The notes beneath the pieces were generated by a model. The model worked only from the letters and a program-made list of their open reading frames with translations, made no database searches and was not told where the DNA came from. Source: a virus (lineage: Duplodnaviria > Caudoviricetes). From it: DNA of 64,000 nt. Below are positions 1-64,000 of this stretch, in pieces. The first letter of the stretch is position 1, and every line of letters begins with the position of its first letter. The position numbers and the translations under genes are program-made. The stretch is taken from the IMG/VR virus record IMGVR_UViG_3300031994_002623, positions 28,681 to 92,680 of that record, one strand, 5' to 3'.

Positions 1-130
1 CTATAAACCTTATAAAAGAGTATCTAATTTAGGTACTCTTTTTTTATACTCAAACTATTTATAATTAAAATAACAATTAAGCAAGTCCTTACTTGCTTTT
101 CTTAATAATCTATTTAGATAAAATAAAATT

Positions 131-2377
131 ATGGCAAAAGACAGAAGAAAAGTCCAACACATTCATAGTAGTGTGCCAGACAAACAGCCTACACCAGCCT
201 CACTTGAGGTGGGCGAGATTGCGGTTAACAATTCAAAAAACCAGGAATTCCTTTCAATTAAGAACTCAGAAGACAAAGTTGTAAGATTCTCTTCAGATGA
301 ACAAGTAATCACCATAATGGAGAGAAAAGAGGTCATGCCTTACGAGGGACTTGTAAGGGGTGCGGAAGGACCTGGCGGTAGCAAGGATTCTTACAATTCT
401 TATGGTATCACAGAGGGAGACCTTAAGACTAACAAATCAAATCTTATCATTAAGCTTAACCAGGTAGCAGCAGGTAATACAACCAAGCATGACAAGGTTA
501 ATGGTGCAAAGGATATATATAACAACCTAGTTAATCCAACTACTGATGGTGGACTTAACGACGGTGCAGGTTTCGCCATTGACATGTCACGTTATGCTAT
601 GAATGGTGCAAACCCTTCATTCAGTTCTGTAACCACAACATGTCATACTGAGCTTAACGGTAGAACTGAGATACTTGGTGGCAATGGTACAACAGGAGAC
701 TGTAGGAGTTACTTGAAGATTGACGTATTAACAGCCGACACCAAGGTAGGTAGTGCAAAAACTGGCATCAGTACGGCAACTACAGTGATTGGTACTAATG
801 ACACCACGATAAGTGGTAATACAACATTAAATGTTAGTGGTACTACAACTGAGAATCATTTACAGGATGTAACTATTAATAATAGTCAGAATTATACCAC
901 TCTTACAAGTGGTAACACCGTAATACATTCAAATGGTGCTGTTGGTATTAGTGCAAAGGAAGATATTACAGCAGTATCAACAGAGAATAATGTATATATC
1001 ACAGCAAATAAAAATCTTTGTGCAAGTGCTGGTGATAATGCAACTCTTTATGGTGAAGATGTAACTAACGTAGGTACAAACTGTAACGGCACTGGAGCAT
1101 CTACAAACACTAATATCAGTGGTAGCACAATTGGTATTGGCGGTGATACTCTTATTGAGACAATCAACCAAAACAGTACGGTTAATGTTGGTGGCAATTA
1201 CATAACCAATGTTACTGGAAACACGCAGATGTTCTCTACTGGAAAGACTTGTATTAATTCTAGTGATAATTTGAATATCGGTAGTGATGCTAATACTAAT
1301 GTCGGTGTTAATTGTGAAGGTAATGTTTACTCAAACAACGTAAATATCAGTGCAACCTCATCAATCAATGAAAGTGCTACAACTGTTAATGTTAAGGGTT
1401 CTAGTACCATTAATATTGAAGCACCAACAACCAACGTTACAGGTAATACAACTCTAAATCTTAAAGGAAACACTGTAAATGTATCAGCCAATACGTATTC
1501 TTCATATACAACAAGCAAGACTTGTATACTTGCAAACACTGATTTGAATATGGGTGGTAACACAAATACCAGAATTGGTACTGACTGTAACGGTAGTGTA
1601 TATTCAGATAATACTTTTATTGATGCAAGTAGTAGTGTGACAATAAATGCACCTGTAACAAATATTACTGGTGATACTAACATCAGTGGTGATACCATAA
1701 TAGAGGGTGACACTATCATTGATGGTAAATTGATTATATCTGGAACAGGTTTGAGCACAAAGCTTAGTTGGACATATGACAATGTATGTAATGCAACTGG
1801 CGATAGCACTAATTTCAAAACTGATAAGTCATTTAAGATTCCAAGCTCAGTAGCTCACATAAAGCGTGAAACTTTATCATGGTCATATGGTAGTGTTAGC
1901 GACAAAACAGCAGGAGCTTATGACCCAGGTAGCAACACTTCATCAAACTGTACACAGAATAGTAATACTAGCAAGATTACAATACCAAAGAGTATTGACC
2001 ATCTTGACGAGTGGAATGGAACTTGCTTTATGATTCCTCACAACCTTTGTGTTAGTGGAACAGTGACATCTACTGGTGGTATGTATACTTCTTCAGATGA
2101 AGTTCTTAAGGATGACATACATTATATAAGAGGCGAGGAGATTTCAAGAGCTAGGAAGGTTGAACTTAAGTCATTCTATTATAAGAGCGACCCTTCTAAG
2201 AGAAAAGTATATGGTGTTATAGCACAGGATTTGGAACGTCTTGGACTTGAGGAACTTGTACACCATGATGAAAATGGTATAAGGTCAGTTGACTATACTG
2301 GTCTTCTTCTGCTTAAGATTGCAGCACTTGAAAAGGAGATTTCAATACTCAAGAACAAATTTGATGAACAAAAATAA
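131..2377 (+). CDS. Tail fibre/spike protein with C-terminal intramolecular chaperone (peptidase S74-like)
   Basis: Thr/Asn/Gly-rich beta-repeat body; C-terminal SD..LK.DI, YGVIAQ and VDY..L motifs followed by a coiled coil. Confidence 0.8.
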   Translation: MAKDRRKVQHIHSSVPDKQPTPASLEVGEIAVNNSKNQEFLSIKNSEDKVVRFSSDEQVITIMERKEVMPYEGLVRGAEGPGGSKDSYNSYGITEGDLKTNKSNLIIKLNQVAAGNTTKHDKVNGAKDIYNNLVNPTTDGGLNDGAGFAIDMSRYAMNGANPSFSSVTTTCHTELNGRTEILGGNGTTGDCRSYLKIDVLTADTKVGSAKTGISTATTVIGTNDTTISGNTTLNVSGTTTENHLQDVTINNSQNYTTLTSGNTVIHSNGAVGISAKEDITAVSTENNVYITANKNLCASAGDNATLYGEDVTNVGTNCNGTGASTNTNISGSTIGIGGDTLIETINQNSTVNVGGNYITNVTGNTQMFSTGKTCINSSDNLNIGSDANTNVGVNCEGNVYSNNVNISATSSINESATTVNVKGSSTINIEAPTTNVTGNTTLNLKGNTVNVSANTYSSYTTSKTCILANTDLNMGGNTNTRIGTDCNGSVYSDNTFIDASSSVTINAPVTNITGDTNISGDTIIEGDTIIDGKLIISGTGLSTKLSWTYDNVCNATGDSTNFKTDKSFKIPSSVAHIKRETLSWSYGSVSDKTAGAYDPGSNTSSNCTQNSNTSKITIPKSIDHLDEWNGTCFMIPHNLCVSGTVTSTGGMYTSSDEVLKDDIHYIRGEEISRARKVELKSFYYKSDPSKRKVYGVIAQDLERLGLEELVHHDENGIRSVDYTGLLLLKIAALEKEISILKNKFDEQK

Positions 2378-2441
2378 ATAAAATAATAATGAGTCACATG
2401 GTTTTCTGTGTGGCTCTTACCAAAAAACTGAAATAAATAAA

Positions 2442-5400
2442 ATGAATTGTGAACCTTGTAATTCCCTTGAGATAACATGTAATCATAATGTTACAATTGG
2501 TTATCTTAAAGAGTTGGTGGCAGCTATTCCAGGAGCATGTTGTACAAGAATAACTGTTACTGGTAATGATTCATACTGCCCTACATATGGTGAGCTAACG
2601 GGTGGAACTCTAATTCCTAACTTCAGTGATGGTGGTAATTATGCTTGGTCAAATAACGTCGATGGTATTGTAGTAAGTCCTGGCTATTCTAACAACCAAT
2701 GTGTTGCAAAGAAAGACTTGAAACTGATATATACAGCGTTTGAGAGCCTTGTTGTATCAAATCCCTCTCCTATCGTATCAGAATGTGGAGGGTCAACAAC
2801 TACAACAAAGACACTCACCTTTAGAAAATATACTAAAGAATGCGATAAGGCTGTTACCTCTACAACACAAGTGGATACAACACTTAGAGTTACTTGGAGT
2901 GGAACGGATGGCAGTAATACTGGAACAAAGTCATACCCAATAAATAATAGCTTTACTGACACGCATCCATCTACTGTTTATTGCACAATTAACTGGAGGG
3001 GGTGTTCATATACCTCCAATTCTATAACAGTAAGCCAGAAAATAAGAGCGTTTAGCCATTATGATGACTATTCAAGGTCTAGTGGACAAAGTGTTGATGT
3101 ATCATGCTATCCATATAGCTTCGACTGTAAAGGTGGTACTTCAGAGGCAACTGCAACGTATTACTACACAACGTGGACTGAAAGGCATCATATTGACACA
3201 TGTAACAGGGATTATTACCAAGAAAATGTTAGCATAATAAGGGATAACACACTTGATGTTAGTAACTACCTTAATGCAACATCTTATACATATGAATGCC
3301 AGGTAACAACTGCTGATGAAAGTAGATTTACTTTCGAAGCAACATATGATGGTTTATATGGTAGTGATTCTTGTTGGCAAGTATGCTCTCAGTGTGCAGA
3401 TTGTCCTCCAAAACCATTCTCATCATATACAGATGTTGAGGTAGCTTGTAGCTCTCTTTCTGCAAGAGTAATAGTAAGTGCGTATACATTCAGTGGAGGT
3501 GAACTAGACGGTAGTGGTAACTGTACTGGATGGACATCCGCAGCAACAGATGCATCATATACAAGGGCGTGGACTTGTGATACTGACGGAGGATGGATAG
3601 ATGAACATATATATGTTACTGGAGCACCTTGTTGTCCAATAACTAGCGCATATACATATGATGATGTGACAATTCCTTGTGAAGCATCTAATAGTAAGAC
3701 AGTATCTGTTGGATGGACTTGTGAGGTACATAATGCTGACGGTTCAATAACTTATATAAGTGATACAAATCCTAATACTCCAATACCAGCTGTTGCATGT
3801 AACCCTACTACATCTACCAAAGAGATTCAATCAAGAATAGTTGCAGAGACACTTGAGCTTTCAAGACCTTTAGTTACACAGTTAGCTGGTCCTTGCTGCC
3901 CAGAAAGTGATACATTCAAATATGATGATGTGACTGTATCTTGTTCTGGAATACCTGCAACAACTATGAGTGTTGGATACACACAGTATCATATTGGACC
4001 TGATGGTAGCGAAACTGTTACAACCCATACTAACAATGTATCAATATCAGCTGTTGCATGTAATACATCCTCAACAACAATCATACTTCAGACAAATGAG
4101 AGTGGAACAACATTAGCTTCTGCAAGACCTGGTATAACACAAGAAGCAGGACCTTGTTGTCCAACAGGCGATACATTCAAATATGATGATATAACAATAC
4201 CTTGTTCTGGAACTCCAGCAACAACCCAAAGCGTCGGTTATACACGCTATCATTTGAATGCTGACGGAACAACAACTACAACAACTGGAACAAATCCTAA
4301 TACACCAATACCAGCTGTTACTTGTAACTCAGAGTCAACAACTGTAACTGTACAGACAAATCAGAGTGGAACAACTTTAGATTCAGCAAAACCTGGTATA
4401 ACACAGGCAGCAGGACCTTGTTGTTGTAACTGTGACAATTTGATAGTATGTGATAGTTATGAAGTAGGCTCAACTGGTGCTTTGAATGTACAGGTTGGAT
4501 ACTTCAATGCAGATACCTGTGTCACTGGACTTACAGTAACTTCATCAGAGAACTGGTTGCGTGGACTATCTGCAAATGCTAATGGTACAATAACTGGCTC
4601 TTATGATGATAACCCATCACCAAATCCAGAGAGGACAACAACTGTTACTGTTACAGGAAGTGATGGCACTAGAACTTGTACTAAGCAATATACGTTGAAA
4701 CAATTCGCAACAACGTGCGAAACTGATAGTTGTACTTGCTATGTTGTTTCAAATGCAACTGGTAGTACTAATTCAACAGCAACATCAACAAGTGTAACTT
4801 GGTCTTATACAGCAATAACTTGGACAACAGCTTCAACATGTGCGGTTTCAAGTTCAAAAACTGAAGGAACAAGTAGTACAACAGTTACATTTGCAGCAGC
4901 AACATGTAATAACTACACAAAGAATGGAAGCTTTGTATGGACAGGACATAAGTCTTGCGTAACTAGTGGCTGTAGTTCTAACGATATAACTGTTAATTGG
5001 AGTGTAGCACAGCAAAGACCAGCAGACTGTGATTGTGATTGCAGTGCATTGACTTTTAGTGAAGAAAGCTTATCTTGGACTTGGGATTTAACAACCCCTA
5101 AAACTGTGACTGCAACATCTTCACCATCTAATTGTGTAACCAACATGACATTTGGTAATCTTAATAATTTCACTGTTGAAGGTGAAGACGATAAGATAAT
5201 AATAACACCAAACGGTAGAAACACAACAAATTCAGTCATAACTGAAATATTGACTGTTTCATTTACATCTGGTACACATACAGATTGTACGAAGGTAATC
5301 AATTTGTCACAAACTGCTCCACCTTGTCAGTCAGCAAGCTGTATTTGCTATGCAATCACTAATTCTAGTACAAGTAGTACTGAATCCATTACATGTGATT

Positions 5401-5693
5401 CCACTGCGGTTACTTTGTCATGGAATTACGAAGAGCGTAGGATAACTAGTGGATATGATTGTTCTGTTTCATCACAGGTTATAAATACTGGAAGTGAAAG
5501 CGTTAGAGTTACATTTAGCCCTAATACAAATGGAACTTCATCTGTAACTAGAAATGGTAGCTATACATGGACTGGACATAATAAGTGTGGAAACAACTCA
5601 TGCACATCAGAGACAATAACAATACCTTGGTCTGTGACGCTTCCTCCATGTGGATGCGACTGTAGTGACATTAGACTAACTAAGGAAAGCTAA
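2442..5693 (+). CDS. Cys/Thr-rich virion surface/adhesin protein with internal repeats and a BACON-like domain
   Basis: 1083 aa; three G[A]PCCP..YDD.T..C repeats; SSENWL...N....RTTTVTV BACON-like segment. Confidence 0.6.
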   Translation: MNCEPCNSLEITCNHNVTIGYLKELVAAIPGACCTRITVTGNDSYCPTYGELTGGTLIPNFSDGGNYAWSNNVDGIVVSPGYSNNQCVAKKDLKLIYTAFESLVVSNPSPIVSECGGSTTTTKTLTFRKYTKECDKAVTSTTQVDTTLRVTWSGTDGSNTGTKSYPINNSFTDTHPSTVYCTINWRGCSYTSNSITVSQKIRAFSHYDDYSRSSGQSVDVSCYPYSFDCKGGTSEATATYYYTTWTERHHIDTCNRDYYQENVSIIRDNTLDVSNYLNATSYTYECQVTTADESRFTFEATYDGLYGSDSCWQVCSQCADCPPKPFSSYTDVEVACSSLSARVIVSAYTFSGGELDGSGNCTGWTSAATDASYTRAWTCDTDGGWIDEHIYVTGAPCCPITSAYTYDDVTIPCEASNSKTVSVGWTCEVHNADGSITYISDTNPNTPIPAVACNPTTSTKEIQSRIVAETLELSRPLVTQLAGPCCPESDTFKYDDVTVSCSGIPATTMSVGYTQYHIGPDGSETVTTHTNNVSISAVACNTSSTTIILQTNESGTTLASARPGITQEAGPCCPTGDTFKYDDITIPCSGTPATTQSVGYTRYHLNADGTTTTTTGTNPNTPIPAVTCNSESTTVTVQTNQSGTTLDSAKPGITQAAGPCCCNCDNLIVCDSYEVGSTGALNVQVGYFNADTCVTGLTVTSSENWLRGLSANANGTITGSYDDNPSPNPERTTTVTVTGSDGTRTCTKQYTLKQFATTCETDSCTCYVVSNATGSTNSTATSTSVTWSYTAITWTTASTCAVSSSKTEGTSSTTVTFAAATCNNYTKNGSFVWTGHKSCVTSGCSSNDITVNWSVAQQRPADCDCDCSALTFSEESLSWTWDLTTPKTVTATSSPSNCVTNMTFGNLNNFTVEGEDDKIIITPNGRNTTNSVITEILTVSFTSGTHTDCTKVINLSQTAPPCQSASCICYAITNSSTSSTESITCDSTAVTLSWNYEERRITSGYDCSVSSQVINTGSESVRVTFSPNTNGTSSVTRNGSYTWTGHNKCGNNSCTSETITIPWSVTLPPCGCDCSDIRLTKES

Positions 5694-5754
5694 TAACAAA
5701 AAGAAAGTAGCTTGCGTGGCTACTTTCTTTTAACTGAATTAATAATATATAAAC

Positions 5755-8700
5755 ATGATAAATGTAGATTTTACGACTAACTCTGGGGAAACTATATATA
5801 GTTATTCTTGGCAGAATTGCGGTGGTAATAAAAACGTTAATTTTGAACTTGAAAACCCTAGTTATACGTGGTGTACGGTTACACACACACCAGAGAATTC
5901 TAAGGTTAAGATTCATGCAGATGCAGTTCCAGAAAGGCAAAGAGACCCTAGGAGTGCTAAGGTGTTAATGAAAGTGAACGATGTAACATGTGATGAGTAC
6001 TTTTATGTCTCACAACCAGGACAACCATGTCACTGTTCAGCGTTTATTCCAATCGAGATTGGAGCTACATTTCCTTCATCTGGTGCTGCCGTAGGAACTG
6101 TTATAGGTTCATATTATAATGATACTACTTGCGACGCTAGCAAGATAACAATTACTGGTGACCTTCAAGCTGAAGCTGTTGGAGGACAAATAAAACTAAC
6201 ATCAGCAGTTGGTGCTTATAATGATGGTAGAACCTTTAATGTTATTTTCAATTATGATGGGTCTGAATGTACTAGAGGTACTTGTACCCAAAGTGCTGCT
6301 TCATGCCGTTGTACAACAATAACAGCAACGCCTTATACATTTGCAGCACCAGACACCTGTGGTGACATTAGACCAGTAACAGTATTAACAATTGATGGCT
6401 GTTGTTCAATTGTAACGGGAATAACTGGAACTGATAGTGATAAGTTTACCATAACAACCGCTACTTCTGGTGATTATAAAGTGGTTAAAGCGTGTCCTAG
6501 TTCAACAAATATTAGCACAAGTACCGATAGAAGAGCTACCGTATCGGTAACAGCTACTTGTGGAAATGATACTTGTTCTAGCTCAACAACTCTAACACAG
6601 GAGCATTCTGGATGTACCCCTAGTGAATGCACATGTTATACAGTATCTAACGCTAGTGTAGTTGATGGGTCAAATTTGACTTGTGAATCAACATCAGCAA
6701 CTGTTAGATGGAACTTTACTGGATATACTATAACTAAGAATGCAGATTGTACCACAGCAAAGACTCAAGTAGTCCAGTCTTATCAAGATGGAACAGTTAA
6801 CTTTTTGCCTAATACTGGAGGAGAAACTTCTGTAACAAGGAGCGGAGAAACTGAATGGTATAACCACTTAGCTTGTATTGGTAACACATGTGGGCAGTCT
6901 AATGTAAAAGTACCTTGGACTGTAGAATTACCAGCGTGTTCTAGTTGCGATTGTAACTGTTGGTATCTTTTAGGTTTTGAAAGATTTATAGAATATTTAC
7001 CAGCATCTGGAGTCACAAGCTCTCAATTGGTGGCTAAATATTATCATTCATTAGAAAAATTCACACCATCGTGTTATAACAGTATCGGATTAGGTAATCC
7101 TTATGTTATCTACCCAAGTGGTCAAGCAGTATCTATTAATTCGCATGTCACTGCTTATACTGGAACATATAATGGTCAGCCAGCAACAGTATTAGAACTA
7201 TGGGTAGATAATTTGGATGCAAATCCAGAAACTAATAAAATAAGAATAATAGATTATCCATTTAATATAGGTGGAAACTATTGTATCTCATTTACACTAC
7301 AACAAGAAGGAGCTGAAATTCAATGTACGTGTGAATACTTTGTTGAGTCTGGTTTAATTAGACCAATAAAAACAAAGATTCCAAATGCTGGTACTAGTGG
7401 ACAACTTGTTGAAATAGCTAGTGGTAATACGCATGGATGCGGAACTTTGGTTGGATACATAAACGCAACTACTATGATAGATAGTTTCTCAGCTCATACA
7501 ATAGAAAAAACAGAACGGATTGATGGTAAAGATGTAGTTGTAGACACTGACTACCATTGGTGGGCATCATTCACTGAAAATGATAGCCAAGGAGGTGTTC
7601 TAAGAACTTGTGCTCTTTCATTCCTATATTATGACAATGATAATGTTCTACAACCATGTAATCAAGATATTATAATAATGCAAAATCAAAACATATGCAC
7701 GTGTCCAAGTATAATATCAATAGATTCTACTTATGATATAGATGGAAAGGAACACGGAATTGGTATTCCAGAAACAGCCTATACTAGAAGAGCTACTTTA
7801 TCAACAAGCGATGGATATATGTGCCAGTTTGTTTTGGCAGAATCTGATTCTTCATGGTGTACTGCATATACTTCCTTTGAAAGGGATGAATATGGAAGTA
7901 GTGATTCTGGTGATTTATACATTGAGATAAAAACCACTCCAAACTTTAGCACCCAAACTAGAACTGCAAGAATTACTTATTTTGGAATTTCTAGTCCGCA
8001 AAATGGTAGTGGAAACCTTGTAATTAGACCTTATGAACGATATACTAAATCAGATGTGGATGCTATATGTACTTATGAAACATGTAAAAATGCAGGAACT
8101 GTAACAGTAAATCAAGCTCCATTTGGTCCTTGTAACTGTACCACTTCTGAATTTGAAGTATATTCCTCTGCTAGGACAGTTAATTATGATGACACAAGTT
8201 GGACATTCACATTCAGCAAGAACATATGCGGAGAAGCAACATACACATATCAATTTGTGGATGAAAATGGCAATTCAATTCAAATGTCAGACACCTTTGT
8301 AACTGGTGTTACCTTTAACACAACTTCATATAGTGATAGGATAGAGCTTACTTTAGAATTCGATTATAATGGAACTAGTGACCAAGATACAACGGCTAGA
8401 GAGGTATATGTTGTTGTTGTAATGACATTACATGATGATGTATATGGTGAAATTTATGTTTGTGAAAATAGGGTTATATTGACACAAAATGGTACTTGTA
8501 CGTGTGATAGAATGATTGTGGCTAATGGTTATATTTCAGTTGGTGACTCTATGCATGATGATTATGAGGTTAAATTAGCAGTTGTCGGTAAATGTGGCAT
8601 TATTGACAGTTCAGACATTTCATTTAGTTTTGACCAATATTATGATTGGATTTCACTTAACGGTTTATATGAGAGAGATGGATACATATGGGGTTCATTC

Positions 8701-9522
8701 AATATTTCTAGAAATACAGGTGGATATTCAAGAAGTGCAAGTTTCACCGTTTCAGTTTATGGTACTGACTGTAGCAAACAATGTACTGTAGAACAAGACC
8801 CTAGTGCTTGCTTAAATTGTGCTAAACTGATGAGAAAAATAATGCAAACCACTTCATTACAGTTTACTTGCTGCGAAACAGGTTCAAGTACCAAGACCAC
8901 AATTGCTAGGCTGCCATACGATTGTAGTGATGTTAGCCAGCTTAGTTATTCTATAAATGGCGGAGGTTGGTTGAGTGCTGGAAACGATACCGATGGTAGC
9001 GTATGGGTTATGATTGATAATGAAAACTCTTCTACTAGCGAAAGATATGATGATGTTAGAATTACTCCATTAGATTCAAACGGTCAACAAGTGATTAGTG
9101 ACTGTTATGTTAATTGCAGGGTTTACCAATCTGGAACTAATCCTCCAACTTGTAATTGTATGTCAGTAACAGATGATGATAGTAATCTACATATCACCGC
9201 TGATGAATGGAGTCTTGTTGAAAATGTGTATGTAATACAAGTCCATCGAGAACATCTTGGAACAACAATTCAAATCGGAACTATACAACTTGATGAAGAA
9301 TTACCATCTTGTTTAGAGTATATTGTAACTAATACACAAGAAAGCTATGCTAAATTGTGGTTGAGGAAAGAAGCTCCAAAAAATTACACTATTTTTGCAG
9401 ATTTTGGCAGCAATGCTTGTAATTCAGTAACAAGTGCAATTATTAGGGTTGATAATTCAACTAGTTCTATTAAAGAATGTTGGAATCAAATTATTAAGTT
9501 TAAATTCCCAGATGCATGTTAA
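5755..9522 (+). CDS. Cys-rich BACON-like repeat virion protein
   Basis: 1255 aa; repeated W..../N....R.A.I units ending in Q..C.C; shares a CTCY..W..H..C domain with the upstream gene. Confidence 0.6.
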   Translation: MINVDFTTNSGETIYSYSWQNCGGNKNVNFELENPSYTWCTVTHTPENSKVKIHADAVPERQRDPRSAKVLMKVNDVTCDEYFYVSQPGQPCHCSAFIPIEIGATFPSSGAAVGTVIGSYYNDTTCDASKITITGDLQAEAVGGQIKLTSAVGAYNDGRTFNVIFNYDGSECTRGTCTQSAASCRCTTITATPYTFAAPDTCGDIRPVTVLTIDGCCSIVTGITGTDSDKFTITTATSGDYKVVKACPSSTNISTSTDRRATVSVTATCGNDTCSSSTTLTQEHSGCTPSECTCYTVSNASVVDGSNLTCESTSATVRWNFTGYTITKNADCTTAKTQVVQSYQDGTVNFLPNTGGETSVTRSGETEWYNHLACIGNTCGQSNVKVPWTVELPACSSCDCNCWYLLGFERFIEYLPASGVTSSQLVAKYYHSLEKFTPSCYNSIGLGNPYVIYPSGQAVSINSHVTAYTGTYNGQPATVLELWVDNLDANPETNKIRIIDYPFNIGGNYCISFTLQQEGAEIQCTCEYFVESGLIRPIKTKIPNAGTSGQLVEIASGNTHGCGTLVGYINATTMIDSFSAHTIEKTERIDGKDVVVDTDYHWWASFTENDSQGGVLRTCALSFLYYDNDNVLQPCNQDIIIMQNQNICTCPSIISIDSTYDIDGKEHGIGIPETAYTRRATLSTSDGYMCQFVLAESDSSWCTAYTSFERDEYGSSDSGDLYIEIKTTPNFSTQTRTARITYFGISSPQNGSGNLVIRPYERYTKSDVDAICTYETCKNAGTVTVNQAPFGPCNCTTSEFEVYSSARTVNYDDTSWTFTFSKNICGEATYTYQFVDENGNSIQMSDTFVTGVTFNTTSYSDRIELTLEFDYNGTSDQDTTAREVYVVVVMTLHDDVYGEIYVCENRVILTQNGTCTCDRMIVANGYISVGDSMHDDYEVKLAVVGKCGIIDSSDISFSFDQYYDWISLNGLYERDGYIWGSFNISRNTGGYSRSASFTVSVYGTDCSKQCTVEQDPSACLNCAKLMRKIMQTTSLQFTCCETGSSTKTTIARLPYDCSDVSQLSYSINGGGWLSAGNDTDGSVWVMIDNENSSTSERYDDVRITPLDSNGQQVISDCYVNCRVYQSGTNPPTCNCMSVTDDDSNLHITADEWSLVENVYVIQVHREHLGTTIQIGTIQLDEELPSCLEYIVTNTQESYAKLWLRKEAPKNYTIFADFGSNACNSVTSAIIRVDNSTSSIKECWNQIIKFKFPDAC

Positions 9523-9699
9523 AAAATGGTACTGGAACAGTACAATGTGATTGTGATTCTTTAACTAATGATGGTAATTACTTGCGGTACGGCATCAAGT
9601 AATGTTATTAGACATTACGGCTCACAGACATGTTGGAATCAAACTATTGAGTTTATTGATTTACCTAAGTGCTAATAGAACTAAATCCTATAATATTAA

Positions 9700-9734
9700 A
9701 AGGAGTGACAACAGTGTTGTCGCTCTTTTTTTTT
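9700..9734 (+). terminator. Rho-independent terminator ending the structural-gene block
   Basis: GGAGTGACAAC/GTTGTCGCTCT hairpin followed by a T-run. Confidence 0.7.
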
Positions 9735-9765
9735 ATCATTTATTATATATTTTATTAGATAATAT

Positions 9766-9796
9766 TTTGTTTTTTAATATTTTTTATATATCTTTG
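9766..9796 (+). promoter_or_regulatory. Bacteroidetes primary-sigma promoter (representative of 22 copies)
   Basis: TTTG-N19-TATCTTTG. The -7 element recurs at 13955, 17856, 21070, 23502, 25295, 25961, 28024, 29291, 33320, 34168, 37735, 38161, 41573, 45074, 47362, 48152, 49405, 54195, 56662, 60398 and 60727. Confidence 0.85.
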
Positions 9797-9813
9797 CATA
9801 AAATTATTAAATA

Positions 9814-10656
9814 ATGACTATAAAGATAAATGGAGAACCTAAGATAGTAACAGATATTAGGAATAAGATATTAAAGGAATTTGATGGATTAGTATTCATT
9901 GAGGAAGGTCATAAGTATTTTCTAGATGGGGTACAGCTACCATCAGTCTCTGAGGTAACGCACAGGTTCTGTGCTTATCCATTTAATGAAAAGGAGCAGT
10001 CAGAGAGATATGCAGAGACTCATGGTGAGACAGCACAGTACTGGCTTGATAAGTGGAAGTTTACGAACCTTGTGGCAACAACATCTGGTACATTGACCCA
10101 TGAATATGGAGAAGGCCTTGGTTGGCTTAAGAATGGACATCCAGAGTTCCTTCCAGAATCATGTAAGCCAAAGTACGTAAAGGATAAGAACTGGCTAATA
10201 CCTACTAGACCAAAGGAGGAGGCTGTATTGAAGTTCTACAATGAATTGAACGAGAATCTTCATTTTGTGTTGGCTGAGACGAAAGTGTACACTGGAAAGA
10301 ACAAGGAGCTTACTAATCTAAAACAAGATTACTGCGGAACGTTTGATATATTGTTCTACTATAAAGACCCAGAGGATGATTCAAAGAGTGGGTTGTGTAT
10401 ATTCGACTTCAAGACAAATAAGGATTTAAGAAAAGATTTCAGCAGAGAGCATGGAAAAATGTTATTACCACCGTTTACGGATTTCTACGAAGAACCATTA
10501 AGCTACTATACAGCTCAGTTATCATGCTATCAGATACCGCTTGAGGATATAGGTTTAAAGGTGATAGCGAGAAGAATCGTATGGCTTAAAGATGATGGTA
10601 GTTATGAATTAATCGGATTACAGAATGTTACAGATAGATTGAGGAGTGTGTTATGA
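9814..10656 (+). CDS. PD-(D/E)XK nuclease (exonuclease-like)
   Basis: GT..H, E, GTFDIL, DFKT and QLSCYQ motifs. Confidence 0.75.
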   Translation: MTIKINGEPKIVTDIRNKILKEFDGLVFIEEGHKYFLDGVQLPSVSEVTHRFCAYPFNEKEQSERYAETHGETAQYWLDKWKFTNLVATTSGTLTHEYGEGLGWLKNGHPEFLPESCKPKYVKDKNWLIPTRPKEEAVLKFYNELNENLHFVLAETKVYTGKNKELTNLKQDYCGTFDILFYYKDPEDDSKSGLCIFDFKTNKDLRKDFSREHGKMLLPPFTDFYEEPLSYYTAQLSCYQIPLEDIGLKVIARRIVWLKDDGSYELIGLQNVTDRLRSVL

Positions 10657-10804
10657 CAAAGACAAAGAAGATTATCCTGGGAGGCATTGCTGGAATGATG
10701 CTGACCAGTTTTATTTCATCGACGTATTTCTATACGTTTTTTAGAAGAGCTATGAGAAAGCTAGATAATGGTTTCAAGGAGTGGGATTTTAATTTTTGAT
10801 GGTT

Positions 10805-11203
10805 ATGGAATTTGAGAACATTTATATAGAAAAAAGGTGGAGTAAGGAAGTAATAGAGAAGAGGTTGGAAAACCTAAAGAAGATAATACCACCAAGTATT
10901 GTTGATGCGGAAATTACGGTTGCAAAAATTAAGGCTGATGACGAACTTGATGCGTTATATCTTGCATATTACTCTCTGAAGGATAGTTACTGTAAGATTA
11001 AGAGAAAAACATTCGGTATACCAAAGAACGTTAAATATACGCCAAAACGTGTAGCATGGTATAGCAATGACTGGAGTGCTTGCTACGATAATACTGAATA
11101 CTTCTATCCTTCTACAACAGCAACTACAAGTGCCACGATATACACCTACAATGCAAATGACTATTTTAACACATGGGCAACAACAACTATATTAAACAGA
11201 TAA
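10805..11203 (+). CDS. Hypothetical protein
   Basis: ORF in an operon-like array; ATG start chosen. Confidence 0.5.
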   Translation: MEFENIYIEKRWSKEVIEKRLENLKKIIPPSIVDAEITVAKIKADDELDALYLAYYSLKDSYCKIKRKTFGIPKNVKYTPKRVAWYSNDWSACYDNTEYFYPSTTATTSATIYTYNANDYFNTWATTTILNR

Positions 11204-11206
11204 AAC

Positions 11207-11821
11207 ATGAAAGTAATAGTATTGTCTCATTATATATTTGATGAGAGGATGAAGAAGCTTGGAATCAATGATGAGAACGTAGAAGACACTGGAAACTTCT
11301 ATATATCCATCATAGGGACTCCAGAATGCCTTAATTACTACCTGGATGAAGGAGACACTAGACACTACTTTAAAGACCACCAGAACGTCTTAAATCTCGA
11401 TTTCGATGATATAGGGGATGATGTTAGGTATAATGGTCACCTGTTCAAGACGATTACTATGGAACAGGCTGAGAAGGCAGTGGATTTCATTCAGACAATG
11501 ATAGAAAAACATCCAGAGAATATATTTATACATTGTAGGGCTGGAATGAGCAGGTCTAGGGCATTTGCAGAATTTATATATAGGTTCTGTAGGGAACATG
11601 ACATACCTCTTGACTATGAGGACAGAAACGACTACACAACGATGTATAATCATGGTGTCCTTAACAGACTTAACCACGCCTACTGGAAGAAACACGGACT
11701 TGGTATGTATGAAAAGAAGGATACGGGGTATCCAGAAGAGTTTGTCAACACGCCAGTCGTAGAAATAAACAGGGAGAGAACAAGAGAAGCTTGGAAACTC
11801 AATAACCAGAAGAAGATATAA
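11207..11821 (+). CDS. Dual-specificity/tyrosine phosphatase-like protein
   Basis: HCRAGMSRS (CX5R) active-site motif. Confidence 0.8.
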   Translation: MKVIVLSHYIFDERMKKLGINDENVEDTGNFYISIIGTPECLNYYLDEGDTRHYFKDHQNVLNLDFDDIGDDVRYNGHLFKTITMEQAEKAVDFIQTMIEKHPENIFIHCRAGMSRSRAFAEFIYRFCREHDIPLDYEDRNDYTTMYNHGVLNRLNHAYWKKHGLGMYEKKDTGYPEEFVNTPVVEINRERTREAWKLNNQKKI

Positions 11822-12213
11822 TGGAAGAGCTTAAATCGTTTTATGACCTTGCAGAGAAGGTAGAACCTTGGAATCCATCAAAGGAGTTCCTAGAGGGCTT
11901 CAGCAAGTATATGGAGGAGTCCATAAGGCAATCGAGGATAAATATGGCAAAAGCTATTGAATCTGCAAGCAAAATCTTTATATTTTAATTATATGAATAA
12001 TTTCGATGTGAGAGATTACGAGGACGGTATGAATGTCCTCTATCACCAAGAGTCCCTTGAAGCCCAGAGAATGATGGAGGTTTATCTTGGTAGAAAAATT
12101 AAGAGAGATTCATGTACCAGTTGTTACAGATACCCTAACTGTAGGATATACAGGGAATGTGGAGATATTGGTATTAATTGTGACGAGTATTATAAGGAAG
12201 AGGAAGAAGAGTT

Positions 12214-12699
12214 ATGAGATACGAGGGAATTATAGATGAAATCCTCTATTATGGGGAGAGAAGTAAGGACGGAAGGTGGATAATCCCCATTGCAGTTGAC
12301 TGGGATTACACTATTACCAGTTGTTCATCATGGAAAGAAGGAACTATGGACATAAACTATAAGGCTTTCAAGGTGATGAAACGCTGGATTGAGGAGTACA
12401 ACGTAGGTTTCATCCTTGATACAATGAGACATGACGAGATACTTGTAGAACCTCTTAAGATACTAAAGGAAAACGGAATCGAGCTGTATGGTATTAGAAA
12501 GAATCCACAGCAGGATAAGGATGGTAATTCGGTAACTAAGGCATGGGCAGTATTTAGTATTGATGACCGTAACGTAGGTATTCCAGTAACTATGGCAGAA
12601 GGCTGTGACAGGCCTTGTGTTGACTGGGACAAGGTAGATGAAATAATGACACCGATTCTCGAAGAGATAAGTGCCACACTAAATAAAGTAAGACTATGA
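12214..12699 (+). CDS. HAD-superfamily hydrolase
   Basis: AVDWDYTI motif I; IDDRN motif IV. Confidence 0.7.
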   Translation: MRYEGIIDEILYYGERSKDGRWIIPIAVDWDYTITSCSSWKEGTMDINYKAFKVMKRWIEEYNVGFILDTMRHDEILVEPLKILKENGIELYGIRKNPQQDKDGNSVTKAWAVFSIDDRNVGIPVTMAEGCDRPCVDWDKVDEIMTPILEEISATLNKVRL

Positions 12700-12896
12700 A
12701 TGAAAAGTATGTTTTGATTAAACCATACGTATGTAACTACGGAACATTGCCAGAGGGTAGTGAGATAATCTATTTCAGAGGACAGTTCTACTTAAATGGA
12801 GGACCAATTCCACAGGTATGGAATAGTCTATTTAAGAAGATAATTGGTGATACTGAATATGTAAGGAAGGTAAAGATACAGAGAAATGAATTCTAA
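12696..12896 (+). CDS. Hypothetical protein
   Basis: ORF overlapping the upstream stop (ATGA). Confidence 0.5.
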   Translation: MNEKYVLIKPYVCNYGTLPEGSEIIYFRGQFYLNGGPIPQVWNSLFKKIIGDTEYVRKVKIQRNEF

Positions 12897-12898
12897 TT

Positions 12899-13141
12899 AT
12901 GGGTAATAACGATATTTTCTGGAATAAGATGAAAAAGTATAACATGGGCGAAGAAGGTGTATATGATTTATCAGATGCAACACCAAGCGAGCTTATGGAT
13001 ATACTTGCGGAAGATGAAAATAATCTAACAGATGAAGACCGCTCATTCCTAAATACCCTCTATGATAAACTCAAACAACTTGAAGGAAAAGAGGTTATTG
13101 ACAATAATGGAAAAATATACAAAATGATTGCAGAGAATTAA
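12899..13141 (+). CDS. Hypothetical protein
   Basis: Tightly packed ORF. Confidence 0.5.
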   Translation: MGNNDIFWNKMKKYNMGEEGVYDLSDATPSELMDILAEDENNLTDEDRSFLNTLYDKLKQLEGKEVIDNNGKIYKMIAEN

Positions 13142-13458
13142 TGGATAGTAAGAGATTTCTAAGAGATAGTGACAGTACTGGCAGGTTTATCGTTAAATCC
13201 AAGGCTACTGGTAAGAAATACTTCGTTGAGGTTATAGGTAACACTCATGCGGCAGATTGGGGAGACCTAGACCCAGCCACAAAGAAGATGACAGGTTCAT
13301 ATGGTGAGAGATATGAAGGCTGCGTACCAGAGAAGGATTCTCTAATAACAAAGGAAAACGGCTTTGATAAGATAACGATGCTAGACCCAGGAGTTTCCCC
13401 GTTCGATGAAATTGAGAGAAGGGACAGGGAATACGAAGAAAAAATGAAAAATAATTAA
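13141..13458 (+). CDS. Hypothetical protein
   Basis: TAATG-coupled ORF. Confidence 0.55.
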   Translation: MDSKRFLRDSDSTGRFIVKSKATGKKYFVEVIGNTHAADWGDLDPATKKMTGSYGERYEGCVPEKDSLITKENGFDKITMLDPGVSPFDEIERRDREYEEKMKNN

Positions 13459-13478
13459 TTAAAAAAAACTATATAGTT

Positions 13479-13892
13479 ATGAGTAAGATTAAGTATTTCC
13501 ATCTGTACGGAAATGCAGAAGGTGCAGATGGTAAGAACCACGTTGTTACGGTGGTAGGAAAGCTGGAACAGGGAAAGAAGACAGTAGAGTTTACTGAGAA
13601 TGTTCCAATTGAGGTTAAGGAGAATTCGTATGTCAACGGTGAGTTGAAGTATTCTCGTAGAATTATGAACAGAAAGCTGACAATTGGTGCGTCAATTTGT
13701 CATCCACTTGATAGATTCGACCTTGAAAAGGGTATTGAGATTGCTAAGGCAAGAATTGAGAAGGGTAATGACCTTGGTGTACTTGAGACATCATCTGTTA
13801 CCATGCTTACCGACGATGCTATTATGGCAGAACTTTTGGTGAAACTTCAGTATATGATTAACAATATTGATGAATATTTACCAGAGGAATAA
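13479..13892 (+). CDS. Hypothetical phage protein
   Basis: ORF with CHPLDRFD.EKG..IA..R motif; followed by a terminator. Confidence 0.55.
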   Translation: MSKIKYFHLYGNAEGADGKNHVVTVVGKLEQGKKTVEFTENVPIEVKENSYVNGELKYSRRIMNRKLTIGASICHPLDRFDLEKGIEIAKARIEKGNDLGVLETSSVTMLTDDAIMAELLVKLQYMINNIDEYLPEE

Positions 13893-13975
13893 TACTAATT
13901 ATTAAAAAAGTTTAAAAAAAAGTGGGATTATTTGCTAGTCTCACTTTTTTTTTATATCTTTGCACAAAAAATTAA

Positions 13976-14334
13976 GGCAATAATACAGCAGTTGGCACAA
14001 AAATATAATTATTACAACAATATAGTATGTTAAAGAAAGACAAAGAAATAGTTAAAAAGTATCTTGGCAGTAGCCTTTTTGAATTAATATCCCCCAAAAA
14101 GGATAGGAGGTGGTATAGTAATACCCTTATACAAGGGTATGTTAACTTTATTGTAATTCTTACAAAACAAGCAAAAGAAGAAGGTAACTGTATTAATGAA
14201 ATACTTTCATTACAAAAATCAGAAGGTTTTGAAATGAAAGCTATTGAGCATAGGCACGGTGATTCTTATGTTTATACATTTGAACTTGTTAACAAGCAAA
14301 ATAATTAATTTGTGCCATCTTCTATATCATTACC
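13976..14334. repeat. Cassette bounded by 26-bp imperfect inverted repeats, enclosing ORF 14027-14308
   Basis: 13976-14001 vs the reverse complement of 14309-14334: 21/26 identical. The same motif bounds 46091-46440. Confidence 0.7.
14027..14308 (+). CDS. Hypothetical protein inside the IR-bounded cassette
   Basis: 93-aa AT-rich ORF. Confidence 0.45.
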   Translation: MLKKDKEIVKKYLGSSLFELISPKKDRRWYSNTLIQGYVNFIVILTKQAKEEGNCINEILSLQKSEGFEMKAIEHRHGDSYVYTFELVNKQNN

Positions 14335-14458
14335 AAAATTAATGAATATGGACAAATTTATTAAAATTGCTAGTAGTATAGCTATACTTTCTGTTATGTT
14401 ATTTGGGTTGGCAGAATACAGAATAAGAAAAATAATTTCACGAGATTAGTATTAGGAT

Positions 14459-14791
14459 ATGGGTGCTTATATCAATTATTGGAAAGTAGAAGATAAAATA
14501 GCAAAAAACCATAGAGGTGAAAGTCCATACATATTCTCGTTTATTGGCGGCTCTTGGTCAATGAGTGAAATACGCAATAAAGCTAAGGAGCTATATGAGA
14601 AAAATGTTTGTGACGGTATCCTCTATAGGGTAATAAGAGAGAATCCTTGGGGAGAAACTATTAAATGCTACTTTATTTACTATGATGGTAAGGTATTTCA
14701 CAAACAAGATTACATAGACAATATTGGACTAATGTTTGAGCCATTTATTCAAGATGGTGAAGAAATTGTTCCAGCGTTACCAGTTTATTGA
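14459..14791 (+). CDS. Hypothetical protein
   Basis: ORF track. Confidence 0.5.
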   Translation: MGAYINYWKVEDKIAKNHRGESPYIFSFIGGSWSMSEIRNKAKELYEKNVCDGILYRVIRENPWGETIKCYFIYYDGKVFHKQDYIDNIGLMFEPFIQDGEEIVPALPVY

Positions 14792-14833
14792 AAAAAAATA
14801 CTATAACGTATAGTTTGGCACGGTTTTTGCAGT

Positions 14834-15100
14834 ATGGATAACGTGAAGGAAATATACGAATACAACCGTTTAGACCGTAAATATGTTCTCATGATAGGTG
14901 AGGATGGTTCTGTCAAGTTGACAGACTACAGTAAGACGGATGGTGTTGAAATGCACAAACCAACTATTGTAGACATTGCTGGAGGGAAGGGATGTAAGAG
15001 AATTGAATATGGTATTAATCCAACCGCAGGTAGGTCTTCAATTCCATTCAAGAACTGGGGAGACGGTGAGTTGGATAAACATTGGACACAGATAAAGTAA
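14834..15100 (+). CDS. Hypothetical protein (paralog of 15100-15360)
   Basis: Shared KY.L.I..DGS.KLT.Y..PT..EYG..SS.PF..DG.LD..W..IK pattern. Confidence 0.65.
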   Translation: MDNVKEIYEYNRLDRKYVLMIGEDGSVKLTDYSKTDGVEMHKPTIVDIAGGKGCKRIEYGINPTAGRSSIPFKNWGDGELDKHWTQIK

Positions 15101-15360
15101 TGGAGAAAAGAGTAAGAGAAATATATGAGGGTGACTGTGTTATGAAAGACGCAAAATACCTTTTACTAATATACGACGATGGGAGTTTAAAGTTAACATG
15201 GTACTGTGGTGAGAGGATTGTTGAGGAAAAGAATCCTACGCTTAGAGCAGCAGGTAGTGGTCTCAGACTGGAGTACGGGGAAGGGGATGTAAAATCTTCA
15301 ATGCCGTTTACCAAATATGCTGACGGAACTCTCGACGATAAATGGGTGAAAATAAAATAA
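15100..15360 (+). CDS. Hypothetical protein (tandem paralog)
   Basis: Aligns end to end with the upstream ORF. Confidence 0.65.
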   Translation: MEKRVREIYEGDCVMKDAKYLLLIYDDGSLKLTWYCGERIVEEKNPTLRAAGSGLRLEYGEGDVKSSMPFTKYADGTLDDKWVKIK

Positions 15361-15383
15361 CTTTGACATAAAAATTGTAGAAA

Positions 15384-17291
15384 ATGGGAAAAATTATTGG
15401 AATTGACCTTGGAACATCAAACTCATGTGTTTCGGTGTATGAAGGAAACGAGCCAACTGTTATTGTGAACAGTGAAGGTAAGCGCACAACCCCATCAGTA
15501 GTGGGTTTTGCTGAAAATGGTGAACGTAAGATTGGTGAGCCTGCTAAGAGACAGGCTATTACCAACCCTAAGAACACCGTTTACTCAATCAAGCGTTTCA
15601 TGGGTGAGACATATGAGCAGTCTAAGAAGGAAGCTGAGCGTGTTCCTTTCGAGGTTGTGAATGAGGGTGGTTACCCACGTGTGAATATTGATGGACGTAA
15701 ATTCACTCCACAGGAAATTTCAGCAATGATTCTCCAGAAGATGAAGAAGACTGCTGAGGACTACCTTGGACATGAGGTTACAGAAGCTGTTATTACTGTT
15801 CCTGCTTACTTCTCTGACTCACAACGTCAAGCAACTAAGGAGGCTGGACAGATTGCTGGTCTGGACGTTAAGCGTATTGTTAACGAGCCTACAGCTGCTG
15901 CTCTTGCCTATGGTATTGACAAGGCTGACAAGGACATGAAGATTGCCGTATTCGACGCTGGTGGTGGTACGTTCGATATCTCCATCCTGGAGTTCGGTGG
16001 TGGTGTCTTTGAGGTACTTTCTACCAATGGTGATACTCACCTGGGTGGTGATGACTTCGACCAGGTAATCATCGACTGGTTGGTACAGGAGTTCAAGAAC
16101 GATGAGGGTGCTGACCTTACGACTGACCCAATGGCTATGCAGCGTCTTAAGGAAGCTGCTGAGAAGGCTAAGTGCGAGCTTTCAGTAACCAATAGCACTG
16201 AGATTAACCTGCCTTACATCATGCCTGTGAACGGAACTCCTAAGCACATGGTGAAGGAAATTACTCGTGCTAAGTTTGAGCAGTTGTCAGATAGTTTGCT
16301 TAAGCGCCATATCGAGCCTTGTAAGAAGGCACTGGAGGACGCTAAGCTGACAGCAGCGGATATTGATGAGGTTATCCTTGTCGGTGGTTCTACACGTATT
16401 CCTGCATTGCAGCAGATTGTAAAGGATGTATTTGGACGTGAGCCATCCAAGGCTGTAAACCCAGACGAGGCAGTATCTATTGGTGCTTGCGTGCAAGGTG
16501 CTGTCCTTAACAAGGAAGGAGGAGTGGGAGATATCGTACTGCTTGACGTTACTCCATTGACACTGGGTATTGAGACAATGGGTGGTGTGATGACCAAGCT
16601 GATTGATGCTAACACCACTATTCCTTGCAAGAAGAGCGAGGTGTTCTCTACCGCAGCTGACAATCAGACTGAGGTAACTATCCATGTGCTCCAGGGTGAG
16701 CGTCCTATGGCTTCTCAGAATAAGAGTATCGGTAAGTTCAACCTTACTGGTATTATGCCAGCTCGTCGTGGTATTCCTCAGATTGAGGTATCATTTGACA
16801 TCGATGCCAACGGCATCCTCAAGGTTACTGCCAAGGATAAAGCTACTGGCAAGGAGCAGGCTATCCGTATTGAGGCTTCATCTGGACTTAGTAAGGAGGA
16901 GATTGAGCGCATGAAAGCTGAGGCTGAGAAGAATGCAGAGGCTGACAAGAAGGAACGTGAGGTTGCTGATGCAATCAACAAGGGTGACCAGCTTATTTTC
17001 GCCCAGGAGAAGCTTATTGAGGAGCAGAAGGACAACATTACCTCTGACGAGAAAACGAAGCTTGACGGGCTTGTAAATAGCCTTAGAGACGCTGTAGCTG
17101 CCAAGGATGTGAACAAGATTAATGAGATTGAGAAGTCCATCAACGATACATGGAACGAGGTATCTCAGAGAGTCTATGCTTCACAGCAAACGCAGCAGAC
17201 TTCACAGCAGGCATCTGACGAGGCAGCAGCATCAGAACCAGCCCAGGAGCAGCCTAATGTGCAGGATGCAGAGTTTGAGGAAGTTTCATAA
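15384..17291 (+). CDS. dnaK: Chaperone DnaK (Hsp70)
   Basis: [45 protein letters not shown]. Confidence 0.98.
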
Positions 17292-17294
17292 GTC

Positions 17295-17468
17295 ATGAAA
17301 AGAGACTCTTTCTATTTTGCACAGTTCAATTTCCATTGCCCTCATTGTGGTGGTAGTTTTCGTGGAGAGGTTCATAAAGCACCGCCATATCGCAATGGGC
17401 ATAGGGAGGTTTCAACAAACTGCCCACATTGTAGTGCAGTTGTAACAAAAGAAGTTACTAGTGTTTAA
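17295..17468 (+). CDS. Small zinc-ribbon protein (57 aa; not in the ORF track)
   Basis: MKRDSFY...CPHC...CPHC. Confidence 0.55.
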   Translation: MKRDSFYFAQFNFHCPHCGGSFRGEVHKAPPYRNGHREVSTNCPHCSAVVTKEVTSV

Positions 17469-17552
17469 ATGACTTGGCAAGGTTGATACATATTTCATTA
17501 ATAAGTCTGAGGAATTTCCCAACGATTCCTCAGATTTTTGTAGTTTTGTTTT

Positions 17553-17843
17553 ATGAGTGAAGAAGACGTTTTTGCTATAAAAGATATATTACAGAATAGA
17601 ATTGGGACTAATAAAATTGTTTTTAGAGACAAGAACGGTAAATTAGACCCTATTGTTTTTGACAATATTAGTATTGTTGGTTTATTCATTAGTGGTGGTG
17701 GAATATTATGGCTAGTGGATGATACTGAGGTTAAGCATGATATGTTTGGTGACATAAGACCTTGGTATTTTCATGACAAATACTATGCTTTAACGTTTCC
17801 GCATGACTGTGAACAGAAATTACTTGAAAAACTTGGAATTTAA
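17553..17843 (+). CDS. Hypothetical protein
   Basis: ORF track. Confidence 0.45.
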   Translation: MSEEDVFAIKDILQNRIGTNKIVFRDKNGKLDPIVFDNISIVGLFISGGGILWLVDDTEVKHDMFGDIRPWYFHDKYYALTFPHDCEQKLLEKLGI

Positions 17844-17889
17844 AAATAAAATATATATCTTTGCACTAAAATTATAACTTTTTCATAAT

Positions 17890-18957
17890 ATGAGAAAAGA
17901 TTACTACAATATTCTTGGTGTCAGCAAGGATGCATCAAAGGATGATATTAAGAAGGCTTTTAGAAAACTTAGTATCAAGTATCATCCAGACCGTAACCAA
18001 GGTGATAAGAAAGCCGAGGAGAAGTTCAAGGAGGTGGCTGAGGCTTATGAGGTTCTTGGTGATGATGAGAAGCGTAAGCAATATGATAATCCAGCATCTA
18101 ATTTTGACTTCAAAACCAGTGGCGGTCCAGACTTCGGTGGTATGAACATTGATGAGATACTGAGACATTTTGGTGGATTCGGTGGTTTTGGTGGATTTGA
18201 TTTTGGTGGTGAGAGAAAACCGAAACAGGTGGTAGGTAGTAGCATACAAATCACTTTTAAACTCACACTGAAAGAATTATTTGATGGTGTTACCAAGAAG
18301 ATTAAGTATAACCGTTATGAGCTTTGCGGTGAGTGTAACGGAACTGGTATGACATCTGAGAGCAAAAAAAGAACTTGTAAGTCATGCGGTGGAACTGGTA
18401 ATGTGTTCTCATCTAATGGATTTATGAGTATGACAAGCACTTGCCCTCAATGCGGTGGTAAAGGGCATATTATCGAGAATCCATGCAAGAAATGTAACGG
18501 TCACGGTATTGTATTAACATCAAAGGAGGTTGAACTGAAGTTTAACAGAGGGAGTTTTCATGGACAGGTATACCAGTTTGCAGGATTGGGAAATTTCCCA
18601 CCTCATGGAAATGGCTCTCCAGGAAATTTGATTGTTAACATCGCACAGATTCCAGATGAAAGATTTGACAGGGTGGGTGAAGACCTTTTCTTCACCCTAG
18701 AAATACCAGTGTTGAAGGGTATAATAGGCGGTGAAACGACTGTCGAAACAATTGATGGAAAAATTATAACGGCTAAAATACCACGGGGTACTGAGGATGG
18801 CACACAACTCAGATTCAAGGGTTATGGTATGCCAAAATTCAACACAAACAATAGGGGCAATATGATAGGAGTTGTGAAACTCGTAATGCCAAAAGCAATA
18901 ACAGAAGACGAAAGAAAACTATTGGAAGAACTTTGCGAAAAGGATAATTTTAAGTAA
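17890..18957 (+). CDS. dnaJ: Chaperone DnaJ
   Basis: J-domain with HPD, G/F region, four CxxCxGxG repeats. Confidence 0.97.
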
Positions 18958-18966
18958 CAATAATTT

Positions 18967-20061
18967 ATGGAAAGAGAAAGAAGTTTCACACGCTACGTGA
19001 AGAGCGAGAATACGTTTCAACCCATAGGAGAGACGAGGGACGTTCTTCCATCTGGCTTCTATGAGCCAGTTTACGATTCTTATCATGGAAAGGCATTCTT
19101 CAGCAGGAAGGAAATCATAATGCCTAAGTTGTATATCCTACCAAATGATATCCAGACAACGATTCTTGATGACATCAAGAGATTCTGGGAATCAGAGGAT
19201 AGGTACAGACAGTTTGGTAATGTTTATAAGAGGAACATACTCTTGTATTCATTGCCTGGTAATGGCAAAACATCACTTATTAATATTCTGGCACATAAGC
19301 TAATAGAAGAATACGATGGTGTTGTTATATTCATTGATAACACGCAGGCACTCAGTTCGTATCATGTGTGCATGGAGCGACTGAGGGATATTGAGCCTAA
19401 CAGGAAGATTGTAACAATCATTGAGGATTTCGAACGTCTGTCAAAGGATGACCACTATACAGCCATGCTGTTGCAGTTGCTTGATGGTAATACACAGTTT
19501 GATAATGTTGTTACTATTGCAACAACTAACTATCCGCAGATACTTGAGAAGAGATTTACTTGTAGACCAAGCAGATTCAACCTCGTTATCGAGTATAAGA
19601 AACCTACTGAGGATGTGAGGAGAGCTTACATCACTATGAAGTTAAAGGATGCTGGACTGGATGTTGAGGATGAGACAATTAAGAAGGACATAGAGAGGTA
19701 TACTGTAAAGACTGAAGGATTCACGTTTGACTTCTTGAAAGAAGTGATACAGGGTATTTACGTAGACCAGATACCAGAGGTGACACTGTTTGACAGACTC
19801 AATGAGATTATCAAGAAGAATGGTAGGATTACTGTTACTGAGGAAGAGACAAAGCAGATTGGCTTCTCTACTGGTGCAACACTATCAAACTCTGTCACAG
19901 AACCAACAGACCCAATAGGGGTTGAAGAAGCCGATGAAGTGTCTGAGGATTGGGCTGTAAAACCAGCTAAACAACGAGCAGCAAACTTAAAAATTAAAGG
20001 ATTTTATACACCTATTGCGAAAGAAATGGGTATAGGAGAGGAAGATGCTAAAAACGATTAA
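18967..20061 (+). CDS. AAA+ ATPase
   Basis: Walker A LPGNGKT, Walker B IIEDFE, ATTN and RPSRF. Confidence 0.85.
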   Translation: MERERSFTRYVKSENTFQPIGETRDVLPSGFYEPVYDSYHGKAFFSRKEIIMPKLYILPNDIQTTILDDIKRFWESEDRYRQFGNVYKRNILLYSLPGNGKTSLINILAHKLIEEYDGVVIFIDNTQALSSYHVCMERLRDIEPNRKIVTIIEDFERLSKDDHYTAMLLQLLDGNTQFDNVVTIATTNYPQILEKRFTCRPSRFNLVIEYKKPTEDVRRAYITMKLKDAGLDVEDETIKKDIERYTVKTEGFTFDFLKEVIQGIYVDQIPEVTLFDRLNEIIKKNGRITVTEEETKQIGFSTGATLSNSVTEPTDPIGVEEADEVSEDWAVKPAKQRAANLKIKGFYTPIAKEMGIGEEDAKND

Positions 20062-20653
20062 GGACGTAGACCTTTTCGAACATGTTAAGGAATATGACGT
20101 GGTGCTGATAGGAACTAATACCTATTGCACCATGTCTCAAGGTATACAGTTGAAGGTTATGCTCAACTACCATTACGTACAAGAGAAGAATATGGAAACC
20201 AAGTATGGAGACCCAGAGAAGCTTGGTACTATTCTAGAATGTACGGCAGATGGAGAGCCAACCTTCTGTCTGTGTTTTATCACGGCTGGTTATAATTTCA
20301 GACCAGACCTCCAAAAAGACTACTTATCCTATGAATCTCTTGAGAAATGCCTCAAACTTATTAATATTTTATATAAAGGGAAACGAGTTGCTTGTCCCTT
20401 ACTTGGTAATAGCAGGTTCGATGGTAATGGTGATAAGAATAGAATATTAGACATATTCACTAATACTATAACGGATGTTGACCTAGACATCTATGACTAC
20501 CATCAGAAGAGTAGGGCAGAGGAAATGAAGGAGATTAGAGAGAAGGAGCTTGAGGTTAAAGCTAAAGACAGGAAAGCGTACTACGAAATGGTTGCTAAGA
20601 GAAAGAAAGAAGCTGAGGAAAGATTTAAGAAAAACGGACATAGAAGATATTAG
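20045..20653 (+). CDS. Macro-domain-like (ADP-ribose binding/processing) protein
   Basis: DLF..VVLIG.N.YCTMSQGI...ACPLLG pattern. Confidence 0.55.
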   Translation: MLKTIKDVDLFEHVKEYDVVLIGTNTYCTMSQGIQLKVMLNYHYVQEKNMETKYGDPEKLGTILECTADGEPTFCLCFITAGYNFRPDLQKDYLSYESLEKCLKLINILYKGKRVACPLLGNSRFDGNGDKNRILDIFTNTITDVDLDIYDYHQKSRAEEMKEIREKELEVKAKDRKAYYEMVAKRKKEAEERFKKNGHRRY

Positions 20654-20657
20654 ATAT

Positions 20658-21026
20658 ATGGTAATACATTTACATTTAACTGAAGACCACTTGAAGCTGG
20701 TCAAATTCCTCAACATTGAGGATAAGGATGACGATATAATCGCCATTAACAAGAACGTCATGCTGACGTTGCAGACACACATTCTGGATGATGTGGCTAC
20801 AGTCCTTGGATATAGGGACAAGGCAATAAAAGGTACAGAGGAAGACCCAGATGGTGCTGCATATCCAGATGATGTGGAGAAATATCTACTGGATACCTAT
20901 CATTATGTATCAGACAATCTATATTACATAGAGACACTTATTCACCAGAGGTGTACACAAGGTGTAGTACCTGGTCATTATAAGGCCTTAGACAGAGACT
21001 TGTTATGGGAATATGTAGAGGGTTAA
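20658..21026 (+). CDS. Hypothetical protein
   Basis: ATG just after the upstream stop. Confidence 0.5.
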   Translation: MVIHLHLTEDHLKLVKFLNIEDKDDDIIAINKNVMLTLQTHILDDVATVLGYRDKAIKGTEEDPDGAAYPDDVEKYLLDTYHYVSDNLYYIETLIHQRCTQGVVPGHYKALDRDLLWEYVEG

Positions 21027-21338
21027 CAAAAATTAAGGATATTATTTTGGTTATGTCAGATAAATTCTGTAACTTTGCACCCGATAATGACTACGAAGAC
21101 CCAGTTGGGGCGTTGGCTACTGATGTGGGTAAGAACATCCCAGTACTTGAGGGTGAAGATGCTGAACGTTTTATCCTCATGATGGAAGAAAACGAGAGGA
21201 AGGCAGCTGAGCGTGCTAAACTCCCCCCAACGAAGGAGGAAATAGAGAGGAGACTAAGCTGCGCTAAGATTATGTATGACTTTCAGAAAAGACAACTTGA
21301 AGAATTAGAACAAGAAATAAAAAGGCTAGAAAAATTAA

Positions 21339-21866
21339 ATGCTGAAACCGAAGAAAAATGATTTGACCCAGAGGTTTAGGGTTAATGATGAGATTCGTTT
21401 CTCTGGTGACGTTAGAATCGTAGGTGAGGGTATCGAATCAAAGGTGGTCTCAATTAACGAGGCACGTAGAATTGCCGAGAGTATGGAATTAGACCTTGTG
21501 GAAATACAGGGTAGACTAGAGATTCCAGTTCTTAGGATATGTAACTACGAAAAGATGCTATATGAGATTAAGAAAATCGCAAAGAAGGCTAAACAAAATG
21601 CGAAACCTCTTAAAGAGATACAACTTAGCGTTAACATTGCTAAGCATGACCTCGAAACAAAGGTTAATAACGCAAGAAAGTTTATTGAGGAAGGCAGCAG
21701 AGTTAAAGTGGTACTTACCATGAAGGGCAGAGAACTGTCAAGACGTGAGGAGAACAAGAGGTCTATACTGGAGTTTATCGTCATGCTTGAAGACGTTGCT
21801 GTTCCAGAGGCAGCACCACGTGATGAGAACAATAAGACCACTGTCATATTGAAAAAAAAGAATTAA
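21339..21866 (+). CDS. infC: Translation initiation factor IF-3
   Basis: N.EIR, LDLVEI, KEIQL, HDLETK...RKFI..G.RVKV...KGRE. Confidence 0.92.
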   Translation: MLKPKKNDLTQRFRVNDEIRFSGDVRIVGEGIESKVVSINEARRIAESMELDLVEIQGRLEIPVLRICNYEKMLYEIKKIAKKAKQNAKPLKEIQLSVNIAKHDLETKVNNARKFIEEGSRVKVVLTMKGRELSRREENKRSILEFIVMLEDVAVPEAAPRDENNKTTVILKKKN

Positions 21867-21898
21867 CAATGTTACAAACAATAAAGGAATAAGAAAGA

Positions 21899-22861
21899 AT
21901 GGCTTTAGTAGTAAATTTGAAACAGACTGACACTGGTCTTGTTTGCCGTAGTGAAAACACCAAACGTTTCTACAACGACATCAGAAAGTACGATGTTCCA
22001 GACAAGGAAGAGGAAATCAAGATGTTCGCTGAATTTGCCAAGTACAGGAATCTACTGAATGAGGCAAAGGAGAATCATGATTTGGAGGCTATTAAGAGAT
22101 ACGAACCTAAGATGATTAAGGCTCGTGGTCTTATTATTGCCGCAAACCAGAGACTTTGTGTTGCAGCAGCGAAGAACTGGGCAACCACAGACACATTGAT
22201 GGACTACGTGAACGAGGCTAACATAGGTCTTGCAGAAGCTGTAGATAAGTTCGACCATACGAGGGGATTTAAGTTCGCCAGTTATGCTATGTGGTATGTG
22301 AAGAGAGCTATCGAAGAGTATCATCACAACGTCAAGCCAATAGTCCACAGAACCAACAACTCTAAGACATGGAGTATTGTTTCTAAGGCATCAAGCGAAT
22401 TTATGCAGGAGAACGAGCGTAACCCTAGCGCAGAGGAACTGTTGGATATTGTCAATAAGAAGCTCAAGAAGGGTATCAAAGACAAGAATGACCTGCTTAA
22501 CCTGCATGTTACGATGGTTGATGACTACTCTCCATCTGACGAGGAATCAACTGTAGGGTTTGCTGACCTCATGGATTACAACCGTGCAAGTTCCTCAGCC
22601 AATGACTATGAGGCTAAGTCTGAGAGTGATTTCCAGAAGACTATGGTTTCCTCGCTATTAGAGATACTAACACCACGTGAGCAGAAAGTTATTCAGATGC
22701 GCTTTGGTCTTATCGAGGTTAACGGCATTAAGAGGGAGTTTGAACTTTCTGAGGTGGCACTAGAACTTGGTTTGACATCTGAGAGAATCAGACAAATGGA
22801 GACTGCCATACTCGCAAAGCTGAAAAGAGAATATGAAGAGAGAATCTTCTCCTCCAAGTAA
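21899..22861 (+). CDS. RNA polymerase sigma-70 family factor
   Basis: Region 2 EANIGL..AVDKFD..RGFKFASYA.W; region 4 LTPREQ.VI.MRFG..LTSERIRQ. Confidence 0.92.
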   Translation: MALVVNLKQTDTGLVCRSENTKRFYNDIRKYDVPDKEEEIKMFAEFAKYRNLLNEAKENHDLEAIKRYEPKMIKARGLIIAANQRLCVAAAKNWATTDTLMDYVNEANIGLAEAVDKFDHTRGFKFASYAMWYVKRAIEEYHHNVKPIVHRTNNSKTWSIVSKASSEFMQENERNPSAEELLDIVNKKLKKGIKDKNDLLNLHVTMVDDYSPSDEESTVGFADLMDYNRASSSANDYEAKSESDFQKTMVSSLLEILTPREQKVIQMRFGLIEVNGIKREFELSEVALELGLTSERIRQMETAILAKLKREYEERIFSSK

Positions 22862-22869
22862 AAAAATAA

Positions 22870-22901
22870 TGGACTACTACCACGTGTAATAGTCCATTTT
22901 T
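22870..22901. terminator. Bidirectional terminator between convergent genes
   Basis: TGGACTA/TAGTCCA stem flanked by A and T runs. Confidence 0.6.
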
Positions 22902-22906
22902 ATTTG

Positions 22907-23407
22907 TTATGCCTTAACAGCCACCTGTCCACTTGAAATCATATCCTCAAGTTTCTGTGCAACCCTACTGGTCATAGGTCTCTCACCATTAAGTATCTTT
23001 CTAAGCTGTGACTGAGCACCCTCGTCAGTATGGTCTGGGAATATTTCCCTTGCAACTGCTGCAATATCTGTTTTCTCTGGGTCGATTCTGTCTGCAAGCT
23101 GTCTATAGTCACCAGCTGCAACGTCTCTGTTCTTCTCCTTATATCTTGTGAAGTTATATCTTTCACTACCTCCACCCTTCTTTTTACGCATTCTGTATTC
23201 AGCTTCTTTTTTCTTTTTAAGCTTTTCCTTGTACTTCTTTACTGCAAGGTCATGTGCTTCTTTATCGCTGAAACCTTTATTCTGGTATTTAAGCTGTAAC
23301 CTTCTGATGTTCTTATAGTGCTTCTCTTCCTCTGGGTTCTTATACACCCTTTCAGAGAGAATAGTCTTTTCCACTTCTTCACGTATGATTTGTGCTATAT
23401 AATCCAT
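22907..23407 (-). CDS. Hypothetical protein with a possible C-terminal HTH
   Basis: IAAVARE...QSQLRKILNGER helical pattern. Confidence 0.5.
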   Translation of the reverse strand: MDYIAQIIREEVEKTILSERVYKNPEEEKHYKNIRRLQLKYQNKGFSDKEAHDLAVKKYKEKLKKKKEAEYRMRKKKGGGSERYNFTRYKEKNRDVAAGDYRQLADRIDPEKTDIAAVAREIFPDHTDEGAQSQLRKILNGERPMTSRVAQKLEDMISSGQVAVKA

Positions 23408-23536
23408 AATATTTTAGTTAATAAACGTTATAATATACCTATAAATACATTTTTTTCTGAAAAAAGTTCTCTAATTATTTGGAATTAAAGAAAAAAATAT
23501 ATATCTTTGCACCACGATTCAAAAAAGTGAGAAAAT

Positions 23537-25213
23537 ATGAACACAAGAACAAGAACACAGACAACGAATAGGTTCGTTGAGACAGTAGGGTTTAGAGCAA
23601 CAACCCTTACAGAGAATGGAGCAGTTACTAACGTTACTACTGGTAGCCAGATAGTTGACCAGTTCGGTAAGGCAGGTAACTTCAGAGGTCGTCCTATCGC
23701 AGATGTGTTCACTGACCAGGCAAGAATCTGGGAGGAGAACGCTGAGGCAGCTCTCCGTTTCCCATTCTACCTTCGTATGGTTACACGTAAGGTGAAGGTT
23801 AACAAGGAGAACGAGACTGACAAGGTTCAGAACGGACAGGGTGCTCGTGATGAGTCATTCAAGCGTTTTCTTTGGATTGCCAAGGAACACCCATCAACCT
23901 TCTACAACAACGTATGGGCATTGCCTATTGTTGGTTCATGGAAGGACATTTGGACAATGTTGTTCTACGACATTCACGAGGGTACGAATGCGCTGAATCA
24001 TGAGGCGATGTTCGAAATCATTGCACAGGGTTTGCTTTGCGATACCCATGTTGACCTGGTGAAGAAATATATGCCTCGTATCAAGAGCGAGAGTAAGTGC
24101 AAGACTGAGTGGACTAAGACAACTAACAAGTTGGCTAAGGAGTTCGCTAACTTCATGAACCTGTCCTACAAGGAGTACAACAAGCTGAAGACCAGCGGTA
24201 ACGCACATGACTTCCAGAAGCTTATCTGTTCACGTAACTACGGTGAGTTGAACTGGAATCATATCCCAGGTCGTGCTCTGAATCTACTTGTAACCAGCAA
24301 GTTCCTTTCAAACCACAATTTGAAGGACGCTTACACCAAGTGGATAATGGGTAAGCCTGTGGCAAAGTTTACTGGATACGTCTTCGAGCTTGCCAAGAAG
24401 CTTCGTGATGCTGGTGTCTACAGAGGATATGCTCACAAGGCATTGTCTCCAGAGGTCAAGCACACTATCGATGCTCAGTTTATGGGCTTGGTAGAACAGG
24501 CACGTAAAAACGGTAAGATTACAGGTAACGTATGGTGCGCACTTGATACCAGCGGTTCAATGAGTACACGTGTGAATGGTCTGAATGACGTATCTTGTAG
24601 TGACGTTGCCAACTCTTTGGCAATCTTCTTCAGTGAACTTAACACTGGAGCGTTCCACAACAAGATTATCATGTTCGACAACAAGTCATACCCATACGAC
24701 CTCAAGGGTGATTCATTCTGCGACAAGGTGATGACACTACCAGGTGTTCCTTGTGGAGGTACTAACTTCCAGTCAATCGTAGAGGAGATTGTGAAGATTC
24801 GTAAGGAGCATCCAGAGATTCCTCTGGAGGACTACCCAAAGACCATCCTTGTGGTATCAGATATGCAGTTCAATCCTGCTGGTGGTGGCTACTATTCACG
24901 TCAGCGTACTGAGCCAACCAACTACGAGTACTCAAAGAAGACACTCAAGACTGTCTTCCCAGATGAGTTCGTTGAGAGTATGTCGTTCATCTGGTGGGAC
25001 GTAGCTGCAAGATACGGTAACACTCACTACGAGGGTGACTGCAACACTCCAGGTTGTTACTTCTTCTCTGGCTTCGATGGTAGTATTATATCGATGCTGC
25101 TTAACGAAGAGGCGGTGAAGGATGAGGTAACTGGTGAGGTTCGTAAGCCTACAGCCGAGGAGCTGGTAATGAAGGCTCTGTCACAGGAGATTCTGAATTA
25201 CATCAAGCTCTGA
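23537..25213 (+). CDS. DUF2828-type helical + VWA protein (Ro60/TROVE-like RNA-binding candidate)
   Basis: TENGA, GSWKD, KYMPR; MIDAS LDTSGSM, GGTNF, VSDMQF; own promoter and terminator. Confidence 0.75.
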   Translation: MNTRTRTQTTNRFVETVGFRATTLTENGAVTNVTTGSQIVDQFGKAGNFRGRPIADVFTDQARIWEENAEAALRFPFYLRMVTRKVKVNKENETDKVQNGQGARDESFKRFLWIAKEHPSTFYNNVWALPIVGSWKDIWTMLFYDIHEGTNALNHEAMFEIIAQGLLCDTHVDLVKKYMPRIKSESKCKTEWTKTTNKLAKEFANFMNLSYKEYNKLKTSGNAHDFQKLICSRNYGELNWNHIPGRALNLLVTSKFLSNHNLKDAYTKWIMGKPVAKFTGYVFELAKKLRDAGVYRGYAHKALSPEVKHTIDAQFMGLVEQARKNGKITGNVWCALDTSGSMSTRVNGLNDVSCSDVANSLAIFFSELNTGAFHNKIIMFDNKSYPYDLKGDSFCDKVMTLPGVPCGGTNFQSIVEEIVKIRKEHPEIPLEDYPKTILVVSDMQFNPAGGGYYSRQRTEPTNYEYSKKTLKTVFPDEFVESMSFIWWDVAARYGNTHYEGDCNTPGCYFFSGFDGSIISMLLNEEAVKDEVTGEVRKPTAEELVMKALSQEILNYIKL

Positions 25214-25319
25214 AGAAATAAAAGGTGCTAGTTAACGCTAGCACTTTTTTTGTTAAATAGAGTTAAGTAATTTTGATAATTCGCTTATTTTTTATATCTT
25301 TGCAGAAAAGATATTAATT

Positions 25320-25922
25320 ATGAAGGAATTTGTAAGATTGTTTAATTCATCAGCCCTGGCTGGTATTTGTATCGCTATGGGTGGTACTGCGTTTATGAAG
25401 GTAGGGGGTCTGTGGGGCGCTATACTCTTCTCATTTGGACTCATTACCGTAGTTCACTATGCTTTCAAACTTTATACTGGTACTGCTGGTTTCTTCAAGC
25501 CAGACAGTGTAAAGGAGTGGATAGAGCTGCTAGTTATCATTTTCGGTAACGCCATTGGTTGTGGACTCATGTCAATCCTCCTATGGAGTACTTCCCCAGA
25601 ACTGATAGAAGCATCAAGTCAGATTCTACATAAAAGATTAGATGCTGGTGCATTTAACTGTTTCCTTGCCGCAATCTGTTGCGGATTTATTATGACAACA
25701 GCGGTGCATTTTGCTAGAAAGAGACACTTCCTACCATTGCTATTCGGTGTACCTTTATTCATTATGTGTGGATTCACACACAGTATAGCCGATGCATTCT
25801 ATTTCCTATGTAGTAAGGAGTTTATAAGTGGAAGTGTTATTGCTATATGGATAGCTGAGATTCTTGGAAACTTCGTAGGTTGTAACCTGTACAGGATGGT
25901 AATTCCTAAACAGCCAGGTTAA
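25320..25922 (+). CDS. Formate/nitrite transporter (FNT) family membrane protein
   Basis: LAGICIAMGG, LYTG, GN..G, GFTHSIAD, GNFVG. Confidence 0.85.
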   Translation: MKEFVRLFNSSALAGICIAMGGTAFMKVGGLWGAILFSFGLITVVHYAFKLYTGTAGFFKPDSVKEWIELLVIIFGNAIGCGLMSILLWSTSPELIEASSQILHKRLDAGAFNCFLAAICCGFIMTTAVHFARKRHFLPLLFGVPLFIMCGFTHSIADAFYFLCSKEFISGSVIAIWIAEILGNFVGCNLYRMVIPKQPG

Positions 25923-26214
25923 AGCTTGTTAAATAATTTGGAAATATAATTTTTTTAATATATCTTTGCATCCGTAATGACCAGGGAAGAAATAATTCTT
26001 AGGACAATTATGTATTTTTTCAAAAAAAGTAAGAATAAGAGTAAGGGAAAAAGCAGCAGTAGGAAGAAGGGTGGAAACCCGAACTCCAGGCAGAAGAGGA
26101 AAGCTAGGATGGAAAGTATAACAGAGACACAGAGGCTTTCCATCGTTAATGCTGTCCTAAGTAAAAGAAGGCTGCTAGTATATACGGATAGTTTATAACA
26201 TTATATAAGATAAT

Positions 26215-27498
26215 ATGAATCCATTACTTAAAGAATTGAAAGAGAGAGGACTTATTGCAAGTCTCTCTGGCAACCTCGAAGAGTTGCTCAGTAAGCCAAC
26301 TGTATTTTATGTAGGTACTGACCCCACAGCGGACAGCCTACACCTTGGACATTTGCTGGCATTTACAACTGCCAAGCTTCTTCAGTCCTATGGCCATAAG
26401 CCTATCGTTCTGTTGGGAGGTGCTACGGCTTTCATTGGAGACCCATCGTTTAAGTCAGAAGAGCGCAAGCTTCTGAGTGCTGAAGTAGTCGAGCATAACA
26501 TCGAGGGTATCCGCAAACAGGTGAGTAGACTGCTTCACTTTGATAACAACGACCCAAAGGCTGCTATTCTGGTTAATAACTACGATTGGATGAAGAATTT
26601 CTCTTTCATCGATTTCGCACGTGAGGTTGGTAAGTGTATCACCGTTAACTACATGATGGCAAAGGACTCTGTAAAGAAGCGTCTTGAGCGTGAGGGTAGT
26701 GGTATGTCATTCACTGAGTTTACCTATCAGTTGTTACAGGGTTACGATTTCGTCGAGTTGTACCAGAACTATGACTGTAAGCTACAGATTGGTGGTAGTG
26801 ACCAGTATGGAAACGGTACTACTGGTATTGAACTGATACACAAGATGCTTGGAAAGGACGATGCTTGTATGTTGACATGGCCTTTGGTAACTAAGGCTGA
26901 TGGCACAAAGTTCGGTAAGTCAGAGAAGGGTAATATCTGGCTTGACCCAGAGAAGACGAGTCCATACGAGTTCTTCCAGTTCTGGATGAATCAGTCTGAC
27001 GAAGACTCAGAGCGTTTCATAAAGCTGTTCACCCTCATCCCTCTTGAAAACATCAAGACTATTATTGAGCAGCATCGTGAGAACCCAAGCAAACGTTACT
27101 TGCAGACTGTACTTGCTGAATACATGACTGAAATGATTCATGGTCATGATGCAGTGCTTGGTGTGAAACAGGCTACTGCATTCCTGTTTGGCGGTATTGG
27201 CCTTGACGAAATGGATATTAACGGATGGAAGTTCGTTGAGTCAGAGGTTGCTACTGTTGAGATACCAAAGGAACAGCTTGCCAGTGGTGTGACTGTTATC
27301 GACCTTGCAACCATGCATGACAAAGTGCCTTCAAAGTCCGAGGCTCGTAAGCTTATCAAGGCTAACGGTTTCTCCATCAACAGGGAGAAGGTTACCGACG
27401 AGAAGGTAGTTGTTGATGCTGGTAGTCTAATCAACGGCAAGTATCTACTTCTCCAAAAGGGTAAGAAAGATTATACGCTAATTGTGGCTAAATCCTAA
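26215..27498 (+). CDS. tyrS: Tyrosyl-tRNA synthetase
   Basis: DPTADSLHLGH, QIGGSDQ, KFGKS, C-terminal S4 domain. Confidence 0.97.
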   Translation: MNPLLKELKERGLIASLSGNLEELLSKPTVFYVGTDPTADSLHLGHLLAFTTAKLLQSYGHKPIVLLGGATAFIGDPSFKSEERKLLSAEVVEHNIEGIRKQVSRLLHFDNNDPKAAILVNNYDWMKNFSFIDFAREVGKCITVNYMMAKDSVKKRLEREGSGMSFTEFTYQLLQGYDFVELYQNYDCKLQIGGSDQYGNGTTGIELIHKMLGKDDACMLTWPLVTKADGTKFGKSEKGNIWLDPEKTSPYEFFQFWMNQSDEDSERFIKLFTLIPLENIKTIIEQHRENPSKRYLQTVLAEYMTEMIHGHDAVLGVKQATAFLFGGIGLDEMDINGWKFVESEVATVEIPKEQLASGVTVIDLATMHDKVPSKSEARKLIKANGFSINREKVTDEKVVVDAGSLINGKYLLLQKGKKDYTLIVAKS

Positions 27499-27510
27499 AC
27501 AATATATATC

Positions 27511-27975
27511 ATGGCAACTAGGAGTTGTATTATCGTAAAAGTTAGAAATTCTGATGTTGGGTCAACACAAAGATATTCTGACGAGAAGTCTAAGTCTCCA
27601 GCCAGTGATTGGGGTGGAGAAGCTTCTAATGACAAGTGTGAAGACGTGAAGATTGAGAAACCTTTCATTGGTGTATATTGCCATTGGAATGGTTATCCTA
27701 GCGGTGTTGGAGAGTCTCTTAAGTCTTTTGCGGACACCTATGAGAGGGCATTGAACCTTGTGTTAGGCGGTGATATGAGCAGCGTTGATAACGATGGCTT
27801 TACTCACTACGCAAACAGAGAAGGTGAAGTGTGGGAGCATATAGCGCCAAAACAGGGAGACACTGCAATCGATGTAAATTCACAGATTGATGAGGACTAC
27901 GCCTATGTTTTCGAAGAGAATAAGGGTGGATGGTTTCTTCTCAACAAGAAGACTGGAGAATTGGAAGAGTATTAA
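27511..27975 (+). CDS. Conserved phage hypothetical protein
   Basis: MATRS..I...YCHW.GYP motif. Confidence 0.6.
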   Translation: MATRSCIIVKVRNSDVGSTQRYSDEKSKSPASDWGGEASNDKCEDVKIEKPFIGVYCHWNGYPSGVGESLKSFADTYERALNLVLGGDMSSVDNDGFTHYANREGEVWEHIAPKQGDTAIDVNSQIDEDYAYVFEENKGGWFLLNKKTGELEEY

Positions 27976-28282
27976 ATGATGTTAAAAAACGGGGTAACTT
28001 TTGGCTATTCCGTTTTTTTTCTGTATCTTTGCACTCAAAATTACGATAATATGAAGAAAATTTGCTTACTTAATTGCTTTGGTGATATAATTAATGGTAT
28101 TCGCTTAGACAGCGGTGCTGCTACTGCTGGTAGCTATTCAGTTCCTAGTGTTATGGATTTAAGCGTACAGCATAGGAGTGAGATAGTAGTGAAGATTAAG
28201 AATATCAATTTACTACCACATGAGAAAGTAAAGTTTACGGAGTTGAAGAAATTAAAGTAAAACAAATAATAAATTAGGTATT

Positions 28283-29224
28283 ATGATAGAGACTTATCGT
28301 ACAGCACCTTTAAACTATGGTGAGGTGTTTAACAACTTGATTGAGGGAATCGTCGAGTATGTAGCCAACAACAACATTAAGTGTCTTGTCCTTGGTATTA
28401 GCGGTGGTATTGATTCTACTGTGTGCGCAGCATTGTGCAACAAGGCAATCGTTAGATTCAAGGCTAAGTATCCTGGTATTGACAGCCCTACGTTGGCTGG
28501 TTTCAGTCTTCCATGTTCAACCAACAAGGAGGATGAGGTTAGTGCTGCATCATTGGTCGGTAAAGAGTTCTGCACCACTTTCGACGAGATAAACCTTGAG
28601 GATGTCTACGAGACTGTAGAGGATTTCTGTAAGGGAACTATCCATAACATAGATGCCACGCCAATATCAAGAGGGAACATCAAGGCTCGTCTGCGTATGC
28701 TTACGCTGTATGACATCGCTTCTAGGACACGTGGTCTGGTGGTGGACACTGACAACCTCACAGAGCACTTCCTTGGCTTCTGGACTCTTCATGGTGATGA
28801 CGGTGATTTCAATCCAATCGGTGGTTTGTGGAAGCACGAGGTGTACGACCTAGCTAAGTGGATGAAGGAGAATGTGTTCAAGGATTCCAAGGCACTTGAG
28901 GCATCCATTGCACTTATGCCTACCGATGGTAACGGTGTGAAGGAAGGTGGAGACCTTGCTCAGATTGCCCCAGGAAAGACCTACGACGATGTGGATGAAA
29001 TCTTACATGCCTGGGTTGGTTTGGACTCTAGAATCAAACCAACTGTTGTGACAAGTGACTACGAGCATGGTGTGTTCAAGGGTCTGTGCCAGAAGCATGG
29101 TAAGGATACTGTGGAAATGGTCATAGAGCGTTGTATCAAGTCTGAGTACAAGCGCAAGCAGCGTCCTCTGGTCATTGACATTTTCAATGGAAATATTACC
29201 GAGAAAAACGGTAAACTGTTATAA
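28283..29224 (+). CDS. nadE: NH3-dependent NAD+ synthetase
   Basis: LGISGGIDS, GNIKARLRM, TDNLTE..GF.T..GD, LWKHEV. Confidence 0.92.
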   Translation: MIETYRTAPLNYGEVFNNLIEGIVEYVANNNIKCLVLGISGGIDSTVCAALCNKAIVRFKAKYPGIDSPTLAGFSLPCSTNKEDEVSAASLVGKEFCTTFDEINLEDVYETVEDFCKGTIHNIDATPISRGNIKARLRMLTLYDIASRTRGLVVDTDNLTEHFLGFWTLHGDDGDFNPIGGLWKHEVYDLAKWMKENVFKDSKALEASIALMPTDGNGVKEGGDLAQIAPGKTYDDVDEILHAWVGLDSRIKPTVVTSDYEHGVFKGLCQKHGKDTVEMVIERCIKSEYKRKQRPLVIDIFNGNITEKNGKLL

Positions 29225-29326
29225 GGAATGTTCATTTCTAAATAATTGTTAAAAATCTGGGATTACTTTGGTTATCTCAGATTTTTTCTGTAACTTTGCG
29301 CCATAAATTAAATAAAAAGTAAGACT

Positions 29327-29827
29327 ATGGATTTTTTGATTGTATTGACAGTATGTCTATTAATTTTTCTGGTACTATGTTTACTGGAAAGACGAAAAGA
29401 GAAGAAGGATTTCGGTAAGAAGGTTACCAAGTGTATGGAAGACGTAAAGAAGTATGCTAGGAAATTTAACTCTTCAATGTCGCACCTTAATGACATCAAG
29501 GATGCAGTCCATGAACTTGCTAGGTCTAATAAGTTGAAGTATCTGAAGCCATTTGAGGCATATAATATACCAACTAAGAACTACTACTTTAATTGTTTGT
29601 TCTACCTTCTTACGACAGAAAATCTTGAGTATCGGATTGTCATAACGAAGAGTCCATTATACAAGGAGGATAATACGAAAAAGGTAAAGTTACTTCTAGA
29701 GCATTCAATGACACTGGAAGAGTTCGATAAGTTTGTAGATGAATGCAAGGAAGAAAACTATAAGGCTGGGCTTGAGAGATACAGGCGTGAACAGATTGAC
29801 AGCATTCTTAATAAGGCTATAAAATAA
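29327..29827 (+). CDS. Hypothetical membrane-anchored protein
   Basis: N-terminal hydrophobic helix. Confidence 0.5.
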   Translation: MDFLIVLTVCLLIFLVLCLLERRKEKKDFGKKVTKCMEDVKKYARKFNSSMSHLNDIKDAVHELARSNKLKYLKPFEAYNIPTKNYYFNCLFYLLTTENLEYRIVITKSPLYKEDNTKKVKLLLEHSMTLEEFDKFVDECKEENYKAGLERYRREQIDSILNKAIK

Positions 29828-29859
29828 CAAGTATATTAATGACTAATTTCGATTAGAAT

Positions 29860-30372
29860 ATGAAAAAGTATTATGATTTTATTATCTCTATACCAGCACT
29901 TGGTATAAGAAAGGGCGACATTGTATACAAGGAGGATAAGGTATTCAAGTTTGAGAAGAATGGTTGTGAAGTGCCAAGTTACATTAAGATGGATGCCACC
30001 ACTATTTCTGAGCACCCTTATCTGAGAAAGTATGATAATGGAACTCCTGTAGTACCTAATGCAGGTGCTCTTTCTTCCAAGTTTCCAGGTGGACTGTATG
30101 TCATTACTGACTTTCTGGTGAAGGATAACAGATATGCCATTACATCTGTAAATGATAAGTCCAAGGTTGCTTATGTTTCTGATAAGAAATTCAAACTTGC
30201 TGACATCTATTACTTCCTTGATTCGAAGGGAAAAATTCAAATGTCATATACTGGTAAAGATGCAGAGGCTGATGAGTGGAGAAAGGTCAGTCATAACATG
30301 TTCAAATCCAAGGAGGATGCTGACAGTTATAAGAACGAAATTATTGCTAAGTGGGTAACTTGTATTGGATAA
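29860..30372 (+). CDS. Hypothetical protein
   Basis: ORF track. Confidence 0.55.
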   Translation: MKKYYDFIISIPALGIRKGDIVYKEDKVFKFEKNGCEVPSYIKMDATTISEHPYLRKYDNGTPVVPNAGALSSKFPGGLYVITDFLVKDNRYAITSVNDKSKVAYVSDKKFKLADIYYFLDSKGKIQMSYTGKDAEADEWRKVSHNMFKSKEDADSYKNEIIAKWVTCIG

Positions 30373-30934
30373 AGCCATGAGGGTAAAGGATAAAATTGAA
30401 AAATACATTGACAAACTGGTAAAACAGTATCCAGTTGTTTGCACAATTGTAGAAGCTAGTAAATCACGCTACTATAACGTTAATGGTAGGGTCTTGAGAA
30501 TATCAGACCACATCGGTGCTAACAGCAGTGGTGTTATGTCGATTATAATCCCAGGATTTTCCTCTGGAGGCAATTATATCCTTCATGCACACACATCTGG
30601 TCAGTTATCTATTATACCATACGAGAGTGTTAAGGAAGTAGTTCGCTCATTTTTCTTTATATCATCCATGATGAATGAGATTGTTCAGAACACATTCAAG
30701 TGGGAGTCTGAGAAGTGCGAAACTTTCAATACAAACGAGGAAATTAAGAAATTGAAAGCTCAGAATAAAAAGCTTGAAAACTATAAGAAAAAAATGGTTA
30801 AAGCTACAAAGGGAAAAGCTGACAAGAATCTTATCATGGGTATTGAAAGAGCTAAATTTGATGATAAACATCTTGATATTATCGATGCTATCTTGGATAA
30901 AATGAAACGAACAGGAGTTTTAAACGAAGAATAA
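30365..30934 (+). CDS. Hypothetical protein
   Basis: S.Y...LRISDH motif; TTG start. Confidence 0.5.
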   Translation: MDKAMRVKDKIEKYIDKLVKQYPVVCTIVEASKSRYYNVNGRVLRISDHIGANSSGVMSIIIPGFSSGGNYILHAHTSGQLSIIPYESVKEVVRSFFFISSMMNEIVQNTFKWESEKCETFNTNEEIKKLKAQNKKLENYKKKMVKATKGKADKNLIMGIERAKFDDKHLDIIDAILDKMKRTGVLNEE

Positions 30935-30936
30935 TT

Positions 30937-32301
30937 ATGTTAGAATTAAAAGGACAGTATTGTAAGGACTTAAAGGTCTTTACCGACAACGTTGAGGAGA
31001 CTGCGTTGTCAACGATATATCGCATTGCTGATTGTATTGCGTTCAAGGACAGGAAAATACGAATCATGCCAGACTGTCACGATGGTAAGGGCATTGTAGT
31101 TGGCTTCTCATGCCCTGTTAATATAGATAAAGACCACGTGAACCCAGAGCACGTTGGATGTGATATCGGGTGTACTATCTCTGCTACCTTCTTCGATAAG
31201 CCTATTATCGACGATAATATGAAGGAGTTCGAGCACAAGATTCGCAAGGAGATACCTTTCGGTTTCTCAATTAACGACAAGTCTAAGATTGAATGGAAGC
31301 GTATCACCAAGGCTGTTAACGCAGCTATGGACAGGTTATGCTCATTGTATCCTCAGTTCTCAGAATATGCTATTCGTTTTGGAAACGAAATGGATTTGGA
31401 GAAGTGGTGTACCAGGGTACGTATTGACTATGGTGACTTCATTAAGGCTATCGGCTCTGTAGGTGGTGGTAACCATTTCCTTGAGTATGATGTCAACGAG
31501 GAGTTGGGTAAGTATTGCGTATGCGTACACTGCGGCTCACGTAAGCTTGGTTTGGCTGTATTCAATTACTGGAACAAGATTGCCAAGAGCATGACTGTTT
31601 CCAGGGAAGAAATGAAGATGCTTGAGAATAACGTCAAGGCTAAGAACACCGATAAATCAAAGATGAAGGAAGAGCTAAAGGCTGCAAGGGAGGAATATCT
31701 CTCTCACAGGATTCCAGGTTACCTCTCTGGAGAACACCTTATGGGATACTTAGTAGATGTACTCATTGCCCAGACCTATGCACAGCTGAATCACGAGGTA
31801 ATTAACGAGCAGGTCGTTGAGATATATAGGAAGATGTCTGGAGGTGGAAAACCAGTTGACTTCATCAGTACTACGCACAACTATATTGATTACGACTTCA
31901 AGGCGTTGATGGGTGCTCCAAACATGATGATTCGTAAGGGTTCTATCCGTGCTTACGAGGGTGAGAGGGTGATTATTCCATTCAACATGAGGGATGGTAT
32001 CTCTATCTGCACAGGTAAGTCAAATCCAGACTGGAACTTTACAGCACCACACGGTGCTGGACGCATTATGTCACGTTCAAAGGCTTTCGAGAACCTGGAT
32101 GCTGAGGAGTTTAAGAAACAGATGGCTGATGCTGGCATCTATACCACCACTGCCGATGAGAAGACTCTTGATGAAGCACCAGATGCTTATAAGCCAATGG
32201 CAGAAATTGTAAAGCTTATTGAGCCAACTGTTAACATCGAGTTCTTCATGAAGCCAAAGATGAATATCAAGGCACAGGAAGATAAGATTAAGTTCTTTTA
32301 A
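30937..32301 (+). CDS. rtcB: RtcB RNA 2',3'-cyclic phosphate/3'-P:5'-OH ligase
   Basis: MPDCH, VGCDIGC, GGGNHFLE, HCGSR, HNY, RKG, HGAGR..SR, DEAP.AYK. Confidence 0.96.
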   Translation: MLELKGQYCKDLKVFTDNVEETALSTIYRIADCIAFKDRKIRIMPDCHDGKGIVVGFSCPVNIDKDHVNPEHVGCDIGCTISATFFDKPIIDDNMKEFEHKIRKEIPFGFSINDKSKIEWKRITKAVNAAMDRLCSLYPQFSEYAIRFGNEMDLEKWCTRVRIDYGDFIKAIGSVGGGNHFLEYDVNEELGKYCVCVHCGSRKLGLAVFNYWNKIAKSMTVSREEMKMLENNVKAKNTDKSKMKEELKAAREEYLSHRIPGYLSGEHLMGYLVDVLIAQTYAQLNHEVINEQVVEIYRKMSGGGKPVDFISTTHNYIDYDFKALMGAPNMMIRKGSIRAYEGERVIIPFNMRDGISICTGKSNPDWNFTAPHGAGRIMSRSKAFENLDAEEFKKQMADAGIYTTTADEKTLDEAPDAYKPMAEIVKLIEPTVNIEFFMKPKMNIKAQEDKIKFF

Positions 32302-32304
32302 ATT

Positions 32305-32760
32305 GTGCGACGTATGATTACAATCGATATTTTCAGCAAGAAAACTCTTAAAGGTAAAACTATCTATAGAGTCTTTAGGGTTGGACATGAAATACCAGCA
32401 ACTGTTAATGTACGTGTGTACACCAATTGTGAGGTTACTGGCTTATCTTATAGTGGAGGCTATTTCAAATACAACATATTTGGAACAGACGAAGATGGTA
32501 ATAGGGTATTTTTCATGGGGTTTGGTGCAAGAACGGATAAACCTTCTCACGATATAGAAGAACTATTCCTTTCAAAGGATGAAGCAGTTGCAAAGAGAGA
32601 AGAAATCCTTGACCAGATAGAGAAAGAGATAGAGGATTATACAGCAGCCAGTAGGGATAAAATCAAGGCATCAAAGGCGATACTTGGGGATGCCAGAAGA
32701 AATAATCCACTGGTTAGTGAGAAGGAATTACTTGAACTTGTAACATCTGCTGCTGAATAA
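32305..32760 (+). CDS. Hypothetical protein
   Basis: ORF track. Confidence 0.5.
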   Translation: MRRMITIDIFSKKTLKGKTIYRVFRVGHEIPATVNVRVYTNCEVTGLSYSGGYFKYNIFGTDEDGNRVFFMGFGARTDKPSHDIEELFLSKDEAVAKREEILDQIEKEIEDYTAASRDKIKASKAILGDARRNNPLVSEKELLELVTSAAE

Positions 32761-32790
32761 AGAAAAAAAAAATGAGGACCAACCGAGTCC

Positions 32791-33276
32791 TCATTTTTTT
32801 GCTATTAGTTTATCGTACAGGAATTTCGTGAAATATGGCCTTATTGGAGCACCATAATATTCCTTAGCAAGTTCACGCTTCCTTTTAAGTGTCAGTTTCT
32901 CAAATTCTTTCCACTGGTATGTTGCACCGTGCATGCAGTAGTCCCAATTATCTTGATTGAGGTATGCCTCTATTTCAATTGGTATAAACTTGTATGCGGC
33001 ATGGAATTTAATGAATATAAGAGGGATATTGCGAACCCATTCCCATGCATACCTTAGGTAGAAGAAGAACCATGAATCATGTGTTGATTCAGCCTGCCTT
33101 ACGTGAATGGTTTCATGAGATTCCAGCTGACTGTCAATGGTATCAGTTTCATTAATCTTGTCGGCATCCTCTCTTTTGTGACAATAAATGTAACCCTTCC
33201 AGGTTAATGCTTTGATATTCGATGGTAGAAACCATGCCTTTCTACCTCTTACTGTAACAAATTTACTTGGTTTCAT
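32791..33276 (-). CDS. HExxH-motif hypothetical protein (possible metallopeptidase)
   Basis: HETIH and E.EAY motifs. Confidence 0.55.
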   Translation of the reverse strand: MKPSKFVTVRGRKAWFLPSNIKALTWKGYIYCHKREDADKINETDTIDSQLESHETIHVRQAESTHDSWFFFYLRYAWEWVRNIPLIFIKFHAAYKFIPIEIEAYLNQDNWDYCMHGATYQWKEFEKLTLKRKRELAKEYYGAPIRPYFTKFLYDKLIAKK

Positions 33277-33347
33277 AATTTTTTTTCAATAAATACTTGT
33301 TTTTTTAAAATTTTTAATATATCTTTGCACTGTTAAACAGAAATCTT

Positions 33348-33605
33348 ATGAGTATAGACGATTTAAAGAATGTACTTGGGAATAATAAAGTAACGAAGTA
33401 TTCTATTACGGCTGCTGAGGTCTCAAATATAATGCAGTACACTAATGTATCTCTAGAACTTGATAGGGGTACTCTTGACTATTATTACTCAATTGACGTA
33501 CAGAGTTTATTGGATTCAGATATGCCAGTAGCTGACCTTGATGACTTGAAGAAACAGGGTTGGGCTTTTGTCGAAGATGACAAATATCTTATATTATATA
33601 TTTAA
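33348..33605 (+). CDS. Hypothetical protein
   Basis: Follows the promoter at 33320. Confidence 0.5.
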   Translation: MSIDDLKNVLGNNKVTKYSITAAEVSNIMQYTNVSLELDRGTLDYYYSIDVQSLLDSDMPVADLDDLKKQGWAFVEDDKYLILYI

Positions 33606-33638
33606 TTTATTTTACTAATCTAACAATTTTTTCATCGT

Positions 33639-34070
33639 ATGCTTAATATAGAGCTGATAGGAAGACTTGGTGCTGATTCGGAAATCAGAAACACCAAGAA
33701 TGGAAAGCAGATGGTATCCTTTAGGGTAGCAACTGATGATTTTAGCGGTGGTGAGAGAACTACCACTTGGGTAAACGTAATGTGGACTGGTGACAGAGCC
33801 ATCAAGATGCAGGAGCACTTGAAGAAGGGTAGCCACGTAGACGTTCGTGGTGTACTTCGTACATCAATCTACAAGACAAAGAGTGGTGAGAGTGCAATTT
33901 CGCACGATGTGTTTGCCGACAGGGTTGATTTCGTATCAAGCGGTTCTGGAACAACACAGTCAAATGATGCAGTGGTATCTACTGGAGCTGACTTCGGTAA
34001 TCTGAAGAGAGACAACACCGAGCAGGAAGTGTCAGCAGCAAGCACAGCAGCTGATGACTTACCATTCTAA
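33639..34070 (+). CDS. ssb: Single-stranded DNA-binding protein
   Basis: LIGRLGAD, F.VAT, W.NV..W, KGS.V.V.G.L; acidic DDLPF tail. Confidence 0.93.
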   Translation: MLNIELIGRLGADSEIRNTKNGKQMVSFRVATDDFSGGERTTTWVNVMWTGDRAIKMQEHLKKGSHVDVRGVLRTSIYKTKSGESAISHDVFADRVDFVSSGSGTTQSNDAVVSTGADFGNLKRDNTEQEVSAASTAADDLPF

Positions 34071-34213
34071 ACAAAAGAACTACTCAGAAATGGGTAGTTT
34101 TTTTATGACTTTAGTTTTTTTAACATAATATTATAGTCGATAATTTGTTTTTCTCAAAAAGTTTATATATCTTTGCACCACATTTGTTTTTATAACTTTA
34201 AAATGATAGAATA

Positions 34214-35566
34214 ATGGCTACAAGAACTAAAAGAGAAAAGCCCATTGTTGACGCTGAGTTCTCAGAGGGTGATGCTACAGAGACTGTAACTACTACTAGG
34301 ACTAGAAGGGCAAGGAGAACAACTACCCCTGCTCCAAAGCCAAAGGTTAATAGAAGTAGACGTGCTGCTGCTGAGATTGCTGCTGAGGCAGAGGCTGAAC
34401 TGAACGGAACTGCTGGTGTGCCACAGAAACGTATTGATGATGGCGGTGAGGTCAATATTGACAATATCCCAGCACAGAGACTGGCATATTACAGGGAAAT
34501 TGCATCTGTCCTTAATGAGAAGGATTTGACTAGTATCTCAAGCTATGGTTCTGATTTGCAACATGCTATGGACACCTATTCTAATGACTTCCTTACGCAG
34601 TCGTTTGAGTCACGTTCAAGCATTGAGTCAGCACAGCTTATTTCCAACCTGCTTGCAGAGCTACACGAGGTTAACATTGATGACCTCGAAGCACCTAGTG
34701 CAGTCAAAAGATTCCTGCGTAAGATTCCAGGACTTAAGAAGCTTATTATTTCAGTGGAACAGGTGAAGACCAAGTATAACACCATTGAGAAGAACATTGA
34801 CGGTATCGTTGACAAGCTTAAGGCTACACGCCAGATTGCTATCCGTGATAACAATCTGTTGCAGAAGCAGTTCGAGAATAACTGTGACTATGTAGACCAG
34901 CTTGAAGACCTTATTGTGGCAGGTAAGCTGAAGTCTAAGGAGTTGGAAACTTTGCTTGAGAACATGAAGGCAGAGGCTGGACAGTATGAGGATTACCAGA
35001 TTACCGATATAGAGGAGTACAAGAACTCTCTTGATAAGCGTGTAACTGACCTCATCATGTTGCGCTATGCATTCAAGCAGTCATTGACTCAGATTCGTAT
35101 CATCCAGCGTACCAACATCATGGATGCTAACAACACTGAGTCTCAGATTGCTATGACAATACCTCTCTGGAAGAACCAGTTGTCACTTGCTGTGGCATTG
35201 TACAACCAGAAGCAGAGTATTGAGGTAAGTAACAAGGTTACAGAAACTACCAACGAAATCTTCAGAAAGAACGCTGAGTTGATGAAGGTGCAAGCAATCG
35301 AGGTTGCCAAGCAGAACCAGCGCAGTGTGCTTGACATTGAGACACTTCGCAAGACCACACAGGAGCTTCTTGCAACTGTAGAGGGTGTACAGAAAGCTCA
35401 GCAGGAGGGTGCTCAGAAGCGTGCCGCAGCAGAGGCAGAGATTGCCAAGTTGGAGAAGGAAATGTCAATGAAGTCCATTGGCATTGGAGACTCCACTCAG
35501 AAAATCATTGCCAGAGAGCTACAGGGTAGACGTGACCATGACAGCCTTCTTCAGCTTGACTCGTAA
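34214..35566 (+). CDS. Toxic anion resistance protein (TelA/KlaA family)
   Basis: Coiled coil with KRVTDL, QIRIIQ.TN, TIPLWKNQ, TTNE....N, Q.SVLDIETL. Confidence 0.85.
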   Translation: MATRTKREKPIVDAEFSEGDATETVTTTRTRRARRTTTPAPKPKVNRSRRAAAEIAAEAEAELNGTAGVPQKRIDDGGEVNIDNIPAQRLAYYREIASVLNEKDLTSISSYGSDLQHAMDTYSNDFLTQSFESRSSIESAQLISNLLAELHEVNIDDLEAPSAVKRFLRKIPGLKKLIISVEQVKTKYNTIEKNIDGIVDKLKATRQIAIRDNNLLQKQFENNCDYVDQLEDLIVAGKLKSKELETLLENMKAEAGQYEDYQITDIEEYKNSLDKRVTDLIMLRYAFKQSLTQIRIIQRTNIMDANNTESQIAMTIPLWKNQLSLAVALYNQKQSIEVSNKVTETTNEIFRKNAELMKVQAIEVAKQNQRSVLDIETLRKTTQELLATVEGVQKAQQEGAQKRAAAEAEIAKLEKEMSMKSIGIGDSTQKIIARELQGRRDHDSLLQLDS

Positions 35567-36969
35567 TGGCAAGGGTTGGGCATCCGCATATACCAAAACC
35601 TACCGCCTCACTTGTTTCACATATTGTAACAAATGAGGAAGGTAGGTTGGTTATGCAATTTGATATTGATGGTAAATTAAATTTTCCGTTAGAACAATTA
35701 GTTGACACAACAAACGATATGTATTATCACGGTAGAAGTAATAGGGTCGGTTACCCTATGAGAGAACAGGAGAAAAAAGTAGAAAAAAGGTTCACTATAC
35801 CTAGTGACCTTTTTGAAGCTATTGATTTCTCTGAAATGGGTATACAGGAGGTAGAGGATAACTACGACTCTATGCCTAAATTCATCATAGGCGAGAAATA
35901 TGCCCTTAGGACTCCAGGCTGTGATGGATTCGAGGGTACTGAGAAGATATATAAACTTATCGGTTTCGATGACGAGTTCGGTGGTGTCAAGATTGATGCA
36001 CTGATTGTAAAACAGATTGCAGGAGAAATTGGCAACATCTATACTCTGTCTAAAAACGATTGTGATTATCTTGGTATCGAGTATGAGACTGGGTTGCAGT
36101 TGTTTCCGAAGAAACTGTCTTGGATTCACGTAAAGGACGTGGTTGATTTCGACAAGAACAACCTTGTAACAACTCCAACCAGTGATGTTGACAACACGAT
36201 TAGGCACATAGTGCTTAGACTTGATGGATTCACTGACTACTCTGACGGATATGTGTTATCCCCTAGTGGTAAGCTCATTAAGGAGGAACAGTTTGAGAGG
36301 TCTATCATGGTTGAGAGCAACGAGCCAATAGTATATGGTAATGGGTATATTATCCAAGACCACACTCCACTTGATGCTCATATCGTACACCCAAGTGAGT
36401 GTATATTTAATCATGGCAACTTTATTTCGTCAGATGATGAGGTATTCATTCACATTAATCTTAAGAAACATGACCAGTCATATTCATCATTCGATAACTG
36501 TTTTGGTGTAGAACCTAAGTATTTCGATGGTGTTAATCCTAACGAGTTCTTCACAGTAACATGGGATGAGCTTGGAGGTATGACAGTTGAGGAGTACGAA
36601 GAGCTTAAGAAGAAGAGAGCCAAGGAAGAGGAAGAGAGGGCAAAACGTGAAGAGGAGGAGAGAAAGCGCCAGATTGAGGAAGCTGAGAAGGCGATTGCTG
36701 AACAGAGGAGACTTGAGACGCTGGCTGTGGAGAGAATGAAGAAATTCAGAATCAGAGAACCAAAGCCAATACCAACTCCAACATTCAATATGTCGATAGA
36801 CCCAATCGTTGGTATTGGAAAGTATATCGATGACCTTGATGACTACTTCAATGCTATAAACGATAATTTGTTGTCTATCAATAACGACCTAATTAATATG
36901 AGGGTAAAGCCATTCGACTTCTTTGGGTCTAATAGACGTAGTTTGGTAGAATTTTTAGAAGAAAGATAA
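35566..36969 (+). CDS. Hypothetical protein
   Basis: 467 aa, translationally coupled to the TelA-like gene. Confidence 0.6.
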   Translation: MARVGHPHIPKPTASLVSHIVTNEEGRLVMQFDIDGKLNFPLEQLVDTTNDMYYHGRSNRVGYPMREQEKKVEKRFTIPSDLFEAIDFSEMGIQEVEDNYDSMPKFIIGEKYALRTPGCDGFEGTEKIYKLIGFDDEFGGVKIDALIVKQIAGEIGNIYTLSKNDCDYLGIEYETGLQLFPKKLSWIHVKDVVDFDKNNLVTTPTSDVDNTIRHIVLRLDGFTDYSDGYVLSPSGKLIKEEQFERSIMVESNEPIVYGNGYIIQDHTPLDAHIVHPSECIFNHGNFISSDDEVFIHINLKKHDQSYSSFDNCFGVEPKYFDGVNPNEFFTVTWDELGGMTVEEYEELKKKRAKEEEERAKREEEERKRQIEEAEKAIAEQRRLETLAVERMKKFRIREPKPIPTPTFNMSIDPIVGIGKYIDDLDDYFNAINDNLLSINNDLINMRVKPFDFFGSNRRSLVEFLEER

Positions 36970-36970
36970 G

Positions 36971-37414
36971 ATGAGAATAGTAAACGAACCAGAGACTATC
37001 GATGGAATAAGGGTAGTCCAGGACAGCGAGGAAATCGCTGAGGCACTCAAACATGGTGAGACGGTTTATCACTGGGAGGCTGGTGATTCAATGAGACCAT
37101 TAATCAACCATATGGAGTACTGCAAGATTGTTCCTATCAACCATGAAGTAATACAACGTGGTGATGCGGTGTTCTGCAAGATGACCAGTGAACAGGGTGA
37201 CTACTACATGGTACACCAGGTATGGGAAATTTCCGATTGCGGACATGACAGAAAGACTTGGTATAAGATTGGAAGTACTGGTACTTCCGTATTCGGATGG
37301 TCTTGTGAAATCCTTGGTAAAGCCTATGGAACTGACATCTACCAGGAAGTAACTCAAGAGATTCAAGATGCTTGGGCAGCTGAGTGGGCAATGAGAAATG
37401 CACAGGAGAATTAA
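36971..37414 (+). CDS. S24/S26 peptidase-like protein
   Basis: GDSMRP...GD.V...H motif; paralog at 62945. Confidence 0.6.
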   Translation: MRIVNEPETIDGIRVVQDSEEIAEALKHGETVYHWEAGDSMRPLINHMEYCKIVPINHEVIQRGDAVFCKMTSEQGDYYMVHQVWEISDCGHDRKTWYKIGSTGTSVFGWSCEILGKAYGTDIYQEVTQEIQDAWAAEWAMRNAQEN

Positions 37415-37482
37415 AAAAATCCTGTAAAGACTTGTTTTTTTTAAGAATATCATTATATTTATAATAAACACATATTACGATT

Positions 37483-37680
37483 ATGAACTTATCAATAATA
37501 CTACACGGAATAGAAGAGCAGCCTAGACAGCATGGGTACGAGCAGTATCCAGGCGAAGGCCGTCGTGCAGGTATTTTTGGTGTAGTAGATTAATTGTGAT
37601 GTAAGCTTAAGAGAAGGACTCTTTAGAGAGCAAGTCAAACCATATGGGTGGGTAATCTACGCAGATTATCCACCTTTTTT
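37483..37680 (+). promoter_or_regulatory. Putative leader-peptide attenuator (36-aa ORF 37483-37593 plus terminator 37647-37680)
   Basis: ORF end GTAGATTA can pair with TAATCTAC in the terminator 5' strand. Confidence 0.55.
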
Positions 37681-37746
37681 GTTAATAAATGTAAAAAAAT
37701 TAGGATAAAATTTGGAATTCTCGAAAAAAATGTGTATCTTTGCACC

Positions 37747-38133
37747 ATGAAACGAGAAGAGCTTGAAAAGATAAAGCAGAAGCTTCTTGCTAAGAGGGCT
37801 GCTGAGGAGAGGGACAGAGAGAAGCGGTGGAATGAAATGAAACCGTTTGAAACTCCAGACGATATTCCAGATATTCCTATAATAAAGGATAAAGACCTCT
37901 ACAATAGAATGGTGGTTAAGAACCTAATAAGGTGTGGGGCAATACCCAAGGATAGGCTTGAGGTTGGCGCAACTTACGAAGGTACTTGCAGGAACTTTAG
38001 CAAAGCCACATGGGACGGTAAGGTATTCTGGGGCAAACGTTACAAGTTCGGAGAGTGGCAGGACGATAAGATTAATCACTTTCAAGATGATAATGGATAC
38101 GATTTATTTGTTCCGATAAAAAAAATTGGTTGA
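37747..38133 (+). CDS. Hypothetical protein
   Basis: ATG directly after the promoter at 37735. Confidence 0.55.
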   Translation: MKREELEKIKQKLLAKRAAEERDREKRWNEMKPFETPDDIPDIPIIKDKDLYNRMVVKNLIRCGAIPKDRLEVGATYEGTCRNFSKATWDGKVFWGKRYKFGEWQDDKINHFQDDNGYDLFVPIKKIG

Positions 38134-38209
38134 AAATTTTGATTTAATAAAAAAAATATATATCTTTGCACCGTATGGAAGAAGAATTTGAATATATAGA
38201 AACGTAAAT

Positions 38210-38283
38210 GGCGGTATAGGCGAACTGATTAAGCCGTTACCCTCTCAAGGTAAAGATTGCGAGTTTGAGCCTCGCTACCGCTA
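38210..38283 (+). tRNA. tRNA-Glu(CTC)
   Basis: Cloverleaf; TTACC-CTCTCAA-GGTAA. Confidence 0.85.
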
Positions 38284-38305
38284 CGACAAGGCAAGTCCTA
38301 AAGAC

Positions 38306-38393
38306 GCTGCATTCGACTAGTGGCTTAGGTCAACAGACTTTCAATCTGTTTGGGTGAAAACCACCCACAGGGGTTCGAATCCCCTATGCAGTA
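38306..38393 (+). tRNA. tRNA-Glu(TTC) with a long variable arm
   Basis: ACAGA-CTTTCAA-TCTGT; TGGGTG/CACCCA variable stem. Confidence 0.85.
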
Positions 38394-38400
38394 CAAGCAT

Positions 38401-38472
38401 GGCGTATTCGTATATCGGCTAGTACATCAGATTTTCATTCTGGGAAGAGGAGTTCGATTCTCCTATACGCTA
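38401..38472 (+). tRNA. tRNA-Glu(TTC)
   Basis: TCAGA-TTTTCAT-TCTGG. Confidence 0.85.
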
Positions 38473-38493
38473 CGAAAAAAAAAAAGCAATGAT

Positions 38494-38581
38494 GTTGCGG
38501 ATAGCTTAATGGCGCACGTGTCAAGATTCAAAGCAGCCAGATGTTAACTGGTGTATATGGGTTCGATTCCCACAAGTAACA
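38494..38581 (+). tRNA. Degenerate tRNA-Asn(GTT)-like gene with an enlarged D-loop
   Basis: GCCAG-ATGTTAA-CTGGT and a T-loop; weak acceptor stem. Confidence 0.45.
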
Positions 38582-38660
38582 AACATGCTTCAAGTATATG
38601 CGTTTCTTAGTCCTAGGACTAAGTGGCATACAAATACGCCTCTATACTTGTTTTTAATAT

Positions 38661-38733
38661 GGTCCCATCCTCTAACAGGTTAGGAGGCCTGCCTCTCACG
38701 CAGATAATGGGGGTCCGAGTCCCCCTGGGACTA
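38661..38733 (+). tRNA. tRNA-Glu(CTC)
   Basis: GGTCCCA/TGGGACT; loop CTCTCAC. Confidence 0.85.
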
Positions 38734-38736
38734 CAA

Positions 38737-38893
38737 AGCAGAAAGTACTGGGACAGTCTCAAGAACGGACAAGAATTAAATCAGTGCGAGCCTGGTTAGT
38801 GGGTTAATTAGGTTTCTTTAAGTACCATGTGTACGGTGCATGCAGATACGTTCAATGTGTAAAGTCGTTTGAGTGAAATCCAGCAACCCTGCT
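38737..38893 (+). ncRNA. Rod-shaped RNA with a central bubble (6S-like candidate)
   Basis: Nested pairings AGCAG/CTGCT, CTGG/CCAG, CTCAA/TTGAG and GAC/GTC around an unpaired bubble. Confidence 0.35.
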
Positions 38894-38903
38894 ATCAAAC
38901 AGT

Positions 38904-38978
38904 GGGAACATACAGCAAGTATTTCTATTAACAGGTAATTAAAAATTGGGTTTTAAGAGTACAGTTAAAAATGTTCCC
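38904..38978 (+). ncRNA. CAGCA-stem (Y-like) RNA 1, AT-rich cargo
   Basis: GGGAACAT-ACAGCAA...ATGTTCCC. Confidence 0.7.
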
Positions 38979-39137
38979 TTTGCATAAAAAGGTCATCATT
39001 CGAGGATGATAGTTAGGTTACGAGACGCATGGTGTACAACATGTCTCACTTGGAAAAAATAGTGCCTCACGTGAGGGTAGTGTAATTCCGAATCGTGAAA
39101 ACGAGATTATCTATGGTGCTCTGACCTTTTACAACAT

Positions 39138-39210
39138 TGGGGTTTAGTATAATGGTAGTACGCAAGATTCTGGCTCTTGGTCTGTAGGGGTTCGATTCCC
39201 TTAATCCCAA
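39138..39210 (+). tRNA. tRNA-Gln(CTG)
   Basis: CAAGA-TTCTGGC-TCTTG. Confidence 0.85.
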
Positions 39211-39216
39211 CAAAAT

Positions 39217-39335
39217 TGGTCAATGGTGTAATGGTAGCACACCCTCAATTGGGCAGGGAGGTTCTGAGTTATAATGCACGTGTAAAGGCTCAGAGACGTT
39301 GAAAAACGGTGGTAGTTCGATTCTATCTTGACCGA
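39217..39335 (+). tRNA. tRNA-Gln-like gene with a ~50-nt structured variable-region insertion
   Basis: TGGTCAA/TTGACCG acceptor; normal D and T arms; TCTGAG/CTCAGA and CGTT-GAAA-AACG hairpins inserted. Confidence 0.55.
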
Positions 39336-39337
39336 CT

Positions 39338-39778
39338 ATGAATATAGAGAAAAGTTTCGACAGGGCATTTGAGAGAATGCACCAACGTAATTGGGAGAAG
39401 ATATATGTTTTGGTTGACATCCATGACACAATCTTCGAAGCTTGTTACCACAACAAAGAGGAACACAAGTGGTATCCTTTTGCGAAGGAAGCATTGGAAC
39501 TTATGAGCTATGCTAGCAATATTAGTCTCATTCTCTGGACATCATCTTACAGGGATACAATTGAAAGAGAATACGGAAAAGTGTTTGAAGAGAGCTATAT
39601 TAAGTTCGACTACATCAACATCAATCCAGAGACCAAGAACAATGACCTGTCATGCTTCGATGAGAAAACTTACTTTAATGTAGGTATCGATGATAAGTTT
39701 GGTTTTGATGCTGAAACAGATTGGGAAATATTGTATAACTACCTTGTCGAAGGAATTAGACTTGGTAAATTTAAGTAA
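39338..39778 (+). CDS. HAD-like hydrolase
   Basis: VDIHDTI, LILWTS, IDDK. Confidence 0.6.
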   Translation: MNIEKSFDRAFERMHQRNWEKIYVLVDIHDTIFEACYHNKEEHKWYPFAKEALELMSYASNISLILWTSSYRDTIEREYGKVFEESYIKFDYININPETKNNDLSCFDEKTYFNVGIDDKFGFDAETDWEILYNYLVEGIRLGKFK

Positions 39779-39781
39779 ACT

Positions 39782-40183
39782 ATGGAACTCGTTACGAAAG
39801 AACATCTGAATGCCAAAGACCCTTGCGGTATGGGTATTTATTTAAAGTGTGACATTCCTATTTGGGAAGAGTTTGCATTAGGACTCATTACAAGTGGAGG
39901 TATTGCTATAAACAATAACTTTAGGGGCATGAGGGCAATGTTCTGTCATACGGAAGATAACTCACTGCAAAAGGTGATTTGTATTGTCACACAGAATCCA
40001 AAAGAGCTAAAAATATATCGCTCATTTGAGGATGGATTCAGACTCGATGAAGAGAAAGGACGTATTGAGAATCTTAACATAACAAGATTCGATAGAAGAG
40101 ATAAAAATGTGTTTATAATTGAATATAAATATAAGCAAAAATACAAGGGAACTAACAGCAAGCGTTTAAACAATGAACTGTAA
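39782..40183 (+). CDS. Hypothetical protein
   Basis: ORF track. Confidence 0.45.
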   Translation: MELVTKEHLNAKDPCGMGIYLKCDIPIWEEFALGLITSGGIAINNNFRGMRAMFCHTEDNSLQKVICIVTQNPKELKIYRSFEDGFRLDEEKGRIENLNITRFDRRDKNVFIIEYKYKQKYKGTNSKRLNNEL

Positions 40184-40215
40184 ATTCGTATTAGTTGAAA
40201 AAAGTTCCCGTAAAT

Positions 40216-40309
40216 CGGAGGGTAACGGCAGCAGACTGTAAATCTGCCCTGCTTTAACAAATTGTCGTACTGGTCTCGCAGTAGGGGGGTTCGAATCCCT
40301 CCCCTCCGA
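40216..40309 (+). tRNA. tRNA-Tyr(GTA) with an internally permuted D-arm
   Basis: CGGAGGG/CCCTCCG; GCAGA-CTGTAAA-TCTGC; ACGGCA (40225) pairs with TGTCGT (40263) in the variable-arm loop. Confidence 0.7.
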
Positions 40310-40421
40310 CAAAGTGCGCATCATAGTAATATGAGTCTTTAGGCAACCTCTCTAAGAGCAGCATAAGACTATAGAGGTAATAATGCAAGAATTCTAAAAT
40401 ATTGGTTATGGTGGTACAAAT

Positions 40422-40495
40422 CTAGGTGTCAGCTAATTGGTTAAGCCTCTACGTTTGGAGCGTAGGAAGTGGGGGTTCGAGTCCCTCTACCTAGA
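40422..40495 (+). tRNA. tRNA-Pro(TGG)
   Basis: CTACG-TTTGGAG-CGTAG. Confidence 0.85.
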
Positions 40496-40502
40496 CAAAA
40501 AT

Positions 40503-40583
40503 CGAGTGATATCCCAGCCAAGGTTCTACAAAATTGGGGTAGTGGTATAGTAGAAAATGGTGGTTCGACTCCACCTCACTCGA
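40503..40583 (+). ncRNA. Anticodon-less tRNA-like RNA with a permuted D-arm pseudoknot
   Basis: CGAGTGA/TCACTCG and a T-arm; interleaved TCCCAG/TTGGGG and TTCTAC/GTAGAA stems. Confidence 0.6.
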
Positions 40584-40585
40584 CA

Positions 40586-40700
40586 AGGAATCTAGCAGCA
40601 GTCTAAGAAACTCCAGGCGAGTAGCTTAGTGGACTAAAGCCCTGGATTTTCCAGGAGACGTAGGTTCGAATCCTGCCTCATCTTAGTTGAAACGATTCCT
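40586..40700 (+). ncRNA. CAGCA-stem (Y-like) RNA 2 with tRNA-like D/T-arm cargo
   Basis: AGGAATC-TAGCAGCAG...GATTCCT. Confidence 0.7.
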
Positions 40701-40706
40701 GTATAT

Positions 40707-40780
40707 GGTGTACGTGGCCGAGAGGCTTAGGCGCAAGTTTGTGGCACTTGTATACGCAGGTTCGAATCCTGTCGTACACC
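40707..40780 (+). tRNA. tRNA-His(GTG)
   Basis: G-1:C73; CAAGT-TTGTGGC-ACTTG. Confidence 0.88.
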
Positions 40781-40781
40781 C

Positions 40782-40873
40782 AACACTAGTTTACAAGGGG
40801 TGTGATGGCAGCATGCGGAGGTGAGTGCCGAGGAACTGTTCGATTCAGCTTGTATGTGCGCATGGCTAGTGTT
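40782..40873 (+). ncRNA. tRNA-elbow mimic on an extended stem
   Basis: AACACTAG/CTAGTGTT and TACAAG/CTTGTA enclosing a D-like loop and CTG-TTCGATT-CAG. Confidence 0.45.
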
Positions 40874-40877
40874 AATT

Positions 40878-40950
40878 CGGGAAGTAGTTCAGTAGGTAGA
40901 ATACGTGCTTTGGGAGCATGGGGTCGCAGGTTCGAGTCCTGTTTTCCCGA
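40878..40950 (+). tRNA. tRNA-Pro(TGG)
   Basis: CGTGC-TTTGGGA-GCATG. Confidence 0.9.
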
Positions 40951-40952
40951 CA

Positions 40953-41097
40953 AGGAAACTTGCAGCAATTGACTTAGTTTCATTTTGCATCATAAGCGAG
41001 AGGTCGTGGGTTCGAGTCCCATCCCCGCAACAAGTTAGTATTAAATTGCGGGGTAGCTCAGTTGGTAGAGCTTTTTAGTAAACAACAAAGGTTTCCT
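40953..41097 (+). ncRNA. CAGCA-stem (Y-like) RNA 3 with a circularly permuted tRNA-Met(CAT)
   Basis: AGGAAAC...GTTTCCT; order anticodon arm, T arm, CCCCGCAA/TTGCGGGG, D arm. Confidence 0.8.
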
Positions 41098-41130
41098 GTT
41101 ATGGTAGCCCATTACCTTAAGTGGGTAAAT

Positions 41131-41203
41131 CGGGGTGTAGCTCAGTAGGTAGAGCACGGCATTTGGGATGCTGAGGTCGCACGTTCGAGCCGTGTCGCCC
41201 CGA
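41131..41203 (+). tRNA. tRNA-Pro(TGG)
   Basis: CGGCA-TTTGGGA-TGCTG. Confidence 0.9.
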
Positions 41204-41222
41204 CAACATTAATAAGATAAAC

Positions 41223-41537
41223 ATGGGAGAGTATAAGAAGATAACGAAGTATGATGTCGATTTCCCAGCCTATTGCTTATTCTTTATTAAAAGGATATTA
41301 GCAAATATAGATGAGGCTGAAATGGATGATGAGACAACCATGACTTTAATAATCAACACTCCAGACCACCCATATTGTTATGACGCATTTGAACTGGTGG
41401 TTAGGACACTTGAGAGAAAGGGGTTTCAAACAAGAATCCCTGGATTTAAAAGGGAGAAAACCGAAGGTAAACCAGATATGTTTCAGTATAAGTGGACAGT
41501 TAAAAAGATAAAAAATTGCGATGATTTACCATTTTAA
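41223..41537 (+). CDS. Hypothetical protein with an SSB-like DDLPF tail
   Basis: ORF track. Confidence 0.5.
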   Translation: MGEYKKITKYDVDFPAYCLFFIKRILANIDEAEMDDETTMTLIINTPDHPYCYDAFELVVRTLERKGFQTRIPGFKREKTEGKPDMFQYKWTVKKIKNCDDLPF

Positions 41538-41621
41538 TTGAAAAAAAATTTGGAATTAAGAAAAAAAATATATATCTTTGCACAGTAAAATTTTTCAAAA
41601 TAATAATTTTAAATAATAGTT

Positions 41622-42653
41622 ATGAAGAAAATTCTTTTAATGTTGACACTCTTGGCGAGTGTCGTTGTGAGTGCAAATGCACAGATTGCTACCGAGAATA
41701 GCAAGTTGTTTGATAACGTTGGCGTAGGTATCACCGCTGGTGCTTCAACACCCCTTGATTTCAACTCAATGTTCCCTGTTAACCCAAACGTGGGTTTGAA
41801 GGTGACAAAGGACATTACTCCTGTTGTTGGTTTCCAACTTGAGGGCTTGGCTGTTCTGAATGACAACCATTTCTCTGACCTTAAGACTGCTGTAAAGGCA
41901 ACAAATGTGGGACTTAATGGAGTATTGAATCTCTCTAATTTCATTTGGGGATACAGAGGTACTCCACGAGTATTCGAGGTTGGTGCAGTTGCTGGTATTG
42001 GATGGCTTCATGGATGGGACACGTCGGCTAATAGTTTGACAGCTAAGACAGGTCTTGACTTCGCATTTAACTTAGGTAATAAGAAGGCACATAGTTTGGT
42101 ACTAACGCCAGCAGTGTATTGGAATTTACGAAAGTTCGATGCAATCCAGTTCAACAAGAAAGGTGCGCAGCTAGCACTTAACTTGACTTACATCTATCAC
42201 TTCAAGACATCTAATGGTACACATCACTTCAAGACATACGATGTTGGTGCAATGATTGGAGAGATTGACCGTTTGAACGAAGAGCTTGCTAAGAAACCTA
42301 CAGAGGTGGAGGTTATCAAGTACGTCGAGAAGGAAGTACCTGCCAAGACAGATAATGTAGCAGTGGCAACAACTAACGGTGACACATGGATTGTAGCATT
42401 TAGTCTTGGTAGTGCAAAGTTGACTGAGGAATCTAAGTTCATCCTTAATCAGATTGGTAACGACGCAATTGTAGATGTAACTGCGACAGCATCACAGGAA
42501 GGTACTAAGGCATTCAACCAGAAACTCTCTGAGAAGCGTGCAAAGGCTGTTGCTGATTATCTCACCAATCGTGGTGTGAAGGTTAACAGTGCAGTCGGAA
42601 AGGGCGTAGACACTGTTAAGGGTAAGACAGCAGTTGTAACTACGCTTCAGTAA
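41622..42653 (+). CDS. OmpA-family outer-membrane protein
   Basis: Signal peptide, beta-barrel, C-terminal F..GSA.L...NQKLSEKRA.AVADYL domain. Confidence 0.88.
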   Translation: MKKILLMLTLLASVVVSANAQIATENSKLFDNVGVGITAGASTPLDFNSMFPVNPNVGLKVTKDITPVVGFQLEGLAVLNDNHFSDLKTAVKATNVGLNGVLNLSNFIWGYRGTPRVFEVGAVAGIGWLHGWDTSANSLTAKTGLDFAFNLGNKKAHSLVLTPAVYWNLRKFDAIQFNKKGAQLALNLTYIYHFKTSNGTHHFKTYDVGAMIGEIDRLNEELAKKPTEVEVIKYVEKEVPAKTDNVAVATTNGDTWIVAFSLGSAKLTEESKFILNQIGNDAIVDVTATASQEGTKAFNQKLSEKRAKAVADYLTNRGVKVNSAVGKGVDTVKGKTAVVTTLQ

Positions 42654-42845
42654 CAACATTTAGGAGAATATAGCTTATGCTTTGGCGGTGTCATGCAGAA
42701 AAACCGCAAGTTTATCAATCATCATCTGTCTACATTCTCCTTTTAAAAGATGATTAGGTAAACGGTTGCTGCGAATCGGTAAACAGCTCAGAACTAATAC
42801 CAAACCAGGTTTACTGCAATGGTAAATCATGAAGTTAGTTCACTT

Positions 42846-42917
42846 GCGGCAGTAGCTCAATGGTAGAATGCCACCTTGCCAAGGTGGAGGTTGCGGGTTC
42901 GAGTCCCGTCTGCCGCT
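42846..42917 (+). tRNA. tRNA-Gly(GCC)
   Basis: CCACC-TTGCCAA-GGTGG. Confidence 0.9.
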
Positions 42918-42924
42918 CAAATTT

Positions 42925-43005
42925 ACGAGTGTCGTATAACGGTGCATTTGCATATTATACCTGCTTGCCATGCAGGAGACGAGGGTTCGACTCCCTTCAT
43001 TCGCT
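42925..43005 (+). tRNA. tRNA-Gly(GCC) with a D-loop hairpin insertion
   Basis: CCTGC-TTGCCAT-GCAGG; TGCA-TT-TGCA in the D-loop. Confidence 0.8.
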
Positions 43006-43014
43006 CAAGATAGT

Positions 43015-43145
43015 GGAAACTTACAGCAAGATTTTTCTATTACTTCAAACTAAATGTGGATTAGTCAAAACGTAGGTTCGATTCCTACCCTCCCGACTAT
43101 TAATTAAAGCAACGGGAGGTTGAAATGTTGGATACTTTAGTTTCC
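43015..43145 (+). ncRNA. CAGCA-stem (Y-like) RNA 4 with a permuted tRNA-His(GTG)-like module
   Basis: GGAAACT...AGTTTCC; ACTAA-ATGTGGA-TTAGT, T arm, CCTCCCG/CGGGAGG. Confidence 0.8.
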
Positions 43146-43155
43146 TTTTCTTAAT

Positions 43156-43237
43156 CGGGATATAGCTCAGTGGTTAGAGCGGCCTCCGCAAGAGGTGATT
43201 CTAGATACAGGCGTTGGTTCGAATCCATCTATCCCGA
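43156..43237 (+). tRNA. Atypical tRNA-like gene with a 5-nt anticodon loop
   Basis: CGGGATA/TATCCCG; GCCTC-CGCAA-GAGGT; long variable region. Confidence 0.55.
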
Positions 43238-43243
43238 CACAAT

Positions 43244-43301
43244 CACTGGACTGGTTGCCCATGCCTAGGGTGGGATGGTGGTTCGAATCCATCACCAGTG
43301 A
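43244..43301 (+). ncRNA. 58-nt D-armless tRNA-like RNA
   Basis: CACTGG/CCAGTG, CCCAT-GCCTAGG-GTGGG, canonical T arm. Confidence 0.45.
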
Positions 43302-43422
43302 CATCAAAAGAGATTTGAGGCTCAACGTAACGTCAGTAGTCCCTGGAAGTCGCCAAGCGTCTCCAAACTAGCTGCCTAAACGTATGTGTAGGTATAGTGG
43401 TAACGGTTACAATCCACTCTAT

Positions 43423-43503
43423 GCGAGTGTCGTATAACGGTGCGTCAGCGTATTATACCTGCCTTCCAAGCAGGGGACGAGGGTTCGACTCCCTTCATTC
43501 GCT
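43423..43503 (+). tRNA. tRNA-Gly(TCC) with a D-loop hairpin insertion
   Basis: CCTGC-CTTCCAA-GCAGG; paralog of 42925. Confidence 0.82.
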
Positions 43504-43537
43504 CGATATTTAATAATCTATATTAAAACAAATCGTT

Positions 43538-43849
43538 ATGGAACTAACAACATTATTCACGACTGAGTTCTGGTATTATGCACCAATCCTCAGTATGCTA
43601 ACAGTTACGATTGCAGGGGCAATCAATGGTAAATTTAACATCACAGAAGGCTTCTGGCCTCAGTTGGTTGCCTGGATTACAGGTTCAGTCCTTACAGTTG
43701 CAGGCTGGTTCATCGGTCTCATTCCACTTGGTACACCAACATGGTTGGCAGTTGTTTGCCTTTGTGGAGTAGTAGGACTTAGCAGTAACGGTATCTACGA
43801 CATTCCTTTCATTAAGAGTATCATAGATAAGTTACTACCTGGTAAGTAA
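43538..43849 (+). CDS. Small membrane protein (holin-like)
   Basis: Three hydrophobic helices; GL.SNGIYD motif. Confidence 0.55.
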   Translation: MELTTLFTTEFWYYAPILSMLTVTIAGAINGKFNITEGFWPQLVAWITGSVLTVAGWFIGLIPLGTPTWLAVVCLCGVVGLSSNGIYDIPFIKSIIDKLLPGK

Positions 43850-43889
43850 GAATAATCATCAAACTGGGTGCAGGATGCACCCTTTATAT

Positions 43890-43960
43890 GCGGGTATAGC
43901 ACAACGGCAGTGCATGAGATTTCCAATCTTAGGATGAGGGTTCGATTCCCTTTACCCGCT
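43890..43960 (+). tRNA. tRNA-Gly(TCC)
   Basis: TGAGA-TTTCCAA-TCTTA. Confidence 0.88.
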
Positions 43961-43966
43961 CAACGT

Positions 43967-44112
43967 GGAAACGTACAGCAATAGTTATCGTTTAGAAAAG
44001 CATTCCAAGCTAGGGGTCGCAGGTTCGAGTCCTGCCCACGCTACAAGACTATAATAACATGGCGTGGTAGCTCAGTTGGCAGAGCACTAAAAAATAAACA
44101 ACAAACGTTTCC
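43967..44112 (+). ncRNA. CAGCA-stem (Y-like) RNA 5 with a permuted tRNA-Gly(TCC)-like module
   Basis: GGAAACGT...ACGTTTCC; AGC-ATTCCAA-GCT, T arm, CCACGCTA/TGGCGTGG, D arm. Confidence 0.8.
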
Positions 44113-44120
44113 TTTTTCTT

Positions 44121-44193
44121 GCGGTTATAGCTCAGAAGGGAGAGCATTTGTCTTCCAGACAAAGGGTCGGAGTCTCGAAATCTCCTAACCGCT
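44121..44193 (+). tRNA. tRNA-Gly(TCC) with an atypical T-loop
   Basis: TTTGT-CTTCCAG-ACAAA. Confidence 0.75.
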
Positions 44194-44197
44194 CAAA

Positions 44198-44486
44198 TAG
44201 ACACACGCTGGAAAAGTTGGCTTGGAAGCAGCCATCTTCTAAGGAGTGGGCAAAAAGTTCCCTGTGAGCCTTAAGCAACCAGGAGTCAGAAAGTAGCCTG
44301 GGAGATATTGACTGTGAGGGGGTAATCAACAACATGACATTGTAAACTCAATGGTCTGCCGCCTACATTTGGGTAAAAGTCCACCCTAAGAGAGTAGGTG
44401 CTGGCAGTATGGCGGGGTTATGAACCCAGTTTTCGGTAGGACACACGGGACTCCTTTGGCGTAACAGCACATCTGGCTAATGTCTA
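44198..44486 (+). ncRNA. ncRNA containing a 23S rRNA H43/H44 (uL11-binding) mimic split by a ~200-nt insertion
   Basis: GTTGGCTTGGAAGCAGCCATC (44216) and GCGTAACAGC (44459), closed by GCTGGA/TCTGGC. Confidence 0.7.
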
Positions 44487-44512
44487 TTAATTTTTAACTA
44501 AACAACTTCATT

Positions 44513-44725
44513 ATGGAACTGAAATGTATGCGATGTGGACATGACCTCATTATTGGGGGCAATTTCATGCTAAGTGATATTTACGGAGACGAGGTAGAAA
44601 CGGAAGAAGACGATGCAATGGTTACAAATGCATCATGCCCTTACTGTGGTGCTTCATACGAGCTGTATGACACGCCAGAATCTGAAAAAGAATACTATCC
44701 ATACTGGAATCATATCGAAGTATAA
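44513..44725 (+). CDS. Small zinc-ribbon protein
   Basis: CMRC...CPYC. Confidence 0.6.
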   Translation: MELKCMRCGHDLIIGGNFMLSDIYGDEVETEEDDAMVTNASCPYCGASYELYDTPESEKEYYPYWNHIEV

Positions 44726-44728
44726 TTA

Positions 44729-44807
44729 ACTGGGGTATCGTAGCAGTCTTATACACTGACATTAACCACGTAATTGGTGTATGTGGGTTCAAGTCCCACC
44801 CCCAGTA
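44729..44807 (+). tRNA. tRNA-Ile(TAT)-like gene with an internally permuted D-arm
   Basis: ACTGGGG/CCCCAGT; CAGT-CTTATAC-ACTG; D-loop-like AATTGGT after the anticodon arm. Confidence 0.6.
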
Positions 44808-44810
44808 CTA

Positions 44811-44940
44811 AGGAAACATCCAGCACTATAATCTGTTTAAAAGGAATTGCTGCCTTCGGGCTTCGTGGGTTCGAATCCCACACGTCCTTTGGGCGTTGGT
44901 GGAGTGGCTAAACACGGCTATTGAAAAAACAATGTTTCCT
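44811..44940 (+). ncRNA. CAGCA-stem (Y-like) RNA 6 with a permuted class-II-tRNA module
   Basis: AGGAAACAT...ATGTTTCCT; GCC-TTCG-GGC, T arm, ACGTCC-TTT-GGGCGT, D arm. Confidence 0.8.
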
Positions 44941-44946
44941 GTCTAT

Positions 44947-45023
44947 GCGCTTGTGGGCAAACTGGTAAAGTCACTACACTTAGGATGTAGGTTATTTTGT
45001 GAGTTCGAATCTCACCAGGCGCA
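44947..45023 (+). tRNA. tRNA-Leu(TAG) with a short variable region
   Basis: CTACA-CTTAGGA-TGTAG. Confidence 0.82.
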
Positions 45024-45269
45024 CTTTTTTCTTAAAAAGGTTTAAAAAATTTGGTTTTTAATTAGATTTTATGTATCTTTGCATCGTTAATTTAAACGAA
45101 TAAGTAAATGGGACGTATATTGTTTATACTTTTCGCTTGTTTAGCCATCTTCTTGATTATGGTGCTTGCATCCAAGTTGATTGAGAAATCTCAACCTAAG
45201 TCTAAGGAAGACTTTATGAGCGACATAGAGGAGGTTTCCAAGCGAGTCAAGGATTTAAAGTAATAGAAT

Positions 45270-45548
45270 ATGTTAGTAGCTTTAATTATATTTATTGCTT
45301 TTGCGCTGATTTCAGTTGGTCTTATAGCATATGAGGCTAAACATTCAGTAGCAGTAGACCCGAAAGCGCCATTTCTTCATGGAGACTACGATGAGGATAA
45401 TGACCCTACAGCTAGACACCAGGAGGTGTTCTGTAAGCATTGTCAGTTTTCCAAGGATGGTATAGTGTGCTTAAAGGATATAGTTACTGAAATAACAGAT
45501 GAAAGGGTTGCACACTGTAAGAGAGACAGCATGTTTCTCGCTAAATAA
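45270..45548 (+). CDS. Hypothetical membrane-anchored protein
   Basis: N-terminal TM helix; CxxC. Confidence 0.5.
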   Translation: MLVALIIFIAFALISVGLIAYEAKHSVAVDPKAPFLHGDYDEDNDPTARHQEVFCKHCQFSKDGIVCLKDIVTEITDERVAHCKRDSMFLAK

Positions 45549-45554
45549 TATGAT

Positions 45555-45628
<74 letters not shown>

Positions 45629-45635
45629 CATAAAT

Positions 45636-45708
45636 GCACCTATGGTCGAGTGGATTAGGCAACTGTCTTCTAAGCAGTATTAGGTGGGTTCGAGTCCTAC
45701 TAGGTGTA
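45636..45708 (+). tRNA. tRNA-Arg(TCT)
   Basis: ACTGT-CTTCTAA-GCAGT. Confidence 0.88.
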
Positions 45709-45712
45709 CAAC

Positions 45713-45840
45713 GTGAGATTTAGAAATATCACTACGGAGAGGAAATCCCTCCTGCGAAGGAGGAAATACACGGTCAAGTGGTGCGAGTCCACTCAATACG
45801 GATGGCACGTAGTGGTAAGTTGCAACTTTCTACTTCTCAC
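45713..45840 (+). ncRNA. 128-nt palindromic-bulge RNA A
   Basis: GTGAGA/TCTCAC, TATCACTACG/CGTAGTGGTA, GTTGCAAC bulge. Confidence 0.55.
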
Positions 45841-45938
45841 ATCATATCTCTGCGTTGGAATCGATTTGGAACGGGGGAGCACATAAACACAGCTTACCGT
45901 CGCAAGGTTAAACTCCGAGCACGACGCAGAGTCATTCT

Positions 45939-46083
45939 AAGGAACGTACAGCAGTCTAAGAAAAATTTAAACATTTGTATTTTATTTGTATTATTTTCGG
46001 ACAGGACTGAAGAAGCGTTAATCCCGAAAGGGGCGTGAAGCATCAGTTAACAGTCTGCCAGGACTTTAAACTGGTCGTTCCTT
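45939..46083 (+). ncRNA. CAGCA-stem (Y-like) RNA 7, non-tRNA structured cargo
   Basis: AAGGAACG-TACAGCAG...CGTTCCTT. Confidence 0.7.
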
Positions 46084-46090
46084 TTTAATA

Positions 46091-46440
46091 GGTAATGATA
46101 TAGAAGATGTCACAAGAAAATAAACAAAAAGTTGAAAAGGTTTTCCTACAAAATAGGTAAAGAAGTTATTCGCCTTTACTGAGGAAGTACTGACAAGAGA
46201 AAACACCTCAATGCACCGAGAATCTACCATACAATATAATTATGTGTGGCAAAAGTGAAAAGGAGTAGGACCGTAGTGGTCACACGTTAACCGTCTCTAC
46301 AGTTATTATTAATTAGTAGGGAAAATGCCTAGAATTAGAGGCATTTGTACAACTCTGAGATTATTGATAACGATGTTAAAAAGACTGCATATACATCTAT
46401 GACTTATTATTGTTTATGCGCCATCTTCTATATTATCACC
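46091..46440. repeat. IR-bounded ~350-bp cassette with structured non-coding content
   Basis: GGTAATGATATAGAAGATG...CATCTTCTATATTATCACC; homologous to the IRs at 13976/14309. Confidence 0.7.
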
Positions 46441-46449
46441 TTTTAATAT

Positions 46450-46538
46450 GTAGGGGTAAAACGTAATTGGATGACCGTCCTGGTCTACGAAACCAGTCTA
46501 TCGAGAGGTAGTTGTGGGTTCGAATCCCACCCCCTATA
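46450..46538 (+). tRNA. tRNA-Arg(ACG) with a long variable arm
   Basis: CTGGT-CTACGAA-ACCAG; CTATC-GAGA-GGTAG. Confidence 0.8.
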
Positions 46539-46572
46539 CAAAAAAAATTGTTTAATTTAAAAACTAAAGGAA

Positions 46573-46908
46573 ATGGTTGTAAAGACTAGTATTGGTAAAC
46601 TACTGGATATTCCAGAAGGTCATTTAATCATCAAGGATAATAGGCTCTTCAACACCAAGACAGGAGAGTTTGAAGCTGTTGATGGTGACATCATAGAGTT
46701 CATTACCAAGACTAATGATATTAAACTCTGGCATCGTGGGTTTGTTGATGGTTACACCAATGGAAATAACATAAGGCTGAGAGGCGTGGCTACAACGGAG
46801 TATAATAACATCATTCATAAGGACATTGAACATATATCAGTTGTTACATACTCAGACGGTATGACATTCGAACAGAAGGAACTTCTTGCAGCAACAGAAG
46901 CACTATGA
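46573..46908 (+). CDS. Hypothetical protein
   Basis: ORF track. Confidence 0.5.
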   Translation: MVVKTSIGKLLDIPEGHLIIKDNRLFNTKTGEFEAVDGDIIEFITKTNDIKLWHRGFVDGYTNGNNIRLRGVATTEYNNIIHKDIEHISVVTYSDGMTFEQKELLAATEAL

Positions 46909-47336
46909 ACTATTACGAAGGAAATAAACCATTCTCCCTGGAGAGTGAAGAATTTTATAAGTCGATTATAAGGGTCATCTATTCTCCAATGGAGAAAGTT
47001 ACATGGGTGACACCATATCGTAGGAAGGGTGATGTAATATATAGGAGGAATCTTTTTACCTTGTTCAAGAAAAAGGTAAAGGAGGTTGTCCAGGAAGACA
47101 TTATCAGAGAAGTTGGATGGGGGGGTGACTATTACTACTCTACCATAAGTGAGTATGCGAAGAAAAACAACCACCTTATTATTGATGGTGTTCTCTATAC
47201 CAAACCACGAGTTCTTATTGAAACCAATGTTAAAGACGGAAATAGAATAGTGAAATTCGAAACAGAGGCTGAGGCAATGAATTATATAACGTCTCTGAAA
47301 GAAAATTGTAAAAAATGCGGAAATAATCTGCTATAA
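46905..47336 (+). CDS. Hypothetical protein (paralog of 47374)
   Basis: Shared KGD.IY.R..F and C-terminal AM......K..C..CGN.LL. Confidence 0.6.
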   Translation: MNYYEGNKPFSLESEEFYKSIIRVIYSPMEKVTWVTPYRRKGDVIYRRNLFTLFKKKVKEVVQEDIIREVGWGGDYYYSTISEYAKKNNHLIIDGVLYTKPRVLIETNVKDGNRIVKFETEAEAMNYITSLKENCKKCGNNLL

Positions 47337-47373
47337 ATTTGTTTTTTACAAAAAAAATATATATCTTTGCACT

Positions 47374-47802
47374 ATGGAAGAGAGATATAAGGAACAGACT
47401 CTTAAATCTAGCGAATATTACGCAAATGTAGTTAATGTTAGTTTTGTCCCAGAGTTCGAACTACCAGAACTCAAGAAAGTAGTGTCTAAGGGAGACCCGA
47501 TATATGAACGTCGTGGGTTATTCATACGCAGGATGGTAGAGATTGGCAAGGAAGATAATGATAGGTACGATTTCCATGACCCTAAACATTATTACTGGGG
47601 GTACAGGAAAACATTGGAAGAACTTGCCGACATTGGTCAACACAGGATTACCAAGAAAGGTAAAATCTATAGACAGTCTAAGGTAACTGTTGCAACTAAG
47701 TCTGGTACTGACACCAACTGGTTCAATACAAATGAGGATGCCATGAAGTTCATGGAGGATGTTAAATCCAAGTGTTCCTCATGTGGAAATAAACTACTTT
47801 AA
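47374..47802 (+). CDS. Hypothetical protein (paralog of 46905)
   Basis: Shares the motifs of 46905; own promoter at 47362. Confidence 0.6.
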   Translation: MEERYKEQTLKSSEYYANVVNVSFVPEFELPELKKVVSKGDPIYERRGLFIRRMVEIGKEDNDRYDFHDPKHYYWGYRKTLEELADIGQHRITKKGKIYRQSKVTVATKSGTDTNWFNTNEDAMKFMEDVKSKCSSCGNKLL

Positions 47803-47885
47803 AAAAAAATTCACAAAAAAATTGTGTATTTTAGGTACTTTTGAAATTTATTGTATAATTATAGAAAAATCAAGTCATTAAAATT

Positions 47886-48097
47886 ATGAACACAACTATT
47901 AATAATATTGCTAAGACATTTGCTGCATTTGCTACATCAAGTAAATGGAGTGATTTTGTTGTGTCTAATTTTGATACAGGAGGAGGACAGCTTAGAGGTT
48001 ATACAGAGATATAATGAAAATGCGAAAGGCACTTACTTCACTATATATTTCCCAAGCTGTTGAAGAACTCCAAAAAAGTATTCAGCAGCTTTTTTTT
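47886..48097 (+). promoter_or_regulatory. Putative leader-peptide attenuator (42-aa ORF 47886-48014 plus terminator 48054-48097)
   Basis: GACAGCTT in the ORF pairs with AAGCTGTT of the terminator stem. Confidence 0.55.
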
Positions 48098-48183
48098 GTG
48101 AATAATCGTTAAAAAATTGGTCAAAAATTTGGAATTCTCAATTTTTTTATGTATCTTTGCACCGTGATTCAAAAACAGGGAAT

Positions 48184-48468
48184 ATGAAGGTAAGATGTAT
48201 AGAGCAGTTGCAGACCAAGCACATCACATTCAGACCAGGTGAAGATTACTTTGGTAGTGAGGTGAACAAGCAGTGGTGGGTAGTAGACTCTGTAGGAGTT
48301 GAGACTGATAACTTCCACCTTCATTTCGAGGTGATTGAGGAGGAAACTCCAGAAGAGGTATTTACTGAGGAAGAGGCATCTGCTGAGGTTGTTGAAGAGA
48401 AGAAAGAAGAAGAGGTTGAAGAGAAGCCTAAGTGGTATGAGAGATTAAGAGATTATATATTCGCTTAA
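48184..48468 (+). CDS. Hypothetical acidic protein
   Basis: Follows the promoter at 48152. Confidence 0.5.
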   Translation: MKVRCIEQLQTKHITFRPGEDYFGSEVNKQWWVVDSVGVETDNFHLHFEVIEEETPEEVFTEEEASAEVVEEKKEEEVEEKPKWYERLRDYIFA

Positions 48469-48469
48469 T

Positions 48470-48542
48470 GGGGCGGTAGCAAAGATGGTCAATGCACCAG
48501 ACTGAAAATCTGGCTATGGTGGTTCGAGTCCACCCCGCCCCA
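48470..48542 (+). tRNA. tRNA-Phe(GAA)
   Basis: CCAGA-CTGAAAA-TCTGG. Confidence 0.88.
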
Positions 48543-48566
48543 CGAACAAATAGGTGACAGATATTT

Positions 48567-48641
48567 GGTCCTGTAGTAGAATTGGTTACAATGCCACGTT
48601 GTCAGCGTGTGTGGATGTGGGTTCGAGTCCCACCTGGACCG
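48567..48641 (+). tRNA. tRNA-Asp(GTC)
   Basis: CACG-TTGTCAG-CGTG. Confidence 0.82.
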
Positions 48642-48785
48642 CAAAGTTGTTCGAAAAGGTGTAGTTCGAAATGCACTGAAGTAGATTAAATGTGGAAAAT
48701 CGTACCCTGCCAGTAGTTGTGATGAACGATAGTACTGGGACAACAGAGGATGAGAATTCACGACCTCAACACAACAACTTTACTT

Positions 48786-48858
48786 GGGGTATAGGTCAAA
48801 CGGTTAAGATGTCTGCCTGTCACGCAGCACGGAGCGAGTTCAACTCTCGTATACCCCG
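48786..48858 (+). tRNA. tRNA-Asp(GTC)
   Basis: CTGC-CTGTCAC-GCAG. Confidence 0.82.
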
Positions 48859-48997
48859 CAAGGGCTAGCTAGAAGGTAAGTACAAGGCTTTCAAGAGTTT
48901 GTTGTTTTATTGAGGGAAGCTAGAAACAGAACATAGTGGCTTGAAACGCTATGCTAGTGGTTCGATAATTACTGAAGGTTACACTAGGTTTTTACTT

Positions 48998-49070
48998 GTG
49001 GGAGTAGCTGAGAGGTTTAGCGGTGGGTTGAAGCCCCACGACAACGGTGGTTCGATTCCATCTTCTCACA
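48998..49070 (+). tRNA. tRNA-Phe(GAA)
   Basis: GTGGG-TTGAAGC-CCCAC. Confidence 0.85.
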
Positions 49071-49071
49071 C

Positions 49072-49199
49072 AAAGACCAGATTCAGAGTGGGGCATTAGG
49101 AGGGCTACGAGGAGGAGGCTATGACACTGAATTCATGAGCAGTTGAGCCGAATGCTAACTAAGTAAGTCCGCATCTGTGAGTTGCAACATCTGGTCTTT
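49072..49199 (+). ncRNA. 128-nt palindromic-bulge RNA B
   Basis: AAAGACCAGAT/ATCTGGTCTTT with a GTTGCAAC bulge. Confidence 0.55.
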
Positions 49200-49204
49200 A
49201 CTTT

Positions 49205-49280
49205 GGGTGCATAGCTTTTTAACGGTTAGAGCGACGGCCTGTTAAGCCGAGGGTTGGAGGTTCGAATCCTTCTGCGCCCG
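49205..49280 (+). tRNA. tRNA-Asn(GTT)
   Basis: CGGC-CTGTTAA-GCCG. Confidence 0.85.
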
Positions 49281-49287
49281 CAAACAT

Positions 49288-49360
49288 TGGGGAGTAGCGC
49301 AGCGGTTAGCGCAGTAGACTGTTAATCTATTGGTCGTGGGTTCGAATCCCACCTCCCCAG
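49288..49360 (+). tRNA. tRNA-Asn(GTT)
   Basis: GTAGA-CTGTTAA-TCTAT. Confidence 0.92.
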
Positions 49361-49608
49361 CGAAAAAAGTTCTTTGAAAATTTTGATTTCTTAGATATTT
49401 TATATATCTTTGCATCGACTTAAGAATATTCCCAGACGTGGGTCTCAAACAACACTCAAAGATGTACATATGAGTGGCTAGAGTTGTTAGACTGTGAAGT
49501 GGGACGAAGTAACCCACAACGTTAGCCATACGTCCGTTCAAGGTAGCAGCCATTTTATCTAGCCGTAAGGAAGCACTAAGCCAACGATACTGCTGCTGTG
49601 CATTGCTT

Positions 49609-49680
49609 GGGGTTTGTAGTGTAATGGCTAGCACCAGTCCTTTGCAAGGATTTAGAGGGGTTCGAATCCCACAGACTCCA
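49609..49680 (+). tRNA. tRNA-Ala(TGC) with an apparent 8/4 acceptor/T fold
   Basis: GGGGTTTG/CAGACTCC with G3:U70; AGTCC-TTTGCAA-GGATT. Confidence 0.78.
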
Positions 49681-49752
49681 CGTAAAAAAGTTTATTCGAA
49701 TACTTGATTTTTTAGTAACTTTCATTATATTTATTATAAAGGAAGTTCGAAA

Positions 49753-50355
49753 ATGAAAGTAAATTGGATTAACGAGAAGGAAGCTCTTGAGAAACTGATT
49801 AGTGAGGGAGTATCATATGAGCGCATTGGCAGACAGTATGGCGTTACTGGTGCTTCTGTGAAGAAGGCTGCAAGGAAAATGGGTATTGAGCTTGAACAAA
49901 GGCGAGAAATAAACCCAGATGAACATTTCAATAAAGGTAATCGCAAAACTCATATTTGTGCCAATTGTGGCAAAGAATTTGAACATAGATATACCTCTGA
50001 TAATAAATATTGTTCATTTAATTGCCAGCACGAACATGAATATAAATTATTTATTGAACGTTGGAAAAATGGTGATGAATCTGGAGTTACTGGTAAGTAT
50101 GGAATATCAATGCACATACGTAGGTATCTCTTCGAAAAGAATAATGGTAAATGTCAAATATGTGGATGGGGAGAGGAAAACCCAGTAACACATAAAATTC
50201 CATTACAAATTCATCACATAGATGGAGATTGCACAAACAACAAGGAGGAGAATCTTCAACTGTTATGCCCAAACTGTCATTCGTTAACGGATACATTCGG
50301 TAATCTTAACGAGAACTCTAAAAGGATATACAGGAAACAGAAGGGCAACTTGTAA
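49753..50355 (+). CDS. HNH (homing) endonuclease
   Basis: N-terminal HTH, CxxC zinc finger, C..CG...LQIHHIDGD..NN...NLQLLCPNCH. Confidence 0.9.
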   Translation: MKVNWINEKEALEKLISEGVSYERIGRQYGVTGASVKKAARKMGIELEQRREINPDEHFNKGNRKTHICANCGKEFEHRYTSDNKYCSFNCQHEHEYKLFIERWKNGDESGVTGKYGISMHIRRYLFEKNNGKCQICGWGEENPVTHKIPLQIHHIDGDCTNNKEENLQLLCPNCHSLTDTFGNLNENSKRIYRKQKGNL

Positions 50356-50385
50356 GGGTCGTGGGTTCGAGTCCCACTAGCTCCA
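50356..50385 (+). pseudogene. Orphan 3' half of a tRNA-Ala
   Basis: GGGTC-GTGGG-TTCGAGT-CCCAC-TAGCTCC-A with no 5' half. Confidence 0.6.
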
Positions 50386-50395
50386 CAAGTATTTT

Positions 50396-50482
50396 GGAGG
50401 TATGTGATAATTGGTAGTCGGACTGTCTTGAAAACAGTTGGTCGCTGATAACGGCTTGGGGGTTCGAGTCCCTCTACCTCCG
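50396..50482 (+). tRNA. tRNA-Ser(TGA)
   Basis: ACTGT-CTTGAAA-ACAGT; long variable arm. Confidence 0.88.
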
Positions 50483-50510
50483 CAATGTTTAACTCATATA
50501 ATTAAGAATA

Positions 50511-50900
50511 ATGTTAGATTACGACATCGTAGTAGTTACTGACTACAACCAGAAATGTATTGTTCCGAAACTGAAGGAAGACGGGCGCAGTATGGGGTCT
50601 TTGGTTATCCAGGACGGTTCTTCTAAATACTATAACAGGTTTGCGGAATACTGTAACGGAAATGGTAAGCTGATGATAATAAAGTTGCTGCTGGTACATC
50701 AGAAATACGCAGGCAATGGAATTGCAACAGCTCTTATCAAAAAGGCGTTAGAGGTTTATAAGGACTACAACTTAGTATTACTGGTACATCCATGCGCACA
50801 TATGGCAATGAGTGGAGACCAGCTTCAACAGTTCTATAGCAAGTTCGGCTTTGTAAGAACTGGAGAACTACAGAGAACGATGGTCAGAAAGGCAATATAG
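50511..50900 (+). CDS. GNAT acetyltransferase
   Basis: V...YAGNGIATAL...L..FYSKFGF. Confidence 0.8.
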   Translation: MLDYDIVVVTDYNQKCIVPKLKEDGRSMGSLVIQDGSSKYYNRFAEYCNGNGKLMIIKLLLVHQKYAGNGIATALIKKALEVYKDYNLVLLVHPCAHMAMSGDQLQQFYSKFGFVRTGELQRTMVRKAI

Positions 50901-50946
50901 TCCTTCCCTGTTGGGGGCGATAATATCACAGGGTGGCGGCTAATAT

Positions 50947-51270
50947 ATGACGAAGAAATTTTGGAATGATTGGCAAAAAAGAATTGGTGAGACAAAACAG
51001 GTCTACTTGTCTTATGATTTTTTTGGGAGAAAGATGAATGGTAGATGTAACTGTAGACGCTTACTGACTTACCGTCTTACTGATGATGGTAATGATAAGG
51101 TCATCTCAGTTAAATTCAATGGTGATACGGTTAGTATGGTAATCGAGAGAAAAACTTGTGTGACAGACCTATCAAGTAGAAGAGGTTATCACTATCACTC
51201 TGAGAATGAACATATCACCTTGAATAGGGAGGATATTATTACTGTAGAGTTCTTTGAAAATAAGGCATAA
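50947..51270 (+). CDS. Hypothetical protein
   Basis: ORF track. Confidence 0.5.
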   Translation: MTKKFWNDWQKRIGETKQVYLSYDFFGRKMNGRCNCRRLLTYRLTDDGNDKVISVKFNGDTVSMVIERKTCVTDLSSRRGYHYHSENEHITLNREDIITVEFFENKA

Positions 51271-51396
51271 GATACAGAAGGAAACGCCAGGAACACCAAC
51301 CTGGAGAAGTTACCGTAGGCAACGAGTTAGTTAGTATCATCCAATCAAGGCTAACGACTACAGTTGTACGGGATAGTGGAATGTAAGTATTACAAT

Positions 51397-51484
51397 GGAG
51401 AGTTACCCAAGTTGGTGAAGGGGAGACATTGCTAACGTCTTAGGTCTGTAACAGGGCGCAGGGGTTCGAGTCCCTTACTCTCCG
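51397..51484 (+). tRNA. tRNA-Ser(GCT)
   Basis: Loop TTGCTAA; long variable arm. Confidence 0.88.
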
Positions 51485-51508
51485 CTTTAATTTTAAAGTT
51501 ACAATGTT

Positions 51509-51811
51509 ATGAAATTAGTACTTTTATTTCTTTTAATCCTTTCAATAGCTACGTTATTTACAAGTAGCACTAAAGGTAGGTTGTTAAATTCAACCATCAA
51601 CTTTTTCCTTATGTCGCTATTGGCTATAAAGGATTACGGAACAGAACCTACGTGGCTCTGGGTGTTATCTCTCATACTAGCAATTATAGATGCGGTATTT
51701 GTGGTAATATACCTAAAAATGTACATTGATGAAAAAAATGGTAAGGAAGCCATTAAGATTAATAACAGAGATAAGTTTTTAAGTGATATAAAAAGGAAAT
51801 ATGGTAGTTAA
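51509..51811 (+). CDS. Hypothetical membrane protein
   Basis: Hydrophobic segments. Confidence 0.45.
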   Translation: MKLVLLFLLILSIATLFTSSTKGRLLNSTINFFLMSLLAIKDYGTEPTWLWVLSLILAIIDAVFVVIYLKMYIDEKNGKEAIKINNRDKFLSDIKRKYGS

Positions 51812-52046
51812 CGATATAAAGCCACTTGTTAAGGGTATTGCACAGCTCCAGTATGTAATGGCTGGTGGTATAGCAGTTTACCACATTATCTCAGTGGATG
51901 ACAAGAAGTATCAACTTGAGATTAACCTTAGCAACAAACAGGATGTTGGCGAAACGGCAGCATTCAAGCCGACTGAAAAGGCACTCTTATTCATGAGGTG
52001 GATTAGAAGGGCGAATGAACAAGACGAATTAATCGAGATAAGATAA
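51801..52046 (+). CDS. Hypothetical protein
   Basis: D.G...F...EKA..FMRWIR motif. Confidence 0.55.
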   Translation: MVVNDIKPLVKGIAQLQYVMAGGIAVYHIISVDDKKYQLEINLSNKQDVGETAAFKPTEKALLFMRWIRRANEQDELIEIR

Positions 52047-52047
52047 G

Positions 52048-52302
52048 ATGGGCAGACGTGGTGAGACATACGCTGACGGACTTGTTAAGGGTCATAGAAT
52101 TGGTTTCGAGAGAGGCAGGAAGGAAGCCCTTGTAGAACTCCAGAAGAATAATCCGAACAAGGATTTACCCTCTAACGAGGTCCTGTACAGGATATTCAAG
52201 CTCCTGTTTGAGTGTGAAGAGAATGATAGAAAGTCTAGTAGTTGCTACATGAATCAATATGAGCACTATGCAAATTATATAACAAAAAATTGGAATAAAT
52301 AA
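52048..52302 (+). CDS. Hypothetical protein
   Basis: ORF track. Confidence 0.5.
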   Translation: MGRRGETYADGLVKGHRIGFERGRKEALVELQKNNPNKDLPSNEVLYRIFKLLFECEENDRKSSSCYMNQYEHYANYITKNWNK

Positions 52303-52311
52303 AAATAGCAT

Positions 52312-52395
52312 ATGAAGACTGTAATGAGATATAAACGTCAGAAACGAAAGTGACGCTCTATTAGCTGGTCAACTCAGTTGAAGCTTCGAGCGTCA
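52312..52395 (+). promoter_or_regulatory. Lys/Arg-rich 13-aa leader ORF plus hairpin upstream of the tRNA-Lys cluster
   Basis: MKTVMRYKRQKRK*; TGACGCTC/GAGCGTCA stem starting at the stop codon. Confidence 0.45.
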
Positions 52396-52414
52396 TAGGA
52401 AAGATACAACAAAT

Positions 52415-52487
52415 GCGCTTGTAGCTTAGCTGGTAGAGCACGTGTCTCTTAAACATGGGGTCGTGGGTTCGAATCCCACCAGGCGCA
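52415..52487 (+). tRNA. tRNA-Lys(CTT)
   Basis: CGTGT-CTCTTAA-ACATG. Confidence 0.9.
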
Positions 52488-52512
52488 CTAAGGTATTCTA
52501 TATCGGTTCAAT

Positions 52513-52586
52513 GCGCTCATAGCTCAGTAGGTAGATGCACGTGACTTTTAATCATGGGGTCGAGGGTTCGAGTCCCTCTGGGCGCA
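52513..52586 (+). tRNA. tRNA-Lys(TTT)
   Basis: CGTGA-CTTTTAA-TCATG. Confidence 0.9.
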
Positions 52587-52596
52587 CACAGATAAC

Positions 52597-52687
52597 GCTT
52601 CCATCGTATATCGGTAAGTGCCTGGAGACAGACGGATTACATCGGTCTTTTAAACCGAATAGCAGGGTTCGACTCCCTGTGGAAGCA
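52597..52687 (+). tRNA. tRNA-Lys(TTT) with an enlarged D-loop
   Basis: TCGGT-CTTTTAA-ACCGA; CTG-GAGA-CAG insertion in the D-loop. Confidence 0.78.
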
Positions 52688-52701
52688 CACAGTTTTTATA
52701 T

Positions 52702-52786
52702 GCGTCGTTGGCAGAGAGGTTATGCAACAGACTCTTAATCTGTACTGGAAACGGTGACGTGGGTTCGAGTCCTACACGACGCACCA
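52702..52786 (+). tRNA. tRNA-Lys(CTT) with a long variable arm and encoded CCA
   Basis: ACAGA-CTCTTAA-TCTGT; ACTG-GAAA-CGGT. Confidence 0.85.
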
Positions 52787-52806
52787 AACTTTTAAATAAT
52801 GTTACG

Positions 52807-53229
52807 ATGGCAAGATTTAGTGAAGAGTATATACGTAAGTCTCTGAAGGAATACTGGGACGAGGTTGACTACAAAGTAGGAGACTGGGTTGAAACTTGTA
52901 ATCTCCTCCCTGGCATTGTCCAGGAGATAGAGATAAGGTACGACAGAGAACAGGAATACTTCGTTGAAGAGACTAGAATCTTCTACCCACACATGGCGTT
53001 CGACGAGAAGAACGAGCATAAGTATCATGGTGGTAGTTGCTGTTCAGTTCACCATTGTGGAGTGCACAAGATAACTCCAGAGTATGCATGCAAGCTCATG
53101 GCTCTTGGCGAGGAAAGACTCAAGAAGCTCTGGGAAAAGGGCTGCAAGATGACTCCAGAAGGCGAGGCTATGAAATGGGAGAAACTTGTGGAAGATGAAT
53201 ACGATGAGGTGTTCAAAGAAGAAAGATAA
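52807..53229 (+). CDS. Hypothetical protein
   Basis: VETC..LPG...CS..HCGV motif. Confidence 0.55.
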   Translation: MARFSEEYIRKSLKEYWDEVDYKVGDWVETCNLLPGIVQEIEIRYDREQEYFVEETRIFYPHMAFDEKNEHKYHGGSCCSVHHCGVHKITPEYACKLMALGEERLKKLWEKGCKMTPEGEAMKWEKLVEDEYDEVFKEER

Positions 53230-53241
53230 AGAGATATTTGT

Positions 53242-53369
53242 GGGTACATACAGCAAGATAATATTACATTCGAGCAAACTTTTAATTTGTGTGTAACGTG
53301 GGTTCGACTCCCACCCCCTCCGCAATTTAATACAACATGGAGGGGTTGAAATGACGGTTTAGTGTACCC
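53242..53369 (+). ncRNA. CAGCA-stem (Y-like) RNA 8 with a permuted tRNA-Lys(TTT)-like module
   Basis: GGGTACA...TGTACCC; GCAAA-CTTTTAA-TTTGT, T arm, CCCCTCCG/TGGAGGGG. Confidence 0.8.
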
Positions 53370-53375
53370 TTATTT

Positions 53376-53447
53376 GGCTCGATAGTTTAGTTGGCAAAAT
53401 ACTAGATTTGTAATCTTGAGTCCCCAGGTCGGAGCTGGGCCGAGCCT
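53376..53447 (+). tRNA. tRNA-Thr(TGT) with an atypical T-loop
   Basis: Loop TTTGTAA; CCCAG-GTCGGAG-CTGGG. Confidence 0.7.
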
Positions 53448-53459
53448 CTAATTATATTC

Positions 53460-53543
53460 GCCTTCGTGGGACAGTGAACGACTCCACTTGACTTGTAATC
53501 AAGATGCTTATGCGCACCGTTGGTTTGAATCCAACCGAAGGCT
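53460..53543 (+). tRNA. tRNA-Thr(TGT) with a long variable arm
   Basis: CTTGA-CTTGTAA-TCAAG. Confidence 0.8.
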
Positions 53544-53563
53544 CAAAAAAAAAGGAGAATGTT

Positions 53564-53983
53564 ATGAAATACGAGATTGGGAAAACGGTAGACTTCAATT
53601 GGGAGATATGGGAGTACTATTGTAATACTGATTTGCAGTACGAAGGTACTGAACGTCTTACTGGTATGATAGAGTCATATGATGAAGAAAAGAATTCTTA
53701 TTCGATAAGAGTTGGTGACATTCTATATCAAGGTGTAAAAGAGCATGAGATAATCAATAAGGCTGCTGAATTTAAGCATAATCTCACGGATATGAAGATT
53801 AAGATTGCAAATGCAGCACTTAAAATGAGGGATGCATTATTTGGTTGTGACCACCCAACTCATCATGAAGAATGCTATAAGGAGTATGATAAACGAAAGG
53901 ATGAGTTATATGACCTTATGAGTGAATATGATGAACTTGAAGACGAGTATATTATGCTTGGTGGGGAGAAAACAACATATTGA
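53564..53983 (+). CDS. Hypothetical protein
   Basis: ATG after the tRNA. Confidence 0.5.
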   Translation: MKYEIGKTVDFNWEIWEYYCNTDLQYEGTERLTGMIESYDEEKNSYSIRVGDILYQGVKEHEIINKAAEFKHNLTDMKIKIANAALKMRDALFGCDHPTHHEECYKEYDKRKDELYDLMSEYDELEDEYIMLGGEKTTY

Positions 53984-53987
53984 AAAT

Positions 53988-54059
53988 GCCTTATTAGCTC
54001 AATGGTAGAGCACCACTGTGGTATTGTGGGGGTTGTCAGTCCGATTCTGGCATAAGGCT
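53988..54059 (+). tRNA. tRNA-Thr(GGT)
   Basis: CCAC/GTGG stem; loop GTGGTAT. Confidence 0.78.
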
Positions 54060-54065
54060 CTTTTT

Positions 54066-54136
54066 GGCTCTATAGTTAAGTGGTATAATGATACCCTCGT
54101 AAAGTATAGTCCCCAGTCCAACTCTGGGTAGAGCCT
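54066..54136 (+). tRNA. tRNA-Thr(CGT)
   Basis: Loop CTCGTAA; GGCTCTA/TAGAGCC. Confidence 0.78.
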
Positions 54137-54223
54137 CAAGTATTAAAAATATTAAAAAATAGAGGTAAAATTTGGATATTTCATTTTTTTTCTGTATCTT
54201 TGCCACATGAAACTATTTGTATT

Positions 54224-54361
54224 ATGACTAAGGTAAATTGCATACGATGCGGTGGAGAGGTTGAAATCAATATCGCTAACGCTCAAGACGAGAATGGTGA
54301 GGTATTCGTTTGTCCTCATTGCGGTTTTAAATTCAGATATACAGACCAGGTATATGGATAA
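54224..54361 (+). CDS. Small zinc-ribbon protein (45 aa; not in the ORF track)
   Basis: MTKVNCIRCGG...CPHCG. Confidence 0.55.
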   Translation: MTKVNCIRCGGEVEINIANAQDENGEVFVCPHCGFKFRYTDQVYG

Positions 54362-54740
54362 TGTACAGGAAGAATTCACAGCTGATAAATTAAGACAGTT
54401 GGCTGAGAGTGTCAAGAAGCAGAAGGGTGATGCTGTCTCACAACTCTACGATGAGATTTACGAGTATGTGAAGAGTAAATACAAGGAACTTACACAGAAA
54501 GAGGTCATGCGTTGCGCTGATTCTGATAGAGTTAAATTTAGGCTTCCAAAACATCTGACAAGGAAATTAAAGAAGCTAGATAGAGATTCACATTGTAGCA
54601 TTACTAATAGGCTTGAAAATAGTATGAAGAGGCTTGGCTTCACTGTTCGCATCATAGACACTAAGTGGAGTTGTGAATACTGTAGTTTTCAATTCCTGTG
54701 TAATAAGATGTATACGGTATTAATTACATGGGCTACATAA
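54354..54740 (+). CDS. Hypothetical protein
   Basis: ATG overlapping the upstream stop. Confidence 0.5.
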   Translation: MDNVQEEFTADKLRQLAESVKKQKGDAVSQLYDEIYEYVKSKYKELTQKEVMRCADSDRVKFRLPKHLTRKLKKLDRDSHCSITNRLENSMKRLGFTVRIIDTKWSCEYCSFQFLCNKMYTVLITWAT

Positions 54741-54750
54741 AAGATTTGTT

Positions 54751-55455
54751 ATGATATTAGCATTTGATACATATTATTACGATGGATATTCATATACGGT
54801 ATGTGCTGCATTTGACAACTGGGCTTCAGAGAAAGCCAAGTTTCACGTAGCCAACAGAAGAAAGGGTATTGACGCAGAGTACGTTCCAGGAGAATTGTAT
54901 AAGCGTGAGTTGCCTTGTATAATGCAGTGTCTTTCACGTGTCAACGTAAATAATGTGACATCAATCATAGTTGATGGTTTCTCATGGGTTGTTGATGAAG
55001 ACGGTAAGCAAGTTCCTGGTCTTGGTAAGAGACTACAGGATGCAATACTGGACAAATATGGGCATTACCTCTCAGTGATTGGCGTTGCTAAGAATCCATA
55101 CCATAAAGAGATACCATTCTGTCATAAGGTATTCAGAGGTGAATCAAGTAAGCCACTGTATGTAACATGTACTGAGAATGAGTTTGCAGAGCACTATGCT
55201 GTTGAGATAAAACTCATGCATGGAAAATACAGGATACCAGACATTCTGAAAGAGGTAGACACCAGAACAAGGTCATACTGTGAGGAAATTGAGAACGATT
55301 GTAGTTATATTGACAGACTGATTAGAGAAAACAACAAACTTGCAAGCAAGGAAGAGGAGGATAAGTCACACGACCCTTCCATTGATTTCAGTGCGTTTGA
55401 TAAGTGGGTTGCTGAGACAGAGAAAAATGGTTTTGTTTACAGGGATGTGACATAA
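54751..55455 (+). CDS. Endonuclease V family protein
   Basis: D.YY, YVPGELYKRELP, IIVDG, IGVAK, PLYVT, RIP. Confidence 0.85.
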   Translation: MILAFDTYYYDGYSYTVCAAFDNWASEKAKFHVANRRKGIDAEYVPGELYKRELPCIMQCLSRVNVNNVTSIIVDGFSWVVDEDGKQVPGLGKRLQDAILDKYGHYLSVIGVAKNPYHKEIPFCHKVFRGESSKPLYVTCTENEFAEHYAVEIKLMHGKYRIPDILKEVDTRTRSYCEEIENDCSYIDRLIRENNKLASKEEEDKSHDPSIDFSAFDKWVAETEKNGFVYRDVT

Positions 55456-55463
55456 TCATATAT

Positions 55464-55539
55464 TCGTCGGTAAATGAAAGTGGTCTAATCTGCTAGACTC
55501 CAAATCTAGTGTACGTGTGTTCGAATCGCACCCGACGAG
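55464..55539 (+). tRNA. tRNA-Trp(CCA)
   Basis: CTAGA-CTCCAAA-TCTAG. Confidence 0.8.
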
Positions 55540-55557
55540 CTTAAAGAAAAAAGTGTT

Positions 55558-55770
55558 ATGGATATAGGTTGTATTGCAAGTGCCATCTACCTAGTTGTAG
55601 GTTTGTTGTTAGCCCGAAAGTGGTTCAACGACGAGTATAAGGATGAATACGATGAACTCAAGAAAAACGGAGAAGTTCAGCCAGCAATGGCATGTATTTT
55701 ACTTATGGTAATGGCTATATTCTGGCCAATTAAACTAACGTACAATCTAATTAAGTATGGGGAAATATGA
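55558..55770 (+). CDS. Small membrane protein
   Basis: Two hydrophobic helices; FWP motif. Confidence 0.5.
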   Translation: MDIGCIASAIYLVVGLLLARKWFNDEYKDEYDELKKNGEVQPAMACILLMVMAIFWPIKLTYNLIKYGEI

Positions 55771-56160
55771 ATTTACCAAAATCGTTTATAAGGAACAGAG
55801 TATTTGAGATAGGGATTGCAATTGTAAGAAAACCTAAAGAGAAACTCATTGAGTTCTTCCATAAGAGGGTGGACTGGTGGCTAAACATATATGGCATTAG
55901 AATCAAGCAATACAGTTGCTACCTTATGTGGAAGAAAGTTTGTTTTTAATGAAATATGACAGGAAATAAATTACTTCAACTGGTGATGCCCTATACGTAT
56001 AGACAAGGGTTCACTTATCGGACGAAAGACCATAACTCACATCCTGGAAACAAGAAGCACAAGAGTCTTGGTCATTGCGGACACGTTATCAAAAAGGCTG
56101 GTCAAACCATGCTTAGGAGAACGTTAAAGAGAGAAATGTTAAACCAAATAGAGAAAGATA

Positions 56161-56613
56161 ATGAGTAAGATAGCATTATTCCCAGGAAGTTTTGACCCAT
56201 TCCATAAGGGTCATAGGTATGTGGTAAATGCAGCATTACAACTGTTTGACGAGGTATATGTCTGTGTTGCGGTGAATCCACAGAAGAAAGGCTACTTTGA
56301 GCCTAATGCACGAGTAAGTATGATTGAGACAATCTTTCGTGAAGAGCCTCGTGTGAAGGTTATCAGTACTGATGGACTGGTATTCAAGAAAGCCCAGGAG
56401 ATTGGTGCTTCATTCATCATCAAGGGTGCAAGAAACGGCAGTGATTTTACTGATGAAGTAGCACAAGCCGATATAAACTGGAATATTGGGAAGATGCCTA
56501 CAATAGTGATTCCAACACCTAATACATTATCCTATATAAGTAGTACTGCAATAAGGAGTATACTTCAGACTTGTAAGGGTGATTCTAGCCTAGTAAAAGA
56601 CCTAGTGTGTTAA
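56161..56613 (+). CDS. coaD: Phosphopantetheine adenylyltransferase
   Basis: FPGSFDPFHKGH, NPQKK, KGARN..DF..E, ISST. Confidence 0.88.
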   Translation: MSKIALFPGSFDPFHKGHRYVVNAALQLFDEVYVCVAVNPQKKGYFEPNARVSMIETIFREEPRVKVISTDGLVFKKAQEIGASFIIKGARNGSDFTDEVAQADINWNIGKMPTIVIPTPNTLSYISSTAIRSILQTCKGDSSLVKDLVC

Positions 56614-57939
56614 CAAAATAAAAAAATTAGCTGAAAATTTGGAATTACGAAAAAAAATATATATCTTTGCACCGTGATTCAGAAACAGTAAGTTTAACGA
56701 ATAAATTAACGACAATGATTGAAGGAGCAATTTTAGTGGCAATCGGTTGGTTTGGTCACAAGTATAAAGACCCCATCGTCAAGACAGTCAAGAACTGGAT
56801 GGGTAAGTAAACCGACAAAGGATATGGCATCGAGCCTGTCGGTGAAACATATGTTGGATTAAAATACACTTCGTAAACCGTGAGTGAGAATATAGTTTAG
56901 GTGAAAACATCTGTTGACAGGAAGTTCATGCCAAAGTTATAAGTGGGAGGAGAGAACCGTAATAGTAGGTTGGAAACAACCTTCGGGTCTCCTTGAAAGG
57001 CCGAGTCACACTTTCAATAACAAACGGTCCCAATTTTTTAAGAGATTATCAGTCAAGCGGCTTTAAGCCCCGTACCATGCATAGGTTAGTATGGCGTATA
57101 TTGGTCTTAACAACGTTAGTGCAAGACAAGTGCTCGATGGCTTGTAAATAATTATGGGTACAGAGTGCGAAGCATGCTTGAGAAGTTTAATAGGTATAAA
57201 CGCAGGCAGAGGCTGACAACAGCCGAACTGAGACAGAAGGTTCAAATCCTCTCCGCAAGCACAATACAGAAATATATGACACTGACTTCGGAACGTGTAT
57301 GAAAGCTGTAGAAAAGGTTCACATAGAGTGTCGCAAGGCATTGAAAGGGTTACGTAACCTATGTGAATCCATAGATGACACTTCGGAAGAGACGGAGTAC
57401 TTTACTCGTGGTCTAGTAACGAGTCGGATTTTCCACTCCAAGTTAGGGAGAAACTGGGGGATGTATGAGAAAACATACTTTACAACATTCTCACGCAAGT
57501 AAGACTAGTATCTATATGGTTGAACTTGCATCATCCTTGAAAGGCGAATGGGTAACGCACCAGCACACAAGGCTTCGGATGTAATCTGCGGCAGTGGTTG
57601 GAAAAAGTAGGTTCGAATCCTCACTGCAAGGGCAACGGTAGTCTATACATTTCGGACTTCGGGAAGAAGTTGATGGCTATCTAAGGGTGGGTTTCTAGAG
57701 TAAAACATAAGGCGGTACATCCCACTACTCGAATGGCACTGTGGAATAGACATGGCGTGACCCAAGCTACGAGGAAGACTGGGAGACGGTTTACGATTTT
57801 TATAATACTAAAAAAATTGGAGGCAACTTTTAGCCCTCATTTGGCTACTGGTTGTGACACGTGGTTATAATTCCACCCTAAGAAGGTAAGGCAAGCTTGT
57901 CCAATGACAGGCAGTTTCGAGTGATACCACGTATTTTAT

Positions 57940-58015
57940 AGGACATTAGCTCAGCTGGTTCAGAGCGTCTGGTTTACACCCAGAAGGTTCGTGGGTTCGA
58001 ATCCCTCATGTCCTA
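57940..58015 (+). tRNA. tRNA-Val(TAC)
   Basis: TCTGG-TTTACAC-CCAGA. Confidence 0.88.
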
Positions 58016-58034
58016 CAACGGGGAGACATCCCCA

Positions 58035-58099
58035 GGGCAGTTAGTTCATGTGGTAGAACATCGGATGCGAAGAATGGGATTCAAACGCCTTACTGTCCA
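58035..58099 (+). pseudogene. Degenerate tRNA-like gene (truncated anticodon arm)
   Basis: GGGCAGT/ACTGTCC, normal D arm, TCG-GATG-CGA. Confidence 0.45.
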
Positions 58100-58103
58100 C
58101 AAA

Positions 58104-58167
58104 GGAAGCATACAGCAAAATTCTATAGGACTCAACTTGTAAGTGATAATTCTAGAAAACTGCTTCC
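58104..58167 (+). ncRNA. CAGCA-stem (Y-like) RNA 9, minimal
   Basis: GGAAGCA-TACAGCAA...TGCTTCC. Confidence 0.7.
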
Positions 58168-58198
58168 GATTTTAAAAGAAATATATAAAGGAAAATAT

Positions 58199-58759
58199 AT
58201 GGCAGAAAAAGTAGGTGTAATTATAGCACGTTTACAGCCTATACATAATGGGCATCTGGAACTGATACGCCAAGCACTTAATGAGAACGACAAGGTTCTT
58301 GTACTGGTAGGTTCAGCTGACAAGCTTAATAAGAGGAATCCTATTCCTATCAATATGAGAATGGAAATGGCATGTGATGCAATAGTCACTACCTTCAGTG
58401 AAGATAAGGACAGGATAAACGTGCAGCCTCTAGATGACCTTACTGATGAGTCTGATAATTCTCATGACTGGGGATTCTATCTCTACAGTAAAATTGTAGG
58501 ACTTACAAGGTCTCCAGAGTTTACCATCTATTATTCAGATGGATTCGAAATCATTATGCTCTGGTTTCCACCATTCATCACAAGAAACTATGTGTCATTT
58601 AAGTTGAATGCCAGGGGAACGATTGCTGAGAATATCTCAGCGACTTCAGTCAGACATATGATTATGAATAAAGATGATGAAGCACTTAAGAAATTCGTGC
58701 CAGATAGCGTCTTCGAAAAAAGAGACATATTGAGACAGTTCATAGGTGCTTATCAATAA
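58199..58759 (+). CDS. NMN adenylyltransferase-like (NadM-type) nucleotidyltransferase
   Basis: ARLQPIHNGH, VGSA, RNP, ISAT.VR. Confidence 0.8.
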   Translation: MAEKVGVIIARLQPIHNGHLELIRQALNENDKVLVLVGSADKLNKRNPIPINMRMEMACDAIVTTFSEDKDRINVQPLDDLTDESDNSHDWGFYLYSKIVGLTRSPEFTIYYSDGFEIIMLWFPPFITRNYVSFKLNARGTIAENISATSVRHMIMNKDDEALKKFVPDSVFEKRDILRQFIGAYQ

Positions 58760-58767
58760 AAGATAGT

Positions 58768-59010
58768 ATGAATTACGATGTAGGACAACCATTCATTGAG
58801 GTTACGTTCCCAACTAGGGGTACTAAAAAGGCTCTGTTTAGGCGTGAGGATATTCTCAGAGTTACAGAAACAATAACTCCAGATGGAGACCCTCTTGTGA
58901 CTATCTTTGTAAAGCCTTTGAGTAGTAATTGCTGCAAAGAATATCTAGAGTGGTATTTCGACGGTACTATGGAGAAATTTAGGGAGTCTACAAAGACCGT
59001 GTATATGTAG
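58768..59010 (+). CDS. Hypothetical protein
   Basis: ORF track. Confidence 0.45.
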   Translation: MNYDVGQPFIEVTFPTRGTKKALFRREDILRVTETITPDGDPLVTIFVKPLSSNCCKEYLEWYFDGTMEKFRESTKTVYM

Positions 59011-59028
59011 TACGTTGGTGATATTAAT

Positions 59029-59108
59029 CGGGGTGTATCTCCTCTCGCTGATACCGAGTAGAAAGAGTAGTAGGTTGCACGCAGGTTCGACTCCTGCCGC
59101 CCCGACCA
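59029..59108 (+). tRNA. tRNA-Ile(GAT) with an internally permuted D-arm and encoded CCA
   Basis: CGGGGTG/CGCCCCG-ACCA; CTCG-CTGATAC-CGAG; GAGTAGTAGGTT after the anticodon arm. Confidence 0.7.
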
Positions 59109-59111
59109 ATT

Positions 59112-59225
59112 TGAAGGATACCAGAGGAGAACTAGGGCAACCTAGATGTAGACAAATGGGCATTACTTTCGTGAGTAATGTGCTCTTAGGAGCTTCGGTG
59201 TGTGCAAATCCACCTCCTTCAACCA
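59112..59225 (+). ncRNA. Giant-D-loop tRNA-like RNA, copy A (encoded CCA)
   Basis: TGAAGGA/TCCTTCA-ACCA; GAGGAGAA-hairpin-ATGTAGACAAA. Confidence 0.8.
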
Positions 59226-59284
59226 GTTTAAAAGGAGTTCTTTGATATTTTTACATATTAGGATATATTTATCTTACAACAAAT

Positions 59285-59656
59285 GGGCTTGAAACGGAAT
59301 AGACAGCTATACATTTGGTAGGAGACAAGCAGTGGGCATACACTAGAAATAGCGAAAAAATATAAATGGCGAGATAGATTTCTCTCCTGCTTACGAGTAC
59401 GCTGTAGCAGCTTAAAGTGAGCCGAGAGACCAGGCTCTTAGGAACAGAACATCCTGGTAACTTGTTTCTTGGTGTCATGAAACCAAGTGGTGGCTATGAC
59501 CGATTGACATCCAGTCAATCCCCCAATGTTTTCCTCGTTTTCTCAAAATGAGGTGGTCCCAAAGACGGTGGCGCAAGCCATTGCACATTTTGGAAAGCTT
59601 GTATAATCTCTTATGGGATGGTAGTTTGGACCGCAGTTCGACTCTGCGCAAGTCCA
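59285..59656 (+). ncRNA. ssrA: tmRNA; tag (A)GEIDFSPAYEYAVAA*
   Basis: GGGCTTG/CAAGTCC-A acceptor with G3:U; T-loop; tag ORF 59368-59415. Confidence 0.9.
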
Positions 59657-59680
59657 CGTAAGAATCTGATAATCAGATAG

Positions 59681-60256
59681 TTACACGATAAGATTAGATG
59701 TATAAACAGATATTTCTTTTAGGAATTTTCTGACCTCTATATCTGATTTAGTACTTTTCATTAGGTTAATAGGTGTTGATATAAACTGTATATTACCCTT
59801 TACATACCCCAATGAGGAATCAATCCTATCCAAAGAGGCTCTGTGAAAAAAATCAATTTCATTCACATTAGAATTTTCTGGTAGGATTAGGCTCAAACCT
59901 GTATAAGGACAGATACCATTCTGTTTTTCCCAGGTTTCTTTTAAATCATCTAGGGTTATATCAACATCTTTGAAACGTCTTGTTACGCACCTGTAGGTAT
60001 ATCTAAATGGAGTATATTCATCCCTATGATTTCTGCAAATGTGTTTTAAATGTTCCAACATTTTGTCTGAAGCTGGCTTATATGGCATTTCCTTTCGGAC
60101 TTTAGACGTTCCTTTGCTAACGCATTCACGACAGCAGTAAAGATGTCTACCTTTTGATTTAATTCGTGTGACTTCTTTTAGTGGACGTTCAAATTCTTTT
60201 CCACAGTTATCGCAGATAACTTTCACTAATTTACCTTGATTTTTATATTTATTCAT
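59681..60256 (-). CDS. HNH-type endonuclease with a zinc finger
   Basis: CDNCGKEF...YCCRECV; GICPYTG...SLDRIDSSLGYVKGN...N. Confidence 0.8.
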   Translation of the reverse strand: MNKYKNQGKLVKVICDNCGKEFERPLKEVTRIKSKGRHLYCCRECVSKGTSKVRKEMPYKPASDKMLEHLKHICRNHRDEYTPFRYTYRCVTRRFKDVDITLDDLKETWEKQNGICPYTGLSLILPENSNVNEIDFFHRASLDRIDSSLGYVKGNIQFISTPINLMKSTKSDIEVRKFLKEISVYTSNLIV

Positions 60257-60429
60257 AATGTATATGTATTTTATTATAAATATCTGGTAAGGTGGAGAAA
60301 TACGGAGTTTAATAGGTTTTCTTTCCGTTATTGTCCACTTGAAAAAAAAAAATGAAAAATTTCTTCTGAAAAATTTGGATTTTACGAAAAAAATATATAT
60401 CTTTGCACCGTCAATTAAAAACAATAATT

Positions 60430-60681
60430 ATGGAGAAGATATTAGAAAGTGAATTCAGAAACAACCTGTATAAGTCTCTAGTAGACGCAGGATACGAGAA
60501 GAAAGAGGCTCAGAAAATTGTAGGTGTGAAGTATCACGGAGCACTGAAGGCTGACCTTAAGCAAAGGCTGGAAACACTATCAGCCCTGGTAGAGGACGAA
60601 ACTTATGATGGTTTAGTCTTCAACGGAGAAGAACTTAATGGTCTAGTAGATGAGCTTAAAAAGGTCAAAGGTGTAATTTAA
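60430..60681 (+). CDS. Hypothetical protein
   Basis: Follows the promoter at 60398. Confidence 0.5.
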   Translation: MEKILESEFRNNLYKSLVDAGYEKKEAQKIVGVKYHGALKADLKQRLETLSALVEDETYDGLVFNGEELNGLVDELKKVKGVI

Positions 60682-60847
60682 TAAAAAAAAGTTCCTAAAA
60701 AATTTGGAATTACGAAAAAAAATATATATCTTTGCACCGTGAAAATATAAACATGTTGATAACAAGTACCACTGTTAAGCTAAGACTGCTGAAATGATTG
60801 CAGAGTGTTGATGAAGCTTCATACGGATGAACAACATGTTTCAATAT

Positions 60848-60931
60848 AGTGGGATAGTGTAATGGTAACATGCTAGGCTCATAACCTAGAGACATTAATT
60901 GCTAGCGTTGGTTCGAATCCAACTCCCGCTA
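60848..60931 (+). tRNA. tRNA-Met(CAT) with a long variable region
   Basis: CTAGG-CTCATAA-CCTAG. Confidence 0.8.
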
Positions 60932-60936
60932 CTCTT

Positions 60937-61046
60937 TGAGAGATACCAGAGGAGAACAGTCGCAAGGCTGATGTAGACAAATGGGCAGTACGGTAAGTAT
61001 TGTGTTACTTCGGTAACTTCGTGGTGTGCAAATCCCACTCTCTCAA
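60937..61046 (+). ncRNA. Giant-D-loop tRNA-like RNA, copy B
   Basis: TGAGAGA/TCTCTCA; same conserved motifs as copy A. Confidence 0.8.
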
Positions 61047-61053
61047 CTATATT

Positions 61054-61165
61054 TGGTAGATACGAGAGGAGAACTGGAATAATCCAGATGTAGACAAATC
61101 GGCATTAAGTTCGTGCTTAATGTGCCTCTTAGGAGGCTTCGGTAGTGCAAATCTACCTCTACCAA
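61054..61165 (+). ncRNA. Giant-D-loop tRNA-like RNA, copy C
   Basis: TGGTAGA/TCTACCA; D-stem CGA/TCG covariation. Confidence 0.8.
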
Positions 61166-61357
61166 CAAATTGGTAAAGGGATAAAGCGGGACTAAGGTAG
61201 TCTAAAGCCCTTGAATCATAGAAAGCGAACGATACCCAAAGGTGTAAAAAGTGTTCCATGTTGAACTACCATAGGAAGGAGCGTATACGTGCTGACGTGG
61301 AAGTGTACAGCCACAACTGAGCGACTCGCAAGCTTTCGTGAACCAATAAACTTCTTT

Positions 61358-61467
61358 TGAAGGATACCAGAGGAGAACAGTCGCAAGGCTGATGTAGACA
61401 AATGGGCAACATGGTAAGTGTTGTGCTCTTTCGAGAGCTTCGGTGTGTGCAAATCCACCTCCTTCAA
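61358..61467 (+). ncRNA. Giant-D-loop tRNA-like RNA, copy D
   Basis: TGAAGGA/TCCTTCA. Confidence 0.8.
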
Positions 61468-61662
61468 CATTGAATCTCGCAGCTAAAACAGTAGTGATGA
61501 GGCTAGTGTTTACTAGAACAATGCGCAAAATGTCTAGGAAGCTGTGGGTAGGTCTTCAAGTTAGTCTAGAATGATTTGTTGATTCGAAAAATCCTCATCA
61601 ACAATACGTTAATTCTTAACGCAAAGAGTTTTTGCGGTGGACAAAGTAAAAAAACCACCTTT

Positions 61663-61774
61663 TGGTAAGTACCAGAGGAGAACTAGGGAAACCTAGATGT
61701 AGACAAATGGGCATCAAGTTCGTGCTTGATGTGTCGCTAAGGCGGCTTCAGTAGTGCAAATCTACTCTTACCAA
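61663..61774 (+). ncRNA. Giant-D-loop tRNA-like RNA, copy E
   Basis: TGGTAAG/CTTACCA. Confidence 0.8.
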
Positions 61775-61789
61775 CTACTTCTCACGTTA

Positions 61790-62648
61790 TAGGCTTCGGC
61801 TGAAAACGAGGAAGATGGCTAGCTTTCGTAGCCATAAGGATAATCCAGTGATGGGATAAATGTGATGGGTTTAATCAACTACTCCGTCGCAGATGTTTGG
61901 AAACAGGCATTTCACAGAAAAGGACAAGGTGCGGTATCTTGTTCTGGTAACACAGTGCAGGGTGCTATCGAGGCTAAAAGGCTTCGGTTGAGTGGAAACA
62001 CAATAGAGTCCGAGTCGAATTCGATGCAATACTCACCAGGTGGCGTGTTGGATTCAGTTAATTTCTCAGCTTCACAGTGAATTAATAAGCTGAAAGCAGT
62101 GTGAGGGGCTTGCCCCAAGCATACGAGGTTTTAATAGCAGAGTAGACTTGTGGTGAGTCTGGTGCAGGATGGCGATTTAGTGGGCTGTGCTCAAAAGGCA
62201 CGGATGCTAAGGGTCGCACCTCGTCATCCAGTAGTTGGGAGTTGTAGCTCAAGTGGTAGAGCAGCCGACTTGAAATCAGCGTGTTATAGGTTCGATTCCT
62301 ATCGATTCAGTTAAAATAATTTGAATTAAAGCAAAAGTGTGCGACACTGGGCAGATAAAATGCACTTATCGCTCCTGCAATATGGAGGCATCGGGGACTC
62401 GCAAGGAATCCGATGAACGAGTAAGAGTAGTCATCTGAGTCAGCTGGAGGCATCCAGTGAGTCTGCAAGAGCTTGGTGGTGAAATGAATGTTATGATTCT
62501 GTACCGAAAGGTTTAAACCAGTAAGAGTTTGGTGGTTTTCGCAAAACCATCGTGCATGGTGTCTACGGCTATCGTAAGGTAGCGTGTGAACAACAACGTC
62601 CAACCGTTGTGAAAGGGCATCTACAATAAGACAACGTTCTCAGTCTTT
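61790..62648 (+). ncRNA. Large ornate RNA (GOLLD-like) with an embedded tRNA-like gene
   Basis: ~860 nt with no credible CDS; many GNRA/UUCG hairpins; long-range AATCCAGT/GTTGGATT pairing; GOLLD identity from recall only. Confidence 0.5.
62238..62310 (+). tRNA. tRNA with a TGA (Ser) anticodon but a short variable loop
   Basis: Canonical D/T arms; loop CTTGAAA; weak acceptor stem. Confidence 0.6.
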
Positions 62649-62658
62649 TGTATTTTAT

Positions 62659-62779
62659 GGGGTTATAGTTTAGCGGTTAAAATAATTTGTTACGAGCTAG
62701 TACTATACGCACTGACTTCGGGAAGTGTTGACGTGCTAGTAAATGATAAACGACGTTGGTTCGAATCCTTCTAGCCCTG
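62659..62779 (+). tRNA. tRNA-like gene whose anticodon arm is replaced by a long hairpin
   Basis: GGGGTTA/TAGCCCT, D and T arms; CTAGTAC/GTGCTAG extension. Confidence 0.55.
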
Positions 62780-62782
62780 CAA

Positions 62783-62910
62783 ATTGAGATTTACATAGTA
62801 GAAAAGCGAAGCACGTGTGAATCGGAGGTAACCAGTTCTAGTAGAAGCCTTCATCGGTGGGCTGGGCATAAATGAGGAGATACTACTATGTAGCTTGCAA
62901 GAATCTCAAT
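62783..62910 (+). ncRNA. 128-nt palindromic-bulge RNA C
   Basis: ATTGAGATT/AATCTCAAT, TACATAGTAG/CTACTATGTA, CTTGCAAG bulge. Confidence 0.55.
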
Positions 62911-62944
62911 CTTTTTAGGTAAGAGAATCTAATTTTTACAATAT

Positions 62945-63271
62945 ATGAAAGATTTTACTTACAGCGGTTTTGAGAACCAGGAAACATGTAATCACCTCAA
63001 AGGAGGAGAAACATGTAAGGTGACTGGTATTGGAAATTCCATGACACCTATTTTGAAATCAAGGCAACCAGTTATATGTGAGCCTGTGACTGATGAGACC
63101 ACACTAAAGAAGAGAGACATAGTTCTCTGTAAGGTGAGAGGACATCATTACTTACACTTGATACACGCCATACGGAACGATAAAGAGTTCTTAATTGGTA
63201 ATAATCATGGTCACATGAATGGCTGGGTTGGCAGAAACCAGATTTACGGTAAAGTCGTAGAAATTCTTTAA
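62945..63271 (+). CDS. S24/S26 peptidase-like protein
   Basis: GNSMTP...DIVLCKV.G..YLH...GNN.G..NGW. Confidence 0.6.
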   Translation: MKDFTYSGFENQETCNHLKGGETCKVTGIGNSMTPILKSRQPVICEPVTDETTLKKRDIVLCKVRGHHYLHLIHAIRNDKEFLIGNNHGHMNGWVGRNQIYGKVVEIL

Positions 63272-63412
63272 GGTCAAATGGTTGTATGAGGGTTCGATTC
63301 CCTTGTGACTGGCAAATGAAACAGATGGATGGATGGTCACTAAACAATCTGTTTTCATTGTATGCTCTTCATGGTATGCAGTTTGTTAGTTCTGTGCAAA
63401 AACTAACACTTT

Positions 63413-63484
63413 GGGGTTTGTAGTGTAATGGCTAGCACAAGTCCTTTGCAAGGATTTAGAGGGGTTCGAATCCCACATTCTCCA
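63413..63484 (+). tRNA. tRNA-Ala(TGC), near-duplicate of 49609 with a mismatched acceptor
   Basis: Nearly identical body; 3' strand CATTCTCC gives two U-U mismatches. Confidence 0.7.
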
Positions 63485-63485
63485 C

Positions 63486-63559
63486 AGTGACAGAGTGAAA
63501 CGGCTTACACGCTAGGCTCATAACCTAGAAACACCAGGTTCGACTCCTGGGTGTCGCTA
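63486..63559 (+). tRNA. tRNA-Met(CAT)
   Basis: CTAGG-CTCATAA-CCTAG. Confidence 0.78.
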
Positions 63560-63594
63560 CAAAACCACTCTGCTGCAAAAGCAGAAAAAACCAA

Positions 63595-63661
63595 GGAAGC
63601 TAACAGCAAGTCTCCTTTAGGCGGTAGAAATGCCGCTGTCACATAAACAGGAATGGCTTCC
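63595..63661 (+). ncRNA. CAGCA-stem (Y-like) RNA 10, GNRA-hairpin cargo
   Basis: GGAAGCT-AACAGCAA...GGCTTCC; GCGGTA-GAAA-TGCCGC. Confidence 0.7.
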
Positions 63662-63843
63662 GATTTTTAATAACAATTTAAATTTTAAGTATTATGAAGA
63701 AAAACAGTTTTTGGTAGGTTTCTAACCAGTTCTGGTAGCTGAAACTGATTCGTGGTCCCGATGTATGTTTTTAATTCTGAGAGGGAAAATAGTGAAGTAT
63801 TAACTAAATTATTAATAACAATCAAATTAAAAAACATACAACA

Positions 63844-64000
63844 ATGGAAAAGAAAATTTTTACAAATACAGAGACCACAAAAGAGCAGTATCTTAAGTTT
63901 AAGGAATTCATTAAGTCAGACGCAGAGAAAGACCATTCTGACTATGTAGCTTATTACATCTTCAAGCACAGGATAACTGGCGAGGAGCGTGACAAATACT
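63844..64000 (+). CDS. Partial hypothetical protein (runs off the window)
   Basis: ATG with an open frame to the window end. Confidence 0.45.
   Translation, partial: MEKKIFTNTETTKEQYLKFKEFIKSDAEKDHSDYVAYYIFKHRITGEERDKY

Follow-up and report, generated by a model that had tools for sequence, protein, structure and literature searches.

Very large (jumbo) phages of the rumen carry a family of tRNA-shaped RNA genes that very probably descend, through duplication, from a class II tRNA-Tyr of the same phage lineage and do not decode. Five copies, all about 112 nt long and with one common fold, were found in the window analysed here (a 64,000-nt stretch of IMG/VR record IMGVR_UViG_3300031994_002623, which is itself a 92.7-kb partial contig with five copies), and 48 distinct relatives were collected from phage contigs.

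Five copies with a common fold

A preliminary description had proposed a five-copy family of tRNA-shaped RNAs under selection. The five copies lie where it placed them, with exact coordinates from the sequence, the alignment and a covariance model (Table 1), and the family is confirmed, and its selected, tRNA-mimicking character supported, by the shared fold and by covariation in the relatives. The motif GAGGAGAA-N8-30-ATGTAGACAAA occurs five times in the window, versus 0.00 times in 100 dinucleotide shuffles. Numbered as a tRNA, copy A has U1 at 59112, A73 at 59222 and an encoded C74-C75-A76 at 59223-59225, with U1 to C74 covering 59112-59223; it is placed between an odd tRNA-Ile and the tmRNA, and copy B begins 4 nt past a tRNA-Met (60848-60932). 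Copy D looks like a recombination mosaic: it combines acceptor and T arms identical to those of copy A with a D hairpin and a loop type identical to those of copy B.

Table 1. Positions of the family copies and associated features in the window
Feature	Position	Strand	Description	Evidence
Copy A	59112..59225	+	loop type 1 (UUCGUG)	CM R1 129.5 bits; fold z = -3.37; sequence
Copy B	60937..61047	+	loop type 2	CM 121.4 bits; sequence
Copy C	61054..61166	+	type 1	CM 132.4 bits
Copy D	61358..61468	+	type 2, loop UGGUAAG	CM 126.6 bits; alignment
Copy E	61663..61775	+	type 1	CM 128.6 bits; nhmmer map
Tyrosyl-tRNA synthetase (TyrRS)	26215..27498	+	phage enzyme, 427 aa	PF00579 271.6 bits, PF22421, PF01479; PDB 6n0w 413.8 bits
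Decoding phage tRNA-Tyr	40216..40310	+		weak CM match 21.9 bits; sequence; slot comparison
tmRNA	59285..59659	+		ARAGORN; RF00023 53 bits; synteny
Promoter-like site	60703..60734	+	TTTG, 20 nt, TATCTTTG	read from sequence
Leader hairpin	61636..61659	+	GGUGG-ACAAAGUAAAAAAA-CCACC	flank comparison of 10 loci; sequence
GOLLD-like RNA	61790..62649	+	with embedded tRNA (62238-62310)	RF02032 70 bits, E 4e-17; nhmmer

RNAalifold predicted 37 pairs for the five copies, 22 of them with changes on both sides: an acceptor stem of 7-8 bp, U8 and A9, a 3-bp D stem, a D-loop hairpin, a long anticodon-position stem, a variable arm and a T arm with the loop UGCAAAU. The D stem CGA/UCG of copy C compensates for CCA/UGG in the other four copies, and among the distinct relatives the pair 13/77 is C-G in 34 sequences and G-C in 13. 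In the alignment of 48 distinct sequences, 99.8% of the cells are paired, against only 35-40% in a control with the partner column slid by 1-3, and 27 of the 37 pairs show double changes. Covariation supports helices 1 and 6, that is, the 7-bp acceptor and the 5-bp T arm, whose 7-nt loop (U54, C56, A58) reads UGCAAAU in 44 of the 48 sequences. It also supports four of the five pairs of helix 5, the variable arm, which is extended to 5-6 bp, has stable tetraloop caps and covaries freely in sequence. U8 and A9 are invariant, and U1-A72, G2-C71, A73, C74, the UUC junction and the G-U of the anticodon-position loop are each present in all 48. The family is thus supported as a selected, structured tRNA mimic.

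Anticodon-position loop

In copies A, C and E, the 6-nt loop UUCGUG closes a 7-bp stem, and 41 of the 48 distinct sequences are of this type 1. On either side of UUCGUG stand two bases that form a covarying Watson-Crick pair, which is G-C in 35 sequences and U-A in six, so that the stem is 2 bp too long for a normal anticodon arm. In copies B and D, a canonical 5-bp stem plus G26.U44 that carries a 7-nt loop YGGUAAG (CGGUAAG in B) is a better reading than the supposed 5-nt loop GGTAA on a stem of 7-8 bp; this 7-nt loop contains the anticodon GUA with A37 but has G at position 33. Of the 48 sequences, the seven outside type 1 have a 7-nt loop and A37 but G or C at 33; over all 12 copies with such a loop, position 33 is G in 11 and C in one, and never U. 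For comparison, the loop of the canonical phage tRNA-Tyr is CUGUAAA. GUA occurs in B and D, in seven of the 48 main-family sequences and in four of five diverged copies (the fifth has GUG), and of it type 1 keeps the G-U alone. The claim that no copy has a canonical anticodon loop therefore holds for B and D as well, since they lack U33. Normal tRNA decoding would be impossible for most copies, either through the absent U33 or through the 7-bp stem with UUCGUG, and the non-decoding character first proposed stands to that extent.

D-loop module and elbow

Between positions 15 and 18 the D loop holds a conserved, structured, purine-rich insert of about 25 nt with a GNRA-capped hairpin, adjacent to the tRNA elbow; its GAGGAGAA does not vary in any of the 48 main-family sequences. 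The combination at 18/55 is A/G in 47 sequences and G/U in four, with G19 and C56 retained: copies with AUGUGGACAAA have the T loop UUCAAAU in four of four cases, and those with AUGUAGACAAA have G55 in 47 of 48. Because no mixed state was seen, the pattern argues that the elbow contact is kept in an altered form, A18.G55 replacing G18.Psi55. These phages also have a class-II-like tRNA-Met(CAU) that combines a UGC T loop with a normal anticodon loop, and G55 by itself is thus no mark of exclusion from the ribosome. The segment GAGGAG sits within the structured module, the 3' part of which is predicted to contact the T loop. Readings of the module as a K-turn or as a bulged-G motif were weighed by visual inspection only. 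An identity of 10 nt between UACGAGAGGA of copy C and the sarcin-ricin loop of rRNA is regarded as coincidental; its C and G are in covarying D-stem pairs.

Origin from tRNA-Tyr

Two related phages, G016 and G020, have an 82-nt canonical tRNA-Tyr(GUA) with U1-A72, G2-C71, the D stem CCA/UGG, the D loop GAGUGGUCAAA, a variable arm followed by UUC, and an A73-C74 end. Copy D without its insert matches this tRNA in the conserved unpaired stretches CCAGAG, CAAAUGGGC, GUAA, GCUUCGG and CAAC. Intermediate arrays exist in G016 and G017, with units of 104-106 nt that have a short GAC-GCAA-GUC hairpin in the D loop together with G18G19, the canonical T loop UUCGAAU and 7-nt loops YGGUAAR. When the insert was removed and G55 changed to U in silico, ARAGORN called type-2 copies tRNA-Tyr(gta) and type-1 copies tRNAs with 2- or 4-nt anticodons. 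The sole match of the family model in five Bacteroidota genomes was tRNA-Tyr(GUA), at 30.2 bits. Global pairwise identities are noisy (64-70% to canonical Tyr references, 16-67% to other isotypes) and a weak pointer. The series illustrates a stepwise tRNA conversion, from a canonical gene through G33 and a small D-loop hairpin to an elaborate module with a compensated elbow, and then to loss of the anticodon loop.

Distribution and annotation

Each genome has three to six copies, arranged as two to five in tandem plus one solo copy with its own promoter. No Rfam family matched the copies at its gathering threshold or at E<=10; RF00005 in particular (gathering threshold 29 bits) gave no match on the five copies even at E<=10, and ARAGORN made no call on 47 intact family sequences. 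The family is unannotated in the phage contigs examined because it is invisible to tRNA finders and to Rfam, and literature searches directed at it turned up no description. A blastn search of 55000-62000 against 50,697 phage records returned tRNA-sized and endonuclease matches only. Scanned for the motif, 185,579 GTDB species genomes yielded 72 loci, close to the chance expectation, and none of them matched the covariance model; at the exact-motif sites that this search covered, cellular genomes thus showed no member of the family. Chance matches also made up 17 of 43 motif loci in IMG/VR, 28 of 31 loci from a scan with ATGTBGACAAA and three of five from a scan with TACCAAAGAA. The covariance model is now available for annotating the family.

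Neighbouring genes and expression

The tmRNA is a conserved neighbour of the family arrays, and the copies flank it as was first noted: copy A ends 60 nt before it, and copies B to E begin 1.3 kb after it. A gene for an HNH/EndoVII-type endonuclease also adjoins the array. The promoter-like site, presumably of the Bacteroidota type (Bacteroides consensus), is about 110 nt upstream of the tRNA-Met and the array B-E, with a duplicate near 60374-60404, and its TAnnTTTG word also precedes solo copies. Directly 5' of copy E is a leader hairpin that recurs before solo copies in related phages. Past the end of copy E, after 14 nt, begins a GOLLD-like RNA, whose 70-bit match is below the RF02032 gathering score of 150. 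The family copies are outside GOLLD, in that the match starts past copy E and solo copies and diverged arrays occur without it.

Metatranscriptome contigs of four studies cover the copies about 2-180x and the neighbouring endonuclease ORF 0-13x; the GOLLD-like RNA reaches a depth of up to 27,511 in RNA contigs. The sequencing runs are assembled contigs in which RNA ends, CCA tails and strand are unreadable, and they roughly support expression of the family.

Tyrosyl-tRNA synthetase and the decoding tRNA-Tyr

The phage encodes a TyrRS of the bacterial type with an S4-like C-terminal domain and intact HIGH (HLGH) and KMSKS (KFGKS) motifs, and this enzyme is a candidate for the family's partner. 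A TyrRS occurs in every one of the seven family-bearing genomes that are complete or nearly so (five of five records tested, plus G016 and G017); it was not found in five family-bearing fragments, whose completeness of 17-45% makes the result uninformative. Three large aminoacyl-tRNA synthetase families (PF00587, PF00133, PF00152) are absent from five family-bearing genomes, with controls positive in 14 of 14 genomes. Bacterial TyrRS identity rests on A73, G34, U35 and the variable arm in the E. coli and Thermus systems, rules that may differ for the phage enzyme.

Since ARAGORN lists no tRNA-Tyr, the copies were considered as the sole tRNA-Tyr of the phage, but this idea was ruled out by a decoding tRNA-Tyr whose D region is not of cloverleaf form and which has the anticodon arm GCAGA-CUGUAAA-UCUGC, C1-G72 and A73-C74. 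It occupies the Glu..Tyr..Pro slot, in which relatives have a canonical tRNA-Tyr. All tRNA genes of the contig end in N73-C74 and most have T at -1, and the same is true of the family. Among ten ORFs around the TyrRS gene, Pfam identified RtcB as the only tRNA-related enzyme besides TyrRS. FemAB, Leu/Phe-transferase (Leu_Phe_trans) and LPG_synthase_C, known families of transferases that depend on aminoacyl-tRNA, are absent from all seven genomes, so that no user of a charged RNA is in sight.

Possible functions

The best explanation at present, put forward tentatively and at somewhat under an even chance, is that the family is a tRNA-Tyr-derived, tyrosine-accepting RNA that is excluded from translation. 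For its processing, charging and downstream use, we infer the following course. Genes born by duplication of the class II tRNA-Tyr would be processed as phage tRNAs are, with T at -1, U1, A73 and an encoded C74, and the CCA-adding enzyme would complete the CCA. The RNA would adopt the L-shape of tRNA with A18.G55 substituting for G18.Psi55 where the D and T loops meet. Two changes would have been selected: placement of the GNRA-hairpin module in the D loop between 15 and 18, and the switching off of decoding, by a position 33 that is never U and mostly by the 7-bp stem with a loop UNNGUG. Marks read by bacterial TyrRS remain in place, namely A73, the long variable arm and the G-U at the anticodon position, and the acceptor stem opens with the same two pairs as the canonical tRNA-Tyr of the phage. 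The phage TyrRS would then recognise and probably tyrosylate this look-alike, which would be barred from the ribosome and, as a dedicated carrier, could deliver activated tyrosine to some non-ribosomal reaction, the D-loop module being a handle for its user.

The chance of the RNA serving TyrRS as a substrate or ligand is just below even, and its use as a non-ribosomal tyrosine donor is rather doubtful. Distinctly unlikely is a full private tyrosylation system, in which the phage's own TyrRS charges decode-disabled derivatives and a phage enzyme passes the tyrosine to a non-ribosomal acceptor such as DNA, protein or envelope. If true, it would be the phage counterpart of the staphylococcal cell-wall tRNA-Gly, a non-proteogenic donor with TGC or TGT for TTC in its T loop (PMC7826273), and of the use of Gly-tRNA for DNA modification by Mom of phage Mu (PMC13219725). 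Both are precedents for the carrier role in general. Against tyrosine acceptance, TyrRS already has an obvious client in the decoding phage tRNA-Tyr; all of the co-occurrence with TyrRS is inside one phage clade and may reflect plain phylogeny; and type-1 copies, without A36, A37 and the geometry of a 7-nt loop, may be recognised less well by TyrRS.

The main rival of tyrosine acceptance, which we regard as unlikely, is a decoy or sponge: non-decoding look-alikes would bind, or be cut by, a tRNA-Tyr nuclease and so spare the decoder, with no need of charging. Septu and the PtuAB of retron-Eco7 cut tRNA-Tyr in the variable arm, and phages escape by expressing or tandemly amplifying tRNA-Tyr genes, for which the authors suggest a role as 'decoy or supplement' (PMC11555353; PMC13096335). 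The number and layout of the copies fit such a role, as do the adjoining endonuclease gene, the restructured decoding tRNA-Tyr, the RtcB and TyrRS of the same genome, and a variable arm that is long, tetraloop-capped and free to covary. The loss of U33, however, would bring a decoy no gain, because a working extra tRNA-Tyr would both titrate the nuclease and supplement translation. Unexplained too would be the invariant D-loop module, U1-A72, G2-C71 and A73, and the presumed host, a member of the Bacteroidota, has no known tRNA-Tyr nuclease. Nor were cleavage products seen in the RNA contigs, which by their nature do not show them. Very improbable is the reading of the copies as real decoders, with type 2 as tRNA-Tyr isoacceptors with an enlarged D loop and type 1 reading, for example, a quadruplet in an 8-nt loop N-U-UCGU-G-N. 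Type 2 does have a 5-bp stem, a 7-nt loop, GUA and A37, ARAGORN can give type 1 the 4-nt anticodon tcgt, and the A18.G55 elbow occurs in an apparently normal tRNA-Met; but U33 is missing from all 12 copies with a 7-nt loop, the bases around UUCGUG pair, and a separate decoding tRNA-Tyr holds the conserved slot.

A role as partner or processing element of GOLLD, either by RNase P and RNase Z sites that free the GOLLD 5' end or by docking on or in the GOLLD cage, is quite improbable, although in 12 loci the GOLLD-like RNA comes after the last copy, with a gap of about 14-15 nt in at least six. GOLLD, an RNA of unknown function, assembles into a 14-mer cage and frequently carries tRNAs (10.1101/2024.12.08.627333). 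The extreme abundance of the GOLLD-like RNA in RNA contigs would also fit, and a conserved GUCUAC in its 3' domain complements GUAGAC of the D-loop module in 12 of 12 loci. This complementarity, however, is only 6 nt long and lies inside GOLLD's own conserved core, and no conserved CACGAA, UUACC or CUCCUC, the complements of UUCGUG, of the type-2 loop and of GAGGAG, was found in the GOLLD-like RNA. Moreover, in each complete genome one copy stands alone, far from GOLLD and in a separate transcription unit, diverged arrays have no GOLLD within 5 kb (G017) or about 1.5 kb (G016), and ordinary tRNAs would be equally good processing signals. Hardly credible is the ribosome-binding mimic of the preliminary description, in which GAGGAG would pair with the anti-Shine-Dalgarno end of 16S rRNA. 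The invariance of GAGGAGAA in the main family and the tmRNA next to copy A are in its favour, but this pairing found no support: the same segment is AAGAAG or AAGAAA in the diverged subfamily, so that the SD-like word is not conserved, and it lies within a structured module. In addition, Bacteroidota, the presumed hosts, make little use of SD pairing. The broader proposal in that description, a platform for binding a protein or the ribosome, is conjectural.

Comparison with known systems

tRNA-Tyr has lately come to light as a target of anti-phage immunity by Septu and retron PtuAB, and this clade spends heavily on it, with a restructured decoder, its own TyrRS and three to six mimic copies per genome. 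The family thus offers a testable case of either a viral non-ribosomal aminoacyl carrier or an RNA decoy against tRNA-directed defence, and its fixed place before a highly expressed GOLLD-like RNA may help to explain the role of GOLLD.

With the class II tRNA-Tyr(GUA) of bacteria and phages (RF00005), in particular the canonical one of related jumbo phages (L173:1503-1584), the family shares the 7-bp acceptor, U1-A72, G2-C71, U8, the D stem CCA/UGG, the D-loop ends GAG..CAAA, G26, the long variable arm followed by UUC, the 5-bp T stem with a 7-nt loop, and A73-C74; type 2 also retains G34, U35, A36 and A37. It differs in the D-loop insertion of about 25 nt, in A18.G55 for G18.Psi55, in the change of U33 to G or C or of the whole loop to a longer stem with UUCGUG, and in having neither an Rfam tRNA match nor an ARAGORN call. 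The 3' end of brome mosaic virus RNA is a tyrosine-accepting tRNA-like structure. It resembles the family as a non-decoding viral mimic of tRNA-Tyr for TyrRS and the CCA-adding enzyme; however, it forms the 3' terminus of a plant-virus genomic RNA, its acceptor arm is pseudoknotted and it has no cloverleaf homology, whereas the family consists of free-standing genes with a true tRNA ancestor. Species 1 and 2 of phage T4 (rnaD, rnaC) are small stable RNAs in the T4 tRNA cluster and, as they are usually described, resemble the family in lying among tRNA genes, in their tRNA-like 3' parts, in co-processing and in their unknown function.

YrlA (RF02553), which is bound by Ro/Rsr, likewise has a tRNA-like module, and the same phage encodes a Ro60-like protein (DUF2828/DUF7788, phrog_850) as well as RtcB. 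YrlA gave no match at E<=10 in 58000-64000, and its 5' and 3' ends form the Ro-binding stem on the anticodon side, whereas those of the family form a normal acceptor stem. The tRNA-Gly genes of Staphylococcus share with the family multicopy paralogues diverted from translation and a UGC T loop without Psi55; in the staphylococcal tRNAs, G19 is also changed (PMC7826273). These tRNAs differ from the family in their normal anticodon loop, with which they can still decode, in having no D-loop insertion, in FemXAB as a known user, in being cellular and in carrying glycine instead of tyrosine (PMC7826273). As donors for the pentaglycine bridges of the cell wall, they work by a mechanism like the one favoured here (PMC7826273).

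Five copies of a tRNA-like RNA

The window makes up the right-hand 64 kb of a phage contig of 92.7 kb and contains about 40 tRNA genes, one tmRNA and one GOLLD-like RNA. Five copies of a tRNA-shaped RNA of about 112 nt (A to E), listed in a preliminary description, proved to be real, each with the start reported there. The window contains five instances of the motif that defines the family, GAGGAGAA-N8-30-ATGTAGACAAA, as against 0.00 in shuffled sequence. RNAalifold gave a cloverleaf-like fold of 37 pairs for the five copies, with compensatory double changes in 22 of the 37, and every copy adopts the same fold when folded singly. Rfam 15 contains no family that matches the five copies, even at E<=10, and ARAGORN makes no tRNA call on the family copies. 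Copy D is a mosaic of copies A and B in the alignment. The odd tRNA-Ile(GAU) beside copy A scored 28.7 bits, just below the Rfam tRNA threshold; its slot holds a normal tRNA-Ile in relatives.

Features of the window and of related phage loci (L-numbers)
Feature	Position	Strand	Remarks
Copies A, B, C, D, E (starts)	59112, 60937, 61054, 61358, 61663	+	
Ro60-like protein	23537-25213		DUF2828 + DUF7788; phrog_850 'RNA-binding protein', 177 bits
RtcB ligase	30937-32301		192.9 bits
Decoding tRNA-Tyr	40216-40310		normal CUGUAAA loop; Glu..Tyr..Pro slot
Odd tRNA-Ile(GAU)	59029-59108		C1-G72, encoded CCA, non-standard D region; directly 5' of copy A
HNH/endonuclease VII-type (homing-like) gene	59681-60424	-	phrog_3322 73.8 bits, phrog_1035 66 bits; between tmRNA and array
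Spacer C/D	61167-61355		ORF-poor, hairpin-rich, covered by RNA contigs; closed by UUGGU..ACCAA
Spacer D/E	61469-61632		ORF-poor, hairpin-rich, covered by RNA contigs
GOLLD-like RNA	61790-62649		RF02032 70 bits, below gathering score 150
tRNA-Ser(UGA)	62238-62310		embedded in GOLLD-like RNA
GUCUAC	62561-62566		within GUGCAUGGUGUCUACG, GOLLD-like 3' domain
Second anticodon-less tRNA-like RNA	L001:5380-5520	-	directly 3' of solo copy
CUA-anticodon tRNA	L005:8838-8923, L009:1412-1497, L013:10424-10498, L025:1352-1443, L037:6327-6412, L042:2301-2377		'Pyl' per ARAGORN
Class-II-like tRNA-Met(CAU)	L012:901-983, L009:2778-2860, L016:2618-2699, L172:1501-1583		82-83 nt
YrlA-like match	L012:5320-5427		weak, 36 bits vs gathering score 69

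Distribution and expression

IMG/VR was surveyed with a covariance model built from the family (R1) and by motif scan. This search, of a kind envisaged in the preliminary description, gave 52 strong R1 matches (99-136 bits) across 25 phage contigs. A variant motif scan added three copies, and five diverged copies were found in two additional genomes. Among 48 distinct sequences, pairing is kept in 99.8% of cells and both sides have changed at 27 of the 37 pairs, whereas 35-40% of cells pair in slid-partner controls. Only chance sites were found by motif scan in 185,579 prokaryote species genomes. The carriers, from sheep and cattle gut samples, all belong to one jumbo-phage group with complete genomes of 295-412 kb; from the promoter word TAnnTTTG and the Bacteroidota-like tyrosyl-tRNA synthetase (TyrRS), we infer Bacteroidota hosts.

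Each complete genome has a tandem array, in which spacers are often 2-3 nt, and, at a distance of over 100 kb from it, one solo copy. The solo unit consists, in order, of a promoter, leader hairpins, the family copy, a second tRNA-like RNA and a terminator. This second RNA (UGAUAGG-UA-AUCGCAGUAAUG ... GGUUCGAUUCC ... CCUAUCA-AC, with a variable middle) occupies the same place in L002, L018, L022, L033, L036 and L041.

In assembled metatranscriptome contigs from four studies, which do not resolve ends or CCA tails, family copies have a coverage of about 2-180x, and the endonuclease ORF between them one of 0-13x. Coverage runs to hundreds for the tmRNA and to as much as 27,511x for the GOLLD-like RNA, whose abundance far exceeds that of any other RNA in the region.

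Descent from tRNA-Tyr and probable loss of decoding

With its D stem of 3 bp, its long variable arm and its A73, the family shows the hallmarks of bacterial class II tRNAs. In copies B and D and 7 of the 48 relatives, a 5-bp stem carries the 7-nt loop YGGUAAR, that is, the tyrosine anticodon GUA followed by A37. Canonical 82-nt tRNA-Tyr(GUA) is present in two related phage genomes, G016 and G020, and its U1-A72, G2-C71, D stem CCA/UGG, D loop GAGUGGUCAAA, G26, UUC after the variable arm and A73-C74 coincide exactly with what is invariant in the family. Copy D without its insert agrees with it at conserved unpaired stretches. Arrays of G016 and another genome, G017, hold intermediates of 104-106 nt, which have a short D-loop hairpin (GAC-GCAA-GUC only), G18G19, the canonical T loop UUCGAAU and 7-nt loops containing GUA. 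These relatives bridge the gap between tRNA-Tyr and the family. When five Bacteroidota genomes were searched with R1, the sole match was a tRNA-Tyr(GUA). The E. coli tRNA-Tyr, its sequence confirmed against annotated genomes, also agrees with the family at both ends of the D loop and at the UUC junction. Because the D-loop ends match those of canonical and E. coli tRNA-Tyr, the insertion (the D module) can be placed between positions 15 and 18, the naturally length-variable part of the D loop adjoining the elbow.

U33 makes the U-turn that is required for ribosomal A-site binding. The canonical tRNA-Tyr gene has U at this position, whereas copies with a 7-nt loop have G (11 of 12) or C (1 of 12). 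In the other type (copies A, C and E and 41 of the 48 relatives), the stem is longer by two covarying pairs and the loop is UUCGUG, rarely UAUGUG or UUUGUG. The family in this altered form is very probably disabled for decoding. Tyrosine is decoded by the separate phage gene in the Glu..Tyr..Pro slot, which holds the canonical tRNA-Tyr gene in relatives.

The T loop of the family is UGCAAAU, i.e. G55, and the D module reads ..AUGUAGACAAA. Four copies have AUGUGGACAAA instead and are the only ones with the T loop UUCAAAU; diverged copies with GG likewise have U55. Counted by copy (copies recombine), the combinations are A18/G55 or G18/U55 and never mixed, which argues that the 18-55 contact, and hence the L-shape, is preserved. 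The class-II-like tRNA-Met(CAU) of relatives has a 3-bp D stem, the D loop AAGUAGUCAAA, UUC after the variable arm and the UGCAAAU T loop of the family (A18/G55), yet its anticodon loop, CUCAUAA, is normal; this tRNA seems to be a further branch of the tRNA-Tyr lineage.

Invariant features, TyrRS and neighboring genes

U1-A72, G2-C71, A73, C74, U8 A9, the D module, the UUC junction and the G-U of the anticodon-position loop are constant in 48 of 48 sequences. Bacterial TyrRS reads A73, G34, U35 and the variable arm. The TyrRS encoded at 26215-27498 of the window is bacterial-type and intact, with an S4-like arm-binding domain, and has orthologues in each of the seven family-bearing genomes that are complete or nearly so; three large aminoacyl-tRNA synthetase families, which cover twelve other amino acids, are missing from all five family-bearing genomes tested. 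The flanks of the family are those common to tRNA genes of the contig (N73-C74 in all examined, T at -1 in most), only a few of which encode the full CCA; therefore, the RNAs are presumably processed by RNase P and completed by a CCA-adding enzyme. Several tRNA genes of the contig start with C1-G72 (Cys, odd Ile and odd Tyr), and many of its tRNAs have extra arms of 10-15 nt (Glu 89 nt, Lys 85, Thr 85, Met 85, Arg 90, Cys 83). Genes for a Ro60-like protein and an RtcB ligase flank the TyrRS gene region. The CUA-anticodon tRNA of relatives amounts to an amber suppressor and hints at TAG recoding in this phage group.

Possible function

Searches of the literature for an RNA of this kind turned up no description. 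The canonical and intermediate relatives are new, as are the covariation of positions 18 and 55, the finding that U33 is lost throughout, and the link to TyrRS. We favor the interpretation that the family is a tRNA-Tyr look-alike recognized by TyrRS and unusable by the ribosome. TyrRS would recognize and probably charge the RNA. Activated tyrosine would then be kept in reserve on a carrier whose D module acts as a handle for the user. This interpretation explains why the identity marks are retained, why U33 is systematically lost, why a module has been added and why the phage has a private TyrRS. Against it count the lack of most of the anticodon in the UUCGUG type, the other obvious client of TyrRS, the presence of G55 in a normal-looking tRNA-Met of the same phages, and the absence of the known aminoacyl-tRNA transferase families FemAB, Leu_Phe_trans and LPG_synthase_C from seven family-bearing genomes.

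The chief competing explanation is that the RNAs are a decoy for immunity directed at tRNA-Tyr. The systems Septu and retron PtuAB cleave the variable arm of tRNA-Tyr, and phages answer with extra or amplified tRNA-Tyr genes (PMC11555353, PMC13096335). The copy number, the restructured decoding tRNA-Tyr and the homing-type endonuclease next to the array, which recalls SegB-driven tRNA-Tyr amplification in T6, are consistent with a decoy, but the loss of U33 and the invariant acceptor end are left unexplained by it. The GOLLD-like RNA, whose embedded tRNA varies among relatives (Leu, Asn, Ser), is strictly adjacent to the family in 12 loci, which suggests that their roles are tied, although solo copies and diverged arrays without GOLLD weaken the case. 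A conserved GUCUAC of the GOLLD-like RNA is complementary to GUAGAC of the D module in 12 of 12 loci (the window, L005, L006, L009, L012, L013, L014, L016, L025, L037, L040 and L042); this 6-mer lies in the conserved core of GOLLD itself, and the complementarity may mean nothing. For a carrier of activated tyrosine there are two precedents: the staphylococcal cell-wall tRNA-Gly, which likewise has UGC in the T loop (PMC7826273), and Mom of phage Mu, which takes glycine from Gly-tRNA (PMC13219725).
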